A DNA stretch of 64,000 nt from Candidatus Poribacteria bacterium (GTDB taxonomy: Bacteria > Poribacteria > WGA-4E > PCPOR2b). The stretch is from contig OZ244042.1 of the NCBI GenBank assembly GCA_965215015.1, positions 4,128,001 to 4,192,000 on the forward strand, read 5' to 3'. Of the stretch, positions 1-64,000 are shown one piece after another (position 1 is the first letter of the stretch; the number at the start of each line of letters is the position of its first letter). Under the pieces are notes generated by a model that saw only the letters and a program-made list of their open reading frames with translations, was not told the DNA's origin and did no database searches. The position numbers and the translations under genes are program-made.

Positions 1-510
1 CATGGGAGGTAATGTCATTGCGTGCCCGTTTAGCAGCTCACAAAGCAAAGTCGGGACTGGGGCTGATGCAATGGGCAGGATTTTGCTGCCCTATGGATTG
101 GCTACTCCTAATCTCATGCGGAAGAACTAGCATCACATGGACGCACAAAATTTGAATCCACCGAGATGTTCTTATGCCTATACGCTCGCTGGCATATTTC
201 TAGTGGCTGCCTAAGAATTTTCAAAATCAGTTTTACGCTTCAAAAAAACTGCACAGTCTTTATATCAATCAAAAATGGTTTCCTGCTCTCTCCCGCCCAT
301 TATGAGGTTCGGTTCTTAATTCTGAAGTACGCGGCACCAGCTGGAGCGATTGCCTCCGTAAATCCGAATCCTCGATTTTCCCTACATTTCTATTGATGTG
401 CAAATCTGAATCTGCTATGTATGATAGTAATTGGATTAGATTGCGACGAGTACTTTTGAGGCTGAGTGTAGTTGACGTTTTCCAAATACAAAAAAATTGA
501 GATAAATTCT

Positions 511-3500
511 ATGCGTAGGAAAAATAAACTCTTAATTCTATTCACGTTTATTGGAGTGACTCTTGTCATTGGGGGCGGACTGTTTTTAGGCACTCCCTAT
601 CTACTCAATTGGACCCGTTTGTTATTAGAATCTGAATTTGAAAAGCGGTTAAAACATCCAGTTTCTATCAGCCAAATTTCAGGAGATGTGTTGACCGGTT
701 TGAATATCAAAGGGGTGCAAATAGCGGATGCAAATCCCGAGAATCCGCCTCTAATTTCTCTGGATGAAATCCAGATAAAATATAGATTATGGAGTTTGGC
801 GCGAAGGAAACTCCTCATCACTCACTTGCATTTCAAGCACCCTCAAATCAATGCACATCTGGACGCAAATGGGGATTTCAACCTTGCCAAGCTAATTCCG
901 AAGGGGCGATCGGGGGCAAGTGCGAAACTGCCCATCCAACTACTAATTTCTGATATTAGTATCGAAAATGGTACTATCGATTTTGACGATAGAAGAGATG
1001 CTCTCAGAATTACAGTCAGTGGTATTAACAGTCGTAGTCGTGTTGATAACTCCCTAAAAAACTGGAAGCATATTGGCCATCTAGAGGTACGAGACGGACG
1101 TTTTGAGCTCAATGGCGTCGAAACGCAGATTGATGAATTCAGAACTGAATTTGAGTTACAGCAGAATCGAGGTGTGTTGCAATCACTGCGTCTAGCGTTG
1201 GGCAATTCTCTACTGACCGTTTCAGGCGAGGCAAGTAATCCCAGCAAACAATCCCCACGAGTCGAAACCCAAATTCACGTAACGCTCGATTTTCGTGACG
1301 TACAAAAAATCCTATCTCTCTCAAGTGAAATAGAAGGGGTAGCAGAAGTGGATGTAGAAGCCGGCGGGCCCGTGTCGGAAATTGTCGGGAGATTTGGACT
1401 TCGTGTCCCCTCCGCCCGGCTAAACTCACTTCAATTTGAGAATTTCACTATCCAAGCCGATTTTACGCCAAGCAGTGTCCGGATTACCAAAATTGATGCT
1501 CTACTTGCATCAGGTAAGTTGACGGGAGCAGTAGAAATTGACCTCCAGCCCAAGCAAGAAGATTCGCAACGTCTAGCGTACAAAGGTTGGGTACAACTTG
1601 ACTCCCTCCGGACGGAACAGCTACTACCGATTGTAGGTCTTCCCAAAGATTTTTTGGAGGTCAAAGGAGCTTTGGGGGGTAAGCTCCAATTCAGTGGTAA
1701 CGGCTTAGACCGCCGCAAGATTGCACTTGATGGGAATCTGCAATTGGACGATGCAAGTCTAAATGGGGTGCCAATTCGCCTTTCAGCAGCACGCTACCAA
1801 CTCAACAATGAGTACCTTTCAATTACAGCTAACCTCGACGACGCGCAAATTGAAATCAATGGCAAGTCCGGATTAACCGATCCACACGATATGGATCTGC
1901 ACATTACGAAAATTGATGTAGATAAGCTCGCACAAATCTTGCAACTACCAGACCTCGCCGGCGAAGGTACGCTCACCGGAAAAAGCAGTGCTGGTGTAGA
2001 AGATAATGCCCATTATTCCGTGCAAGCTCGTTTCAGTATTCCGGAAGCGACACTATATGATGTGCCAATTGGCGTTTTGACGACAGATTTCCAGTACACA
2101 GAAAATCAGGTTTTTCTGGACCCGATACGCCTTGTTAAGGGTGAAAGTGAATTGGTTGCTCATGGAATCGCCCGCATTGAAGAGGATATTCCAATTGAAC
2201 TCAAGGTGCGTGCACAACCGCTCCATATTGCGGATTATGTGAAGTTAACAGGGCATGATCATCCAATCGAAGGGATTGCAACAGGTGAGCTAGTGCTAGA
2301 CGGAACGTTAGCCCAGCTTAACGGTCGTGGAACACTTCAGGTTGCAAGCGGCAAGGCATGGGAACTAGCACTTGATCCGCTAACGCTACCGATAGAGATT
2401 GACAATTACATCGTGAAAATTCCAGATTTCGAGGTATTAACCCGTGGCCAAAAAGGTATCCTCAACGCACAAATTGATCCAAACCATGACTATGTCATTG
2501 ATTTTCAAAGTGAGTCAATGCAACTCGCAGAGATTGCGCTCGCACGTGGAATGACTGACTTCCTTTTAGATGCCGATCTGATTGTCACAGCCAAGGGGCA
2601 AGCGAACGCGGCGGATCCAATGGCAAATCTTACCTTTGAGTTTTCAAATGTTACTTACGCAGGTCATCCGCTGGAAGATGTTTATATCACTGGTACCTAC
2701 AGGGACAATGCGCTAAGCTTTGAGGGCGTTGGCTTTAATGATACCTGTCAAATCCGTGGAGTTTTGGAATCACTTGAAGGCAGCCCGTATCACATCAATG
2801 TTGATGGTGTGGGAGTTGATCTCCTTCCGTTCCTACGAATTTTTAATGCAGCAGACTATCTGACCGGCACAGCAGATGGTAATGTTGAGCTTACAGGGAT
2901 GCTAGAAGAGTTGCCAAAATTTACGTTCCAGATGCTTCTGTCCACAACCGATCTTGATATTAAGGGATGGCAGTTGATTAATCCTGATCCGATTCGTGTT
3001 TCCTTTGCGGACAATCTATGGCACGTGCAATCTCTCGTGCTCGCTGATAAACGGGATGGCAGTCCATTCCTGAACGCGGTGGGCACTTTTCCTGTTGTGA
3101 GTGAATTGGAAGGTCCTACACATGTGGATTCAAGGACTACCAATACACTCAGTTTTACTGTAGAAGCCGATGGGTTCCCATTTGAGGTATTGCACCTGTT
3201 GGGGCTCCCACCACTTCTCTCGGGCAACTTCAGCTGCAAACTCACAGGGAGCGGAACTTATGAGGTCCCACAATTGGCACTTGATTGGACAGTTCCGAAC
3301 TTGGCAGTGCAAACCCCCATTGGGCCGGTTGCGATTAGTGAAGCTGAGGGTAGTCTCGTCTATCAGGATGGGAACCTCACTGTTGGCTCTTTCGATCTAC
3401 TTGTACTCGGCAATCCTATCGCAGTGCAGGGGGATATACAAATGGATTTCAATCATTTGCAATCTTCACGCCTGAACCTCCACGCTTCATGTCCCAATTT

Positions 3501-6500
3501 TGAGTTGGATTCACGCGATTTTCAAAATTTGCCTGATTATCTGAGTAATCTTTTAATTCTGTTTAATCTGGAGGCACAAATTACTGGCGATCTAGTTCAA
3601 CCGGCGTTGACTGCCTCGGTTAATGCGACACAAAGGACGATGCAACTCTTGGATTTCCCTCAACCTGTTGAAGATGTGAGCGTCGCAGTTCAAATCTCAG
3701 CAGGCCAGAAGGCATCGCCTGACTTAATCGTAGTTAATCTGAAATCGGCGGATTGGCAGTTCGGAGGCGGTCAGTATCAGGCATCGGGGATTTGGCGTTT
3801 GCCCAAAACGGAACCGGGATTATCCCTGACCTCAATTATAGATACTCTGGAAGGGCACAATTCAGTCCAGTTTCAACTTTACGTCAATGGGGTAAATGTG
3901 GATTTCATAACGCCTCTGAACGATAGAATGAAACGAGGAAATTTCAATATAGAAAGTCGATCCAATATAGTGCTTGAACTACACGGTAGTGGCTATCGTC
4001 CCGACCAAATGTCAGCGACTCTCAGGTGTAGCGATCTGCGTACTAAGATTAACGGCCATGATGCGCGGAATATCAATGAGATTCAGCTCCATTTCACAGA
4101 TCGGAAATTCACGCTCAGACCAACCCAAATAGGTGAAGGAAGTGCTGTTTGGCTCAACGCTGCAGGTACTATCGACCTTGATGGAAATATGGACCTTCAT
4201 TTAGATTTGGATCGACTGCCTTATGGCGTGCTGCTGCCAGCAATAACACTAACACTTTTTGATCAATCTTTCCTGAAGTTTGAAGGTTTTCTGACGAGTC
4301 AAATTCGTGTACGTGGGGACCTTACAAATCCAATCATAACTGCAAAGTGGGAGTCGGATGGTTATATCGGAAACGCCAATCTTAAGGACAATGGAGGCGC
4401 AAGCTATCAGGAAAAATTGCTCTCCATCCAAAACACGCAACGGATTGTCGGTGTGAACAAGCAGCTAGAGGTATTTGGCACGATTCCAATCGATCTCGCC
4501 TTTCAACCAATAGATCTTGAAGATCGATTCCTAAATCTACCGATCGATTTGAAATTACGAGGGCAGCAGATTTCTTTGGTGCCCCTAGCGTTACTGTTGC
4601 CTCCGTTAATTGAACATGCCGATGGTATTGCTGATATAAACCTGAGAATACAGGGGACAACCGCTTCGCCTTACCCGCAAGGAAAGCTGTCGTTTCAAAG
4701 TGCCACCTTGAAGTTAGCGAACTTTGACATGCCAATTTCAAACGGGAAAGTTGAATTGCTGGCGGATAAGGGGGAAATTCGTATCCCTACACTCAGTTTT
4801 CAGGTGGGTCAAGGGGAGTATTCAGCAGAAATCAACTGTAAACTTGCTGGGCTTATCGCAACTGATTTTGAAATCTCCCGATTCAGCGTCTATAAAGCAA
4901 GAATTGCTGATTTTATCGGAAATCGATCAAGGTTGCTTAATCCCATTGTGTCGCGGTTTTTGAATCCCGAAGCGATTGGGACGGAGGTGATGTCAACCGA
5001 AGTGTTGAATGGATATATTACGGCGGAGGCCAGTTTGAAAATTCCAGTAAATCAGTTTCTTATCCCCGGCAAAACTGCATGGATTCCGACATTCATTAAG
5101 CCATTCAATCCACCAAATGTGATTAAGTATGTAACAGGTCAGCTAAATATTCAAAATATTCTAATTGAAGGGTTAGGTTATCAAATTCGTAACTCTAGGC
5201 CGATTGAGATTCAACTTGCAAACCAGAAGCTCAGCTTAGAAAACGGATTCAGCTTAGAAGATCAAAAATCGGTGCTAACCGAAGCCAAACGCCTGCGAGT
5301 CACAGGATTCGGAAGTTGGGAACTTGGTAAAAAATTGCTCTTTCATGTCGAAATGAAAAATCTTGATCTCGGCTTTATTTCGGGATTTCTGCCCGAAGCC
5401 TACGCCGTTCGTGGTTCTTTGAACTCCTCTCTTGATATACGTGGAACGGATGCTGAACCGAGGCTTTCCTTTAGGTGGGAAACCCCGGAACTGCGAATAA
5501 ACCAAGCAGAGGTTGATCAATTTACCGGTAGCGTCACGTATGAGGATCGAAAAATCCGAATTAGCGGAAAACAAAACGATGAGGCCCATCTGTCTATTGG
5601 GAAAAATCACGCCGCCCTATCTGTGCTGATTCCATTTCACCTATCCTTACTGGAATTCAAAGCTGAACCGTTACCAGAGGATATTGAAGGCGGATTAGAT
5701 ATAGCTATCGGAGATTTAGATTTCTTATCTCTCATTTTTCCTCAATTTGCTTTTACCGAAGGTACAGGGGCCCTTAATGCCACGCTTGGTGGTCGATTTG
5801 ACTCACCCGTGCTTAAAGGATCGACAAATTTAAGAGCCCTTGCGTTCGAGCTGCCAGATTCACATATTAGCTTAGAAAACGGAACAGCGCATCTCGATTT
5901 GACCGAGAGAGGTGTCAATATTCGACACATTACGGGAGATATGAACGATGGCACCTTCGAGATTAACGGAGTGATACAATCCGATTGGTTCAATGTACAG
6001 CGTATAGATGTCGTCGCTGAATTGAGTGAGGGTACCAAGTTTGAGAAACCCGGATTTTACCAACTTAGGTGTCAAAGCGTCAACTTACAGATGAAAGGCA
6101 CTGTCACGACAGATGGGAATCTCAAACTTCCACCCTTAAGAGGTTCAATCCGTGTCAAAGAAGGTCGATACGAGCAAGACTGGAAGCAGCTAGTTCAGGA
6201 TTTGGTGGATAAGGCAGCAGAGGTACAGTTTGAGGTTTGGTTCGATTACCCTATTGTGCGCAATCTCCAATTAGAGCTTGATATCATTGCCCCCAATAAC
6301 TTTTGGGTGGAATCAAATTTAGGGGAAATTGAGATTGAAACATCAATCAACGGTGAGATTGTTGGACCGATTCAAAAACCTATTTTTAGCGGACGCGTGG
6401 CCCTGTTAGAAGGTGAATTAGCTCTCTTTGGTGGTCATCAATTTGAGATTAAGGAAGGTTCGTATGTAGAAAACAAAAACGCACTAGAATTTAACCCGTG

Positions 6501-7002
6501 GTATGAGATCACTGCTGAGACAACCGAACCAATCCGAAGCGTTCCAGTTCCAACGACAGACGGTCAAATCCACACTAGAGATCTCAGGGTTACTGTGCAC
6601 TTGAGTGGCTACCTCAAGGAGAAGCATAACCCGGATTTCCAAGCGAAAGTCCTTAGAAAAGGGACCGGCGAAGATTATCAATTAACCCCGCATCAAATCC
6701 TTTCTATTTTAACACTTGGTGGAAATCCCCTTCTACAGTATATGGGTAGCGGGATTGCGAAAGTGGCGGATTTGAGCGAGACTCGTGTTGATCTGAGCCC
6801 TGACAATTTTGAACAGTCGCGTTTCCTTGTGACGAAAGAGCTCTCAGAACACCTCTCCTTGACTTATTCTTCTACCCTCCAACTTCACACAGAGCCTCGT
6901 ATTGAGGTTGAATATCAAATTAACCGACACTTTTATATCAAAGGCGAACGAAATGAACGCGGAAAATACGGCGTAGATCTCAAACTAGAACAGCGATTTT
7001 AG
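511..7002 (+). CDS. tamB: Translocation and assembly module TamB / AsmA-like protein
   Basis: ~2160-aa ORF with an N-terminal TM anchor, long beta-taco-like repeats and a DUF490-like C-terminus (VEYQINRHFYIKGE...GVDLKLEQRF); near an Omp85 gene. ATG at 511 preferred over TTG at 472. Confidence 0.85.
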   Translation: MRRKNKLLILFTFIGVTLVIGGGLFLGTPYLLNWTRLLLESEFEKRLKHPVSISQISGDVLTGLNIKGVQIADANPENPPLISLDEIQIKYRLWSLARRKLLITHLHFKHPQINAHLDANGDFNLAKLIPKGRSGASAKLPIQLLISDISIENGTIDFDDRRDALRITVSGINSRSRVDNSLKNWKHIGHLEVRDGRFELNGVETQIDEFRTEFELQQNRGVLQSLRLALGNSLLTVSGEASNPSKQSPRVETQIHVTLDFRDVQKILSLSSEIEGVAEVDVEAGGPVSEIVGRFGLRVPSARLNSLQFENFTIQADFTPSSVRITKIDALLASGKLTGAVEIDLQPKQEDSQRLAYKGWVQLDSLRTEQLLPIVGLPKDFLEVKGALGGKLQFSGNGLDRRKIALDGNLQLDDASLNGVPIRLSAARYQLNNEYLSITANLDDAQIEINGKSGLTDPHDMDLHITKIDVDKLAQILQLPDLAGEGTLTGKSSAGVEDNAHYSVQARFSIPEATLYDVPIGVLTTDFQYTENQVFLDPIRLVKGESELVAHGIARIEEDIPIELKVRAQPLHIADYVKLTGHDHPIEGIATGELVLDGTLAQLNGRGTLQVASGKAWELALDPLTLPIEIDNYIVKIPDFEVLTRGQKGILNAQIDPNHDYVIDFQSESMQLAEIALARGMTDFLLDADLIVTAKGQANAADPMANLTFEFSNVTYAGHPLEDVYITGTYRDNALSFEGVGFNDTCQIRGVLESLEGSPYHINVDGVGVDLLPFLRIFNAADYLTGTADGNVELTGMLEELPKFTFQMLLSTTDLDIKGWQLINPDPIRVSFADNLWHVQSLVLADKRDGSPFLNAVGTFPVVSELEGPTHVDSRTTNTLSFTVEADGFPFEVLHLLGLPPLLSGNFSCKLTGSGTYEVPQLALDWTVPNLAVQTPIGPVAISEAEGSLVYQDGNLTVGSFDLLVLGNPIAVQGDIQMDFNHLQSSRLNLHASCPNFELDSRDFQNLPDYLSNLLILFNLEAQITGDLVQPALTASVNATQRTMQLLDFPQPVEDVSVAVQISAGQKASPDLIVVNLKSADWQFGGGQYQASGIWRLPKTEPGLSLTSIIDTLEGHNSVQFQLYVNGVNVDFITPLNDRMKRGNFNIESRSNIVLELHGSGYRPDQMSATLRCSDLRTKINGHDARNINEIQLHFTDRKFTLRPTQIGEGSAVWLNAAGTIDLDGNMDLHLDLDRLPYGVLLPAITLTLFDQSFLKFEGFLTSQIRVRGDLTNPIITAKWESDGYIGNANLKDNGGASYQEKLLSIQNTQRIVGVNKQLEVFGTIPIDLAFQPIDLEDRFLNLPIDLKLRGQQISLVPLALLLPPLIEHADGIADINLRIQGTTASPYPQGKLSFQSATLKLANFDMPISNGKVELLADKGEIRIPTLSFQVGQGEYSAEINCKLAGLIATDFEISRFSVYKARIADFIGNRSRLLNPIVSRFLNPEAIGTEVMSTEVLNGYITAEASLKIPVNQFLIPGKTAWIPTFIKPFNPPNVIKYVTGQLNIQNILIEGLGYQIRNSRPIEIQLANQKLSLENGFSLEDQKSVLTEAKRLRVTGFGSWELGKKLLFHVEMKNLDLGFISGFLPEAYAVRGSLNSSLDIRGTDAEPRLSFRWETPELRINQAEVDQFTGSVTYEDRKIRISGKQNDEAHLSIGKNHAALSVLIPFHLSLLEFKAEPLPEDIEGGLDIAIGDLDFLSLIFPQFAFTEGTGALNATLGGRFDSPVLKGSTNLRALAFELPDSHISLENGTAHLDLTERGVNIRHITGDMNDGTFEINGVIQSDWFNVQRIDVVAELSEGTKFEKPGFYQLRCQSVNLQMKGTVTTDGNLKLPPLRGSIRVKEGRYEQDWKQLVQDLVDKAAEVQFEVWFDYPIVRNLQLELDIIAPNNFWVESNLGEIEIETSINGEIVGPIQKPIFSGRVALLEGELALFGGHQFEIKEGSYVENKNALEFNPWYEITAETTEPIRSVPVPTTDGQIHTRDLRVTVHLSGYLKEKHNPDFQAKVLRKGTGEDYQLTPHQILSILTLGGNPLLQYMGSGIAKVADLSETRVDLSPDNFEQSRFLVTKELSEHLSLTYSSTLQLHTEPRIEVEYQINRHFYIKGERNERGKYGVDLKLEQRF

Positions 7003-7237
7003 ATAGTATCATCAAATATAACTATTATTGAACTTTCCGAACCATAGTGCAACTCTCTTTCTGTCAAATAGTTGTCGATAAACGTCTCTGATATGAAGCC
7101 CTAACAAAACTGCCATAATCCTGTAACATCTCCATGCTATAATAGTTTTTTTATATCTTACATTTGAACAGTTACCCGCATCTTTGGGGACAAACTACTT
7201 GAACGATAGATGGTGACGCCAGAACAAGATCTTCACC

Positions 7238-8584
7238 ATGAAGAACCAAAAGAAATCAGGAGAACAAAATTTTATGAAGACATGTCTAGTAACCATGCCT
7301 GCTAGGCCTCAATTCCTCAAATTACATCATCATTCGGTCATCTTGAGTAGGAATCTCTCTACTACAACGATTCAGAGATTCCTTGCCTCCTTCAGGACAA
7401 CGCTTTGTGGAGGATTGATCTTGGTGATCTTGCTGACCGGCTGTGAACCGCAACAGAAAATAGATCATTTGAAAATTGGGAGGCAACAACTGCTAAATTC
7501 AGGACTTGTGGTTGATGCAGTTAAACATCTGAAACAGGCTGAAATAGACGAGATAGACAAGACCGAGCCTCGCGTGTTGTTGCTCCTTGCATACTCGCAC
7601 GGGCTCTCAACGGGAACTGCGAAAGCACAAGGGTTGGACGCGGAGTTCAGAAGTGAACGAGCACAGCGGTTAGCTGCGTTAGAAGATGTAGAAATTAAAA
7701 ACCTCCTTCAACTCTTGGTAAGACGTTCTCGGCTCCATAAAGATGCAATACAAGTAGTTGTTGACAAAGGTGTAGATGCAATCCCTATCTTGATTAATGC
7801 TTTAAGTAGCATTGAGTTTCAAAACCTGCATGGCGACATCATAGAAATGATATATCAAATTGGAAGCGATAGTCTAGATCTTATGATTGATGCTATTCAG
7901 AATGCTGATATATCAACGGAGGTGAAAGTCGCACTCGTGCGCCTTATCGGGAGGATTGGGGCGCCACAGAGTCTTGACGTTTTGGAGGGAATCCACAGTC
8001 AAACCGACGATGCCGGATTGAAGATGGAAGTCAGTGTCACACTCTACAGGCTCGGAAAGCATGAATACTCGACAGCAATTGTCAAAGGCTTAGACAATGA
8101 TGATGTGAATGTACGTCGTGCGGCTGCGCGGGCGATGATACATCTTAATGATTACCCAGTGGACCAGGTACTTAAAGTGCTTCAGGACATTGATAATAAC
8201 GTGGTTACCTATGCGGCGGAGGCATTTCAAAATCGCCCAAATACACAAGCAGTTATGCCACTCACCGAAGTCCTCACAGGTCCAGCCGATAACGCCGCAA
8301 AACAAGCAGCTTCTGAAGCGCTGCGTATTCACGCAGAACAGAAGTTGGCAAAGGGGCTGACCAGCCGGCTTATTAAAATGCTGATTTCTGGCAAAATTGT
8401 GAACGCCGAAGATCGACTCCGTATTCTTCAGCTGCTTCGGAAAGATGCACTGACAAAACAAATTAAAGTAGCTGCGTTGGTAGATCCACAACTGCCCTAC
8501 GACCTTGATCAGTACTTGAAACAGAGCGAAACACATGAAATAGTTAAAGGAGAGCTGAGATGGCTACTTTCCGAACTGGAGTGA
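7238..8584 (+). CDS. HEAT-repeat lipoprotein
   Basis: Lipobox LLTGC after a hydrophobic stretch; HEAT/PBS-like repeats (LDNDDVNVRRAAARAM, LQDIDNNVVTYAAEAF). Start uncertain (7238, 7274 or 7295). Confidence 0.7.
   Translation: MKNQKKSGEQNFMKTCLVTMPARPQFLKLHHHSVILSRNLSTTTIQRFLASFRTTLCGGLILVILLTGCEPQQKIDHLKIGRQQLLNSGLVVDAVKHLKQAEIDEIDKTEPRVLLLLAYSHGLSTGTAKAQGLDAEFRSERAQRLAALEDVEIKNLLQLLVRRSRLHKDAIQVVVDKGVDAIPILINALSSIEFQNLHGDIIEMIYQIGSDSLDLMIDAIQNADISTEVKVALVRLIGRIGAPQSLDVLEGIHSQTDDAGLKMEVSVTLYRLGKHEYSTAIVKGLDNDDVNVRRAAARAMIHLNDYPVDQVLKVLQDIDNNVVTYAAEAFQNRPNTQAVMPLTEVLTGPADNAAKQAASEALRIHAEQKLAKGLTSRLIKMLISGKIVNAEDRLRILQLLRKDALTKQIKVAALVDPQLPYDLDQYLKQSETHEIVKGELRWLLSELE
7337..7401. repeat. Degenerate palindromic REP/RPE-like element inside the coding sequence
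   Basis: AGGAATCTCT (7349-7358) pairs with AGAGATTCCT (7374-7383); imperfect outer arms GTCATCTTGA / TCAGGACAAC. Confidence 0.6.
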
Positions 8585-8804
8585 GGGATAGTTCTCCCCT
8601 AATCGGAAAATGAACAATTCGGAAAAGCCATGTGCAAACTGCTTAATCTCCTGCATGTTACGGAGCTGCATGTCCCCAAATATTAACACTTTAAAGCCCT
8701 CTACTATGCGCTGTCTATGACAAAAAGTCCAAATTAATCCACATCAACTCTCCAATCTGCTTACCCCTTTGTGCGATAACCTATTACTATACCTCCGGTA
8801 AAAT

Positions 8805-8915
8805 TCACACCCAACTGCTGATGAGTTCGGTTACGATAAGGTGTGCCCGTTTTCCCACAGTGATTTCTCCTTGCTCTTCTAGCCCCACCGCGATTATCGT
8901 ATTGAATTCTGATAT
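8805..8915 (-). pseudogene. Remnant of an amidohydrolase C-terminus (PhnM-like)
   Basis: One minus-strand frame reads AVGLEEQGEITVGKRAHLIV, similar to the GL.DRGEI..GKRADLV tail of metal-dependent amidohydrolases; no full ORF. Confidence 0.4.
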
Positions 8916-9078
8916 CAAAATCGGCTACAATAAGCGTTAGCGAATACCATTTCTGGTTCCAAACCAAATTCTTAAAATCTTTAAGAGGAAAAGCGACACT
9001 CCCAGACCTTGAGTGTGGGAGACAACGGAGGTAACTCCTACTCTTTGAACCGAGCCGGAAGGGGGTGAAAATATAGGG

Positions 9079-11904
9079 ATGGGCAACTGGTCAAATCAAC
9101 GAGTTTACAAATCAACGGACCGACTCCTCTGTGCTTCACCTTTCATGTTCTATCTCTCTGCTTTATTGCTTCATATCATACTTATCTGCTCAGTCTTTTT
9201 CCTTAAGTCGGCTTGGAGCCAACCTGACACTCTTCCCATTCTTGAAATTCAGTACAGACTGAATGGCGAAATCCTCGATTCAGATTCACTGCCTGAGGGC
9301 TTGCAACGTAAGACACGACGGGTGAAAATCGGAAATCCTGTTTCGCCTTATCAGGTCCACAAGAGCATTGAGGCGATTTACACGATGGGAATCTTTGCTC
9401 AGGTTAAAGTGATTGAGACTTTTGAAGGAAATGGAGTACGATTGACGTTTGATCTCACCGACAAAGTACGAATTGGGAAGATCGAGTTTACAGGGAACAG
9501 TCTAGACGAAAATCTACTTCTCGGCGTGGTTGTCTCTCGTTCAAAAAAAGAATATTCCGGTGAACTTGCAGAAGAAGATCGGCGCAGAATCCTCGCTTTA
9601 TACAAAGATTACGGATATTTTCAGGCCGGGGTTCGCCTGACCACCTCGGCGGATTCTAGCTCTTCGCATCAAGTTGATCTGCTATACAGCATCAACGAAG
9701 GGGACCGAGTGCTTATTCAGGAAATCCAATTTGAAGGTGTCAAATCGATTGAACTCAAAAAATTGGAACAGACCATTAAAAGCGAGAAAGGCAAAGTCTA
9801 CCAAAAGCAATCGGTTGATGACGATGTTAATCGCATTCGAGAATTATACCGGAGGAACGGGTACCTGACCGTAAGAGTTAAATCTCGTTCGCCTTACGAT
9901 GAGGCGTCCGGAGCCGTCGTCCTTAACTACGAAGTCACCGAAGGAAAAAAAATTAACATCAAATATATTGGTGATAATGTAGATGAAGCGGAACTCAATC
10001 GAACACTGCCCTTATTCAAACGGGATAGCTTTTCGGAAACAATCCTAAAAAGCACAGAGGAACACATTCGTCGAATCTATCAAGAGAAGGGGTATTATGA
10101 ACCGATAGTGAGCCATAAGGTCGAAAAAGTATCGGGGCAAGAAGAAGTTATCTATTTTGATATTCAGTTGGGGCCAGCCGCACGGATTCAGCATATCAGT
10201 TTCGAGGGGAACACGGCATTTTCGGATAGCGTTTTGCTGGATCAGATGAAAACCCAACCGCGCAGTCGATTTGCAATTCCTGGATTGAGGTGGTTGTTTT
10301 CCACAGGCATTTTTAACCCAGCCACACTTGAAATAGACAAGCGAAAGTTGGAACACTTTTATAGAAAAGCAGGGTATCTAGACATTCGGGTTATGTCTGA
10401 TGAACCAGAGATTAATAAAGATAATGGTCTCATTTTACACATAAAAATTTATGAAGGGAAACAACAGCTCATAGATTGGGTTTCAATCGAAGGAGTCACA
10501 ATTTTTGAAACGGCTCAGCTATATGCAGAACTTTTCGCAAAACTTGGAAAACCTTATAGCACAGACATCACAAATCGCGATGAGCGGTATCTCGAATCCC
10601 TTTACCATCAGAAGGGATATATTTATGCGCGCATCAGCCACGATTATTATCCAGAGACGCGCACCCTTACCTATAAAATTTCCGAGGGAATTCAAGCCAA
10701 ATTTGGCAAATTCCGTTTCGATGGAGATGGTCAAATTAAACTGCATGTTTTGCAGCGAGAATTTGAAAATCTCGGCTTAGTTGAAGGGGCGGTATTTAAC
10801 GAAGAACGTTTATTGGCAGAATCCCGACGACGTTTATTGACCACGGGTCTTTTTAAAGAAGTTGAAATTACGGCGCCTGACCGAGATATTGAAAGTACGG
10901 AGACTATTGATGTAGATGTCGGTGTTGCGGTTAAAAAATCGGGAGCAATCAGCGTCAGCGGGGGATATATTTCCTCTGAGGGTATTCGGGGCACATTGGG
11001 ACTCGCCCATAACAACCTATTCAAGCGCAACATGAAAATCAGTGGGAAAATCAGTAGAGGTACAAGAGGCAATTTGTATGAAATAACGCTGATTGAACCG
11101 TGGTTCAAACTGGCACCTCTTGATAAGCTCATTGGACCTACGATAGGAACTTTCCGCCTGTTCAACGATAATCTAGAGGAGTACGAGAATATACGGGCGC
11201 AAGGTGGAACGGCGAACCTTGCCAAACGGCTTGGGCGATTTAGCAATCTTGCAGTACAGTATAAATCTCAAGATTTGCGTGACGGTGATGCCCCGCCTAA
11301 AATCCAGACAACCGTAAGTAGTCTCGGTATCGAGTTCCATCGAGATAGTCGAGATCATTTTCTGAATCCAAAAAATGGTTGGTTCAACGAAGTTGCGATT
11401 GAATATGCAGGTGGATTTCTCAAGGGGAAAACCAGTTTTTTCAAATTTACCACAGACCACCGCTACTATTGGCAGTTTTGGGGAGATGCTGTCCTTGCCA
11501 GCGCAATTCGCGTTGGGTATGAAAAAGGGCTTAGAGGAAACCGGGACCGAGAGATTATCTCCTTTGAACGTTTCTATGCCGGTGGATCAACAACAGTCAG
11601 GGGATACCCGGAGCGGGGCCTTGGACCGGAAGATGAGTTTGGGAATCATCGTGGGGATGTGTTATTTATTTTAAATACAGAATTCCGTTTTCCAATCTAT
11701 GGGTTCATCGGTGGTGCACTATTTTTGGATGCAGGCAACGTCTGGAATAAATTTTCGGATGTTAAGGAAGTCCTCCCGCGAACGGCAATAGGCTTGGGCG
11801 TGCGTATAGATACCCCACTTGGGCCTGCTCGCGTTGACGTTGGGCTACCGTTAATGGAAGAATTTAAGCCCATATTTTACCTACAGTTGGGCCAAGCATT
11901 TTAA
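9079..11904 (+). CDS. Omp85-family outer membrane assembly protein (TamA/BamA-like) with about 7 POTRA domains
   Basis: Repeated POTRA motifs (I.FEGN, Y...GY, I.EG); barrel motif ERFYAGGSTTVRGY; C-terminus YLQLGQAF. Confidence 0.9.
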   Translation: MGNWSNQRVYKSTDRLLCASPFMFYLSALLLHIILICSVFFLKSAWSQPDTLPILEIQYRLNGEILDSDSLPEGLQRKTRRVKIGNPVSPYQVHKSIEAIYTMGIFAQVKVIETFEGNGVRLTFDLTDKVRIGKIEFTGNSLDENLLLGVVVSRSKKEYSGELAEEDRRRILALYKDYGYFQAGVRLTTSADSSSSHQVDLLYSINEGDRVLIQEIQFEGVKSIELKKLEQTIKSEKGKVYQKQSVDDDVNRIRELYRRNGYLTVRVKSRSPYDEASGAVVLNYEVTEGKKINIKYIGDNVDEAELNRTLPLFKRDSFSETILKSTEEHIRRIYQEKGYYEPIVSHKVEKVSGQEEVIYFDIQLGPAARIQHISFEGNTAFSDSVLLDQMKTQPRSRFAIPGLRWLFSTGIFNPATLEIDKRKLEHFYRKAGYLDIRVMSDEPEINKDNGLILHIKIYEGKQQLIDWVSIEGVTIFETAQLYAELFAKLGKPYSTDITNRDERYLESLYHQKGYIYARISHDYYPETRTLTYKISEGIQAKFGKFRFDGDGQIKLHVLQREFENLGLVEGAVFNEERLLAESRRRLLTTGLFKEVEITAPDRDIESTETIDVDVGVAVKKSGAISVSGGYISSEGIRGTLGLAHNNLFKRNMKISGKISRGTRGNLYEITLIEPWFKLAPLDKLIGPTIGTFRLFNDNLEEYENIRAQGGTANLAKRLGRFSNLAVQYKSQDLRDGDAPPKIQTTVSSLGIEFHRDSRDHFLNPKNGWFNEVAIEYAGGFLKGKTSFFKFTTDHRYYWQFWGDAVLASAIRVGYEKGLRGNRDREIISFERFYAGGSTTVRGYPERGLGPEDEFGNHRGDVLFILNTEFRFPIYGFIGGALFLDAGNVWNKFSDVKEVLPRTAIGLGVRIDTPLGPARVDVGLPLMEEFKPIFYLQLGQAF

Positions 11905-12013
11905 TCTAAATCGACAATGAAAAGACATCTTGATGCCCTACCACTTTTGATTTGATTGAGTGCACGCGGTTAACCATTTCAGTCAATATCAATAAACGAT
12001 GAGGAACAATTGG

Positions 12014-12904
12014 ATGAAATTGACAGACGAACAAATTGAGGAATTTAAGAGGAATGGGGTATTAATCGTCAAGGAAGCTCTACATGAATCTGAGTTGGAC
12101 CCTGTGATTGATGAGCTCGCGGATTGGGTGAATAGGCGTGCGTGTGAGCTACACACCATGGGAAAAATTCAGAATCTGTACCCTAATGCCTCCTTCGACA
12201 CGCGCTTCGGGCTCCTTTTTGAGCAGTGCAAAGAGATAGGTGATGGACTTGACATCAGCGCATCTCGCGGTCAAGTGATGTTTGAGTTCTTGCATAACAA
12301 GAATCTGCTCGATACCGTCGAATCGCTCGTTGGTCCAGAAATTACCTGCAACCCCATTCAACATGCACGCACCAAACCACCGACAGCTTACGAAGGACGT
12401 ACTGGCCCATCATTCCATGTCGTCCCTTGGCACCAAGACGCCGGTGTTATGATGCCCGAAGCTGAAGTCTCAAACATCGTAACCTGTTGGCTCCCGTTGG
12501 GAGACGCGACGGTCGAAATGGGATGTATGCAAGCACTCCCCGGCGTTTTTAATCTTGGCTATCTAAGCCATTTCAAAGAGGAGCCAGCGACCATTACGAT
12601 TCGTCCTGAAGTGTTACCATCGGTTGAACCGATGGATCTCGTCTGCTACAAAGGGGATGTGATTCTGTTGAATAAATTCACCCCGCACCGTTCAGTTCCC
12701 AATGTGTCCGACAGGTGTCGTTGGTCTCTAGATCTGCGTTACCAAACCACCGGGCATCACACAGGCAGGACGGCGTACCCAGCGTTTATTGTGCGCTCTC
12801 CAAGCAACCCAGCGAGCGTTCTACGCGATTATGATGAATGGTGTCGACTCTGGATTGATGCCCTTGAGAATCCCAGAGGGGTAACGATGCACCGGACGGA
12901 CTGA
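12014..12904 (+). CDS. Phytanoyl-CoA dioxygenase (PhyH) family Fe/2OG dioxygenase
   Basis: LTDEQIEEFKRNG start, WHQD and PHRS.PN.SD..R motifs. Confidence 0.9.
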   Translation: MKLTDEQIEEFKRNGVLIVKEALHESELDPVIDELADWVNRRACELHTMGKIQNLYPNASFDTRFGLLFEQCKEIGDGLDISASRGQVMFEFLHNKNLLDTVESLVGPEITCNPIQHARTKPPTAYEGRTGPSFHVVPWHQDAGVMMPEAEVSNIVTCWLPLGDATVEMGCMQALPGVFNLGYLSHFKEEPATITIRPEVLPSVEPMDLVCYKGDVILLNKFTPHRSVPNVSDRCRWSLDLRYQTTGHHTGRTAYPAFIVRSPSNPASVLRDYDEWCRLWIDALENPRGVTMHRTD

Positions 12905-12944
12905 TTGCGCTGTGGGTTTCATAGGGTGATTTCTAATCGTAATA

Positions 12945-13094
12945 AGTCGTTGTGGGCTTTTTTTAATACTAACCTCTGAGGCGCAGAAGGCACAGAGAAA
13001 ATAAGAAAAACGAAAGGGTTATGTCCAACATTACTTTTCCAATTCTTCTCCGCATTTTCCGCGCCTCTGCGATTGATTTTAGCCAGTAACGACT
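12945..13094. repeat. MITE-like long imperfect inverted repeat
   Basis: Ends AGTCGTTGTGGGCT / AGCCAGTAACGACT, with internal complementary blocks GAGGCGCAGAAGGCACAGAGAA / TTCTCCGCATTTTCCGCGCCTC. Confidence 0.55.
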
Positions 13095-13139
13095 GATCCG
13101 CTTTCTAATTTATGTCATAGTCAAAAACGGAGGGAGTTT

Positions 13140-14027
13140 ATGTTCGGTTTTAGTGGTGCCTGGCCCGCTCTGGTCACACCCTTTACAGTCGAAGATAAAG
13201 TGAATGTAGCGGTGTTAAGGGAGCTCGTGGAGTATCTGATCGATAAACGGGTCGGAGGATTTTACGTCTGTGGCGGTACTGGAGAAGGACTTTTCATGTC
13301 GCCTGAAGAACGCAAACTGGTCACTGAAACTGCGGTCGACCAAGTAGGTGCGCGCGTCCCTGTCATTGCACACATCGGCAGCATGATTGTAAGCGATGCA
13401 ATCCAATTAGCAAAACATGCCCAGGAGGTAGGGGCTGCAGGGATAAGCAGCGTCATCCCACCGATGTTTCAGAACACCGAAAGTTTATATCCATACTTTG
13501 AGCGGGTTGGTGCCGCTGCCCCTGATATACCGTTGCTAACTTACATATTCGGCGGTCCTACGGACGCCGGTGCGCTGATGCGACAGTTAATGGCAATCCC
13601 TACCGTCGCCGGTGCGAAGTACACGGGTCCAAATATGTATGAGTTTAGAGAGATTGTGGAGTTGCGAGGGGATAACTGGAGCATTTTTTCGGGTATGGAT
13701 GAACAGTGTCTTTATGCGGCGATGCAGGGTGCCTGCGGCAACATCGGTTCAACGCTCAATTATATTCCCGGAATCTATCGTGAGATACACAACAGTTACA
13801 AGATGGGAGATATTGCTAAAGGGCAGGAGCTTCAGGTTCGCGCCAACCACGTGACCCGTGTGCTGTTTTCCTTCGGTTTCTTTGGTGCCCTCAAAGAAGT
13901 GATGCGGATGTTGGGTTTCGACTGTGGAAAACCCCGTCTGCCCCACGTTCCTTTCGCTGGGGAGAAACGGGACGCTTTACGAGCGCAGTTAGAAGCCCTT
14001 GATTTCTTCACAGTAGCGACAATGTAA
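13140..14027 (+). CDS. Dihydrodipicolinate synthase / N-acetylneuraminate lyase family aldolase
   Basis: PALVTPF, GGTGE, Schiff-base Lys in GAKYT, GNIGSTLN. Confidence 0.9.
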   Translation: MFGFSGAWPALVTPFTVEDKVNVAVLRELVEYLIDKRVGGFYVCGGTGEGLFMSPEERKLVTETAVDQVGARVPVIAHIGSMIVSDAIQLAKHAQEVGAAGISSVIPPMFQNTESLYPYFERVGAAAPDIPLLTYIFGGPTDAGALMRQLMAIPTVAGAKYTGPNMYEFREIVELRGDNWSIFSGMDEQCLYAAMQGACGNIGSTLNYIPGIYREIHNSYKMGDIAKGQELQVRANHVTRVLFSFGFFGALKEVMRMLGFDCGKPRLPHVPFAGEKRDALRAQLEALDFFTVATM

Positions 14028-14048
14028 CATTTACCCCTGCTTTTGGAA

Positions 14049-14867
14049 TCAGCTGATCCAACACTCCGGCGTGTAGGCTTCCCGCAAGAACATTTTTTTT
14101 CGGGTGGGTCCGGCGCGTTCAATCCATTCGGGCGGAATCTCTTGTGTGTAGCGATGCGGTGGTCCGGCCTCCTTGAAGATGTCAATCAGGAAAAGCCGAA
14201 ATGCCTGTGGTGAATCCAGCGGCTTGGGTTCAACACCGTGAAACATCCGAGCGTTGAGGTAAACCAGACTTCCCGGCGGCAGTTCTAGGTGTCTCGCCGC
14301 AAGCTCACGACCAGCAACATCGTCAAATTCTCCCGCTAGCAGCCTTTCCGGTGTAACATCTTCCGTTGGGGGAACCCGATGGCTACCCGGAATCACCGAG
14401 AGGCTCCTATCTCCGCGTGTGAACCCATTAGGATAGTAGAGTATCTGGATGTACCACTTGTCCCTTTCAGCGAGATTGATAGGGTTATCGTGACGCCAAT
14501 GGTGATGGTCTTGATGAAAACCGAGCCGTCCCGCGCCACGAGGAGCGATATTCAGCGCGGAATGGCAGAAATGATAATCGGTACCAATCGTGGCTTGAAG
14601 CAGTGCCGTGACGAGTGGTGCATCGATAAGTCGATCCGCCCACGGCCCCCTGTTATTCCACGGTCTAACGAAGTATGTGGTCGGTTTGTTCTGCTCGTCG
14701 TTTAAAGTACGGAGATATTCGCGCGCCCCCTCCATGTTAAGGACCTCATCGGTCAATCCCGAAAGTGCCTCCTCCGTGAAGACTTCGGGTATGGCGGCAT
14801 AGCCGTCTCTATGAAAATTTTCAATATTTTCTTGCGAAGGGGCGTCAATACGAAATATCGGACTCAT
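14049..14867 (-). CDS. PhyH-family dioxygenase
   Basis: FHRDGY, FHQD, VIPGSH, FHGV; ATG at 14867 preferred. Confidence 0.85.
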   Translation of the reverse strand: MSPIFRIDAPSQENIENFHRDGYAAIPEVFTEEALSGLTDEVLNMEGAREYLRTLNDEQNKPTTYFVRPWNNRGPWADRLIDAPLVTALLQATIGTDYHFCHSALNIAPRGAGRLGFHQDHHHWRHDNPINLAERDKWYIQILYYPNGFTRGDRSLSVIPGSHRVPPTEDVTPERLLAGEFDDVAGRELAARHLELPPGSLVYLNARMFHGVEPKPLDSPQAFRLFLIDIFKEAGPPHRYTQEIPPEWIERAGPTRKKMFLREAYTPECWIS

Positions 14868-15057
14868 AGTCGATTCTCCAGAATTTCTTATCAAGTGTTT
14901 CCCTCAAGACAAGCTGCTATTTAAGAAATCGTGCAACAGAATTAGGCCTTCCTATCCCAATTGTGCCAATGAACGCCTGAACTAATGAATCAATGAACCA
15001 AATCACGTTTCACAATCTTCGTATCTTGCTCTTTCTTTTTATCTAAATCTCAACTGT

Positions 15058-16092
15058 TTACGTCTCACTAAAAGGCGGGGCAACCGGTGTATGCGTCTGT
15101 GCGGACCGGCGACAGGCTAGACATAACTCGATTACACGCTGGGCATCCTCAATCGTCAAATCCGGATCTGTTTTGTTCAAACAACACTCCACCCAATGGG
15201 TCATTTCGTCGAGCAGATTATTATTTTGAATGCGATAAAAATTGTTGACGCCATCTTTCGTGAAAAGTGTTCCTTCATAAACGCTTTGCTGCGTCCGAAT
15301 CACACCCGTTGTGCCGACCAATTCAACCTCATAGGTAGGAAACCGAAAACCGTCGACGGAAAAATAGATGTCGATTGACCCCATGACCCGATTCTCAAAG
15401 CGCAGGATGATCTTGCCGCTGTCCATAAAAGGCGAGCGGTCTGAAAGGTAATTGTCATATTCGGCGTAAACCCTTGTCACTTCTGAATCGGCAAACCATC
15501 TAACAACGTCGGCGGCATACCAAATCAGAGACAGTTCTGGTCCCCCTTGCGCTTCCTCCCAATACCAATCATCTTTTGGAAAACTGTTAATGTTCCCGTG
15601 TTGGTGTAACGCTCGAATTGAAATTAGTTCGCCAATCACCCCGTTCTTGAAGTGCTGATATGCCTCGCGGATACCTCCGTCGAAACGCTCTGTTGTGCCA
15701 GAGGTCGCAATCACCCCGTGTTCCCGCACCGCTTTTACAATGCGCTCTGCTGCTTCAACGGTTGTCGCCATCGGCTTGGCGATGTAGATATCGACGCCCA
15801 AAGGGGCAAGCTGTTCGACAAGCCGAACAGCTTCGGTATTTTTGGCACAGATACAAACCGCAGCCAAACCCTCCTTTTGAATCATTTCTACTGGGTCATG
15901 ATATAATTGGAGGTCGTACGCTGCGGCATATTCCGTCGGTGTTTTTCCAAGGGAGATAGATATCAGATTTGGGTCGTAATCTAAATCTGCACATGCCACA
16001 AGTTTGGCGTGGGAAATAATGCTCAAACAGTTTGCGAAGGCATTAGGCCAATAAACGCTCTGAAGTCCGACAATGCCAGTTCTAATGCCCAT
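15058..16092 (-). CDS. Gfo/Idh/MocA family oxidoreductase
   Basis: N-terminal Rossmann fold (GIVGL), IAKPMA, typical C-terminal domain. Confidence 0.85.
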   Translation of the reverse strand: MGIRTGIVGLQSVYWPNAFANCLSIISHAKLVACADLDYDPNLISISLGKTPTEYAAAYDLQLYHDPVEMIQKEGLAAVCICAKNTEAVRLVEQLAPLGVDIYIAKPMATTVEAAERIVKAVREHGVIATSGTTERFDGGIREAYQHFKNGVIGELISIRALHQHGNINSFPKDDWYWEEAQGGPELSLIWYAADVVRWFADSEVTRVYAEYDNYLSDRSPFMDSGKIILRFENRVMGSIDIYFSVDGFRFPTYEVELVGTTGVIRTQQSVYEGTLFTKDGVNNFYRIQNNNLLDEMTHWVECCLNKTDPDLTIEDAQRVIELCLACRRSAQTHTPVAPPFSET

Positions 16093-16127
16093 CTATTTCT
16101 CCTATTACGTCGCACCCCGCCCATTAA

Positions 16128-16784
16128 TTAGATTAGGCGTAGCCAATCATGCAGCAGAAAATCAACCCGTTGGATAAGGAGAGACACACGACCCATCACC
16201 GTGTTACCGAATGCTGAACCGAACCCAATCATCAGAAAGACGATGCCAATCTTTGAAATCCCACCGACAACGCCCCGATGCTCGACCGAGAAAAAGAAAT
16301 AGGTCAGCGTTGATATGACACCGATAAGCATGAGAATCGCACCGAAGATTTGAAACAAATCTAACTCGCCCGCATGAATTTTTGCAAACGGAGTTAATGT
16401 GCCATGCACCTGTTGAAAGATGTCCGCTCTCATCACATTAGGAATTGCCAAACCAGATCCCACCCCGATGAGGATAGCGATTGGATAGCGAATCAGCCAA
16501 GCGTGTGTTGGGACAAGACGAGCGAAAAATAGCACACCAATACCGATTGGAATGAGCCTCACCAAGCCACTCCACTGTTGCTGCTTGACGGCTTCCGAAA
16601 GTGGGTCCCATGCAAATGGAATCAAGCCTTGGTGGACTGTAAGTACGATACCGTAGCCCACCGAGACGCCCACAAAAAGGTGTTCCGCAAATCGGTAAAA
16701 CGGATTATCTCGATAGAGAAAACTGTAGATGCAGAGTGTAAGTAGTGCAGCCACCCAGATACCAATCTTCATCATGTCCACCAT
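16128..16784 (-). CDS. Conserved hypothetical polytopic membrane protein (gene 4 of the DUF6754-type operon)
   Basis: About 6 TM segments; YSFLYRDNPFYRFAEHLFVG and FGSAFGNTVMGRVSLLI motifs; AGGAGG RBS. Confidence 0.75.
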   Translation of the reverse strand: MVDMMKIGIWVAALLTLCIYSFLYRDNPFYRFAEHLFVGVSVGYGIVLTVHQGLIPFAWDPLSEAVKQQQWSGLVRLIPIGIGVLFFARLVPTHAWLIRYPIAILIGVGSGLAIPNVMRADIFQQVHGTLTPFAKIHAGELDLFQIFGAILMLIGVISTLTYFFFSVEHRGVVGGISKIGIVFLMIGFGSAFGNTVMGRVSLLIQRVDFLLHDWLRLI

Positions 16785-16801
16785 ATATGAAACCTCCTGT
16801 T

Positions 16802-17617
16802 TTATTCAGCTTGACGCCGTTGGATAAAGAAGGCAATATTGCCCAGAATCACAAGCCCAACAACTAGCAGATGCGCGAAGGATTGAATGCTCATGCCTTC
16901 GGTTCCTTTTGCGGGCTTCTCAATCAGCTTTTCATACTCCGCAGCACCTAAGAGTCCAGGCATCAAACCGATTAACTGCTTTGTCTGTAGGTACGGGTAC
17001 ATCTGCGACACAATCACGCCGGTCACCCCTGCGGCAATCTGTTGGTTATACCTTGTGTTCGTGTAAGTAATCCACCATTCGGTTGAACTCCCCGATGCCA
17101 AATCGAGAACCAGATCAATCTGTTCATAATTTTTAATATCTGCCATCATTGGAATTTCAGAGAGCAAGGTTTCGGCATAATCGGCTTCAAAAACGGAATC
17201 GATCGCCGTACCCATTCCGAGAAGCACCTGCGTCGTCCCTGGTCGGTAGCCGAGATAAATATAATCTTCACCGTAAACCGCTTCCGCCTCTGCAGCGGTC
17301 TCTGTCAGCATTTCGTCTCCCAATGTTGCCCCCTCCACTAGAAGCGTCATACCAATCACCCGAATTTTTTTCCGAAAACAGTGGTGTATCACTGCTTTTG
17401 CCATTGGATGGAGTTCTGCTAGCGACGAGGGACCATAGTTAAATCCAATCATGAGGGTTGAGCCGGGGGGCAGGGCTTCGATATAGTCATAGGTACTGCG
17501 TGTTGGTTGAGATATGGTGATAGGGAAACTGACTTTCAGCAGGGAGGGAATAATCACCGCCAACGCCACCAAAATAAAGACAATTCGCCGATCAATGTTC
17601 ATTAGTTTTTCGATCAT
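16802..17617 (-). CDS. Conserved hypothetical membrane-anchored protein (gene 3 of the operon)
   Basis: N- and C-terminal TMs around a soluble alpha/beta domain (YGEDYIYLGY, GLLGAAEYE, QSFAH). Confidence 0.75.
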   Translation of the reverse strand: MIEKLMNIDRRIVFILVALAVIIPSLLKVSFPITISQPTRSTYDYIEALPPGSTLMIGFNYGPSSLAELHPMAKAVIHHCFRKKIRVIGMTLLVEGATLGDEMLTETAAEAEAVYGEDYIYLGYRPGTTQVLLGMGTAIDSVFEADYAETLLSEIPMMADIKNYEQIDLVLDLASGSSTEWWITYTNTRYNQQIAAGVTGVIVSQMYPYLQTKQLIGLMPGLLGAAEYEKLIEKPAKGTEGMSIQSFAHLLVVGLVILGNIAFFIQRRQAE

Positions 17618-17620
17618 TTT

Positions 17621-18316
17621 TTAATCTCCTTCTACGCCTCCGAGATATGAACGCTCAATCCCCAAGATAATACGAATTGACTGAGAGATGACACCGAGAC
17701 TGATGCCGAGGATAATTCCCCGTCGTGCGGAGAGATTCGGATTATCTAAAATCCACTGCCGTGCGGAAGAGGGTAAGCTATCTCCTAGTGGTATTACGGT
17801 ATTCCAGACGAGGTCTCCAACGGGTGCATTCCCAATCATGACAATCAGTGCTGCAGCAAGTAGCAGGGTTGCCTCAAGGGTGCGAGCGCGAAAAGCACGG
17901 TAGGCCGCGGATGCGATAAAAAAAGCGAGGAGTGAAAACATGGTGGCGTCCATCGGGACTTGTACGTAGTTAAACAGCCACACAAATGCAGGACTCTTCG
18001 GGCCAAACGATAGCCCCATCTTTGAAAGGAAAGAAATCTTATTAAGAAAAGTAGGGATACCTATCAGCACCATGATAATGATGCCAGCGAACACAACATA
18101 ACTGTATTGCCAATGTTCTGTGCGACGACGGATGCGGACCCAGTGGGTCTGCACTAGGGTTGCGATAGCTAGTACAAGCGCGAACGGACCGATAACCAGT
18201 GCCCAATCAATGACCTCCTTGTAGAGCCCTTGAGACACTGAGTGCGGGCTAAATTCAGTGAGTGCCATCACAATACCAAATGCGAAACAAAGGACTAACG
18301 GAACTTGTCGTCTCAT
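17621..18316 (-). CDS. Conserved hypothetical polytopic membrane protein (gene 2 of the operon)
   Basis: 5-6 TMs; ATMFSLLAFFIASAAYRAFRAR and RIILGIERSYLG; ATG at 18316 has an AGGAGG RBS. Confidence 0.75.
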   Translation of the reverse strand: MRRQVPLVLCFAFGIVMALTEFSPHSVSQGLYKEVIDWALVIGPFALVLAIATLVQTHWVRIRRRTEHWQYSYVVFAGIIIMVLIGIPTFLNKISFLSKMGLSFGPKSPAFVWLFNYVQVPMDATMFSLLAFFIASAAYRAFRARTLEATLLLAAALIVMIGNAPVGDLVWNTVIPLGDSLPSSARQWILDNPNLSARRGIILGISLGVISQSIRIILGIERSYLGGVEGD

Positions 18317-18346
18317 AACACCTCCTGAAGCGTGAAACATAAAAGG

Positions 18347-19243
18347 CTACTTGACTCGCTGGAAAAAGGTCGTCATCCAAGTAATCCCACAGAGCTCAAG
18401 AATGACACCAATTACGATAGCACCAAAAATCATCACCTTGCCGTAATCCTGCCCCTTGAGACTGCCGAGCAACATCGGTTCACGGGACAGATACGCACTG
18501 GCGGCGAATAGCTCTTCACCAATCAGTGTATAGTCACACGCAGCGATGAAGAACGGTAGCTGGTGTTCCTTGTCGGTTCCCGCAATCTGGATTGCCCCGA
18601 TGGAATTGCCGGTTTCCGCCAAAATTAACGATTCGGCGAAAAACGTGCCTTGCAGGAAAACCGCCGCCGGTTTTTCCCGTACCATCATTCCATCAACACC
18701 CGCAGCATAAGCGAACTGACTTTCGGTGAGGAAAAAGATGTTCTCCTCATTATAGGCGTCGGGACGTCCTTCATTGAGGTAAGCGGTTCTCACCATCTCC
18801 CGAACGACGTTCATCACAATGGGATCGTTGCATGGAACCCGTAGCGGTGTTTCGTAGTCTGCGGTCTTTTGGGCGACTTGGCTGAGGATGTTCATACTCG
18901 CGATAGTTGCGACGTTGCTGACCCCTCCCAAGCCAAGGATATACATAATCGAACGTCCCATCTCCGTTGCTCGACCGATTGCTTCGTCCACCGCTTCGAG
19001 TCCGGGAATACGGCGGATAAACAGTTCTTTCCCACTTCGAGCATGATAGATACAATAGACCACTGTGGCGGAGTATAGGATTACAGCAAGAAAAATCCAT
19101 ATTTTGCCGGTGTCAAACCATCGAGTATCTTCGGTTGTAGTTGCCTCTTGTGCAAAGGCATTGAGACAACACCCAAGTGCAAAAACTAGTATAATTAACC
19201 CTTGAACCAGCGGGGACAGACAAAGGATCTTTTGTCCCTTCAT
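18347..19243 (-). CDS. DUF6754-type membrane protein (gene 1 of the operon)
   Basis: Signal peptide, TM, IRRIPGLEAVDEAIGRATEMGR, QLPFFIAACDYTLIGEELFAASAYLS, C-terminal TM; family recognised from memory. ATG at 19243 has a GGAGG RBS. Confidence 0.75.
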   Translation of the reverse strand: MKGQKILCLSPLVQGLIILVFALGCCLNAFAQEATTTEDTRWFDTGKIWIFLAVILYSATVVYCIYHARSGKELFIRRIPGLEAVDEAIGRATEMGRSIMYILGLGGVSNVATIASMNILSQVAQKTADYETPLRVPCNDPIVMNVVREMVRTAYLNEGRPDAYNEENIFFLTESQFAYAAGVDGMMVREKPAAVFLQGTFFAESLILAETGNSIGAIQIAGTDKEHQLPFFIAACDYTLIGEELFAASAYLSREPMLLGSLKGQDYGKVMIFGAIVIGVILELCGITWMTTFFQRVK

Positions 19244-19311
19244 TTTGTAACCTCCAGTCTTTTGGTTCGATGCGTCTATTTCCATGGCTGAGACTATTAT
19301 TAATAGCCGCG

Positions 19312-19340
19312 ATTATAGCCTCGTATCGCAAGTCTGTCAA
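19312..19340 (-). promoter_or_regulatory. Sigma70 promoter for the four-gene membrane operon
   Basis: Minus strand reads TTGACA-17 bp-TATAAT (perfect consensus). Confidence 0.8.
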
Positions 19341-19414
19341 AAGGAAACAGGATGCAGCAACTTTTCTGAATGGATATTGATTCGCTCTTGAGGCTTTGTA
19401 AAAATAAGCGATAA

Positions 19415-20368
19415 TCAGAATCCGCGTCTCTTACCAACAACGTTTTGCAGTGGTTCCCCTTTCAGGTAGCGTTCCAAGTTCTCGCAGAAGAACTCAAAGG
19501 TCTTGCGTGGACGATGTTGGGAAGATCCAGCGCGGTGCGGGGTGATAATCAGGTTAGGGATGTCCCAGAGTGGGCTCTCTGGGGGTGGGGGTTCAATTTC
19601 AGTTACGTCTAAACCGGCTCCGGCAATTTCACCATTCTTCAGTGCATGAACGAGGGCATCCTCGTCAATAATACCACCACGAGTAACGTTGACTAGGTAG
19701 GCAGTCTGTTTCATAGCAGCGAGTTCCTCGCTCCCAATCAGATGATAGGTCTCCGGAGTTTTGGGGCAGGCGAGCATGACCGCGTCCGAACGGCTAAGTA
19801 GGTCGTGCAGGTTTTCCCGTGTTGCCGGTTTTAGTTCGGTGACTTCGTCCGGCTTGTCTTGGCGCACCGGATCGATGGCCAGGATGGTCATGTCGTAACC
19901 GCGGGCCCGCAGCACCATCTCTATGCCAAAGCCACCCAAACCGATAATTCCGAGAGTACTCCCTGTCAGTTCAACCGCTGGCATCTGCCATATTCTGCGT
20001 CCTTCGCTTCCCCTAACGTGCGGGATACCTCGCGCTAGACACAAAAGCAATGCCCAGGCGTGTTCACCACCTTGGCTTGCGTAGAGCCCTGCCATGTTGG
20101 TAACGACAACATCATCTCTCTCGATGATTTCCGGAAATAGAAAGTTATCCATACCTGCGCTGTTGGATTGAATCCAGCGGAGTTTCGGGGCGGCGGCACA
20201 AACCGAGGGGAGGAAAAGTCCCAATATGACCTCTGTCTCTGGTGCAAATTGGAGGGCTTCCTCCTCGCTGGTGGCGTGGCAAACTTCGTGGGCGCCGCAT
20301 TTGTGTGCAATTTGTTGGAAGGTTTTGATCTGCGCTTCGTCAAAGGAAAAATGGATTAGTATTCTCAT
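19415..20368 (-). CDS. D-2-hydroxyacid dehydrogenase
   Basis: GLGGFG, NVTRGGIIDE, GAGLDV, TPH motifs. Confidence 0.9.
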   Translation of the reverse strand: MRILIHFSFDEAQIKTFQQIAHKCGAHEVCHATSEEEALQFAPETEVILGLFLPSVCAAAPKLRWIQSNSAGMDNFLFPEIIERDDVVVTNMAGLYASQGGEHAWALLLCLARGIPHVRGSEGRRIWQMPAVELTGSTLGIIGLGGFGIEMVLRARGYDMTILAIDPVRQDKPDEVTELKPATRENLHDLLSRSDAVMLACPKTPETYHLIGSEELAAMKQTAYLVNVTRGGIIDEDALVHALKNGEIAGAGLDVTEIEPPPPESPLWDIPNLIITPHRAGSSQHRPRKTFEFFCENLERYLKGEPLQNVVGKRRGF

Positions 20369-20563
20369 GATTGTTTCCTAAAAGACCAATCTCCATGAAA
20401 ATAGGGACCGGTGGGGAAAATTGGGTGGCAGTTCACTCTAACTATGATACCATCTTATCATAGGTCAATTTTTAGAACAATAAAAAAAGTGACGCAATGC
20501 AGATATTTATTTTATTTTTTTATAAAGATTTAACCTCAACAACTGGCATAGACGGAGGGCAAC

Positions 20564-21484
20564 ATGATTATAGACTCACATCAACACGCCTACTACCACG
20601 GTGTCAATCCTACTGGTATCATCACCGAAATGGATAATTTCGAGATTGACGTAACGTGGCTGCTGACTTGGTATCTGCCGCCGGCAGAGGATGCGCCGGG
20701 AAGTTGCCGCGCTTTTAATCCTTACAATATTCGGCCGGATGGCACACATGCAGGTGCCACCTTAGATGAACTCCTCGATGCGCGAGATCGATACCCGGAT
20801 CGCTTTATCGCCGGATATTGTCCGTGTCCATCCGAGGGAGATGCGGCGGCACTTTTTGAAGCCGCCTATCACATGCACGGGGTACGGGTCTGTGGAGAGT
20901 GGAGCTACCGTATGTTGTTGGACGACCCACGCGCATTGGAACTGTTCCATAAAGCTGGTGAGCTAAAGTGTCCGGTCGTGTTACACTTGGACGTTCCTTA
21001 TCTACCGGATGGAAAAGGCAAACAGGTTTATCAAACCTACTGGTACGGGGGAGGCGCAGGTCCTTTGGAACGTACCTTGCAAGCGTGCCCCGAAACAATT
21101 TTCATCGGCCATGCCCCCGGCTTCTGGCGGTATATCAGTGGAGATGCGGATACCGATCCGGCGACATATCCTCGGGGACCTATTAGACCCGGCGGTCAAG
21201 TACAACGCCTTCTCAATACCTATCCCAACCTCTACGCAGATCTGTCTGCCGGATCCGGACTGGGCGCGTTGCAGAGAGATATAGGACACGCAAAGGAATT
21301 TCTCACCCACTATGCAGACCGCCTGCTCTTTGGCCGGGATCAACACGGTCAAGCCCTACAACTATTTCTGGGTGGACTCGCGCTTCCTGATGAAGTGGCA
21401 AATAAGATTTTTTATCGAAATGCGCTACGGTTGGTGCCCCTCCCGGAATGCAGATTGAGGTACAGTAACGAAAATATCAATTGA
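20564..21484 (+). CDS. Amidohydrolase family 2 protein
   Basis: IIDSHQH, VVLH, FIGH, LLFGRD, N-A-x-R-L tail. Confidence 0.85.
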   Translation: MIIDSHQHAYYHGVNPTGIITEMDNFEIDVTWLLTWYLPPAEDAPGSCRAFNPYNIRPDGTHAGATLDELLDARDRYPDRFIAGYCPCPSEGDAAALFEAAYHMHGVRVCGEWSYRMLLDDPRALELFHKAGELKCPVVLHLDVPYLPDGKGKQVYQTYWYGGGAGPLERTLQACPETIFIGHAPGFWRYISGDADTDPATYPRGPIRPGGQVQRLLNTYPNLYADLSAGSGLGALQRDIGHAKEFLTHYADRLLFGRDQHGQALQLFLGGLALPDEVANKIFYRNALRLVPLPECRLRYSNENIN

Positions 21485-21486
21485 TA

Positions 21487-21515
21487 TTGACGTTGCCCTT
21501 GCTTTCTGCTAAAAT
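21487..21515 (+). promoter_or_regulatory. Sigma70 promoter upstream of the uxuA-like gene
   Basis: TTGACG-17 bp-TAAAAT with extended -10 TG. Confidence 0.6.
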
Positions 21516-21619
21516 AGCGCGCCGACTGGGAACCGTAAATAATAAATCTAAGCGGTAGCTTTCAGTCGCTCCAATGAAACTACCTACTTATCACGTTTCA
21601 AATCTAGGAGAATACAATC

Positions 21620-22636
21620 ATGGCAAAACACCCAATGGAAACCATCGAACCAGGTATCAAAGTCACAGCACAAATGTCCCCCGAACCGAGCGAGGAAGAC
21701 CTACAATTCACCAAGCAGATGGGGGTCGAATATGTGGTGCTCTGGACAGATGGTGAACATGCCAATTACGACTATTTTATGAGTCGGCGGGAGATTTTTG
21801 AGAACGCCGGATTAAAAATCTACGGTTTCGGCAACGGCGATGTCCACAACCAGGACGCGATTGTGCTGAACCTGCCCAACCGCGATGAGAAAATCGAGCA
21901 GTATAAACGATATATCCGGGACCTAGGCCGCGCCGGGATTCCATACACCACCTACGCCCACATGGGCAACGGCATCTGGAGCACAGAACGTGAAACAACC
22001 CGTGGTGGCGCGAGTGCGAGGGGATTTGACCTAAACCAAGCGCAAGAGGGGCATTGGCGGGAAAAAACTTATCAGATGCCGCTCTCACACGGCCGTGAAT
22101 ACTCAGAACAGGAGATTTGGGACAACTACACCCATTTCATCAAAGAAGCTGCGCCGGTAGCAGAGGAAGCTGGAGTGATGATTGGCATCCATCCCGATGA
22201 CCCACCCGTTCCAAAACTAGCGGGCATCCCGCGCTGCATCTTCAGCAGTTTTGAGGGCTACAAGCGAGCATTTGAAATTGCCGACAGTCCTAATGTCGGA
22301 ATGTGTCTCTGTGTCGGTTGCTGGTTAGAGGGGGGCGAATTGATGGGTAAGGACGTCCTAGAATCCATGCGGTTCTTCGGTGAATGGGGCAAGGTCTTCA
22401 AGGTGCATTTCCGCAATGTAGACCAACCGCTGCCACACTTTGTCGAGACCTTTGTGGACAACGGGTATCAAGACATGTATCAAGTGATGAAGGTTATGCG
22501 CGAGGTGAACTTCAAAGGCGTTGCGATTCCAGACCACATCCCATCTATGGTGGGCGATCGAAGCGGGACAGCCTACACCATCGCCTATATGAACGCACTC
22601 GTTAAACGAGCAAATGAGGAAGTTGGTGGCGTATAG
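21620..22636 (+). CDS. uxuA: Mannonate dehydratase family protein
   Basis: GIHPDDPP, VHFRNV, FVETFVDNG, IPDHIP motifs. Confidence 0.8.
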   Translation: MAKHPMETIEPGIKVTAQMSPEPSEEDLQFTKQMGVEYVVLWTDGEHANYDYFMSRREIFENAGLKIYGFGNGDVHNQDAIVLNLPNRDEKIEQYKRYIRDLGRAGIPYTTYAHMGNGIWSTERETTRGGASARGFDLNQAQEGHWREKTYQMPLSHGREYSEQEIWDNYTHFIKEAAPVAEEAGVMIGIHPDDPPVPKLAGIPRCIFSSFEGYKRAFEIADSPNVGMCLCVGCWLEGGELMGKDVLESMRFFGEWGKVFKVHFRNVDQPLPHFVETFVDNGYQDMYQVMKVMREVNFKGVAIPDHIPSMVGDRSGTAYTIAYMNALVKRANEEVGGV

Positions 22637-22736
22637 GGGAGTTTAACAGTACAAGGACTTGTGCCCCTCGGTAGAGAATTCGGCAAACACTCTGTAATCA
22701 TCGCGCTGCCTGCCACAACCCCAAGTGATTATCGCT

Positions 22737-22765
22737 AGTAGTAGGCATACTCCATGCCTACTACT
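22737..22765. repeat. REP-like GTAG palindrome
   Basis: AGTAGTAGGCAT-ACTCC-ATGCCTACTACT; relatives at 31804-31831 and 47578-47602. Confidence 0.7.
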
Positions 22766-22819
22766 TTGGGAAATCTACCGTAAACCGAGTTGTCCTTAAT
22801 CGCTCAAATTGCTTTGGAT

Positions 22820-22865
22820 CCCGATCTTATCGGGGCACATCAGGTTGAAAACTCTCGGAACGGAG
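22820..22865 (+). repeat. Dispersed repeat: CCCGAT..ATCGGG palindrome plus AGGTTGAAAACTCTCGGAACGGAG
   Basis: The 24-mer 22842-22865 is identical to 24690-24713; related sequence near 56117 and 62601-62665. Confidence 0.75.
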
Positions 22866-22987
22866 ATTGGTTCAATCCGTTAAATGTCAACAGAACCTAG
22901 CTCCTGAGTTACCTTGTAACTTTGCAAGCCGTACGTAACCGGGGTTGTAGATATTTATTCAAAAATGTACAGGTAAAATCTATCGGT

Positions 22988-23725
22988 TTATCGCTCTCGA
23001 CGAATCCATTGGACTGCTGCTTGCAAGGTACTGTCGTTGTTATATTGCGAGACTATTTCCCTTAGCACAGTGGGAGACGCTTTTTGCAGTGCCTGCACCT
23101 CCTGAATTAGCAGCGGCAGGGCCCGCACCACATTATCCACAATAGTCACACCCGCCTGCTTAGCGGTTCGCGACATCGGGTTAAGGTCAACGGTTACCAC
23201 TATTTTGCCCATTTTCCGTAATGCTTCGCAACGGTCACCGTCCTCAAGAGGAACGAATACCACATCGGCGCGAAAGATTCCCTCTGGATGGACGAACTTC
23301 CGGTTTGAATCGATAAACGGCAGCTGTGCGTCCGTTCCAGGCATTAATACTTGACCCGCTCCATGTTTTTTGAGATACTTCTGTATCGCTTTCTCCCGTT
23401 TTTTAGAGGTGTGAAAGATATTTACCTCTAACGGGGCTTTGAGGACATTTGCAAACGCGACCAATTCACCGGGTGTCAGGGATGCGACATTTCCATTAAC
23501 GGAGATTACGGGGTGTTCGGCGAGTAAAAGGATGGCAGCCCCGGCACGGATTGCATTCATAGCGAAAGGTTGTGTTTTTTCGCCGATGAGGTAATCGAAG
23601 GCTTCGCCGCGACCATGCGCCATCAGACCGTGGATGGAGGTCACTCCGCTCTCCACACCGGCGACAATTGTATCTCGCAGCTTCAACGACACATACCGGG
23701 GATGATTCTCAGGAACATCGCTCAT
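22988..23725 (-). CDS. Archaeal-type phosphopantothenate synthetase (4-phosphopantoate--beta-alanine ligase)
   Basis: HPRYVSL, AHGRGEAFDYLIGE, PVISVNGN, VPLEDGDR, VDLNPMSRT, IVDNVVRA: hallmark archaeal PPS motifs. Confidence 0.92.
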   Translation of the reverse strand: MSDVPENHPRYVSLKLRDTIVAGVESGVTSIHGLMAHGRGEAFDYLIGEKTQPFAMNAIRAGAAILLLAEHPVISVNGNVASLTPGELVAFANVLKAPLEVNIFHTSKKREKAIQKYLKKHGAGQVLMPGTDAQLPFIDSNRKFVHPEGIFRADVVFVPLEDGDRCEALRKMGKIVVTVDLNPMSRTAKQAGVTIVDNVVRALPLLIQEVQALQKASPTVLREIVSQYNNDSTLQAAVQWIRRER

Positions 23726-24561
23726 AACAACCTCCCCTTCTCACCTTTAGAGAGTTTTGTTGCATTTGCCTTTTCAAAAGATTGGGTGCTGAACACGGCA
23801 TTTCCCAACATAATCATGGACGCAACCCCTCCCGCCGCCTCGATTTCACGGATAACCTCCTGTACATGTGCGTCCTCTAACAATCCACTATTGATGGAGA
23901 ACTGTTTGGACAACCGAATACACGCGTTAAAATCAACTGCGTCCGATTTGGTCAGTTTTTCTAAAGCTTGCAATGCCTCATCAGCCGCTCTGTTGATACG
24001 GTCTCTCCGCCCTGCATTTTCGAGGATGGTTTTCGTCTGGATAGAGCTAAAATATCGGTAGTAGATGGATTGTTCTGGAATCGGCAGCCGTTCTGCAGCG
24101 AGGGGATAACCTATCTTCAATTTGACGAGACAACCACCGTGGTATTGGGCGCAGACATCACCCAACCCCGTCCGATTTTCCACCTCAGCTACATGGGCAC
24201 TCATCGCCAATTCTTCCTCAGATTTGCCCAATCCTAGTAAGGCATTAAGTGCATACGCCGTGGCGAGCGAAGCTGCTCCACTCAGTCCGAACCCGCACCC
24301 AAGCGGCAGGGGAGAATCAATTTCTACTTCCACTGGCTGGGCTGTCAATTTTTGAACGACCGACACAACGGTAGGAAAATGAATCTGGCTGCTGTTAAAT
24401 CGGACAGTAGTCTGGCTACTACTCTGGGAAACCGTTACAACAACACCTTCTGTAATAGTAAATCCCATGCCGAGCGAGTGCATCTGGGTTGCTTCTGGGT
24501 GAGGGATAATCTTGAATACGCAAGAGAGATTGCCGGGTGCGAATGCTTTCGCCTTTTCCAT
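23722..24561 (-). CDS. Archaeal-type pantoate kinase (GHMP kinase family)
   Basis: AFAPG, PLGCGFGLSGA, AHVAEV..RTGLGDV, SMIMLGNAVF; its stop overlaps the PPS start. ATG at 24561 preferred. Confidence 0.88.
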   Translation of the reverse strand: MEKAKAFAPGNLSCVFKIIPHPEATQMHSLGMGFTITEGVVVTVSQSSSQTTVRFNSSQIHFPTVVSVVQKLTAQPVEVEIDSPLPLGCGFGLSGAASLATAYALNALLGLGKSEEELAMSAHVAEVENRTGLGDVCAQYHGGCLVKLKIGYPLAAERLPIPEQSIYYRYFSSIQTKTILENAGRRDRINRAADEALQALEKLTKSDAVDFNACIRLSKQFSINSGLLEDAHVQEVIREIEAAGGVASMIMLGNAVFSTQSFEKANATKLSKGEKGRLL

Positions 24562-24620
24562 CTTTTCCTTGTTTCCGTTGGGATTGGTCCACTGACTACT
24601 TACTACATATTTCGCCAAAT

Positions 24621-24648
24621 ATTATACGGATTTGGAGGACAGTGTCAA
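24621..24648 (-). promoter_or_regulatory. Sigma70 promoter for the pantoate kinase/PPS pair
   Basis: Minus strand reads TTGACA-16 bp-TATAAT. Confidence 0.65.
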
Positions 24649-24689
24649 CGGAAATCAACGAACCCAGTAGAGTCATTTTGTTCTTCTGT

Positions 24690-24713
24690 AGGTTGAAAAC
24701 TCTCGGAACGGAG
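24690..24713 (+). repeat. 24-bp direct repeat, second copy
   Basis: AGGTTGAAAACTCTCGGAACGGAG, identical to 22842-22865. Confidence 0.8.
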
Positions 24714-24852
24714 CGGAATCTCCGAATCCCGTCATATCGTTCAGACAGGGAGAAAATCGAAAATTAAATAGCTCTAACGAGCCCAGAAATACGCGAATGA
24801 GCAAATCAAATTCACAATCTCAGTATAAACCGAATCAATTCAAGGAGAGCTT

Positions 24853-25644
24853 ATGAGTGAGATAATTCTATCTTGTACGACATGTGCGTTGCGAAATCCA
24901 CCTTTGGATGAAATCTTGGAAACGTTCAAGCACGCACCACAAGCGGGGTATACCCACTGGGGATTGGCGGGACCCATTACTTGGACCCCTGGACTTATCC
25001 GGTGGTTGGATACAGAGGGGCTCCAGCGTCAGGCAGCTGAAGCGGGGTTGAAAGGATTGACTGAGGTTTACGCGGCAGCGATTTCTACCGACTCCGTTAA
25101 GGCAGCAGAGAGTTCTGTCGAAGATTTGCTGCTCAATATTGAGGCAGCGGTTAAACTAAAGTGTCCTTTGCTCGTATTTTCAGGAGGGAAGCGGCAGGCA
25201 GACGGTTTGACGCATACGCTTGCCGGACTCGACAAACTCTCTGAGGCAATTGCCGATCTACCCGTAAAGGTAGCATTGGAGCCGCATGTGGGGTCTCAAT
25301 TTCAGAATGAGGCGGATTACGCGGAAATTTTCGCACATATTACCACAAAACAGATTGGCATTACAATTGATACAGGACACTTTCACGTGGCAAGCGTGGA
25401 CTGGAAAACACTCATCCGTAGGTATTCCGACCGCATTTACAACGTCCATGTGAAAGACCACATCGGTCATCAATCCGTTCCGATTGGGGAGGGAGAAATC
25501 GATATGCCGGGACTGATTTATGAACTCCGCGCGATAGACTACCGTGGTCCATTTGCCGTTGAGTTGGAGGTCGAGGACCCAGAAAATCTTCCCCGGTACG
25601 TCGCCGATGCTTACCAATATCTATCAGGTTTAATTCACGTCTGA
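24853..25644 (+). CDS. Sugar phosphate isomerase/epimerase (xylose isomerase-like TIM barrel)
   Basis: ALEPH, DTGH, VHVKD, GEGEID, VELE metal ligands. Confidence 0.85.
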   Translation: MSEIILSCTTCALRNPPLDEILETFKHAPQAGYTHWGLAGPITWTPGLIRWLDTEGLQRQAAEAGLKGLTEVYAAAISTDSVKAAESSVEDLLLNIEAAVKLKCPLLVFSGGKRQADGLTHTLAGLDKLSEAIADLPVKVALEPHVGSQFQNEADYAEIFAHITTKQIGITIDTGHFHVASVDWKTLIRRYSDRIYNVHVKDHIGHQSVPIGEGEIDMPGLIYELRAIDYRGPFAVELEVEDPENLPRYVADAYQYLSGLIHV

Positions 25645-25668
25645 TAACAGATGGGTTGTTCGTTTGTA

Positions 25669-26397
25669 TCATCTCTCGACTTTCAGTTGACCCCATATCG
25701 TAGCAAGTTTTTCCTTTGATTGAATGCTCTGAGGCAGCAATTCAGTATCATACGCTTCCACGGTTGCAAGTGCACGTCGCAACAATCCCTGCGACCCTCC
25801 GATGGCATAAACCTTTCCCTGTACAGTATTGGTAGAGAGATTTCCTCTTGGAGTAGGTATATTTGGTGCTTTTTCCCAAGTATTTGTCGCCGGGTCATAG
25901 ACTTCAACGCTCTGAAGCCCCTCACGACCATTTGGTGTTCCCCCAACGGCATAAATCTTTCCGTTGACGGCACTGGTCGATAATCCCCATCTTGGCGTGG
26001 GCATATTTGTTTTCTGCGTCCAAGTATTTGTCGCCGGATCATATGCTTCGACGACAGCAAGCATCCCACCGAGGTTTCCGCCACCGATGGCATAAATCGT
26101 ATCATCCACCGAGCTCGTGGAAAATCCTTCCCGTCGGGTTGGCATGTCGGCTTTCTTAGTCCACCTGTCTGTCAGGGGATTATATTCTTCTGTCTTAGAC
26201 AAAAGCGTATTACCCACTCTCCCCCCAATAGCATAAATCTTTCCTTGCACCGTGCAGGTGGATAGCGCAAATCTTGCGGTTGGCATATCCGCTTTCTGTC
26301 CCCATTTTCCACCCTTGGCAAGACACAGTGGAGGCACAACCCAGAAAATTGCTGTGAATATGAGAATAGTTTTGAACGTCAACCCTTTCAGAATCAA
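25669..26397 (-). CDS. Secreted Kelch-repeat protein with C-terminal KLATIWGQLK motif
   Basis: Signal peptide; about 4 repeats of MPTxR...GKIYAIGG...EAYDP.TNTW. Confidence 0.9.
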   Translation of the reverse strand: MILKGLTFKTILIFTAIFWVVPPLCLAKGGKWGQKADMPTARFALSTCTVQGKIYAIGGRVGNTLLSKTEEYNPLTDRWTKKADMPTRREGFSTSSVDDTIYAIGGGNLGGMLAVVEAYDPATNTWTQKTNMPTPRWGLSTSAVNGKIYAVGGTPNGREGLQSVEVYDPATNTWEKAPNIPTPRGNLSTNTVQGKVYAIGGSQGLLRRALATVEAYDTELLPQSIQSKEKLATIWGQLKVER

Positions 26398-26419
26398 AAC
26401 TCCCTTCCTTTAGCTATCT

Positions 26420-26539
26420 GGGGGGTGCTCATAGATAGGTTTTGATGCCTGTACTTCTCAACACCTTCCCCCCTACCATTGACGCAGGCACCCTCGCTTG
26501 AATTCCGCTATCATGCGTCTCGAATTATGCACACCCCTC
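26420..26539. mobile_element. MITE (15-bp TIR, 8-bp TSD)
   Basis: TIRs GGGGGGTGCTCATAG / TTATGCACACCCCTC; TSD AGCTATCT at 26412-26419 and 26540-26547. Confidence 0.75.
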
Positions 26540-26541
26540 AG

Positions 26542-27648
26542 CTATCTGTGCCAGTCGTACTCAAGCCCTAGAGAACGATCTTCTAGTGGGAGGTCAATCC
26601 GCTCGCCACCTTGAACGGAAGACAGCTTTATCGCAATCTCAACTTCGAGCGCAACAGCAACCCGTCTGCCCGAATTTTTCGGTTCGTCAAGTTCGCCCGC
26701 TAAGCAGGCAATCACATCTGCCAACCCATGAATCGTGCCGCCACCGACCTGCATCTTAGGTCCCGGCCACGGCATCTCTATCCGGTTCCGTCCTGCGAGG
26801 GTCTCCACATCCTGAAATAGGGTCCAGTCGGAGTAATGCTCCGGGTGGAAAAGTTCGCCCTCTGTACCGGTAATCCGTACCGCCGGAGCACCCTTCCTGA
26901 AGTGCACGATAAGACCTGTGTCGGTAGCCATCATCCCTTGACCACGAAACTCATTGCTGCCCGATTCGCGCTTGGGCAAATCTCCCAAGCCGATAACCCA
27001 AGCAGGGGAGCTATCAACAAAATACGACCAGTTTTGGTGCTGGGATAGATTTTTGTCCGACTCCGCCTCAATAGAAAGCACCTCACCAATTGCGCCACTT
27101 GTTACCAAATCCTTGGCTGTGTCAAACGCAGGATGGTTGGTTGAGATAGCACCACAACAGAGAGGTACACCGGCATCAGTGCAGGTGTTAACCATGCGGT
27201 CTGCCTCCTCAAGGGTGTAAGCCATCGGCTTCTCTGTCACAATCCCTTTCGCGCCGCATTCTACGGCATAGCAGGTCAGATCAGACCGTCCCTTGGTATT
27301 GGTAGAAATAGCAACGATATCCGGCTTTTCCTTCCGCAGCATCTCCATAGGATCGGTGTATAGTACTTGGAGGCCATAACGTTCCCCGAAAGCTGCGAGT
27401 CGTTTGTGGTCCCGTTCAGCAGCGGCGACTAATTCTATTTCTGGCCGGTCTGATAATGCTTCCGCGTAGCTGCTCGGCATCGATTTTTTCGGCAGATGTC
27501 GATCGTGGTAGTAAAACTTGCGGTGGATATCCAATTCGGGTGTGGGACGGTCGATATCGTCTACATGCCACACTCCCATTCGCTGTGCTAGGTCGTAGAG
27601 CAGCCCCATCCACCCCAGTCCGATGACTGCCCCTCGATATTTCGCCAT
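26542..27648 (-). CDS. Gfo/Idh/MocA family oxidoreductase
   Basis: IGLGWMG, TEKPMA; close paralog of 43501-44628. Confidence 0.85.
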   Translation of the reverse strand: MAKYRGAVIGLGWMGLLYDLAQRMGVWHVDDIDRPTPELDIHRKFYYHDRHLPKKSMPSSYAEALSDRPEIELVAAAERDHKRLAAFGERYGLQVLYTDPMEMLRKEKPDIVAISTNTKGRSDLTCYAVECGAKGIVTEKPMAYTLEEADRMVNTCTDAGVPLCCGAISTNHPAFDTAKDLVTSGAIGEVLSIEAESDKNLSQHQNWSYFVDSSPAWVIGLGDLPKRESGSNEFRGQGMMATDTGLIVHFRKGAPAVRITGTEGELFHPEHYSDWTLFQDVETLAGRNRIEMPWPGPKMQVGGGTIHGLADVIACLAGELDEPKNSGRRVAVALEVEIAIKLSSVQGGERIDLPLEDRSLGLEYDWHR

Positions 27649-27718
27649 TTTTATCTCCTTATTCTAATCACGATTTTGACGTCGCTTGGCTAATCCACCT
27701 CAAAATTTTCCGGGAGCG

Positions 27719-29968
27719 TTATTCCTTGACCGCAATAATCTCTGAAGTCTGCTGTTGCAGCTGCACCAGTTCATGGAAAATCCCTTTTTTTTCGATCAGG
27801 TCGCTATGGGTTCCCATCTCAACGATACGGCCTCCTTCAAGTATAACCAATCGATCTGCATTTCGTAGCGTTGATAGGCGGTGGGCAATTGCGAAGGTAG
27901 TTCGCCCTTGAGTCAACCGCGCAATGGCTTCCTGAATTTGCTTCTCCGTCTCCACATCCACCGATGAAGTCGCTTCATCAAGGATGAGGATTTTGGGATC
28001 GTGAAGAATGGCGCGAGCGATAGCGACACGCTGTTTTTCTCCTCCCGACAGCTCCCCTCCTCGCTCTCCGACTTGGGTATCGTAACCATCGGATTTACTA
28101 ACAATAAAGTTGTGAGCATTCGCTGCGATAGCCGCCTCCATAATCTCCTCAAGCCTTGCCCCGGGTTTGCCGTAGCTGATATTCTCCGCAACCGTGCCGC
28201 TGAACAAGAATGGCTCCTGCGGCACGATGCCAATTTGACGCCGCAAATCCTCAAGCTGAATTTTCTGGATAGGTACGCCATCAACCTCAATTATGCCTTG
28301 ATCTACATTGTAGAATCGACAGATTAGATTCACGGTGGTCGTCTTGCCAACCCCCGATCTACCCACAAGGCCTACCATCTCGCCGGGGGCAACATCAAGG
28401 TCAATCTCGTGGAGAACAGGCTTGCTCTTATCGTACCCAAATGTGACATCTTTGAACGTTACATGACCTTTAATGCTGGATATTGAGTGGGCATTGGGGT
28501 CTTTGTACGCTTCGGCTGGCGTGTCAATGACCTCAAAAATGCGCTCGGCCCCGGCAAATGCCCGTGTCATCCAACTGTTGACCTCTCCAAACCACTCTAT
28601 GGGATCATAGAGCATCCACATGTAAGCGTAAAACGCCAACAGCGTTCCTAACGTCAGGGCGTCTTTAATAACCTCCCGTCCACCGAAAAGCCACACAACC
28701 AGTATCCCAAAACTGGTCAAGAGGGTTGTTGTGGCGAAGAAAATCTCCCAGTTAATCTCCGTCCGAATGGCAAGTTGCCGGATTTTTTGGTTCTGCACTC
28801 CAAATGCAGCAATTTCTCTCACCTCTTGGGCAAAGGCTTTGACCACGCGGATACCGGATAACGTCTCATTCACTGTCGTCATAATATCTGACCAAGCCTG
28901 ATCCCATTTATTGAAGTAGAGCCGCATCCGTCTCCAGAAGATAACACCCCACCCCATCATAAATGGGATCGGTACAAGGATAAGCAGGGCTAACAGCCAG
29001 TGCATCCAAAATAGAATGCCTAAAATGCCAATAATCATTAAGGCATTGATGACTAGGTAGGGCAGCCCTTCCACCAAAAATTCCTGTAGCCTTCCAGCAT
29101 CCCTAGTCACACGGGACATTACCGCACCGACCTGCCGTCTATCGTAGAATTGCAGCGAAAGCAACTCAAGCTGTTGATAAAGCCGGTTTCGGATATCGGC
29201 GGTGATGCGTGCTCCTAACCAACTCACTGTCCAACCGTGTGCCCATTCCATCCCCCAGTTCAACACACGTATACCGACCATAGCAAGTACCAGTAAACCG
29301 AGCAGCGTCAGCCGTTCGGACATGCTATTGGTGTTTCCTTCCTTAGGCACCAAAACACCATCCACTATTTGTCGGGTGAGCATTGGAGGGATTACTGCCG
29401 TGCCCATGCCTATCAGGGAAACGACTGCTAAGAGGATGGCATGTCCTTTGTAAGGTTTCAGGTAGCTGGCGATGCGCTGCAACGTTGCAAGCCGCCGTAT
29501 ACAGGCAGGACAGATACCGTTCTTTTCAGGGAGAAGTCTGCCACACTTTTCGCATCGCCTACGCTCGAGCTGCGTGTTAATTAGGAAAGTTTCTCCCTTG
29601 CGGAGCTGCTCAATCCCCCGTGTAACTTCAGAAAACTTTTCTGCGAGAGAGCTGGAATAAGGGACCGTAGCAGTTGCTTTGTCCTTGCGCTCAATAGTCA
29701 GGCATCCACCTCCAACGAGTGCTTCGGTCTGCACAAGGGTCAACTCCTCAATCGGTATATCAATAATATCATCAAGGCCCTCCGTCAGAACAATCAGGAG
29801 ACGCCTATCCGTAACAACTACCCACTGCGTCCCAAACTTCCCTTCCTGATTCAAATCAGTAGAGACCCGGATTAATTCCTCCTCTTCCGCGGGGAGAAGC
29901 CCTCTAATCTTCGCTCTAACCGAATGCGGCATCGATTCAAGTAATTTCGTTCTCATAAGCTTCATCAA
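27719..29968 (-). CDS. ABC exporter (fused TMD-NBD) with N-terminal PH-like and zinc-ribbon extension
   Basis: Walker A GRSGVGKT, LSGGEKQR, ILDEATS, AHRLST; N-terminal CEKC...CPAC. Confidence 0.9.
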   Translation of the reverse strand: MMKLMRTKLLESMPHSVRAKIRGLLPAEEEELIRVSTDLNQEGKFGTQWVVVTDRRLLIVLTEGLDDIIDIPIEELTLVQTEALVGGGCLTIERKDKATATVPYSSSLAEKFSEVTRGIEQLRKGETFLINTQLERRRCEKCGRLLPEKNGICPACIRRLATLQRIASYLKPYKGHAILLAVVSLIGMGTAVIPPMLTRQIVDGVLVPKEGNTNSMSERLTLLGLLVLAMVGIRVLNWGMEWAHGWTVSWLGARITADIRNRLYQQLELLSLQFYDRRQVGAVMSRVTRDAGRLQEFLVEGLPYLVINALMIIGILGILFWMHWLLALLILVPIPFMMGWGVIFWRRMRLYFNKWDQAWSDIMTTVNETLSGIRVVKAFAQEVREIAAFGVQNQKIRQLAIRTEINWEIFFATTTLLTSFGILVVWLFGGREVIKDALTLGTLLAFYAYMWMLYDPIEWFGEVNSWMTRAFAGAERIFEVIDTPAEAYKDPNAHSISSIKGHVTFKDVTFGYDKSKPVLHEIDLDVAPGEMVGLVGRSGVGKTTTVNLICRFYNVDQGIIEVDGVPIQKIQLEDLRRQIGIVPQEPFLFSGTVAENISYGKPGARLEEIMEAAIAANAHNFIVSKSDGYDTQVGERGGELSGGEKQRVAIARAILHDPKILILDEATSSVDVETEKQIQEAIARLTQGRTTFAIAHRLSTLRNADRLVILEGGRIVEMGTHSDLIEKKGIFHELVQLQQQTSEIIAVKE

Positions 29969-30205
29969 CTGTGTGTTTGGATATATGATATAACTTTACT
30001 TAATCCGTTGCCTCCGGATTTCTTCAACGAAAAGTGTAAGGATTTTTCCTTCGTTTGCCACATCAAAATTATACCATTTCTGGACGGCTACATGTGCCAG
30101 AAATTCTCTTGAATCCTTTTTGTTCTTTTTGCTTTAGTAAGATGAAGCGTGATATAATTATAAAATGGTCAATCATAGTGGAAATTCTTTAACCTCAACT
30201 AAAAA

Positions 30206-31339
30206 TTGATGGAGTCATCCTTGTCCAAACACTGCCAATGGTCAACGACTGATCGAAAATTTATGGAACACGCCCTAGCGTTAGCGGAGAAGGCGCGGGG
30301 ACGCACTAGCCCGAATCCTCTGGTCGGCGCGGTGATTGTTCGGAAGGGTGAAATTGTCGGCGAAGGTTATCACCAAAAGGCCGGGGAAGCCCACGCCGAA
30401 ATTCATGCACTGAATCAGGCAAAAGAGCTGGCAGAGGGCGCGACGATGTACGTCACGCTGGAGCCGTGCTGTCATTGGGGACGGACCCCGGCCTGCACCG
30501 AAGCCCTTATCCATGCGAAGCTATCCAATATCTTCGTCGCAATGACAGATCCAAACCCGCGGGTCGCTGGTAATGGCATAGGTCAGCTTGAAGAAGCGGG
30601 AATAAGGGTTCAGGTTGGTCTCTGTGAGAGAGAAGCAAAACAACTTAACGAAATATTCATCAAATATATCACGACACAACACCCTTTTGTCATCCTCAAA
30701 TCCGCAATCAGCCTAGATGGGAAAATTGCCACTGCTTCGGATGAATCCCAGTGGATTACCTCGGAGGCATCACGAATGAAGGGACATGAGATTCGCGCTC
30801 AGGTTGATGTGATTCTCGTCGGTGTTGGCACCGTACTGCAAGACAACCCATCGTTGACTACACGTCTACCGGGGAGGAAGGACGAAGATCCGATCCGTAT
30901 TGTCGTTGATTCGCATGGTCGCACACCACTAGGGGCGAAAATCTTCAATTCAGAGAGCAATGCAGGGACACTAATCGCCGTGACAGAAAATACGCCTTCA
31001 GAGAAAATCGAAGCCTTGGAATCCGCCGGTGCCGATGTACTAATCGTTGAAGCGAAAAGTGGACGGGTCTGTTTAAGTACATTAATGCAAGAACTTGGGC
31101 ATAGGGGAATCACGAGCGTGTTGATTGAAGGCGGCGGAGAAATCAATGCTGCTGCCTTACAAGCGGGAATTGTTGATAAACTGATGTTCTTTGTTGCGCC
31201 AAAATTGATTGGTGGCAAAGATGCACCGGGTCCAATTGGTGGCGTAGGAATTGCCCGCTTGGCTGAAGCATTTGAGCTCCGTAACGTAAAAATCACTCAA
31301 ATCGGGGTAGATTTTTTAATTGAAGGATATTTGTCGTAG
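30206..31339 (+). CDS. ribD: Bifunctional diaminohydroxyphosphoribosylaminopyrimidine deaminase/reductase
   Basis: PNPLVG, HAE, TLEPCCH, SLDGKIA, EGGG. Confidence 0.95.
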   Translation: MMESSLSKHCQWSTTDRKFMEHALALAEKARGRTSPNPLVGAVIVRKGEIVGEGYHQKAGEAHAEIHALNQAKELAEGATMYVTLEPCCHWGRTPACTEALIHAKLSNIFVAMTDPNPRVAGNGIGQLEEAGIRVQVGLCEREAKQLNEIFIKYITTQHPFVILKSAISLDGKIATASDESQWITSEASRMKGHEIRAQVDVILVGVGTVLQDNPSLTTRLPGRKDEDPIRIVVDSHGRTPLGAKIFNSESNAGTLIAVTENTPSEKIEALESAGADVLIVEAKSGRVCLSTLMQELGHRGITSVLIEGGGEINAAALQAGIVDKLMFFVAPKLIGGKDAPGPIGGVGIARLAEAFELRNVKITQIGVDFLIEGYLS

Positions 31340-31360
31340 TGCTATCCAAAGGGAAATGAA

Positions 31361-31789
31361 TTGATGAAAAGATACGAATATCTAGAGCATACCGGCGATA
31401 TCGGAATCCGCGCTTATGGAGCCACGCTAGAAGAACTATTCATCAATGCAGCGCAAGGGTTGCTTGGGGCTATCGCAGATCTCAGCACGGTTGGCACAAC
31501 GACACACACTGAAATTGAGGTGTCGGCGGAATCTCTTGAAGAATTGATGGTGGCCTGGCTGGATGAATTAAATTTTCGGCATGAGGTTGAGGAGGTTTTC
31601 TTTCAGCGGGTTGAGATTCTGGCAATCTTTGAAGCCCCGTACCAGCTAACAGCGATTGCCTATGGCGAGCCGGTGGATTTTGCAAAGCACATCGTTTATA
31701 CAGAGATTAAGAGTATCACTTATCACCAATTAATCGTTGAATCCGCTCCGGATAATCGCTGGATGGCACAGGTGATTTTCGATCTATAA
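31361..31789 (+). CDS. Archease
   Basis: YEYLEHTGDIG, EIKSITYH, VIFDL C-terminus. Confidence 0.9.
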   Translation: MMKRYEYLEHTGDIGIRAYGATLEELFINAAQGLLGAIADLSTVGTTTHTEIEVSAESLEELMVAWLDELNFRHEVEEVFFQRVEILAIFEAPYQLTAIAYGEPVDFAKHIVYTEIKSITYHQLIVESAPDNRWMAQVIFDL

Positions 31790-31803
31790 TAACCTAAGTT
31801 GCT

Positions 31804-31831
31804 AGTAGTAAGCATACGCCGTATGCCGTAA
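31804..31831. repeat. REP-like GTAG repeat between convergent genes
   Basis: AGTAGTAAGCATACGCCGTATGCCGTAA, related to 22737 and 47578. Confidence 0.6.
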
Positions 31832-31858
31832 TCTCTGTATATCAGTTGGTCAAGTTAC

Positions 31859-33529
31859 TTATGCTCGCATAACGACGGGGAGTACCATCGGTCGTCGATT
31901 CGTTTTCTTTTTGAAAAATCGTCGCAGCACCACCCGAATCTCCTCCTGCACTGTTTCGGCTTCACTCTTGCCCTCTGGGCTCAGGTGGTTGATTGCATGG
32001 ACAACTATCTCTTTGGCCTCGTTCATTAAATCTTCAGATTCATCCATGTGGACAAACCCTTTCGATACCATGTCCGGCCCCGCAGTAACTTCACCGCTAT
32101 TACTGTTGAGAACGACAATCGGAATAACCATACCATCTCGAGCGAGTTGCTGACGATCATGCACCACTATGTTCTCAACCCCCATATCAATCTTTCCATC
32201 TACGAGAACGCGCCCTGCCGGCACCCTTCCCTGAACACCACAGAAATCAGGAGTTAGGGTGATTAAATCTCCATCTTCAGCAACAGTAATATTGTCCGAA
32301 GGCATCCCAACTTCCTCTGCAAGTTCGGCATGTTGTACGAGATTGCTGTATTCACCGTGTGCGGGGATAAAAAACTTAGGGCGAACGAGGTTCATCATTA
32401 ATTTCAGATCTTCCTGTGCACCATGCCCCGAAACGTGAACATTGGCGTTCCTTTCATGTAAGACATGTGCACCACGACGCAGCAGGTGGTTAATCATGTT
32501 CCCGACAGATTGTTCGTTACCGGGGATAATCCTCGCTGAAATTATAACGGTATCCCCCGGCTCAATATGCAAAAACGCATGGTCATCTTTTGCAATGAGT
32601 GCCATTGCCGATCTCGGTTCACCCTGGCTGCCGGTGCTAAGCACAGCAACCTCATGGGGGGCAAAACGATTGACTTCACGCGCATCAATCAGGAGATTAT
32701 GCGGAACATCTAAGTACCCTAACTCGGAAGCAGTTCGGATGTTATTAATCATTGAACGTCCGGTGACAGCGATTAGGCGGCGGTGTTCAACTGCGAGCTC
32801 TATAAATTGTTGGACGCGATGGATACCCGACGAAAAGGTAGCAAGAAAAAGCCCACCTGTGGTTCTTTGAAACACCCCATTTAGGTCGGAATAGATTGAA
32901 CGTTCGGAGGGAGTAAAGCCTGGGCGGTCTGTGTTAGTACTATCAGAGATAAGCAGTAGAACTCCCTTCTCGCCGAGCGCAGCAAGTTTGTAAATCTCAG
33001 TCAAGTAATTGTCAACAGGGGTTTGGTCGAACTTGAAATCACTCGCGTGGACAATAATTCCGATGGGTGAGTGAATGGCAACCGCAACCGTGTCAGGGAT
33101 ACTGTGCACAACATGAATAAACTCTAGGGTAAAACAACCCAGCTGCAGCGTGTCATCAGGATCTATGACGTTTAACTCTGCGATAGCTAAAACGCCATAT
33201 TCGCGTAGCCTTCCTTTCGCTAGAGCGAGCGTTAATTTGGTGCCGTAAATAGGTACATTAATCTGGCGGAGAAAGAATGCTAGCCCCCCCACATGGTCCT
33301 CATGTGCATGGGTGATGATGATACCCTTAATTTTATCTCGATTTTCGCGCAGGTATGTGAGGTCCGGGAAAACCAAATCTACGCCGGGCATATTCGCTTC
33401 CGGGAACATTAGCCCGGCATCAACAACGATGATGTCGTCGCCATATTGGTACAACATCATGTTTAAACCAAACTCCCCTAATCCGCCGATGGGAACAATT
33501 GATACACCTTCGTCTCGATTTTCAGACAT
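31859..33529 (-). CDS. rnj: Ribonuclease J
   Basis: GGLGEFGLN, THAHEDHVG, GSQGEP, HVSGH, PAHGE. Confidence 0.95.
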   Translation of the reverse strand: MSENRDEGVSIVPIGGLGEFGLNMMLYQYGDDIIVVDAGLMFPEANMPGVDLVFPDLTYLRENRDKIKGIIITHAHEDHVGGLAFFLRQINVPIYGTKLTLALAKGRLREYGVLAIAELNVIDPDDTLQLGCFTLEFIHVVHSIPDTVAVAIHSPIGIIVHASDFKFDQTPVDNYLTEIYKLAALGEKGVLLLISDSTNTDRPGFTPSERSIYSDLNGVFQRTTGGLFLATFSSGIHRVQQFIELAVEHRRLIAVTGRSMINNIRTASELGYLDVPHNLLIDAREVNRFAPHEVAVLSTGSQGEPRSAMALIAKDDHAFLHIEPGDTVIISARIIPGNEQSVGNMINHLLRRGAHVLHERNANVHVSGHGAQEDLKLMMNLVRPKFFIPAHGEYSNLVQHAELAEEVGMPSDNITVAEDGDLITLTPDFCGVQGRVPAGRVLVDGKIDMGVENIVVHDRQQLARDGMVIPIVVLNSNSGEVTAGPDMVSKGFVHMDESEDLMNEAKEIVVHAINHLSPEGKSEAETVQEEIRVVLRRFFKKKTNRRPMVLPVVMRA

Positions 33530-33651
33530 TACGAATGAAATACCTCCAGATTAGTTCTTGAGCAATTTTATCTTATAGTTACGGGTTGGCTGTGCCTATG
33601 ATTGATAACTGGTAAGGACAAAAGTGCTTTACTGTTAATCAGAAATCGTTG

Positions 33652-34692
33652 CTATAAAGAAATCCTTGTCAATTGCGGTTCCCCTTGCCCAATAGGACCG
33701 AAGCCGAACGTCGTAGATTCAACGTGCATTTGTATATCATTGATGACTTCAACAATTTCTTCATAACTCTTGAGAGTCACTAATTTGCCTCGGTATGCTT
33801 TGACATTTGGTATCCCTTTTAGGTAATTCTTATAGTGCCTTCTCATCTCTAAAACGCCATGCCTCGATCCTTTCCATTCAATAGAGAGTTCTAAATGCTT
33901 TCTTAAGATACTCAAGCACTCCTTGATGGAAGGGGGATCAAGCAGTTGTCCTGTCGAGAAATAGTGTTTAACTTCTCTAAAGATCCATGGATAACCGATC
34001 GCCGCTCGGCCAACCATTATTCCATCCACGCCGTATTTTTGACGCATCCTCTGTGCCTTCTGCGGGGTATCCACATCCCCATTGCCAAAAACGGGAATTG
34101 TCATGCGAGGATTATTTTTAATTTCACCAATCAATGTCCAATCGGCATTCCCTTTATACATCTGCACGCGGGTGCGCCCATGAATCGTAATCGCTTGGAT
34201 ACCCACATCTTGCAATCTCTCTGCAACCTCAACAATGTATTGTGTCTTCTCATCCCAACCGAGCCGAGTTTTGACGGTTACAGGCACAGTTGTAGATTTG
34301 ACTATTTCGTGGGTCATCCTAACCATCTTCGGAACATCGCGCAATATCCCCGCCCCTGCCCCTTTACATGCAACTTTCTTGACAGGACAGCCATAGTTGA
34401 TGTCAATTAGATCAGGATTCACCTGTTCCGCAATCCCGACCGCCGCTTTCATTGACTCAATATCGCTTCCAAAGATTTGAATTCCTATCGGGCGTTCGGA
34501 CTCAAAGATATCCAGTTTCATGACACTCTGCCGAGCGTTTCGGATAAGCCCCTCAGAAGAGATGAACTCCGTGAACATCAAGTCTACCCCACCTTCTTTG
34601 CACATCGCACGAAAAGGTGGATCACTTACATCTTCCATCGGGGCTAATAGCAGCGGAAAACCTCCTAACGCTATATCGCCAATTTTCACCAT
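33652..34692 (-). CDS. dusB: tRNA-dihydrouridine synthase DusB
   Basis: LAPMEDVSD, DINYGCP, VTVKTR, IHGRT, GNGD, GRAAIG; ATG at 34692 preferred. Confidence 0.9.
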   Translation of the reverse strand: MVKIGDIALGGFPLLLAPMEDVSDPPFRAMCKEGGVDLMFTEFISSEGLIRNARQSVMKLDIFESERPIGIQIFGSDIESMKAAVGIAEQVNPDLIDINYGCPVKKVACKGAGAGILRDVPKMVRMTHEIVKSTTVPVTVKTRLGWDEKTQYIVEVAERLQDVGIQAITIHGRTRVQMYKGNADWTLIGEIKNNPRMTIPVFGNGDVDTPQKAQRMRQKYGVDGIMVGRAAIGYPWIFREVKHYFSTGQLLDPPSIKECLSILRKHLELSIEWKGSRHGVLEMRRHYKNYLKGIPNVKAYRGKLVTLKSYEEIVEVINDIQMHVESTTFGFGPIGQGEPQLTRISL

Positions 34693-34774
34693 AACCCGAA
34701 TCATCTCCAGTTCATAATCATGCCCATGCGGCATCACCAATCGGGGCGTCAACTTAATTAAAAATAAACATTAA

Positions 34775-34803
34775 ATTATAAACACTTATTGAACGTTTGT
34801 CAA
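34775..34803 (-). promoter_or_regulatory. Sigma70 promoter for dusB
   Basis: Minus strand reads TTGACA-17 bp-TATAAT. Confidence 0.7.
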
Positions 34804-34912
34804 ACCGGAAATGAAATGTACGAAAATTTACGGGCAAAGTGAATGATGTGGATGTTAAAATAACGTGAGTTACTGCGCGCGGTGTTTAACCACTTCAGAA
34901 AGGAAGCATTGA

Positions 34913-37039
34913 TTGGAACCCAAATCTATGTATTTCAAATTTTATATGTTAGTCCTTATATTTTTCTTTTTTTTGATTTATCCCTGTGTAGCCGCACCAC
35001 CGAACCCCTATCTTTTCTACAATTACAATTCTGTTACAAACAATTGGACACCAAAGTCTCCCACAAGTGAGGATCAGTTCCTCAATGCGTTACATGGCTG
35101 CTGTTTCGTTCGTGAACAGAGCGTTTTACAAGACGACGGCATCGAGTTCGTTTTGGCAATTAAAATTGATTTTTCGGATCAACCCGGTCAACGTCCGGGG
35201 GAAGCGTTTGATCAATACCTTTTTGCGGCCGAAGGTGTTTCTCTGAAAACCTACTACAGGGAAGTTTCTTACGAACAAATGGACATACAGCCCGGACCAA
35301 CGGGGGGAGTTGTTCCGAAAGGCAACCAATGGGTTCGTGCACAAGAACCAATGAGTTATTACGGTGAGGGGCAGATTAACGTCAGACGTTCCCGAGAGCT
35401 TGTCCGTGAAGCGTGTACAGGGGTGGACGACATGGTGGATTTCTCGATGTATGACCGTGATAAGGATGGCGTGGTGGATCACGTTTTCGTTATCCATTCA
35501 GGCAATGACCAAGCATCAACATTAGAGATGAATGATATCTGGTCAATCCTAGTGCAGGACATTAACAGAGAATTTGATGGTGTACTTGTAAGTGCAGCTG
35601 TTCTAGTTGGCGAAGAGCCTAGTTTCGATGCACCCCATCTTGGCGTTTACTTCCACGAATTTTTCCACGATTTCGGTGCACCCGACATGTACGGTGGAAA
35701 TTTTCTCGGGCCTCTTGACCACAAGTGGGGATTAATGGGGCAGTTAGGCCCTTATCAGGGTGAAATCATCAATGGAATTGGAAATGGATTACAACCGAGT
35801 CATATCAGCGGCTATCTAAAATGGGATTTTGACGCACGTCCTGAAAACGGACGACTGGGTTGGATTCAACCTGTGGAAATTAAAGAGAATGTTTCCAACC
35901 TGTCCATACCCAGTTTTGAGCTGCCTCCACACGAGAATAAACTCTTCAAAATTAATATTCCCGGAAAAATTAACAAACTTGGGGAGGCCACAGAATTCTT
36001 TCTCATTGAAAACCGCTACCGAGAATCAGGAGCACTGTTTGATACCCGATTGCCTGAATCTGGGATTCTCATCTGGCATATTGATGAAACGGAAGTACGT
36101 CCTCCCGGGGCGATTGACGCCGCAGGTCAGGTTTGGCTTGAAGATCCAAGCGATCCAGAGCATTTCGGTATCTCGCTGGACAATCCAGATATCATAGACC
36201 TCCGCACTGTCACGGATGGCGCAGCATATTCTGCTGACGACAACCAGACATCTTTTACTCCTGCAACTCGTCCTAACAGCAACGCAAATGACGGAACAAT
36301 CTCGAAAATCTCTATCATCAACATCGGTTTTGAGGGACAGGAAATGACAATCTCCGTCGCGTTTGGAGATACCTACGAACCGAATGATAATCTGGCTGAG
36401 GCTTTTCCTATTGAGTTTGACCAAACTTATGAGTCCTTTATCTCCAGTAAAAAAGATAAGCGAGATCTCTATCGATTTAATGCTATATCGGGAGAGGCAA
36501 TTGTAGCTACCTTGACTTTCATTTCCGATACGGTTGATTATCGCTTGTCGATACTCGATGAAAGTGATCGATACATTGCTGCTGCAAAAAGGATTGGACC
36601 AACCGAACTGCAAGTTATCTTTCAAGCCGAACAAACAGATACATTTTTCGTCGCAGTCGAATCCCAATCGGGTTTTAGTGAAGTGAATTCATATCTCCTG
36701 ACCCTCAAAGCAGTTGAAACACGGTCCGGGAATCTGAAATTGACTCAAGTCCGTGCCTTTCCGAATCCGCTACGTCCTGAGCATAGCGAAGTCATCTTTT
36801 CCTACACAATCTCTGATTTCCAAGTGGCTGGAGCAGTTGATATAGAAGTTTTCAATATTGCCGGTGATCTGGTTCACACGGACACTCGCCAGAATGCCAT
36901 TGGATCTGGTCAATTCCGCTGGAATGGCAAAAATGCGGGGGATGAAGTACTCGCCACAGGGGTCTATATTTTTATTATCTCCGCGACCCAAGACCAGAAA
37001 ACAGTTCAGAAAATTGGAAAGATTAGCTTAGTCAGATAA
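34913..37039 (+). CDS. Secreted M6 (immune inhibitor A-like) metalloprotease with PPC-like and C-terminal FlgD-Ig/CTD-like domains
   Basis: Signal peptide; DFSMYDRDKDGVVD, HEFFHDFGAPDMY, EFFLIENR, GILIWHID; DTYEPND; VRAFPNP...WNGKN...LATGVY. Confidence 0.85.
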   Translation: MEPKSMYFKFYMLVLIFFFFLIYPCVAAPPNPYLFYNYNSVTNNWTPKSPTSEDQFLNALHGCCFVREQSVLQDDGIEFVLAIKIDFSDQPGQRPGEAFDQYLFAAEGVSLKTYYREVSYEQMDIQPGPTGGVVPKGNQWVRAQEPMSYYGEGQINVRRSRELVREACTGVDDMVDFSMYDRDKDGVVDHVFVIHSGNDQASTLEMNDIWSILVQDINREFDGVLVSAAVLVGEEPSFDAPHLGVYFHEFFHDFGAPDMYGGNFLGPLDHKWGLMGQLGPYQGEIINGIGNGLQPSHISGYLKWDFDARPENGRLGWIQPVEIKENVSNLSIPSFELPPHENKLFKINIPGKINKLGEATEFFLIENRYRESGALFDTRLPESGILIWHIDETEVRPPGAIDAAGQVWLEDPSDPEHFGISLDNPDIIDLRTVTDGAAYSADDNQTSFTPATRPNSNANDGTISKISIINIGFEGQEMTISVAFGDTYEPNDNLAEAFPIEFDQTYESFISSKKDKRDLYRFNAISGEAIVATLTFISDTVDYRLSILDESDRYIAAAKRIGPTELQVIFQAEQTDTFFVAVESQSGFSEVNSYLLTLKAVETRSGNLKLTQVRAFPNPLRPEHSEVIFSYTISDFQVAGAVDIEVFNIAGDLVHTDTRQNAIGSGQFRWNGKNAGDEVLATGVYIFIISATQDQKTVQKIGKISLVR

Positions 37040-37186
37040 TTCCGCCTAGGACCATTCGGAATGAAGGCGGTGGGAAAAAGCTGATTTTGCTTGGAAACTT
37101 CCCTCGTTGTATGATAATCTTGATTGACCAAGCTAAGTAAGGAAAAAACAATCAGGCAGATATTTAGGCACCTATAAGGAATTTAG

Positions 37187-38191
37187 ATGAACATTCTTGG
37201 CATTGAAACTTCGTGTGATGAAACCGCTGCAGCGGTTGTTACTAATGGCAGAGAAATTCGATCCAATATCGTTGCTTCACAGATAGAACTTCACGCAAAG
37301 TACGGTGGGATTGTCCCTGAACTCGCTTCCCGCAAACATGTCGAAGCGATTAACTACATTGTTGATCAAGCAATGAACGAAGCGGATGTGGGGTTCACCG
37401 AACTTGAGGCGATTGCCGTAACAAACCGCCCCGGTTTGATCGGTGCGCTCCTTGTCGGGGTTGCTGCTGCCAAATCACTAGCATACTGCCATAACCTACC
37501 ACTTCTGGGGATCAACCACATTGAGGGACATATCTACGCAAACTTTATGGAGCATAAGACGCTACCTTTCCCGCATGTCTGTCTCACCGTTTCAGGCGGA
37601 CACACCCTTTTGGTGGAGGTTCGGGAAGGCTGGAAGTATGAGATCCTCGGCACAACGCAGGATGACGCCGCCGGTGAGGCGTACGACAAAGTCGCTCAAT
37701 ATCTCGGACTCGGCTTCCCGGGTGGTAAGGTCATCGATGATTTAGCGAAAGAGGGCGACAGGGACGCAATCCAGTTTCCACGCCCCATGCTTGAGCGAGA
37801 TAATTACCAGTTTAGTTTCAGTGGAATTAAAACTGCTGTCCGATTTTTTGCAGAAAAAGCAAAAGCGGCGGGGACCTTGCCGCCGATTGCGGACATCGCA
37901 GCGAGTTTTCAAGCAGCGGTCGTAGAGGTGCTTGTAGGGAAAACGATCCGGGCAGCGAAAGCGAAAAACGTCAAGGCAATTACTTTGACAGGCGGCGTTG
38001 CAGCAAATAGCCAATTGCGTGAATCAATGCGTGAGGCGGGAACCAAAATCGGAGCGGAGGTTTACTACCCGCCGATTCGACTCTGCACAGACAATGGCGC
38101 GATGATTGCCGGAGTCGCTTACCACAAGTACCGAGAAGGATTAAGAGATGCCCTCAATCTGAACGCGTTTGCCTCCGGATCGATTGTATAA
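37187..38191 (+). CDS. tsaD: tRNA N6-adenosine threonylcarbamoyltransferase
   Basis: ILGIETSCDET, NHIEGH, SGGHT, DDAAGEAYDK, CTDNGAMI. Confidence 0.97.
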   Translation: MNILGIETSCDETAAAVVTNGREIRSNIVASQIELHAKYGGIVPELASRKHVEAINYIVDQAMNEADVGFTELEAIAVTNRPGLIGALLVGVAAAKSLAYCHNLPLLGINHIEGHIYANFMEHKTLPFPHVCLTVSGGHTLLVEVREGWKYEILGTTQDDAAGEAYDKVAQYLGLGFPGGKVIDDLAKEGDRDAIQFPRPMLERDNYQFSFSGIKTAVRFFAEKAKAAGTLPPIADIAASFQAAVVEVLVGKTIRAAKAKNVKAITLTGGVAANSQLRESMREAGTKIGAEVYYPPIRLCTDNGAMIAGVAYHKYREGLRDALNLNAFASGSIV

Positions 38192-38226
38192 CAGCTAAAA
38201 ACCAAACTTTTGAATTTTCAAACCCA

Positions 38227-38841
38227 ATGAACCCATTCGATGACTTACATATCAATCAAGCCATTGCAATTTTGAAAGATGGGGGTGTAGTTGCTTTTCC
38301 GACCGATACAGTGTACGGTGTTGGCGTGGATCCCTTTCAACCGGAGGCGGTGCGAAAGCTATATGAGATTAAAGGTAGACCTATTGACAAACCTATTCCA
38401 ATTTTGGTCGGATCTGTCAGCGACGTTGAGCGTATCGCTCAAAATTTGTCGCCAAGCTTTTCTCAACTCGCGGAGCAGTTTTGGCCCGGAGGATTAACGC
38501 TGATTGTAGAGGGAAAAGCACTTCCGTCTGAAGTCACCGCAGGGGGGAATACAGTGGGAGTGCGTATGCCGGACCATCCATTGGCCCTTGCGCTTCTCCA
38601 ACGTTTTGGCGGTGCTATCGCGACAACCAGCGCGAACAAATCTGACGAGCCACCAGCTACATCAGCGGAGGAAGTCCAATCCGAGCTTGGTGAACTCGTC
38701 AATATCATCCTTGATGGGGGGCAAACTGCCACCAGAATGGCTTCGACCGTTTTAGACCTTTCTGTGTCACCGCCGCAAATTCGGCGACAGGGCAGCATTT
38801 CGATGGATCAACTTGCCCCTTTTATACGCGAACTTCATTAA
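38227..38841 (+). CDS. tsaC: Threonylcarbamoyl-AMP synthase (YrdC/Sua5 domain)
   Basis: AFPTDTVYG, KGRP..KP, FWPG.LT, TTSAN. Confidence 0.92.
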   Translation: MNPFDDLHINQAIAILKDGGVVAFPTDTVYGVGVDPFQPEAVRKLYEIKGRPIDKPIPILVGSVSDVERIAQNLSPSFSQLAEQFWPGGLTLIVEGKALPSEVTAGGNTVGVRMPDHPLALALLQRFGGAIATTSANKSDEPPATSAEEVQSELGELVNIILDGGQTATRMASTVLDLSVSPPQIRRQGSISMDQLAPFIRELH

Positions 38842-38888
38842 ATCAAACCCATGCCCATCATATATTTACGCAAGTTGCCATTATTCCC

Positions 38889-39047
38889 GTCGGTCGGGCG
38901 TCCTCGCCCGATCTAAGCCCCAGCGGGGCGGCAGGTGTATAGTATCGTCGGTTGGGTTGAACAGTTGAAAGTATCGCGCTATCAATGAGGGTCGAGTTTC
39001 CGACTGTCAACACGACGTTCTGACAGATAGAGAGTGAAACCCAACAC
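38889..39047. repeat. Composite REP-like intergenic palindromes
   Basis: TCGGGCGTCCTCGCCCGA, GCCCCAGCGGGGC and GTTGGGTT...AACCCAAC inverted pairs. Confidence 0.55.
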
Positions 39048-39089
39048 TTAGGTTATATTCATTAAAGAATACGGATGAGGAGTTAAACT

Positions 39090-39911
39090 ATGGAGATTTC
39101 CCTTGCAGGTTGGAGTATCAATCGACGTTTCAGAAATCAGGAAAACCCGCTTTCTCTACTCGATTATCCTCAGCTTTCACGCGATGAATTCGGCATTAAT
39201 GCAGTGGAGTTAAACAGCCCCTTCTTTATTTACGAAGCCCCGGATAATCAGGCGCAAAGTGGGATTTCCGATGTATATGTTGATGAGTTGCGTCGTCGGG
39301 CTGATAACGTTGGTGTGAGGCTGCTCAGTATTGCTGTTGATGGTCACGGCAACCTCTCTGCCATTGACGAAGATGAGCGAAAGCAAGCCGTACGGAATCA
39401 TCGGAAATGGTTTGCCATTTGTCAGAAACTTGGCTGCAATGCCTTTCGAGCCAACAGCGGTGGAAGCCACGGTGCCAATGCGACAGAGGAAGAAATTGGG
39501 CAGTGTATCAAGAGTTTTAAGGAACTTGCCGCCATCGGTGAGAATACCGGCATTCGCGTAATGATGGAAAATCATGGTGGTGTTTCCGTCTCACCGGATA
39601 ACATCGTGCAGGTCATGGAAGCGGTGGGCAGTGCATATTGTCGGGTGCTGGCGGACTTCCTGAATTGGAGACCAACGGATGACAAAGTGGCGAACTTGAG
39701 AGCGATTGCACCTTATACTTGGGCAACCCATGCGAAGTTCCTTAGTTTCGACGAGAACGGAGAGTCAAACGAAATTGATTGCAAAAGCGTCATGGCAATA
39801 TTCAAGGCAGCAGAATATACGAACCCTTTTGGCATTGAGTACGAGGGTCAAACCGATGATCACGCAGGAGTGCTCAAGAGCAAGGTACTTATTGAGAGGT
39901 ATGCGTACTAG
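39090..39911 (+). CDS. Sugar phosphate isomerase/epimerase (TIM barrel)
   Basis: MENHGG, ADFLN, HAK, GIEYEG. Confidence 0.85.
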   Translation: MEISLAGWSINRRFRNQENPLSLLDYPQLSRDEFGINAVELNSPFFIYEAPDNQAQSGISDVYVDELRRRADNVGVRLLSIAVDGHGNLSAIDEDERKQAVRNHRKWFAICQKLGCNAFRANSGGSHGANATEEEIGQCIKSFKELAAIGENTGIRVMMENHGGVSVSPDNIVQVMEAVGSAYCRVLADFLNWRPTDDKVANLRAIAPYTWATHAKFLSFDENGESNEIDCKSVMAIFKAAEYTNPFGIEYEGQTDDHAGVLKSKVLIERYAY

Positions 39912-39962
39912 CCAAAGAAGAGCGAGTTAGGTGTTGTCCACAGCTTGTGGGAAAATAAGAAA

Positions 39963-40370
39963 ATGACCGAGTTCCGTACAAAATGCTTGCCGGATACTCG
40001 CGATACTATCGCACCAGACGGTTCGGAGGTCCGTGTTTTGCTCGAGCTTACGGGCGGCGGAATGGCTCACTTCGAGCTGGCACCGGGAAAAACCTCAACT
40101 GCGGTTGTTCACCGGACAGTCGAGGAAATCTGGTTTTTCCTGAGCGGTTGCGGCGAGATGTGGCGGAAGCAAGACGAAAAGGAGGAAATCGTTGGGGTGC
40201 ACCTCGGTGTCTGCATCACAATCCCGCTTGGAACGCACTTCCAATTCCGATCTTTCGGACCGGAACCCTTGGTGGCAGTTGGAGTGACGATGCCTCCCTG
40301 GCCCGGCGAGTGTGAAGCCTATGTCGTCGAGGGACAATGGGAGGCAACCGGACCTCAAAAATCTAAATAG
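39963..40370 (+). CDS. Cupin domain protein
   Basis: APDGSEVR, HRTVEEIW, GTHFQFR, TMPPWPG. Confidence 0.85.
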   Translation: MTEFRTKCLPDTRDTIAPDGSEVRVLLELTGGGMAHFELAPGKTSTAVVHRTVEEIWFFLSGCGEMWRKQDEKEEIVGVHLGVCITIPLGTHFQFRSFGPEPLVAVGVTMPPWPGECEAYVVEGQWEATGPQKSK

Positions 40371-40427
40371 CCTACAGGGTTGAGGTTGTATACGAACATA
40401 CCAAGTCCCCTTCAAAGAAAGGCAATT

Positions 40428-41540
40428 ATGTCAACAATCCATACCAAGCTCAAGACCGGTGCCGCTTCAGATGTTGAAATGTCGCAGGAGGCACTCTCAC
40501 AAGCGGAAGCCATTCTCCAATCTGAAATCAGCAACCGACGCATCACTGCAGCGGCACTGCTAGTGGCCCGCAATCAAACAATCGTGCACTCAAAAGGCTA
40601 CGGGCACCTGACACCCGAAGCAAATTCACCCCTAATCAAACCGGACGCCGTTTTTCTACTCGCGTCAATCACCAAACCAGTCACAGCTTGCGCCTTGATG
40701 TTGCTAGTCGATCGAGGGGAAATTTCCCTCGATGATCCAGTCTCCCTATATCTGCCGGAATTTCAGGGCGGCGAGCGTGATAAAGTGCGTGTTCGGTATC
40801 TACTGTCGCACACTTCGGGCATGCCGGATATGCTACCTGAGAATACGGAGTTGCGTCGTGCCCATGCACCGTTAAGCGAGTTCGTCCGTCGTGCGACTCA
40901 AACCCCGCTACTCTATTCACCCAATACAAATTTTAGCTACCAGAGCAAAGGCATCCTGCTAGCCTCGGAGATTGTAGAGCGGGTTACAGGAAAACGCCTG
41001 CGGGATTTTGAAGAAAAAGAAATCTTCCAACCCCTTGGAATGATAAATAGCGCATTGGGACTGGGGCGATTTAAGATTCCCCAAACGGTGTGGTGTGGAA
41101 CATCTATGGAGGAGACCGAAGACCAGCAACGTTTCGGACCGAATAGTCCTTATTGGCGGGATCTGGGGAATCCGTGGGGTGGAATACATAGCACAGGACC
41201 AGACCTCGCTATCCTGCTGCAGACTATGCTGAATGGTGGAGGATACGCCGGAAAGCGCGTCTTCAGTCCAGCTGCAGTCAAAGCCATGACAACGGACCAG
41301 AATGGGATACTGAATGCACCGTGGGGATTGGGTTGGGGGTTGGCAGATTCCCAAGCCTGGAACTTCTTTGGCGAACTGGTCTCCCCGGCGACCTTTGGTC
41401 ATACCGGCGCGACCGGCACAGTGGCATGGGCGGACCCTGAACAAGAATTACTTTGCGTAATTTTGACAAATCAGATGGTGGATAATGGCAGCTTGCTCCG
41501 GCGAGTTTCCAATGTGGTTGCGTCTGCGGTTGTCTGTTAG
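40428..41540 (+). CDS. Serine hydrolase, beta-lactamase family
   Basis: SxxK (ASITK), LLSHTSG, FSYQS, FGHTG. Confidence 0.9.
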   Translation: MSTIHTKLKTGAASDVEMSQEALSQAEAILQSEISNRRITAAALLVARNQTIVHSKGYGHLTPEANSPLIKPDAVFLLASITKPVTACALMLLVDRGEISLDDPVSLYLPEFQGGERDKVRVRYLLSHTSGMPDMLPENTELRRAHAPLSEFVRRATQTPLLYSPNTNFSYQSKGILLASEIVERVTGKRLRDFEEKEIFQPLGMINSALGLGRFKIPQTVWCGTSMEETEDQQRFGPNSPYWRDLGNPWGGIHSTGPDLAILLQTMLNGGGYAGKRVFSPAAVKAMTTDQNGILNAPWGLGWGLADSQAWNFFGELVSPATFGHTGATGTVAWADPEQELLCVILTNQMVDNGSLLRRVSNVVASAVVC

Positions 41541-41563
41541 CGTCGAATGGTAGGCGAACCCTT

Positions 41564-43270
41564 ATGACCATAATTGATTGGCTGCTCATCCTAGTAATTA
41601 ACGGTGGAATCGTCCTATATGGAATCATTGCGTTCAGGGGACAGGGGAAGAGCTTTGACTGGTATTTGGCAGCTAAGTCCATACCTTGGTGGATCGTCGG
41701 GCTATCTGCCTTTTCGACAGCGGTGGACAGCGGTGATTACGTGGCTATTGTCGGGGGCTCCTATACACTTGGACTATCACAGTTGTCCCAGTGGTGGTTG
41801 GGGATTGCCGTGGGGTGGTTCGTTCTCAGCTTCTTCGTTATTGTGCCGATGTACCGGTCTGGGGTATTCACCAACGCGGAGTGGCTTGAATTCCGTTTCG
41901 GTCCTGCAGCCAGATTTCTATCCGTCCTAATCAACATTCAGTCCCGGACCAATGTATTGGGTAACATCTTTTTCTCTACCTTTCTTGTCCTGAATATTGT
42001 AGCGGATATTGAGAAGGTATGGAGTTGGTTGATTGTGGTTGCTGTCGCCTTCACCGCAATCCTGTACATCGTCAGAGGGGGCCTGAAGGCTAGCGTTGTT
42101 ACCGACGCGCTGCAGAGCGTTAACATGATCGTCGCAGCCTTTGTTCTTTGGGGGGTAGTGTGGGTAAATGCCGGCGGCTGGAGGGGCTTGAATCAAAAGC
42201 TCGCCGAAATAGATGCTAACCTACCTGAAACCCTGCTGCATGTGGGTGGATATTCGCCGCCTGGGGTGTCCCCCCTTCTAGTTGTCTTTGGACTTATTGT
42301 CGTACTGACGATGTATGTGTTGATTAATCAATACGAGACCATCCGTTTTTTGGGGGCACGTTCCGAATGGGATTTCAAAATGGCTGCGCTGGTCTCTAGC
42401 GTCGCAACGGCGGTCTGTTTGTGGTTTAACGTGAGCTTAGGCCCTTTGGCGCGGGCGGACTTCCCAACACTAGAGATGAGCGATCAAGCCTATCCCCTGA
42501 TGCTCAAAAACTATCTTCCTACAGGCTTAATAGGCTTGGTGCTAGCTGGACTAGTGGCCGGCGGCTATTCGACCTTTGACTCTATCGGCATTGGTATCTC
42601 CAGCCTTTTTGTCCGAGACATCTATGCCCGCTTCATTGTGAAGAATGGCTCCGATGCTCACTATACACGAGTGGGGAGAATAACAGTTCCTTTTATCATT
42701 ATGCTCGGATTTTTGTACGTGCCTTTTCTTCGGGGTGGGATGGTACTATTTTATCTCCGTTTGGCTGGAGCGATTCAGGTGCCGCTGATGACAGTCATCC
42801 TCATGGGTGTTTTCACACGGGTACATCGTGGGACAGGTATCATCGGACTCGCAGTAGGATTAACCTACGGCATCTCAGCCATTCTGGCGGACGCAAGGGG
42901 TTGGGATCTGCCGGTTTGGTATACTAACACATGGTGGGCTTATCTATGGAATTTGGTACTACCAGCGGGCAGTATGATCATCACTTCAGAAGTTATTGAC
43001 TGGTTGCGCGGGCCCGTCAAGGAGGAGGAAATAAAAGGGTTGGTCTATACCCGGCATGAAGCAACACCCAATCTCCGAGAGTTGATGGCGAACCGCTTGA
43101 GGGTGCTTGAAGGTACATGGTTGCAGAAAACCTTACGAGAAGCACCGATTCGACCAAAATATCCTTTTGAAGTGCCAAAAACAGGTCTGCGCTGGTTCCA
43201 ACGTCCGGGGTTGTGGGCAATTATTTACCTTGCTATTGCTTGCTATCTGCTCTTTGTCCTGCTCTGGTGA
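41564..43270 (+). CDS. Sodium:solute symporter family transporter
   Basis: Many TMs; PWWIVGLS, EWLEFRF, GGLKASVVTDALQ. Confidence 0.9.
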   Translation: MTIIDWLLILVINGGIVLYGIIAFRGQGKSFDWYLAAKSIPWWIVGLSAFSTAVDSGDYVAIVGGSYTLGLSQLSQWWLGIAVGWFVLSFFVIVPMYRSGVFTNAEWLEFRFGPAARFLSVLINIQSRTNVLGNIFFSTFLVLNIVADIEKVWSWLIVVAVAFTAILYIVRGGLKASVVTDALQSVNMIVAAFVLWGVVWVNAGGWRGLNQKLAEIDANLPETLLHVGGYSPPGVSPLLVVFGLIVVLTMYVLINQYETIRFLGARSEWDFKMAALVSSVATAVCLWFNVSLGPLARADFPTLEMSDQAYPLMLKNYLPTGLIGLVLAGLVAGGYSTFDSIGIGISSLFVRDIYARFIVKNGSDAHYTRVGRITVPFIIMLGFLYVPFLRGGMVLFYLRLAGAIQVPLMTVILMGVFTRVHRGTGIIGLAVGLTYGISAILADARGWDLPVWYTNTWWAYLWNLVLPAGSMIITSEVIDWLRGPVKEEEIKGLVYTRHEATPNLRELMANRLRVLEGTWLQKTLREAPIRPKYPFEVPKTGLRWFQRPGLWAIIYLAIACYLLFVLLW

Positions 43271-43281
43271 AGGGATACGAA

Positions 43282-43479
43282 ATGGAAAATTCAAAAGACA
43301 CTAAGCAAGCCAAGCAATTCGAGAGATTGTATACAGCACTGCTCGTGCTGCTCGTGGCGATCCTGCTGATGGTCTCTATCATTTACACATCGCATTTATG
43401 GTGGGTGAAGGTTGTGATTGCTGTGATACTCATCGTTGTCGGGGCATGCTTCGGCCACAGATACCTACGCGAGCGATAG
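43282..43479 (+). CDS. Small two-TM membrane protein
   Basis: Starts 11 bp after the symporter stop; two hydrophobic helices. Confidence 0.55.
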   Translation: MENSKDTKQAKQFERLYTALLVLLVAILLMVSIIYTSHLWWVKVVIAVILIVVGACFGHRYLRER

Positions 43480-43500
43480 TCTCCCTTTTCCCGTGATTGC

Positions 43501-44628
43501 CTACCGGAACCAGTCATAATTGAGTCCCAGTGAACGATCCGCCAACGGCAACTCTACCCGAACACCACCCCGCGCCGAAGATTGTTTGAGTGCGATTTCA
43601 ACCTCAATTGCCACTGCAACCCTTCTACCTGAGTTTTTGGGTTCATCCAACCTACCTTCTATGCAATCTATCACATCCGCTAATCCGTAAATTGCACCGT
43701 AGGGACCGACGAACTGCGGATGGGGCCAGGGCATCTCCACTCGACTGACACCGTCAGGTGTTTCAACGTCCTGCCATAGCTTGAATCCGGTCGCCATTAT
43801 GGGAATAACTATTTCACCCGTGGTGCCAGTTACGCGTAGATGCGGTGCACCTGGACGAAAGTAGACAGCTAATTCACTTTCCGTAACCATCATCCCTTGA
43901 CCAGCAAATTCGTCGCTGCCCCCAGGTCCTTTGAATTCATCAGTGTCAGTGCCACGTCGCTCTTTGTCACCGATACCGATAACCCATGCGGGGGAGCTAT
44001 CTAAAAAGTATGACCAACTCTGATGTTGTGCGCCTGGGCGTGGTGCTTCAATGGAAACAACATCACCAATTGCACCGCTTGTAGCCAACTCCTTTGCCTT
44101 TGCAAACGACGGGTGAGTTGTCGAAATGGCACCACAGTTAAGCGGCACACCGGCGTCGGCGCATACCTTGACCATTCGGTCAGCTTCCTCAAGCGTGTGT
44201 GCCATCGGCTTTGCTGTCACAATCCCTTTTGCCCCATTCTCCACCGCCATACATGTCAAGTCTGCCCGTCCCTTGACGTTCGTGGCAACAGCGACGATAT
44301 CTAGCTTTTCGGTACGGAGCATTTCAGTTGCATCGGCATATAGTGTCTTGATGCCGTAACGTTCCTCGAACGCTTTTAGCCGTTTCTGATCGCGGTCAGC
44401 TGCAGCAACCAAATCTACCTCCGGCCGATCCCAGAACGCTTCGGAGTAGCTCGTGGGCAACCCCTCCCTGCCGGGGTGATCATGATGATAGATTTTGCGA
44501 TGAATCTCCAATTCAGGGGTCGGGCGGTCAACATCATCAATGTTGAAAAAATCGCCAATCCGCTCCGCCATATCATAGAGCATTCCCATCCAACCAAGCC
44601 CAATTACTCCTGCACGATACTTTGCCAT
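43501..44628 (-). CDS. Gfo/Idh/MocA family oxidoreductase
   Basis: IGLGWMG, TAKPMA; paralog of 26542-27648. Confidence 0.85.
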   Translation of the reverse strand: MAKYRAGVIGLGWMGMLYDMAERIGDFFNIDDVDRPTPELEIHRKIYHHDHPGREGLPTSYSEAFWDRPEVDLVAAADRDQKRLKAFEERYGIKTLYADATEMLRTEKLDIVAVATNVKGRADLTCMAVENGAKGIVTAKPMAHTLEEADRMVKVCADAGVPLNCGAISTTHPSFAKAKELATSGAIGDVVSIEAPRPGAQHQSWSYFLDSSPAWVIGIGDKERRGTDTDEFKGPGGSDEFAGQGMMVTESELAVYFRPGAPHLRVTGTTGEIVIPIMATGFKLWQDVETPDGVSRVEMPWPHPQFVGPYGAIYGLADVIDCIEGRLDEPKNSGRRVAVAIEVEIALKQSSARGGVRVELPLADRSLGLNYDWFR

Positions 44629-44671
44629 ATATCAACCCTCCTTACAGCATACAGTCCTAACTTTTCCCGTT

Positions 44672-45088
44672 TTACGTTTCACGTTCTATTTCCTGCATCA
44701 TGCCAGCAAATATCATGATATCTTGTTGGAAAGCTTCCGTAAAATCTTCTGATCGCTTTGTTTCAGCAAATCGATGGAATACCGTTTCTAATGCTTGGAG
44801 GAATCCCTCTGACTTACCTTCATCTTCAGCCTGTTGTTTCATTTGTTGAAGAAGCGTCATCTTAGCCGCTGTTTCCCGTTCTGTCTGTACTTCCTTTATT
44901 GATTTGTCAAATGTAACCCGAAGTGTTTCAACAATGTGGTATGCCATAGAACGGTTATATTTCTGTGAATCCCGTTTTGCCCCCTCATAAACATCAAGAG
45001 GTAACAATAGGCTAATTTGCTTCTTTAGTGAATCTTTGGGTTGGCGATATTCTTTCATTAAAATCTCCGAAATTATGGTATCAGACAC
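44672..45088 (-). CDS. Putative ribbon-helix-helix DNA-binding protein
   Basis: KKQISLLLPLDVYEGAKRDSQKYNRSMAYHIVETLR fits an RHH pattern; directly downstream of the integrase; AT-rich. Confidence 0.55.
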   Translation of the reverse strand: MSDTIISEILMKEYRQPKDSLKKQISLLLPLDVYEGAKRDSQKYNRSMAYHIVETLRVTFDKSIKEVQTERETAAKMTLLQQMKQQAEDEGKSEGFLQALETVFHRFAETKRSEDFTEAFQQDIMIFAGMMQEIERET

Positions 45089-45195
45089 TATGCTAACACT
45101 AACATCAAAATTATTGTATATAGCATATCATTAAAATTCGGAAATGTATAGTAAAATTATTCGCCATAAAATGCCATGCTTAACTATGTGAAATA

Positions 45196-46104
45196 TTACT
45201 CCCATGATATACTTTCCATAGTGCTGCGTAAATCTTGTTCGGTAGGCATAGTATAAATCGCAGTTGTATTCACATTAGAATGTCCTAAAATTTTAGACAC
45301 TCTATCAATAGGCTGCCCAGCATCAATTAAATTCTTGGCACAGGTATGTCTAAATACGTGTGGGGAAATATGCTTTATCTTCGCTATATAGGCATATTTC
45401 TGAATAATGTAACGAACACCACGGTCTGTCAACGGCATCCGTTTCTGCCCGTAAAACAGGAAGCGTTCTTTCTCAGGATTTGGACCGGCTACTAATATCC
45501 TTTGCCCATTGCTTTCAAACGATTTTAGATAATTCCTCAAAACGCCTATGACAGTTGAGTTTAATGGGACATTACGTCGCTTCGTACCTTTGCCCTCACG
45601 AACAGTAAGCATATTACTATTTATCGATAAACTAATATCGGAAATTCTTAAATTACAAAGTTCACTAACACGCATGCCGGTATGCAGCAGCATTGTAATA
45701 ATTGCTAAATCCCTCAAATTTCCGGACCTACGCACCGCTCGTAACAATCCCAGCTGCTCTTTACGTTCCAACGCCCGCGGGGCAAGTGGTTCTTCAGCAA
45801 CGTTCCGTATGCCTTCAGCAGGATTATCCAGAATTAGGTCATTTTGCTCTGCCCACTGGCAGAAACTGGAAATACTAATTAAACTGCGATTAATCGTCGA
45901 GGGCTTCTTGCCCCGGTCGAGCATTGCATTGCGATAGTCAATTATTTCCATCGGCGTGATACTTTCAAGTTCAAGTGCTTCCCCAGTTGCGTGTTGGAAC
46001 CACCGTGAAAATGAGCGAAGATCCGCTATATACGCTTTAATGGTCTGCTCAGATTTATCCTGATCATAAAGATAATCACTATAATCTTGCAATAAATCGT
46101 TCAT
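45196..46104 (-). CDS. Tyrosine recombinase/integrase (XerD/TnpI-like)
   Basis: N-terminal SAM-like domain; complete catalytic set GMRVSE, GKG.K, HVFRH, LGH, TAIY. Confidence 0.95.
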   Translation of the reverse strand: MNDLLQDYSDYLYDQDKSEQTIKAYIADLRSFSRWFQHATGEALELESITPMEIIDYRNAMLDRGKKPSTINRSLISISSFCQWAEQNDLILDNPAEGIRNVAEEPLAPRALERKEQLGLLRAVRRSGNLRDLAIITMLLHTGMRVSELCNLRISDISLSINSNMLTVREGKGTKRRNVPLNSTVIGVLRNYLKSFESNGQRILVAGPNPEKERFLFYGQKRMPLTDRGVRYIIQKYAYIAKIKHISPHVFRHTCAKNLIDAGQPIDRVSKILGHSNVNTTAIYTMPTEQDLRSTMESISWE

Positions 46105-46117
46105 TTTTTACCTCTTC

Positions 46118-46245
46118 TTATCGGACATTTTTTTTAAGAGATCAGTTATTATGCGGGTTAAAACGCTGAAATTTAGACAATCGTTTCACTTATCGGATAT
46201 TTTTCGGGGAAATAATGTCCGATAATGATAGTTATCGGACATTTT
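46118..46245. other. Putative recombination site: palindromic core plus accessory half-sites
   Basis: Core AATGTCCGATAA-TGATAG-TTATCGGACATT (46214-46243); extra arms TTATCGGACATTTT (46118), TTATGCGGGTT (46149, degenerate), TTATCGGATATTTT (46190). Confidence 0.8.
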
Positions 46246-46380
46246 GGGTTTTTAAAGGGGAGATGCAGGGCTAAATGGCGCATCCCCTATTTTTTTGAAA
46301 AGTGATCGACAGGGCGTTTTAATCCGTGATAGAATGAAAATGTATCGATACTATGTCACTATAGCCTATAGGAGGGCATA

Positions 46381-47040
46381 ATGCAAAGGTTAATGCCGAA
46401 GATAGCTGTTGTTTCAATGGCTGTCATTTTGATTGTTGTGGTTGGAGTGATTATCCATCTCAGGAACGCGCCTGTGGAGCATGTAAAGGTCTATGAGGTA
46501 CAATACGAGATCGAGGCGCCTGAGCCAATTGTGGTTAGATCTGCTTCGCGTGTGCCGGCATCGTCGGCGGATGTGTCAGAAACGGCCGAGGCGTGGAGTG
46601 AACCGGAAGAGGCAACACATTACGATGACACGCCGGTAACATCTGAATTTATGGAGGTGCGCGGTGCTGAGGAGGTCGCTGGGGCTGAGGAGGACGTTTG
46701 GGATGAGTTACCGGCTGCGGCAATGAACCCGCCGACCCCGCCGACACGCGGTCTAGTTACTCTAATAGATTCGTTCCCAGACGATGGCACCTACGAAGAA
46801 TTTGAATTGCGCCTAACGGATTATGCGTTCACATACTATCCGTTGACAATGCTTGAACCTGAAGAGGTTCGCCTTCTTGATCCACGAGCGAAGGCGGCAT
46901 ACGATCGACAGAAAGCCGCATTCCATAAAGAGTTCGTAGATATGTTCAAAGAGGACTTCGCATCTATGTCTTCCGATGTGCTGTCTATGATTACCCCAGA
47001 TATGGCAACCTTATTTGAAAAGGAAGGGATATTACCATGA
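46381..47040 (+). CDS. Hypothetical membrane-anchored acidic protein (cassette ORF1)
   Basis: AGGAGG RBS, N-terminal TM, Glu/Pro-rich linker, helical C-terminal domain. Confidence 0.7.
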   Translation: MQRLMPKIAVVSMAVILIVVVGVIIHLRNAPVEHVKVYEVQYEIEAPEPIVVRSASRVPASSADVSETAEAWSEPEEATHYDDTPVTSEFMEVRGAEEVAGAEEDVWDELPAAAMNPPTPPTRGLVTLIDSFPDDGTYEEFELRLTDYAFTYYPLTMLEPEEVRLLDPRAKAAYDRQKAAFHKEFVDMFKEDFASMSSDVLSMITPDMATLFEKEGILP

Positions 47041-47198
47041 AGATCGCAGTTGGTGTTGTACTTCTACTCGCGATTGCATGTTACTTCCTATTACCTGTCT
47101 TGGTTCCTCCGGTTGTAGCTCACGGCAGTTGTCAAAGCCTGCAGGCTGAATGGGCCCGCAAAGAGGCAGACTCGGATCCCCCTTTTTTTGTCCGATAA
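47037..47198 (+). CDS. 53-aa ORF with signal peptide (cassette ORF2, possibly truncated)
   Basis: ATGA overlap with ORF1; MKIAVGVVLLLAIACYFLLPVLVPPVVAHGSCQSLQAEWARKEADSDPPFFVR*; the stop TAA lies in the left arm of core site 2. Confidence 0.55.
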   Translation: MKIAVGVVLLLAIACYFLLPVLVPPVVAHGSCQSLQAEWARKEADSDPPFFVR

Positions 47199-47218
47199 CG
47201 TAAATTATCGGACATTTT
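47189..47218. other. Second palindromic recombination core site
   Basis: TGTCCGATAA-CGTAAA-TTATCGGACA(TTTT): same arms as site 1, different 6-bp spacer. Confidence 0.8.
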
Positions 47219-47366
47219 ACAAGAGAAGGTCTGTGTAGTAGGCAGAATTAGAATGAGTAATTTCAACATAGACTATAATTTTACCGAAAACTCAATTCGA
47301 CGTCAACACTTTTATCTTCATTCATTTGCCGCCTTGTTCATTTATGCTGGACAATCATAAATAGTT

Positions 47367-47475
47367 GAGGAGTGCTCATAATTATTGTCTGAATCAGGAG
47401 ACTCAGGATTAACGGATTCACAAGATACCCAGTAACGCAGCACAGGCTTACAATACCTACTTATGAGCACCCCTC
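47367..47475. mobile_element. MITE (15-bp TIR, 8-bp TSD)
   Basis: TIRs GAGGAGTGCTCATAA / TTATGAGCACCCCTC; TSD AAATAGTT at 47359-47366 and 47476-47483. Confidence 0.8.
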
Positions 47476-47522
47476 AAATAGTTAGTGTATATGACTTAGC
47501 ATACGATGATGGAAATGGACTC

Positions 47523-47690
47523 GTAGCCGCAGGTTTCCTAACCTGTGGGCCCGCCGTCCGTTGAAGGGAGACATAGCAGTAGGCATACTCCTTATGCCGT
47601 AACCCCTCGTCGCTACAGAGCCCCAATGGATCGGGATTTCCGCTGCGCTGCAACTTGCCCTCGATTCATCGGGGGTGCCTAACCTGTGAT
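47523..47690. repeat. Cluster of REP-like palindromes
   Basis: GCAGGTTTCCTAACCTGT, AGTAGGCATACTCCTTATGCCG, CCCCAATGGATCGGG, CTCGATTCATCGGG. Confidence 0.55.
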
Positions 47691-47748
47691 CACTGCTGCG
47701 TAATTTCTATAACAGATGCAATTCCCCTATTCATTTATGTGTTTGGAC

Positions 47749-47777
47749 TTGACATCAAATTCGATGAATGCTATCAT
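47749..47777 (+). promoter_or_regulatory. Sigma70 promoter for ruvX
   Basis: TTGACA-17 bp-TATCAT; supports the later start at 47896. Confidence 0.6.
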
Positions 47778-47895
47778 CCGAACTATTAGCCGTCCTCGAT
47801 GGTATAGCAATCAGAGCCTCCCTGCTGACAAACATGTGTCAGTGATAATGGTAGTCACATCAACCCTTAAACTTACAAGCAATGTTTCACCAATT

Positions 47896-48345
47896 ATGCC
47901 GATTATTCTAGGATTAGACATTGGCGATGCACGGACTGGTGTAGCGATTAGTGATGAATTGGGCATTGCCGCTCACCCACTCTGCACGATTCAACGTAAA
48001 AGCAGAAAAGCATTACTGACAGAGTTACAGGAGTTGGCTACCGCTCACAAAGTCGAACGGATTGTCGTAGGGTTGCCCCTTCAACTCAATGGTGAGACAG
48101 GAGCTCAAGCACAGAAAATTAAAAAATTTGCAGAAAAGCTAGCGCAGCACGTTAATCTGCCAATCGTCTTCTGGGACGAAAGTTTCACCACCTTTGAAGC
48201 AACACAAATTTTGAGGGGCACTAAAAAACGGCGTAAAAAGCGAAAGCAAATCGTCGATCAGGTCGCTGCTGTACTGATTCTTGATGCGTATCTGGAGGAA
48301 TTACGCAACTCACGCAGGACAGATGATTCGGACAAAGGGACATAA
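47896..48345 (+). CDS. ruvX: Holliday junction resolvase RuvX / pre-16S rRNA nuclease YqgF
   Basis: ILGLDIGDARTGVAISD, VVGLP, WDESFTT, VDQVAAVLIL. Confidence 0.92.
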   Translation: MPIILGLDIGDARTGVAISDELGIAAHPLCTIQRKSRKALLTELQELATAHKVERIVVGLPLQLNGETGAQAQKIKKFAEKLAQHVNLPIVFWDESFTTFEATQILRGTKKRRKKRKQIVDQVAAVLILDAYLEELRNSRRTDDSDKGT

Positions 48346-48483
48346 AAAATGGGTATGGAAGATATTGAGATCGACAGTTTAGCTACATGTACTTCCACAA
48401 TCGTAAGCTTGATAGGAACCCCTTCATAACTGATTGACGAATGCAATTTTTTTCTTGCGTCAAAGCGTTTTTTAGCATATCAT

Positions 48484-48679
48484 ATGTTATTTGAGGCTAA
48501 TCGGAGGCCCTTGTTTGAACGCGGTTATAATAAACTGATCGGTCTCTTGGTGCCTCTGATTGTTGTGGGGTTGGGCAGTGGAATATATCATCCTTCCTAG
48601 GTTGGATCAGATAGCAACGTCAGATCCATCAGAAGTAGTTAACAAAAACGCCCGTAAAGCGATTGCCCGCCTGAGATAA
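48484..48679 (+). pseudogene. Possible collapsed remnant of a HEAT-repeat protein
   Basis: Short TM-containing ORF followed, in another frame, by LDQIATSDPSEVVNKNARKAIARLR*, a HEAT-like terminal repeat. Confidence 0.3.
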
Positions 48680-49216
48680 GCTGTCATGATTCCATATAAT
48701 AACGGTAAGAGGGCTTGTCTTAACAATGTTGTTGCTAGGAGGCATCGGCAGATTACTGAACCATTGACGTAAAAGTGCATAAACAACGCTAGCGTCAAAT
48801 CTACTATCTCCTTATTCCTAGATATGAAAATTATCACAGGACATAACGCCTGATACCCAATGAATCGGGGGTTTCCGTAGTCAAGAAGTTGACATCCATC
48901 AATCCCAAGCCGGATAAAATCTCAAGGGCGTGAATCCTGTTTCTTTTGAAACGCCCAAACCAATGATGTCGTAGACACTGTTTTTTCAACCGTTGCTGTC
49001 TCCGCTTTATTCCGAATTAGCCTTCCAGATGGAAAAACCCTCGCCTCCAGTCATCCGTATAATAGCACTTGACATCCCTGATTAATAGACACAAAACTCA
49101 TTTTCGCAAGGTCCCTTTAGCTCAACTCTCACATTCCCAGTTGGGGAGATTTCCAGTATCATGGGTTACTGGTTTCCATTTTTGCAATCGTTGAATTTTT
49201 TTAAGAACAAGCTTCA

Positions 49217-50263
49217 ATGAAATTACCAGATATTCGGAAAAATGCACGATGGTATGTTTCCATCCCCCTCTTTAGCATATCAATTCTCAGCACTCTTTTA
49301 ATCTTTATTATAACACTCTATATGGTACGCTATTTATCCCCGGTGGATGCAAATGCAAAACCCATACAATTGAAAATTGTCCGTGGTATGAGCTCGCTGG
49401 CAGTAGCAAATCAACTTGCCCATAAGCATCTAATTCGCAGCTCGTGGGTTTTCCTATTTGCCACCTATCTCAGTGGCGCGAGCCACAGGCTGCAGGTTGG
49501 AACTTACCATCTCAGTGGGGCAATGAGTATACCACAAATTATTGATTATCTCAAAACCGGAAAAGTAATCACACATCAATTGGTAGTTCCTGAAGGCTTA
49601 ACGGTTGCACAGATTGGCAAACTTTGGGAAAAAGGGGGCTTTGGAACAGTAGCCGCTTTCAACGAAGCCGTGGGCAACTCAGAGTGGCGGAGTTACTACA
49701 AGATTGAAGGAAAGACGTTAGAAGGCTACCTATTCCCAAACACATACCAATTTCCTGATGGATCACCTGCGGCGGTGATCATCCAAACCATGCTTGATGA
49801 ATTCGAGCAACGGTGGACAACTGAGATGAGCGAAGAAGCCACGGCACTTGGATTTTCCAAACATGAAATAATTACCCTTGCCTCTATTATTGAAGCCGAA
49901 GCAAGGGTCGCTGAGGAACGCCCTTTAATTTCATCTGTTTTTCACAACCGTCTGCGTCGCGGTTGGAAGCTTCAAGCCGATCCAACAGCACTCTATGGAT
50001 TAGGGAATCCCGATCGGCCACCGAGAGCAGCAGACCTCAGAACCGATTCACCTTATAATACTTATCTTTACAAGGGGTTACCGCCGGGACCAATTTGTAA
50101 TCCGGGTATAGCTTCAATTTTTGCAGCATTACGTCCGGTCTCAGCTGAGTACATGTATTTTGTCGCGATTGGCAACGGCAAGCATCATTTTTCAAGAACA
50201 TTAAAAGAACACCGAAACATGATTAAAAAAATAAAACAGAAGCGCAATTCGATTACTGATTGA
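49217..50263 (+). CDS. mltG: Endolytic transglycosylase MltG
   Basis: EGYLFPNTY, LASIIEAEA, LQADPT, SPYNTY...GLPPGPICNPG. Confidence 0.95.
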   Translation: MKLPDIRKNARWYVSIPLFSISILSTLLIFIITLYMVRYLSPVDANAKPIQLKIVRGMSSLAVANQLAHKHLIRSSWVFLFATYLSGASHRLQVGTYHLSGAMSIPQIIDYLKTGKVITHQLVVPEGLTVAQIGKLWEKGGFGTVAAFNEAVGNSEWRSYYKIEGKTLEGYLFPNTYQFPDGSPAAVIIQTMLDEFEQRWTTEMSEEATALGFSKHEIITLASIIEAEARVAEERPLISSVFHNRLRRGWKLQADPTALYGLGNPDRPPRAADLRTDSPYNTYLYKGLPPGPICNPGIASIFAALRPVSAEYMYFVAIGNGKHHFSRTLKEHRNMIKKIKQKRNSITD

Positions 50264-50383
50264 AAAAGATATGAAGTTGGAAGTAATGCGCTAACAAGTC
50301 CAGATTAAACCGCACTCAAGAGCACATAAACCTTTCAATCAGAAAATCGGTAATCTCCAACCAAACGAAAGGGCACATACTCT

Positions 50384-51646
50384 TTGGCTTCACAACAGAC
50401 CATTCAAAAAGAGGTAACTATCTCAGGAACCGGTTTAATGCTTGGCGAGCCGGTCACCCTCACATTCAAGCCGGCACCAGCAGACCATGGCATCGTGTTT
50501 CACCGGATAGATTTGCCCGATGAACCGGTAGTCCAAGTTTGTTCCGATAACTATCAAGCAGTTATTCCTCGTTGTACAAGCCTCCGTGCTGGGGAAGCGA
50601 CAGTCAATAGCGTTGAACATCTGTTGTCGGCATTCGCTGGTATGGGCGTCGATAACATGCGAGTCGATATTGATGCGCCGGAGTGCCCAGCATTAGATGG
50701 CAGCGCACTACCGTATGTGCAAATCCTACAGCAGGCAGAAATAATTCAACAAGATATACCACGCGCCCCCATTGAGTTGAAAGATCCCTTTGCCGTTTAT
50801 GACGAAGACAAACAGCTCATCCTACTCCCCTCGAACTCCTTTCAAGTATCCTTTGTTTATGATCATCCCAAGCTTCCTGCCCAAATTGAGACCTTTACTA
50901 TAGATCCAGAAATTTACGCCAATGAGATTGCTCCTGCACGCAGTTTTTGCTTTGCTGACGAGATAGAGTTACTCAGAGGGCAGGGCATCGGCAAGGGAGC
51001 GAGTTACGATAACGTCCTTGTCATTGAGGCTGATGGTACCACTAGTAGCGACTTAAGGTTCGCAAATGAATTTGTCCGACATAAGATGTTAGATTTGATT
51101 GGTGACCTTTACTTAATCGGAAAAATTCCCCAAACCCAAGTCGTAGCACTGAAGTCGGGACATGCGCTTCATGCACAACTTATCCTATCAATGGCAGAAA
51201 AAGGGTTGACACAACAGCAAGATCCTGTTGAAATCATGGATATTTTGGAAGTATTGCCGCATCGCTATCCGATGTGTATGCTGGATCGGATTATCGAAGC
51301 GGAGTATGGTAAACGGGCGGTCGGTATTAAGAATATCAGCTTTAACGAGCCTTTTTTTCAGGGGCACTTTCCAGAACAACCCGTTATGCCCGGCGTTCTA
51401 CAAATGGAAGCGTTGGCGCAACTAGGGGCATGGTTGCTGTTAAAGGAGCTAGGTGCTGAAGGGCAAGTCGGATATTTTGTGTCAATTAAGGAAGCCAAGT
51501 TTAGACGCCCAGTTATACCGGGTGATCAACTCCGGTTAGAAGTCGAAGTTCTGCGGAGACGCCGGACTTGGGCGTGGCTTGGCGGTAAAGCATATGTCGG
51601 CGATCAACTTGCGGCGGAAGGAGAGTTGTCTATCGCTCTGGGGTAG
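50384..51646 (+). CDS. lpxC: Bifunctional LpxC / FabZ
   Basis: QQTI, VEHLLSA, DGSA, RHKMLDLIGD; then LPHRYP, FFQGHFP..PVMPGVLQMEA. Confidence 0.95.
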   Translation: MASQQTIQKEVTISGTGLMLGEPVTLTFKPAPADHGIVFHRIDLPDEPVVQVCSDNYQAVIPRCTSLRAGEATVNSVEHLLSAFAGMGVDNMRVDIDAPECPALDGSALPYVQILQQAEIIQQDIPRAPIELKDPFAVYDEDKQLILLPSNSFQVSFVYDHPKLPAQIETFTIDPEIYANEIAPARSFCFADEIELLRGQGIGKGASYDNVLVIEADGTTSSDLRFANEFVRHKMLDLIGDLYLIGKIPQTQVVALKSGHALHAQLILSMAEKGLTQQQDPVEIMDILEVLPHRYPMCMLDRIIEAEYGKRAVGIKNISFNEPFFQGHFPEQPVMPGVLQMEALAQLGAWLLLKELGAEGQVGYFVSIKEAKFRRPVIPGDQLRLEVEVLRRRRTWAWLGGKAYVGDQLAAEGELSIALG

Positions 51647-51669
51647 GGATCGACGATAAGGGTTATGAA

Positions 51670-51975
51670 TTGAAATTCAGTGAATTAGTAAGATTATTGG
51701 AAAAGAATGGATTGAAGCTCGTGGAGCAAAAGGGGTCAATAAGATATAATGGGAAAACTGGTTTGCCTCGGTTGATTTGAGTGGACTATCATGGCGCATT
51801 TAAAAGAGCAGGTGTTCGGCATTCCATCGAGGATTGCTTGTATAAGGCAAAATGGGGCATGAAAGAACATGGGACTTTATTGAAAGAGCAGGGATTGCCT
51901 GTTCTGCCTAAAAATAAAAACCCTCAGATTATTATTCAAAACCGGAAAAAACGATTGCCGCCTGATGTGAATTGA
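51670..51975 (+). pseudogene. Degenerate hicA-hicB toxin-antitoxin remnant
   Basis: MKFSELVRLLEKNG...KGSIRY...LI*VDYHG (HicA-like, internal stop at 51778) joined in frame to HSIEDCLYKAKWGMKEH..LLKEQGLPV (HicB-like). Confidence 0.65.
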
Positions 51976-52066
51976 TAGATGAGGGAATAAACCGATTGTC
52001 TCTCACACTGGCATAGACTTTTTGTGTAGTTTATGGAGCCGGCCATTAAAAATAGGGAGAGCAGCC

Positions 52067-52858
52067 GTGACAAAAATTCATGAAACTGCCATCATCCATC
52101 CGAAAGCCGAACTAGACGAGAATGTTGAAGTCGGTCCCTTCTCAATTATTAGCGAGGATGTGCAGATTGGCCGTGGAACTGTGGTTGGTCCGCATGTACA
52201 AATCGACCGGTGGACGACCATCGGTGAAGACTGTCAAATTTTTTTCGGCTCTACACTTGGCAATCCGTCAAAGGACCTCAAGTATGGCGGTTGGCGAAGC
52301 TATACCCGAATCGGCAATCGAAATGTCCTACGCGAGTACGTCTCGATTTCCAGAGCCACGAGCGAGGACGGTGCAACAATCGTTGGTGATAATAATCTCC
52401 TCATGAACTGGGTCAATATCGCCCACGATACAGTTGTTGGAAGTCGGATTATTATGGCGAACTTTGCGACAATCGCCGGGCATGTCCTCATCGAAGATGA
52501 TGCACGGATTGGTGCCCATGCCGCAATTCACCAGTTCGTTCGGGTTGGAAAAATGGCAATGGTTGGCGCATGCTCAAAATTTGTGCAAGATGTACCACCA
52601 TTTACTATGTCCGATGGACACCCCGCCCGTGTGCGTAGTTTAAATATTGTCGGGCTTGGCACCTCACAAGTTCACCCCATGGCGTCACTCTCCCCTGAAA
52701 CCATTGGACACCTCAAGAGTGCCTATCGCACTCTATTTCGCAGCAAAGTCAACCTCACACAGGCGATTGCACACGTAAGAGACGAGGGTGAACCGGACGC
52801 GGAAGTGGAATATCTCCTGAATTTTATTGAGAGTTCTCAACGGGGAATCGGCGTTTAG
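52067..52858 (+). CDS. lpxA: UDP-N-acetylglucosamine O-acyltransferase
   Basis: IHETAIIHP, hexapeptide repeats, AHD, AGHV, HQFVRVG, DVPPF; GTG start at 52067. Confidence 0.95.
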   Translation: MTKIHETAIIHPKAELDENVEVGPFSIISEDVQIGRGTVVGPHVQIDRWTTIGEDCQIFFGSTLGNPSKDLKYGGWRSYTRIGNRNVLREYVSISRATSEDGATIVGDNNLLMNWVNIAHDTVVGSRIIMANFATIAGHVLIEDDARIGAHAAIHQFVRVGKMAMVGACSKFVQDVPPFTMSDGHPARVRSLNIVGLGTSQVHPMASLSPETIGHLKSAYRTLFRSKVNLTQAIAHVRDEGEPDAEVEYLLNFIESSQRGIGV

Positions 52859-52885
52859 CCAAAAACGGATTGCAAGGGGACAGCA

Positions 52886-53689
52886 TTGGAAAAACTTGGG
52901 CTCATTGCTGGGGCGGGTGATTTGCCTCTACTGCTTGCACAAGCAGCGTTGGAGCAAGGTAAGATACCGATTGCTATTCAGATTACTCAACCTACCTCCA
53001 AACAGCTTGAAAGTGTTGCTGCAGAGGCGTATTCGTTTGGAATTGGGCAGGTTCGGAAAATAACAAAAACGTTGCTTGATTCGGGTGTGCGAGAACTTGT
53101 AATTATCGGTAAAATTGAAACCAGTATCCTCTTCCGTCCGTTTTTAGTAGATTCCACAGCTGTCAAGATTCTAGCGAGGAGTCGTAACAAAGGCACTCAC
53201 GCGATTGTTGCTTCGGTGATTGAGCACTTTGAATCAAAAGGAATTATTGTGATCGAGCAGCACCGTTTTCTGAAAGGATTGATGCCGAGGGCAGGCGTGT
53301 TGACAAAAAGGCATCCGACCCAATCCCAGTGGTCGGATGTGAGGTACGGGATGCAGCTCGCGCGTCGGGTAGCGGATTTAGGGATTGGACAGACTGTCGT
53401 TGTGAAAAATATGATGGCAGTCGCGATTGAAGCGGTTGAAGGGACAGATGAAGCGATAAATCGGGGCGGGGCACTCGCCGGTAAAGGCATCGTCGTTGCC
53501 AAAGCCGCGGCGACAGATCACGATTTTCGTATCGATGTGCCAACGGTCGGGGATCAGACGCTAAAAGCCCTACATGCAGTTGGTGGCAGCGTGCTTGCCG
53601 TTGAGGCGGAGCGGACGTTTGTCATGAATCAACGCGCGCTTTGCGAAGAGGCAGATCGCTGGAAAATTCCAATTGTCGCTGTGGCTTAA
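52886..53689 (+). CDS. lpxI: UDP-2,3-diacylglucosamine diphosphatase LpxI
   Basis: LGLIAGAGDLP, IGQTVVV, AIEAVEGTD, DFRIDVPTVG; follows lpxA. Confidence 0.9.
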   Translation: MEKLGLIAGAGDLPLLLAQAALEQGKIPIAIQITQPTSKQLESVAAEAYSFGIGQVRKITKTLLDSGVRELVIIGKIETSILFRPFLVDSTAVKILARSRNKGTHAIVASVIEHFESKGIIVIEQHRFLKGLMPRAGVLTKRHPTQSQWSDVRYGMQLARRVADLGIGQTVVVKNMMAVAIEAVEGTDEAINRGGALAGKGIVVAKAAATDHDFRIDVPTVGDQTLKALHAVGGSVLAVEAERTFVMNQRALCEEADRWKIPIVAVA

Positions 53690-53805
53690 CCAATGAGGAA
53701 TTGGTTTTTGCCAGAAATCATACCAGTTTCACCAGATGGAACCATATAGGACATTCATCTGTGGTGGACATACCGTTAGCCGCGGGCTTTTTGGTGCTGT
53801 ATTCA

Positions 53806-54936
53806 TCACAATTCCATGACAACCGTATTGGTCAGGTAGGGGGAATCAAAACGGGTGAGTTCACCGGCACTCAAACCGGGTACAGGGAATAAGCGGGCAG
53901 AAAGGGGTTTGTCCCATCGAATCGAAAGGGAAGCCACATCGGTAAGGATGGCGCAGATTTGATTAATGGACGTATCACCGGGAATCGGGATGGTATCTAG
54001 CCCGGTGCCGCAGACAGCGGAGTAGAGCAGCAAGCTGTCTAGGTTAAAACATCCTGCACGGCTACGGTCTCCCAAAACCTTATCCTCAAGGACCGGGAAC
54101 ATCAACCCCGAATATCCGCATCGCGGCAAATTCAGTGAACCAAGGGCCCGTGTGATTGTCTCTGCGACAGTAAGAGTTCCCCCTTCACCGAATCTACCGG
54201 GCAGTTGGGTCTCAATTGCGCCGGCGATGCTTTCAGCTCCCATCGGAGCCGGTGAGACGTCCAACCCTACAAATCGAATCCCGGCTCCCTTCGCAATGTC
54301 TTCGGCGAGGGCAACAATCTTTCTTCCTTCGTGCTCCATTAGGTCTTTCAGCCGCTCCGACGCAATCTGTAGATTTGATGCGTCAACGAATACGTCATGA
54401 ACAAGATCTGCAGCCTGCCAACCGACCCCGACGTTGAATCCTTCGTCCTGCCAATACGCAGCGGGGAAAAAGGGGGTATTGGGTGGGCAATTCATTATTG
54501 CTGCAAAACGTAGATTGCCAAGACCGTCGTCGGTGTTGTGGGCAATCTGTTTCATGGCTGACGCTGTCTTTTCGGCTGCCTCCCACCCGATTTGTTGGTC
54601 AGGGGTTGTCAACGTGGCTGATGCAAAGAGGGTTCGGCTTTGAGAGATTGCGTCTGGGACGATGGCAAGATAAGCAGGCGTTTGCGGAAGGTGTGGAGCG
54701 ATCGTTCCTAAGCTGAAAAATTCGCCCCCCAACTCAACGACACGGTGATCCAATTCAAGAACTTGACCGAGGCTGGCAATTTCGCCCCACGCTTGGCTGC
54801 TCACCCGTGTGGTCTGGACCTGGTATCCCTTCGCTTCAAAACGCGCCTGGCAGCGACGATTAAAGTCTATTGCGAATTGCAACTGTTCACGGGAAAAGGC
54901 GTCGGGTATTCCTACGGTTACGGTTCGGATTTTCAT
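53806..54936 (-). CDS. DUF711 family protein
   Basis: MKIRTVT, PFFPAAY, GLDVSPAP, GYSGLMFPVLED, YSAVCGTGLDTIP. Confidence 0.85.
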   Translation of the reverse strand: MKIRTVTVGIPDAFSREQLQFAIDFNRRCQARFEAKGYQVQTTRVSSQAWGEIASLGQVLELDHRVVELGGEFFSLGTIAPHLPQTPAYLAIVPDAISQSRTLFASATLTTPDQQIGWEAAEKTASAMKQIAHNTDDGLGNLRFAAIMNCPPNTPFFPAAYWQDEGFNVGVGWQAADLVHDVFVDASNLQIASERLKDLMEHEGRKIVALAEDIAKGAGIRFVGLDVSPAPMGAESIAGAIETQLPGRFGEGGTLTVAETITRALGSLNLPRCGYSGLMFPVLEDKVLGDRSRAGCFNLDSLLLYSAVCGTGLDTIPIPGDTSINQICAILTDVASLSIRWDKPLSARLFPVPGLSAGELTRFDSPYLTNTVVMEL

Positions 54937-55896
54937 GACTCACCATAAATCCCGATTTTCCGATAGCGTTCGCATCGTTGTTCGACCAAGAGTGCTGAAT
55001 CAATCTCCATCAGTTCCTTGAGATGCTTCCGGATTGCAGTTTTAACACGTCTAGTTGCTAGCGGAATATCACGGTGAGCTCCACCGAGGGGTTCGCGGAT
55101 AACTTCATCAATAACGTCAAATCTCAAAAGATCTTCGGCTGTTGGCTTGTAACCTTCGGTCGCTTCCGGTGCGCGTTCTCCCTGATCTTTCCAGACAATA
55201 CTACTGCATACTTCGGGCGCAGCAACACAGTAAATAGCGTACTCCATCATCAGGACGCGATCTCCAATAGCAATAGCTAAGGCCCCCCCCGCTTCCACCC
55301 TCACCAATTATTACAACGATAATTGGGACACGCAAAGTGGACATCTGTGCTAGGTTCTCCGCAATCGCGATCGATTGGCCTCGCTCCTCCGATTCTGCAT
55401 CGTAATGGGCTCCACGCGTATCAACAAAGCAGATCAAGGGACGCTTAAACTTTTCGGCTAACAACATCAACCGTCGTGCCTTGCGGTATCCCTCGGGGCG
55501 GGTATACCCAAAATTCATCTCTTGGCGTTCCTTGATGTTCGTCCCTTTCTGCTGGGCGAGGTAAACGACTGGCTGCCTATCAAACCAAGCCAATCCACCA
55601 ATCAAAGCCCGGTCATCGGCATACAATTTGTCACCGTGCAATTCAATTGCATCCTCAAGCATTGCCTCAATGTAGACGGGTGCCTGTGGACGTTCTGCGT
55701 GTCGTGACAGCCACACTTTATCCCACCGTGTTACCTTCCGAAAGGCTTGCCTTGTAAGGTCTTTTGTGTTCTCATCGAGGGCTTTAATCGCCTTTGTGAG
55801 ATCCATTTCAGGATTCACTTCAGCAAACGCCTTCAACTGAGCAGCATAGTGATTGAGTTCAAGCAGCGGTTGTTCAAAATCTAAGAGGCTTCGCAT
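54933..55896 (-). CDS. accA: Acetyl-CoA carboxylase carboxyltransferase alpha subunit, split by a +1 frameshift in a G8 run
   Basis: LDFEQP, ELHGD, NFG, PEGYRKA, EERGQ, IGEGGSGG, then ALAIAIGD...EPLGGAH in another frame; run at 55283-55290. Confidence 0.9.
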
Positions 55897-56428
55897 AATT
55901 TAGGTTTCTCTATCGATAGGTTGTTCCTATTGATTTTAATTTAGGATAAAATTTTCCGTTTTCTTGTTGACTCATGCCAAAAGAAAGTGTAAAGTAATCC
56001 ACATATAAAAAAAAGAAAGACTAAAGACGGACAACCACAAGGTTCCGATTCTGTGGTTTTGGTTTCATAAAATCTTACAGAACCGTGAATCCACGATGTT
56101 ATAAGTGTTTTCACTCTTGGAACGGAGATTCAGGGAATCCGACACCATCGGGAGTTGCCCCTACAACCTGCCCAAAACCCCAGTTGCACGATTTTTTATA
56201 GAAGCGTTCAGGTTTTCACATATCACGCATCACTCTCTGTCTCAACAGTTGCAAACTAGCACCAAAGGTGATAGGCATTGGTTAACCGAATGTCAATCGT
56301 GCCTATGATAGGTTAAAATCACTATCAGTTGCCCACAAAACGCCAACGGCACTATAATAACAAGAAATGTGTGCGACGGTGACCATGCACCTGCCTTTCC
56401 CGTATTTTATTAATTCCTTCCCTTTTTT

Positions 56429-57508
56429 TTATCGTTTTGTCTCCGATTCATTCTCCGGGCCTTCCTCCCGTTCAAACAGTGCTTTAACAAAATCACGCCC
56501 GACGAAATCGCGGAGATCGTCTAGTTTTTCACCAATCCCAATCAATCTAACCGGGGCACCAATCTCCTTTTTTACGGCGATGACAATCCCACCTTTCGCT
56601 GTACCATCTAGCTTCGTCACAGCGACACCGGTGATAGGAATTGCTTCGTTGAAAACCCTCGCCTGCATAATCGCATTCTGCCCTGCTGTTCCATCAAGGA
56701 CAAGCAGCACCTCATGCGGTGCCTCCGGAATCGCACGCCCCATCACCCGCCCAATCTTTGCTAACTCATCCATCAATGGCTTTTTTGTGTGAAGTCTCCC
56801 AGCGGTGTCAATGATGAGTAGGTCCGCCTGACGAGACTGCGCCGCCGCAATGGCATCGAAAACGACCGATGCTGGATCTGCTCCTTCGCTGCCTCGGATT
56901 AGCTCTACACCAGCGCGGTTACACCAGATAGCCAATTGGTCCACTGCCGCTGCTCGGAAGGTATCTCCTGCAGCAACAAACACACGCTTTCCCTCAAATC
57001 TGAAACGGTGTGCTAGTTTACCGATGGTCGTCGTTTTACCAGCACCATTGATGCCGAGCACCAAAATTGTATGTAGTTGACCTCCATCAACGTTGATATG
57101 GGCGTCTTCTCCAAGCACATTCAACATCTCTTGCTTGAGAATCTCTCCCAATTCGGACGCATCTTTTAGTCCTTTCTCCCTGACAACCTCGCGCACATTG
57201 TCCATCAATTCCAATGTAGTGTTGACACCCACATCGGCTTGGATTAAGATTTCCTCAATTTCCTCCATCAATTCTTCATCAACTGTTCTGCCAACGTACA
57301 ATAATCCAGAAATCTGTCCTATAATACTATTTCGGGTCTTTGCCAACCCCTGTTTGAGGCGACTAAACCAGCCGCGTTGTTCCTCCGGTGCAGCTTCAGA
57401 CTCTAATAGTTCAGTTGCAGGTTCCTCAACGTTAGTCTGTTGTTCTTCCAACAAAGCATCTGTTTTCCGATTGAATAAATTTCTGAGCATTGATTTCCTC
57501 ATTACCAA
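56429..57508 (-). CDS. ftsY: Signal recognition particle receptor FtsY
   Basis: GINGAGKTTTIGKLA, GDTFRAAA, DTAGR, TKLDGTAKGG. Confidence 0.97.
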   Translation of the reverse strand: MVMRKSMLRNLFNRKTDALLEEQQTNVEEPATELLESEAAPEEQRGWFSRLKQGLAKTRNSIIGQISGLLYVGRTVDEELMEEIEEILIQADVGVNTTLELMDNVREVVREKGLKDASELGEILKQEMLNVLGEDAHINVDGGQLHTILVLGINGAGKTTTIGKLAHRFRFEGKRVFVAAGDTFRAAAVDQLAIWCNRAGVELIRGSEGADPASVVFDAIAAAQSRQADLLIIDTAGRLHTKKPLMDELAKIGRVMGRAIPEAPHEVLLVLDGTAGQNAIMQARVFNEAIPITGVAVTKLDGTAKGGIVIAVKKEIGAPVRLIGIGEKLDDLRDFVGRDFVKALFEREEGPENESETKR

Positions 57509-57595
57509 TACATTCTGAAGTGTTGCAAACAGGAATCTTACTTTTTATGCTGCTAATATATTATACATCAACACTGTCAAGAACGAAACAAAAAT

Positions 57596-57624
57596 TTGAC
57601 ATCCCCGCACGCAAGTCATATAAT
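57596..57624 (+). promoter_or_regulatory. Sigma70 promoter for rhaB
   Basis: TTGACA-17 bp-TATAAT perfect consensus. Confidence 0.75.
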
Positions 57625-57667
57625 ACCGATTTTGAACTGAACCCATAATTGAACCACGAGGGATAAA

Positions 57668-59152
57668 ATGGGAACAACACAGGATTTTTTGGCGTTCGAT
57701 CTCGGAGCAGAAAGCGGGCGTGGTGTCTTGGGATATTTCGATGGAGAACAACTCACACTGGAAGAAATCCATCGATTCCCAAATGGTGGCGTCCGTGTAT
57801 TGGATAGCCTACATTGGGATGTTTTGCGCCTCTGGAACGAGATGAAGACCGCCTTCTCAATTTGTGGGCAGAAAAGTATAGACCTCAGCGGTATCGGGAT
57901 TGATACATGGGGCGTAGATTTCGCATTACTCGGTAAAGGTGATGTACTGCTCGGATTCCCGTATCACTATCGCGATTCGCGCACCAATGGTATGTTGGAA
58001 GAAGCTTTCTGCCGTTTGCCTCGGACAACCCTCTTTGAGCGAAGTGGTTGTCAGTTTCTTCAGATTAACACGCTCTATCAGTTATTGTCAATGGTTATCC
58101 ACAGATCTCCGCTGCTTGACGTTGCAGAGACGTTTCTGATGATTCCGGATCTTTTCAACTTCTGGTTGACGGGGCAGAAGGTCTGTGAATTTACTGACGC
58201 GACGACGACACAGTTCTATGATCTACGAAGAAAGGGTTGGTCAAAAGAGATTTGCGATGCACTCGGTTTGCCATCTGAAATCCTGCCAGCGATTGTGGAA
58301 CCGGGGGCACAGCTTGGTACGTTGCTGCCTTCTGTTGCATCGGAAACGGAATTGCCTGAAATCCCGGTGATTGCCCCGGCTTGCCACGACACCGGCTCAG
58401 CTGTCGCCGCAGTACCGGCGCACGGCGAAGATTGGGCGTATATTAGCTCCGGCACATGGTCACTAGTAGGAATTGAGGTTCCTGAACCCATCATCACCCG
58501 TCAGGCCCTTGAACTCAATTTTACGAATGAAGGTGGGGTGGAGAACACATTCCGCTTCCTTAAAAATATCATGGGCCTCTGGCTCGTGCAGGAGTGTCGA
58601 CGGACATGGGCGCAAGCAGGCAATGAGATGTCCTATGCTCAGATGATCCGACTCGCTGAAAAGGCAAAGCCCTTCACCGGTCTGATTGATCCGGATGACG
58701 ATGCGTTTTTGCCCCCCGGCGATATGCCATCACGCATCGTTGATTACTGCAAACGCACGGAACAAAACCCACCATCAAACACAGGAGAGATTCTCCGGTG
58801 CGCGTTGGAAAGTCTCGCCCTCAAATATCGGTGGGCTCTAGAAAAATTGGAGGCCGTCCGCGGACGGTCAATTGATGTTATCCATATTGTCGGTGGAGGA
58901 GCGCAGAATCAAACACTTTGTCAGTTTACTGCAGATGCGACCGGAACACTGGTCATCGCGGGCCCTGTTGAGGCAACAGCACTTGGAAACATCGCAGTCC
59001 AAGCAATCGCATGTAGATTAATCGGATCCATTGCTGAGGCGCGGGAAGTTATCCGCCAATCTTTCAATGGTATTACATATGAACCGCAGCGATCCGCGAG
59101 ATGGGATGAAGCCTACGCACAATTTCTGAAGATAACAGGGCTGCCCTCTTAA
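57668..59152 (+). CDS. rhaB: Rhamnulokinase (FGGY family)
   Basis: AFDLGAESGR, GIDTWGVD, HDTGSA, SSGTWSL, FTNEGG, KNIMGLW. Confidence 0.88.
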   Translation: MGTTQDFLAFDLGAESGRGVLGYFDGEQLTLEEIHRFPNGGVRVLDSLHWDVLRLWNEMKTAFSICGQKSIDLSGIGIDTWGVDFALLGKGDVLLGFPYHYRDSRTNGMLEEAFCRLPRTTLFERSGCQFLQINTLYQLLSMVIHRSPLLDVAETFLMIPDLFNFWLTGQKVCEFTDATTTQFYDLRRKGWSKEICDALGLPSEILPAIVEPGAQLGTLLPSVASETELPEIPVIAPACHDTGSAVAAVPAHGEDWAYISSGTWSLVGIEVPEPIITRQALELNFTNEGGVENTFRFLKNIMGLWLVQECRRTWAQAGNEMSYAQMIRLAEKAKPFTGLIDPDDDAFLPPGDMPSRIVDYCKRTEQNPPSNTGEILRCALESLALKYRWALEKLEAVRGRSIDVIHIVGGGAQNQTLCQFTADATGTLVIAGPVEATALGNIAVQAIACRLIGSIAEAREVIRQSFNGITYEPQRSARWDEAYAQFLKITGLPS

Positions 59153-59194
59153 TTGTATTTTCACAATCTGATTAAGCAAAAGGAGAGACACTTC

Positions 59195-60010
59195 ATGCTG
59201 ACTGAAGAAGAAAAATGGTGGTTTGACCTGCACGGCTATCTGGTACTCAAGGGTGCCGTCCCGCAGGCAGACGTAAAACGAATGGTCGAATTGTGCGATA
59301 CTTGGCATGCCCTTGATGATAGTGAATTGCCCCCACCGTTAAAGAGCTATCATGATGTGAACACCAAACCGACTACACCGCGCTCAATCAATAACGTTCC
59401 GTATGCGGACGAAGTTTTTCAGCGGCTGGTTCTCAATCGGGAGATTATGCGAGTGGTGCTTGCACTGACAGGGAACTCCCCTCAGTTGCTTTCGGTTGCA
59501 CTCACACGAAACACCAAGGAATCCGACGACCTCCAGTTTCACGGTGGTTTCTCCGGCGGGCTCCGCAATCCGGCGAACGATTACCAAGCCGCCCATGGAG
59601 AGGTCTTTGCAACTTTTCTTAACGCTGGTGTTTCACTGGTGGATGTGCCAGCCGGTACGGGGTTTGTGTGCATTCCCGGCAGCCATAAATCTAATTTTCC
59701 CAAGCCCGATTATATAAATATCTACAACGACCCGCCGACCGTTGCAAATGTCAGTGTGAACGCGGGGGATGTAGTTCTGTTTACAGAGGCACTCTGTCAT
59801 GGCGCACGGTGCTGGACGCTCGACACCCCGCGTCGCACTGTCTTCGTCCGTTACGGGACGTCCTATGCCTCTTGGTCGCCCGGATATGGCCCTATTGAGG
59901 AACATCGAGACAAATTGTCAGAAGATGTTTATGAACTACTCCAAATGGCAGGCTTCCAACATCGAAAACGGGTCGTGACCCGATTGCTTGCAGAGATAGG
60001 CGACCAATAG
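59195..60010 (+). CDS. PhyH-family Fe/2OG enzyme with HxG motif
   Basis: FDLHGYL, FHGG, IPGSHKSN, LCHG, RRTVF; ATG at 59195 has an AGGAG RBS. Confidence 0.85.
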   Translation: MLTEEEKWWFDLHGYLVLKGAVPQADVKRMVELCDTWHALDDSELPPPLKSYHDVNTKPTTPRSINNVPYADEVFQRLVLNREIMRVVLALTGNSPQLLSVALTRNTKESDDLQFHGGFSGGLRNPANDYQAAHGEVFATFLNAGVSLVDVPAGTGFVCIPGSHKSNFPKPDYINIYNDPPTVANVSVNAGDVVLFTEALCHGARCWTLDTPRRTVFVRYGTSYASWSPGYGPIEEHRDKLSEDVYELLQMAGFQHRKRVVTRLLAEIGDQ

Positions 60011-60045
60011 TTGGTTGCTCTAATCGTTGGAGGCGGGTTGAATCA

Positions 60046-60729
60046 ATGTCCCCTCAAATGCTACTCCAGCAGATTAAAAATCGTTATCCCGTTGCAGAAA
60101 AGACTATCCCACTGATAACCCACCAAATCCGCATGGCGATAATCGATGATCCGGATCGGTTGCTTGATGCCTTGAGTAAGGAAGATCAGTGTGGGACGCT
60201 TCACCTTCCCTATTGGACTTACTTATGGCCCTCTGCAATCGGTCTGGCACGATATCTTGACCTAAGTCATGGATTTGCGGGGAAAAGGATTTTAGAGATT
60301 GGTTGTGGGTTAGGGCTTGCTGGGATTGTAGCATGTCAAAAGGGCGGCCTCGTTCTGTTCACAGACTATGAACCGGACACACTCGCTTTTGCTCGATATA
60401 ATGCTTTACAAAACAGGTGTGCGGATCGAGCCTCCTTTGTGCAAATGGACTGGAACACCCCCTGCTTGAAAGGCAAATTTTCACGCATCCTCGCCTCAGA
60501 TGTCATCTACGAAGACACACATTGGAATCCAATTCTGGCACTGCTTCAAACGCATCTTACCCCTGATGGGGAGGCCATCTTTTCCGAGCCTAATCGAACC
60601 AGTGCCTCTGGCTTCCTTAACCGAATCAGTCGTTATGGGTTTACATACACGAAACAGACCGATGACGTTGTTGGGTTGGACGGGGTAGTTTTCAAAATCT
60701 CCATCTATTGTGTCAGGCGAAACAGATAA
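60046..60729 (+). CDS. Class I SAM-dependent methyltransferase (protein lysine MTase-like)
   Basis: PYWTYLWPSA, LEIGCGLGL, TDY, ASDVIY. Confidence 0.88.
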   Translation: MSPQMLLQQIKNRYPVAEKTIPLITHQIRMAIIDDPDRLLDALSKEDQCGTLHLPYWTYLWPSAIGLARYLDLSHGFAGKRILEIGCGLGLAGIVACQKGGLVLFTDYEPDTLAFARYNALQNRCADRASFVQMDWNTPCLKGKFSRILASDVIYEDTHWNPILALLQTHLTPDGEAIFSEPNRTSASGFLNRISRYGFTYTKQTDDVVGLDGVVFKISIYCVRRNR

Positions 60730-60794
60730 GGGTGCCCCCCCTACACGAAAAGGTTCAGAGGTTCATTCGTGAACCAATACACTGCTATCTATAC

Positions 60795-61043
60795 TCACTC
60801 AACCACTTCGTAACGCACATCAATATTAATCCTGTCCTCTAGTGCTTCCGTGAGCACTGTGAGCAATTCCTCATCACAGCCATTTTCTGCCAGAAAACTC
60901 AGGGCGTCTGGATCGATGTAATAATCCAGATCTTCGATACCTCCCTCCTCGAAGTTATCGATGAGAAACTGCACCTGATCTTCGGTAATAATCCCAATCT
61001 CGTCGCCGTGCTCGATATCCATCAGTCGATACATTTGGTCCAT
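60795..61043 (-). CDS. Small acidic conserved hypothetical protein
   Basis: GIITEDQVQFLIDNFEE..EDLDYYID; starts just after the sulfatase stop. Confidence 0.65.
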   Translation of the reverse strand: MDQMYRLMDIEHGDEIGIITEDQVQFLIDNFEEGGIEDLDYYIDPDALSFLAENGCDEELLTVLTEALEDRINIDVRYEVVE

Positions 61044-61059
61044 GATAATCTCCGAAGGC

Positions 61060-62553
61060 TTATTGGGGATAGGCGGCAAGATGTGCGCCCGGAGTCCCAT
61101 GCTGATAATCCCCATCACAGGCATTGAGCAGCCATTTACTCAGTCTATCAACGATTTCCGGATGCGCTGCAGCAATGTCATTCTCCTCCCGGTAATCCTG
61201 ATTCAGATTATATAGCTGAAAACGGCCCTCGCTGTTGATATAGCGCAATTTCCAATTGTCCGCTGTCACCAAAGCAGGACCTAGTCCAGAGGCATATACA
61301 ATGAACGGATGGGACTGTTGCTCCTCATCCCTCCCAAGTAATGTCGGTAAGAACGAAATTCCATCTTTGCCTTGAGGCAACTCCGCGCCAATGAGTTCGG
61401 CAAGCGTCGGCATGAAATCATAGTTTGTGAGGATATGGCTCGACAGACTACCGGGGTCAATCTTACCAGGCAAGCGGACAAGGTAAGGAATTCGAGTTCC
61501 CCCCTCCCAACTCGACCACTTCAAGCCAGCCATGCTGTCATTACCATTGAACACATCACCGCCCGTTTCAGAGTAAAACTTCGTTCTGATGTTATCAAAC
61601 GTCTCACCGTTCAGATTCTCTGTCCTTCCAGCAGTCCGCCCTTCTTGGATTGCATACACCTCATGCCCGTTATCCGAACAAAGCACAATCATCGTTCGAT
61701 CATCAATTCCCAACCGTTCGATCTCGTCCAAGACAATTCCAACGGTTTCATCGAGTTTGAGAATCATCGAAGCATATTCCTTTTCATATTCTGTCAGGTT
61801 TGGATTCTGCTTTACAGCTGGATGAATCTCAGGGATGGCGATGGGACCATGCGGCAATTGGGAGGGGTGATATAGAAAAAAAGGTTGATCCTTGTGCTTG
61901 CGAAGGAAGGCGATAATTTTTTCGTTGAAAACATCTTGAGAATACACCGCCTTGCCCTTCCGATTCGAGCGAATCGCTGCATTTTCAGGTGACTCTCCAT
62001 CCAGATGCACCCCACAGTCAGCCCGCGTATTGCCACGGATGTAAGCTAGCTCCCCATTCTCAAAGAGAAAGGGCGGATAAAAACCGTGACAACGCGCATG
62101 ATCATACCATCCATAATGATAGTCCCAACCATGGCGACGGATTCGGTCTCCTGTCGTATCGAATCCCCACTCTAGCTTGCCAATCTGTCCCGTCACGTAG
62201 CCTGCCTCTTGGGCAATCTGAGCGAGAAATACCTCATCGGGTCTTGCTTGGAGACCGGTTGTGTGGATCAGCTCCGTAATTTGCGCCAGTGCCATCTCAC
62301 CTGTGCTGAGTCTGTGATAGATGTTGCCTTGAGTATATGTCCAAGTACCCCGGTGGCAATCGTGGAGTCCTGTCATCATGCTCGCACGGGACGGCGCACA
62401 GAACGCACAACCGTAGGCTTGCCTAAATCGCATACCCTCACTAGCAAGACGGTCAATATTCGGCGTCTCAAAGTGCTGCTGTCCATAGCAACTGAGCATC
62501 CCGCGTCCGAGGTCATCGCCGTAGATGAAAATGACATTTGGCTTGTCCGTCAT
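61060..62553 (-). CDS. Sulfatase (formylglycine-dependent)
   Basis: KPNVIFIYGDDLG, CAPSR, GKLEWG, SDNG, WEGGTRIP, QLYNL. Confidence 0.92.
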   Translation of the reverse strand: MTDKPNVIFIYGDDLGRGMLSCYGQQHFETPNIDRLASEGMRFRQAYGCAFCAPSRASMMTGLHDCHRGTWTYTQGNIYHRLSTGEMALAQITELIHTTGLQARPDEVFLAQIAQEAGYVTGQIGKLEWGFDTTGDRIRRHGWDYHYGWYDHARCHGFYPPFLFENGELAYIRGNTRADCGVHLDGESPENAAIRSNRKGKAVYSQDVFNEKIIAFLRKHKDQPFFLYHPSQLPHGPIAIPEIHPAVKQNPNLTEYEKEYASMILKLDETVGIVLDEIERLGIDDRTMIVLCSDNGHEVYAIQEGRTAGRTENLNGETFDNIRTKFYSETGGDVFNGNDSMAGLKWSSWEGGTRIPYLVRLPGKIDPGSLSSHILTNYDFMPTLAELIGAELPQGKDGISFLPTLLGRDEEQQSHPFIVYASGLGPALVTADNWKLRYINSEGRFQLYNLNQDYREENDIAAAHPEIVDRLSKWLLNACDGDYQHGTPGAHLAAYPQ

Positions 62554-62600
62554 ATCCGGCGTCTCCTTTCTGAAAGTAGTAGACATATTGCTTTGAATCT

Positions 62601-62668
62601 CCCGACCAATCGGGATTCCTCCGATTTATCGGAGTCCCTCGGAACGGAACCGATCTTATCGGGGCTCC
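62601..62668. repeat. Cluster of CCGAT..ATCGG palindromes with TCGGAACGGA
   Basis: CCCGACCAATCGGG, CTCCGATTTATCGGAG, CCGATCTTATCGG; related to 22820-22865. Confidence 0.65.
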
Positions 62669-62786
62669 GTATGCTGTCACCCTTGTGCAAATTAGGGCAG
62701 CATACCTACTACAATATAAATCGCTTACCCTGTGAAGGCTAAATGAACCAATGAACTAGTTGTTTTTACGCTTCACGCTTCGCTAT

Positions 62787-63596
62787 TTATGTCCAACGAG
62801 TCACCATCTCGGTGCGTGGGTCTTCACCGCTACCAATCTCCTCATGACGAAACAGTTGTTTGGCGCGATCTGAAAGTGAATCGTAGATGTCCTTTTGAAT
62901 CCCAATTTGCGGGTACATTGTCTTGAACCATGACCGTGCATACATCAGGGCGATGTTCGGACGTGGCTCGTCAGAGACGTTAGGTGTACCGCGATGCCAC
63001 ATTCGCGCATCTCGAATGAGCAGAGATCCCGCCGGCATGAGGACCGGCTCTGAGTGCATGATTTTTGATATACTTTCGATATCAATTCCACTCGGCATCA
63101 GATGGGTGCCGCCGGGCCAAATCTCCATCGCCCCGTTCTCCTTACGAAACTCAACCAATGGAATGTCCAAAACAATACAGTAAACCGGTGATGGAGCGTC
63201 TATCTCTGGAAACAGTTGATGAATGTCGGAGTGTGTAGGTTGATAGTCCGATCCCGGAAGCGGCGTATTATTTCCTAGATAATGACAGATACAGTTTTCC
63301 CCTAGTAATGAATCAATCACTGAAAGAACAATTGGATGGCTTATGACATCTGGATGATTAAACGGTGCTCGAAATGGCAAGTGCATCTGCCACCGTTTGG
63401 CTCCACGGTTGGGTGGGTTTTTAGCCATATTTTCATTCAAAAGTTCCATATAGTGTGCGCGAAGTTCATCAACCAGATTTGGAGAAAGAACCGACTCGAA
63501 AACAACGTAGCCGTTCATTTTGATCTGCTGGATCGCAGCATCAAGTATCTCCGCATTCAGGATTTTCGTTTCACGTTCTTCAGTGCTTAGTTTCAT
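62787..63596 (-). CDS. PhyH-family dioxygenase
   Basis: NGYVV, QPTHSD, WPGGTH, WHRGTPN.SD.PR. Confidence 0.9.
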   Translation of the reverse strand: MKLSTEERETKILNAEILDAAIQQIKMNGYVVFESVLSPNLVDELRAHYMELLNENMAKNPPNRGAKRWQMHLPFRAPFNHPDVISHPIVLSVIDSLLGENCICHYLGNNTPLPGSDYQPTHSDIHQLFPEIDAPSPVYCIVLDIPLVEFRKENGAMEIWPGGTHLMPSGIDIESISKIMHSEPVLMPAGSLLIRDARMWHRGTPNVSDEPRPNIALMYARSWFKTMYPQIGIQKDIYDSLSDRAKQLFRHEEIGSGEDPRTEMVTRWT

Positions 63597-63652
63597 TGAG
63601 TCTCCTCTACAAACTATAGTTGCTGAAAAATGACGAGTTGCTTAACCTCAAT

Positions 63653-64000
63653 TCAGAGGCTAAAATCGGAGGGGCGCATTCCGCTTTTGAAAGTACCGAA
63701 ACCGAAGAAGGTCGGGTTATACTCGTCCACATAATCAACTTCGGTCTTGTCAGGAATCTGGTCTTCCAGTCCCATGCACCAGTAACAGGCGTTCACCAAC
63801 AGACGCCGCAAGCCCGCGTTTTCTATGTCTACTGAGGCTCCCATGGTGGTGCAGAATACGCGCGATGCTGTTCCTTGCTTAATCCACGCCAGCGGCATGG
63901 TAGGCGTGTCAGGCTTGGGCGGATCAGATGGTTCCATCCCGACAAGCACCTGACCGTGGACAAGCACTTGCGAATCACCCGTCAAGGTTGTGGTGCCATA
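63653..64000 (-). CDS. C-terminal part of a ThuA-like (class I GATase-fold) protein; 5' end outside the window
   Basis: MPLAW, RVFCTTMGAS.D, RRLLVNACYW. Confidence 0.7.
   Translation of the reverse strand, partial: YGTTTLTGDSQVLVHGQVLVGMEPSDPPKPDTPTMPLAWIKQGTASRVFCTTMGASVDIENAGLRRLLVNACYWCMGLEDQIPDKTEVDYVDEYNPTFFGFGTFKSGMRPSDFSL

Follow-up and report, generated by a model that had tools for sequence, protein, structure and literature searches.

A TnpI-like recombinase with an IRS-like site, and a species-specific gene module bounded by two core sites, in a Candidatus Poribacteria chromosome

The closest described relatives of the unit reported here are the TnpI recombinases and their IRS sites, which the passages available from PMC7157771 place in three Bacillus transposons only (Tn4430, Tn5401 and TnBth4). 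In excerpts from PMC2847244 and PMC7157771, an IRS is defined by two inverted core motifs that are cut 6 bp apart and by two direct accessory motifs. Sites reduced to the core undergo relaxed recombination (fusion, deletion and inversion), and complexes formed at accessory sites are able to drive exchange between cores with mismatched centres (PMC2847244, in part). A second comparison is offered by single-recombinase Xer/dif units (XerS/difSL, XerH/difH and archaeal XerA/dif), which have one Xer-like enzyme, an ATAA-N6-TTAT core and one primary site per chromosome. Both difSL and difH adjoin their xer genes. Integrons combine a divergent tyrosine recombinase, a primary site and a promoter-proximal inserted module, and they have the IntI insertion and attC imperfect hairpins. 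In dif modules and IMEX elements of Acinetobacter plasmids and chromosomes, modules lacking their own recombinase are bounded by copies of a host core site (PMC6449649, PMC13141974, PMC12907356 and PMC11705084, in extract). TnpI/IRS units, Xer-dependent IMEX and dif modules are therefore known kinds of system; what is new here is a species-specific insertion and site-linked variability in Poribacteria.

The window analyzed is a stretch of 64,000 nucleotides from a Candidatus Poribacteria bacterium (contig OZ244042.1 of assembly GCA_965215015.1, positions 4,128,001 to 4,192,000), and coordinates are those of the window unless the genome is named. An intact tyrosine recombinase of 302 aa, recognized in an earlier reading made from the sequence alone, is encoded on the minus strand at 45196-46104 and in a Pfam profile search matched PF00589 (1.1e-37, 129.9 bits) and a SAM-like N domain. 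It is homologous end to end to a TnpI-type enzyme (35% identity over 293 of 302 aa, 175 bits, E 1e-57), the comparator being a 306-aa recombinase directly upstream of a Tn3-family transposase on B. thuringiensis plasmid NZ_CP083162.1, and the catalytic motif blocks of the two enzymes align. Another plasmid with a protein match, NZ_CP010092.1, is the record named TnBth4 in the available part of PMC7157771. Chains of E. coli XerD or P. abyssi XerA gave 90.6 bits. Its best NCBIfam matches were the Xer equivalogs, each below its cut-off (XerC 196.8, XerD 194.6 and XerA 182.3 bits against cut-offs of 335, 330 and 220); its placement follows from pairwise and HMM scores. Twelve PF00589 matches were found in the genome, and this recombinase was the only Xer-like one among them. 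The integron integrase model TIGR02249 reached 91.8 bits, in two stretches, against a cut-off of 265, in agreement with the earlier view of a single Xer-like enzyme that lacks the IntI insertion.

Upstream of the recombinase gene lies core site 1, AATGTCCGATAA-TGATAG-TTATCGGACATT, the perfect 12-6-12 palindrome of the earlier reading, at 46214-46243 with its spacer at 46226-46231. Between this core and the start codon are two accessory half-sites that share one orientation, on the minus strand: DR1 at 46190-46199 (TTATCGGATA on the plus strand, one mismatch) and DR2 at 46118-46127 (TTATCGGACA on the plus strand, an exact match). DR2 lies 13 bp before the start codon, over the ribosome-binding region, and is likely to be an autoregulation site of the recombinase as well. 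The Tn5401-type element of B. thuringiensis has, upstream of tnpI, GTCCGCTAA-N6-TTAGCGGAC followed by the direct repeats GTCCGCTAA and GTCCACTAA before the ATG, and the window has GTCCGATAA-N6-TTATCGGAC followed by two direct half-sites in the same order and orientation. Common to both are the motif GTCCGMTAA, inverted motifs around a 6-bp centre, and DR1 and DR2 placed between core and recombinase start and oriented like the distal arm, so that the window DR1 and DR2 correspond to those of Bacillus in position and orientation; in both systems the site overlaps the expression signals of the recombinase. The spacing differs, with 16 bp from core to DR1, 62 bp to DR2 and 13 bp to the ATG in the window, against 28, 26 and 27 bp in the Bacillus element, which also carries more motif copies near its ends (six matches against 0.27 expected).

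By motif and layout, core site 1, DR1 and DR2 make up a complete IRS-like site, with cleavage positions that are predicted only, and the recombinase with its four motifs is, judged from sequence, homologous to the TnpI/IRS resolution unit of Tn5401-type transposons. The earlier suggestion of a novel platform does not hold for this unit, given the shared motif, N6 core, direct repeats and 35% protein identity; clear identity with a known transposon resolution site, which that reading had named as an argument against itself, is what we found for the recombinase plus its site.

The site is rare in the genome and strongly conserved among relatives. Half-sites with at most one mismatch occur nine times in the window (3.81 expected), six of them within 46118-47214. 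In the 5.94-Mb genome, the full palindrome with at most two mismatches occurs at four places and a reversed control at none. The relaxed pattern CGATAA-N6-TTATCG also occurs at exactly four places, with none at N4, N5, N7 or N8, and the 18 exact half-sites found elsewhere are in the range of chance (11.6 expected). Core arms and both half-sites are unchanged in all the aligned genomes (21 of 21), even where the recombinase shares as little as 61% identity; this includes an invariant DR2 and an invariant DR1 form, TTATCGGA. A single site occupies the core-1 position in 22/22 loci of relatives and, in a second set, in 23/24. The spacer there is mostly GATTAG, with T-A invariant at spacer positions 4-5, and the TGATAG of core site 1 resembles these resident spacers. 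The accessory-equipped site occurs once per genome. A search for a tRNA, tmRNA or Rfam gene as integration target found none.

Downstream of the recombinase is a conserved gene for a 128-aa protein (44672-45058, minus strand). The sequence-only reading had called it RHH-like and given it 138 aa from a start at 45088. The gene is present, although judged from 24 orthologues it most likely begins at the second ATG, at 45058 (the methionine of MKEYRQ). Its orthologues have a mean column identity of 82% and adjoin the recombinase in 22/22 and, in the second set, 24/24 loci of relatives. The RHH fold was not confirmed: Pfam and NCBIfam gave no family match, the AlphaFold model (pLDDT 84) is all-helical as a monomer and had 0 PDB fold matches at E<=0.001, and leads from the protein atlas to RHH/Arc all scored below 0.9. 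It is possibly a DNA-binding accessory or regulatory protein.

Unlike the Bacillus transposons, the Poribacteria unit has no tnpA, no terminal inverted repeats and no toxin-antitoxin pair; it is chromosomal, single-copy, syntenic and vertically inherited in two families, has the conserved 128-aa partner gene downstream, and is accompanied by extra core-only sites scattered in the chromosome. A search of the whole genome for a Tn3-family transposase (PF01526) gave 0 matches and the flanking genes are conserved chromosomal genes, which places the unit outside the Tn3-family transposons. One copy of the orthologue is present in 24 of 25 genomes of family f1 and in 10 of 10 of family f3, and its neighbours within the genus, a Gfo/Idh/MocA gene, the 128-aa gene, ruvX and an mltG-like gene, are syntenic. 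In 11 of 12 chromosome-size contigs of the genus, the site lies at a circular distance of 0.46-0.50 of the chromosome from dnaA, a count that overstates the support because genomes within a genus are not independent; elsewhere the distance is 0.43-0.49 in g5 (4/4), 0.36-0.45 in g10 (4/4) and 0.29 in g4 (n = 1). Given that the unit has no transposase, is single-copy, syntenic and inherited, contains the only Xer-like enzyme and lies roughly opposite dnaA, we consider chromosome dimer resolution its most likely housekeeping role.

As in single-recombinase Xer/dif units, one Xer-like enzyme is encoded next to an ATAA-N6-TTAT core, and there is one primary site per chromosome, here near the dnaA antipode. 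The site differs from dif in its TnpI-type accessory half-sites, which would make its directionality independent of FtsK, and in a terminus position unconfirmed by skew: cumulative GC skew, long-ORF orientation and the strand asymmetry of 4-, 6- and 8-mers gave no two-replichore pattern in this genome, where local segments dominate the skews, so that the terminus could not be placed. The missing skew signal counts against a dimer-resolution role, and so do two further observations. In the closest species searched (G003), the core has been lost by a deletion between one arm and DR2, and the recombinase lies 0.14 of the chromosome from dnaA. In the sister family f2 the enzyme is present in 1 of 100 genomes and a XerD-like match at E<=1e-30 was found in 0 of 6, so that members of the phylum can do without a Xer-type enzyme. 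For the genomes that have it and are without canonical XerC/XerD, the unit is a candidate answer to dimer resolution.

On the other side of core site 1, a module of 945 bp (46244-47188) without counterpart in the loci of relatives extends to core site 2, TGTCCGATAA-CGTAAA-TTATCGGACA, at 47189-47214. The second site is a perfect 10-6-10 palindrome without accessory half-sites, located where the earlier reading had seen a second core, and its spacer is of a foreign type, unrelated to TGATAG. The two ORFs described earlier are present on the plus strand: ORF219 (46381-47040), which has an N-terminal membrane helix and matches no family, and ORF53 (47037-47198), which ends with its stop codon in the arm of site 2. 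They are preceded by a promoter-like site at 46306-46335. The module is richer in GC than the recombinase gene (0.48-0.58 against 0.32-0.48), as had been noted.

Comparison with orthologous loci shows that the module is a discrete insertion with exact core-site boundaries, confined to the present species among the loci compared; here the sequence-only reading, which saw a unit set between two palindromes, was correct. Neither ORF gave a tblastn match in 22 + 24 orthologous loci of relatives, where module or second site was present in 0/46 and a single site in 45/46 (none at the G003 locus). The sequences outside the two sites are both homologous to those that flank the single site in relatives. 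In most relatives ruvX directly follows that site, and the sequence to the right of site 2, the distal junction, is homologous to its right flank, 47215-47361 being the resident flank of the ancestral single site and a conserved leader upstream of ruvX. The L flanks of loci L038-L046 map to positions 4175725-4176322 of the genome. A recombinase-less module between two core copies, with an empty single site in 45/46 loci of relatives, is the arrangement of IMEX and dif modules. Relatives of ORF219 occur in 6 of 151 genomes of the phylum, one of them in a site-bounded cassette (G014), and the nearest (47% identity, G017) lies at a place without sites, which counts against the reading that we prefer below. 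A metagenome scan for ORF219 relatives gave 88 pattern matches, of which 0 were confirmed, and the exact 26-mer of site 2 with CGTAAA had 0 matches in JGI metagenome contigs.

An integron is the other arrangement that the layout recalls, with its divergent tyrosine recombinase, primary site and promoter-proximal module; cassette-like arrays also exist in Poribacteria, elsewhere and away from the recombinase. We rejected this reading on the low TIGR02249 score, on the lack of attC, as had been observed from the sequence, and on the junctions, which are full double-stranded palindromic core copies; unlike integron cassettes, the module has its own promoter-like site.

Circular or empty forms, the search for which had been suggested earlier, were looked for in Logan contigs of four runs from two studies, compared over 44000-48500. 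All four bridge 44000-47395 with the module present, and neither an empty site, nor a circle joint, nor a junction at the sites was found in these contigs, which drop rare variants. The module appears stable across two studies that are five years apart by their listed years. Core site 2 is unchanged in all four runs; in two (X1 and X2) the core-1 spacer reads GGATAC with arms unchanged. The unrelated spacers of the two window sites, TGATAG and CGTAAA, are unfavourable for classical tyrosine-recombinase exchange, and excision should therefore be inefficient. Capture or exchange at the window sites may still be taking place.

Beyond the window, core-only sites adjoin variable, defence-rich islands in Poribacteria, which also hold IS transposases. 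Homology breaks exactly at a site in four species, where the right flank aligns at 88-91% over more than 2.2 kb and the left flank over 0-94 bp. Arrays with one or two genes between sites are cassette-like and not next to the recombinase, and identical 26-mers, spacer included, recur at unrelated loci. A surface-protein segment is flanked by inverted site pairs, and 4/4 pairs have matching spacers of two types; inverted flanking sites are found at the FG-GAP locus (247562-251691 of the genome). Similar sites do bound variable modules in related genomes, which supports the earlier reading in part. Like IMEX and dif modules, these regions hold accessory or defence-type genes, module arrays and inverted flanking sites. 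They differ in that a single enzyme and palindromic site arms would take the place of XerC, XerD and asymmetric arms, in their chromosomal location in an uncultured, sponge-associated phylum, and in an orientation encoded only by the 6-bp centre; their movement is putative.

The reading that we consider probable is that of a chromosomal TnpI/IRS-type unit, likely dimer-resolving, into which the module was later inserted by core-by-core recombination, the same enzyme acting at other core-only sites. Such a unit would comprise the recombinase (45196-46104) and a 126-bp upstream region (46118-46243) with inverted arms of 10-12 bp, a 6-bp centre and two half-sites. By homology with TnpI of Tn4430 and Tn5401, four protomers would bind the four motifs, with strand cutting and exchange at the edges of the 6-bp centre. 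The accessory motifs would confer selectivity, favouring resolution of two full sites that stand in direct repeat, and through the motif over the ribosome-binding region the enzyme may throttle its own synthesis. The module would have arrived as a circle with one core-only site (spacer CGTAAA) and joined the resident core through 'relaxed' recombination of core with core, leaving a resident-type core with intact accessory motifs towards the recombinase and a copy of the core alone towards ruvX. Other core-only sites, at the borders of variable modules and of one invertible-looking surface-protein segment, are probably targets of the same enzyme-site pair. The accessory-motif selectivity and promiscuous core-only sites of TnpI/IRS systems, as described in parts of PMC2847244 and PMC7157771, fit this picture. 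The single-enzyme capture or exchange platform proposed earlier survives in the variable modules that such sites bound in relatives, where the recombinase would drive exchange; for the unit itself, conserved and syntenic in relatives without the module, a resolution role is likelier than gene capture.

Alternatively, the unit could resolve dimers only, with module and islands the products of illegitimate recombination, other mobile elements or homologous exchange over 26 bp. The palindromes would then be passive landmarks or hot spots that the enzyme does not cut when modules move. The lack of a circle, empty site or inversion in the contigs, the heterologous spacers at the window sites, the IS transposases in the islands and the apparent stability of the module would agree with this, as would the G003 deletion, which spans from one 10-bp direct half-site to another, the pattern expected of slippage. 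We nevertheless consider it unlikely: complete core sites are found at both window boundaries and at many cassette junctions, 26-bp repeats are short for RecA-dependent exchange, and both the co-variation of spacers within inverted pairs and the re-use of spacers at unrelated loci fit exchange within the site.

Still more doubtful is an explanation by regulation, in which the sites are transcription-factor operators, bound by the recombinase as repressor only or by the 128-aa protein, mark a regulon of secreted, defence and accessory genes, and the module brought or acquired its operator without recombination. Many sites do have a promoter-like element on one side and a gene downstream on the other (L005, the rhodanese locus), and the start codons of the recombinase gene and of the rhodanese gene are each closely preceded by a half-site. 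In Tn5401, TnpI binding at the site modulates tnpI/tnpA expression (PMC7157771, in part, citing Baum 1999), and the 128-aa protein has a weak, sub-threshold likeness to RHH/Arc repressors. Regulation and recombination are compatible, however, and TnpI sites do both. Operators alone do not account for an insertion bounded exactly by two site copies, for the loss of homology right at the site in four species, for identical 26-mers, spacer included, at unrelated loci, for spacer co-variation within inverted pairs, or for a strict N6 spacing that a proven recombination core also has. That the palindromes are RNA hairpins (intrinsic terminators or processing sites) at transcription-unit ends is very improbable, for although stable folding is computed for both (-15 to -20 kcal/mol, z -3.2 to -7.9), site 1 is terminator-like on the plus strand and site 2 follows ORF53 and is itself followed by TTTTA, there is no transcription into site 1 on the plus strand, T-runs are absent at the L005 sites and many others, isolated half-sites are also conserved, and the sequence matches a protein-binding recombination core.

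With the Poribacteria unit, the TnpI/IRS family gains a member that is chromosomal, inherited vertically and found in sponge-associated bacteria. To our knowledge, most known cases of module exchange at Xer-type sites (dif modules, IMEX) come from Acinetobacter and a few pathogens, and exchange at defence islands and surface-protein genes by a single enzyme with palindromic arms would make the Xer-type strategy more general. The strict 10-6-10 site is also a simple handle for accessory modules in metagenome-assembled genomes. A full-text literature search returned nothing linking Poribacteria with a tyrosine recombinase, and among the matches listed for Tn5401, TnpI and 12-bp there was none on Poribacteria.

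More tentatively, two Poribacteria families may run chromosome-wide module exchange and switching on a single domesticated TnpI-like recombinase, with the 6-bp centres as compatibility labels and the full site kept for resolution. Modules of defence, surface-protein and small unknown genes would then be integrated, swapped between loci or genomes and inverted at core-only sites, and the 945-bp module would be a captured cassette at the primary site. The result would be a platform comparable to integrons or dif modules that arose independently in an uncultured symbiont phylum, and the TnpI of Bacillus transposons could have come from chromosomal systems of this kind or given rise to them. Core-only sites may also be used by phages that lack an integrase. 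Two related phage-like records (GC 0.45-0.46) carry a core and a half-site and a PF00589 gene in 0/2; a Poribacteria host is only a candidate, since the sole match of the phage primase-like protein, in 1 of 151 Poribacteria genomes, is weak (36% identity). The palindrome was found in six IMG/VR contigs, four of which have a GC content of 0.54-0.63, compared with 0.49 for the genome.

Direct reading of the region confirmed the two palindromes, the recombinase and the two-ORF stretch described in the sequence-only reading. The tyrosine recombinase (302 aa) is read leftward from a start codon at 46104. Upstream of it lies site 1, a perfect 12-6-12 palindrome (AATGTCCGATAA-TGATAG-TTATCGGACATT, 46214-46243), followed by site 2, a perfect 10-6-10 palindrome with CGTAAA as its centre, the 6-bp spacer between the arms (47189-47214). 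Two accessory half-sites of the same orientation, DR1 (46190-46199, one mismatch) and DR2 (46118-46127, exact), are placed between site 1 and the start codon, and together with the core they are referred to here as the primary site. The genome scan for palindrome-N6 sites that had been proposed recovered the full palindrome at four places in the whole 5.94-Mb genome, versus none for the reversed control. A relaxed 6-6-6 palindrome recovered exactly the same four places, and none with centres of 4, 5, 7 or 8 bp. Exact isolated half-sites elsewhere in the genome occurred at about the frequency of chance (18 vs 11.6 expected).

By its profile scores the recombinase is Xer-like (XerC 197, XerD 195 and XerA 182 bits, each below the curated cut-off). 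Its identity as an integron integrase was rejected at 92 bits against a cut-off of 265. The best plasmid relatives share 35-39% identity and include Bacillus thuringiensis recombinases. In the one plasmid match inspected (H15, NZ_CP083162.1), the recombinase gene immediately precedes that of a Tn3-family transposase; another matched plasmid record (NZ_CP010092.1) is named TnBth4 in PMC7157771. The window recombinase aligned end to end with the H15 protein, compared here as TnpI (35% identity, 175 bits). The region upstream of the Bacillus tnpI contains GTCCGCTAA-N6-TTAGCGGAC, then direct copies GTCCGCTAA and GTCCACTAA before the ATG, and additional copies of the motif occur near the ends of the Bacillus transposon. 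The Poribacteria motif GTCCGATAA is the Bacillus motif with one base changed. In both systems the core has an N6 centre, and two direct copies of the motif, oriented alike, separate it from the start codon; the distances between motifs are the sole difference in site layout. In the TnpI internal resolution site, according to PMC2847244 and PMC7157771, the core consists of IR1-IR2, with cleavage positions separated by 6 bp, DR1-DR2 recruit additional TnpI protomers that confer selectivity for resolution, and TnpI binding modulates expression as well. On this sequence comparison, the Poribacteria core with its two direct repeats is the defining architecture of a TnpI internal resolution site, and the unit of recombinase and site, here chromosomal, is homologous to a resolution system already known from transposons.

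No Tn3-type transposase was found in the whole genome, and the unit is not a transposon here. In the order-level sample, the recombinase, a downstream 128-aa gene and a single palindrome located ~110 bp ahead of the start codon are kept in 22 loci; 24 further public contigs conserve the recombinase and the 128-aa gene, 23 of them with the palindrome. Within the genus the unit is flanked by the same Gfo/Idh/MocA gene and ruvX. Of 25 sampled genomes of the Poribacteria family f1, 24 carry the recombinase orthologue as a single copy, as do all 10 of f3; the orthologue is nearly absent outside these two families (1/100 in f2, 1/4 in f4, 0/11 in f5-f9). Across 21 aligned genomes both arms and both half-sites are invariant, with protein identity falling to 61%; the primary-site centre is variable, T-A at positions 4-5 being kept, and its orientation relative to the recombinase gene is fixed. 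In G003 (OY282444.1), the closest species searched, palindrome and DR1 have been lost (L037 ~5900-6000) through a deletion of 114 bp between two direct half-sites, and the flank on the ruvX side now abuts DR2. The recombinase gene is intact there, and a PHP-type phosphatase-like gene lies between this flank and ruvX.

The 945 bp between sites 1 and 2 (46244-47188) hold ORF219 and the overlapping ORF53, both read rightward. This module has a promoter-like site of its own and is richer in G+C than the recombinase gene, as had been seen from the sequence. ORF219 has an N-terminal membrane helix and matched no known family; relatives were found in G014, inside a cassette bounded by sites at a different locus (37% identity), and in G017 with no sites nearby (47% identity). 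Comparison of orthologous loci, also proposed earlier, showed that ORF219, ORF53 and a second site are absent from all 46 such loci examined in relatives. One flank of the single site in relatives is homologous to the sequence to the left of site 1, DR1 and DR2 included, and the other flank to the sequence to the right of site 2. The 945 bp in between have no counterpart at the single-site loci, so the module is an insertion bounded exactly by two core copies.

Such an arrangement would be the expected product if a circle with one core fused with the resident core. The site 1 centre TGATAG is of the resident type (compare GGATAG and TGATAC in relatives) and the site 2 centre CGTAAA is foreign; segregation of heteroduplex centres after exchange between unlike centres would leave a resident-type site 1 and a foreign site 2. 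PMC2847244 describes accessory-motif complexes of TnpI that can force exchange between mismatched cores, and core-only TnpI sites that recombine promiscuously by fusion, deletion and inversion. The window contributes a clear example of gene-module integration at the core of a TnpI/IRS-type unit. The single-enzyme capture platform suggested earlier is partly supported; it is not new in kind, the unit being homologous to a known transposon resolution system.

The circular or empty forms that the sequence-only reading proposed to look for did not appear, as no such joint at the sites was present in contigs from four runs of two studies, although contigs drop rare forms and cannot show them. Contigs bridged the module in all four runs. 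Within 3396 bp the more divergent run pair differed by 26 substitutions and 7 indels, clustered just inside the left end of the module; its site 1 centre was GGATAC (2/6 positions changed), with the arms and site 2 unchanged.

Between the flank of site 2 and ruvX lies a patchwork of short interspersed repeats (47362-47730) that relatives lack at this position, with units of ~50-130 bp in up to ~67 genomic copies; contig depth is 5-30 times higher there and every short-read contig breaks in it. At 47655-47900, about 60 N-terminal residues of the 209-aa ruvX ORF align in another frame in several relatives. The true ruvX start is probably near MPIILGLDIG, the upstream part being a conserved non-coding leader.

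The palindrome motif (≤1 mismatch) was found in 35 of 41 order-level genomes, which have it at 1-10 places each; the control gave no matches. Apart from the primary site, a rhodanese gene is adjoined by sites in four species. To the right of the site there, the species share 88-91% identity over >2.2 kb; to its left the flanks are unrelated, with 0-94 bp aligned, so that homology ends at the site. The variable side carries GmrSD, HNH, a C5 methylase with a HATPase/SduA_C protein, DUF4268, RNase H, T5orf172-like genes and IS elements, with further sites in between. In G012, G018, G002, G008 and G004 (L064, L075, L076, L077 and L080), a species-specific 4.6-6.2-kb defence-gene island separates a conserved left gene from a palindromic site, with a half-site ~85 bp further and then the rhodanese gene. 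The orthologous site has the centre TATTTC or AATTCA depending on species, and in the present genome the rhodanese gene (735821-736675) has neither adjoining site nor island.

In six genomes (G013, G022, G012, G004, G014 and G036), sites form arrays in which each is separated from the next by one or two small genes. Identical 26-mers, centre and arm variants included, recur at unrelated loci of one genome, and same-centre sites in three species have unrelated flanks. Most of 32 non-primary sites of genus relatives (FG-GAP locus excluded) have one or both 1.2-kb flanks absent from this genome. The window also adds comparative evidence suggesting that core-only site copies organise accessory modules in Poribacteria, presumably through action of the enzyme. 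Two related phage-like IMG/VR contigs of GC 0.45-0.46 with methylase and primase-like genes (L129 6062-6085, L131 1550-1573) carry a perfect core with extended arms and a half-site ~95 bp away. Both lack a gene for a tyrosine recombinase, and they may be integrase-less phages using a host enzyme of TnpI-like type.

At G000:C1:247562-251691 (L005 4563-8692) in the source genome, two sites form a 29-bp exact inverted repeat with centres GAACAA/TTGTTC and enclose 4.1 kb with two paralogous FG-GAP/T9SS-tail surface-protein genes, neighboured by a 947-aa gene on one side and a LamG gene on the other. The content differs by species, G011 having four FG-GAP genes against two here, and G003 a single one together with a DUF6785 gene. 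The first site is kept in 13 of 17 genus genomes and a well-preserved second site in only four, a fifth (G002) being degenerate at 5 mismatches. In the four pairs the centres match as reverse complements and are of two types, GAACAA/TTGTTC and GAAAAC/GTTTTC. These co-varying centres would fit sites that recombine with each other by inversion, and the segment is a candidate for phase-variable inversion. Of two strong promoter-like elements, one is located immediately outside one site and the second immediately inside the other site.

If palindromes and half-sites served regulation alone, as operators, their location near promoters, and that of a half-site ahead of two start codons, would be accounted for, but exact insertion, homology breaks, re-used 26-mers and co-varying centres would be left unexplained. 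By analogy with Tn5401, regulation is probably an added function of the sites. A further alternative, less likely than the reading preferred here, takes the palindromes as passive landmarks and not as joints cut by the enzyme. A terminator role fails at most sites. We read the unit with its module as a variant of TnpI/IRS, single-Xer/dif, IMEX and dif modules, in which we infer that the enzyme acts.

The recombinase is the genome's only Xer-like gene (next best XerD-model score 74 vs 194 bits), and the orthologue is likewise the only one in 28 other relatives that carry it. The distance from dnaA (1.125 Mb) to the site (4.174 Mb) is 0.487 of the circle; among 12 chromosome-size contigs of the genus, 11 give a value of 0.46-0.50, and nine genomes of three other genera give 0.29-0.49. 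A dif-like function, with directionality from the TnpI-type accessory motifs, fits these data. The evidence is only moderate because genomes within the genus are not independent, skew analyses of this genome gave no terminus signal, G003 has its core deleted between an arm and DR2 and its recombinase gene at a different position relative to dnaA, and family f2 has no Xer-like gene by the same profile criterion (0/6 genomes). Besides the 464-aa dnaA, this genome has another DnaA-like gene, shorter at 395 aa (145 bits), at G000:C1:3560625-3561089; it is also present in most relatives searched.
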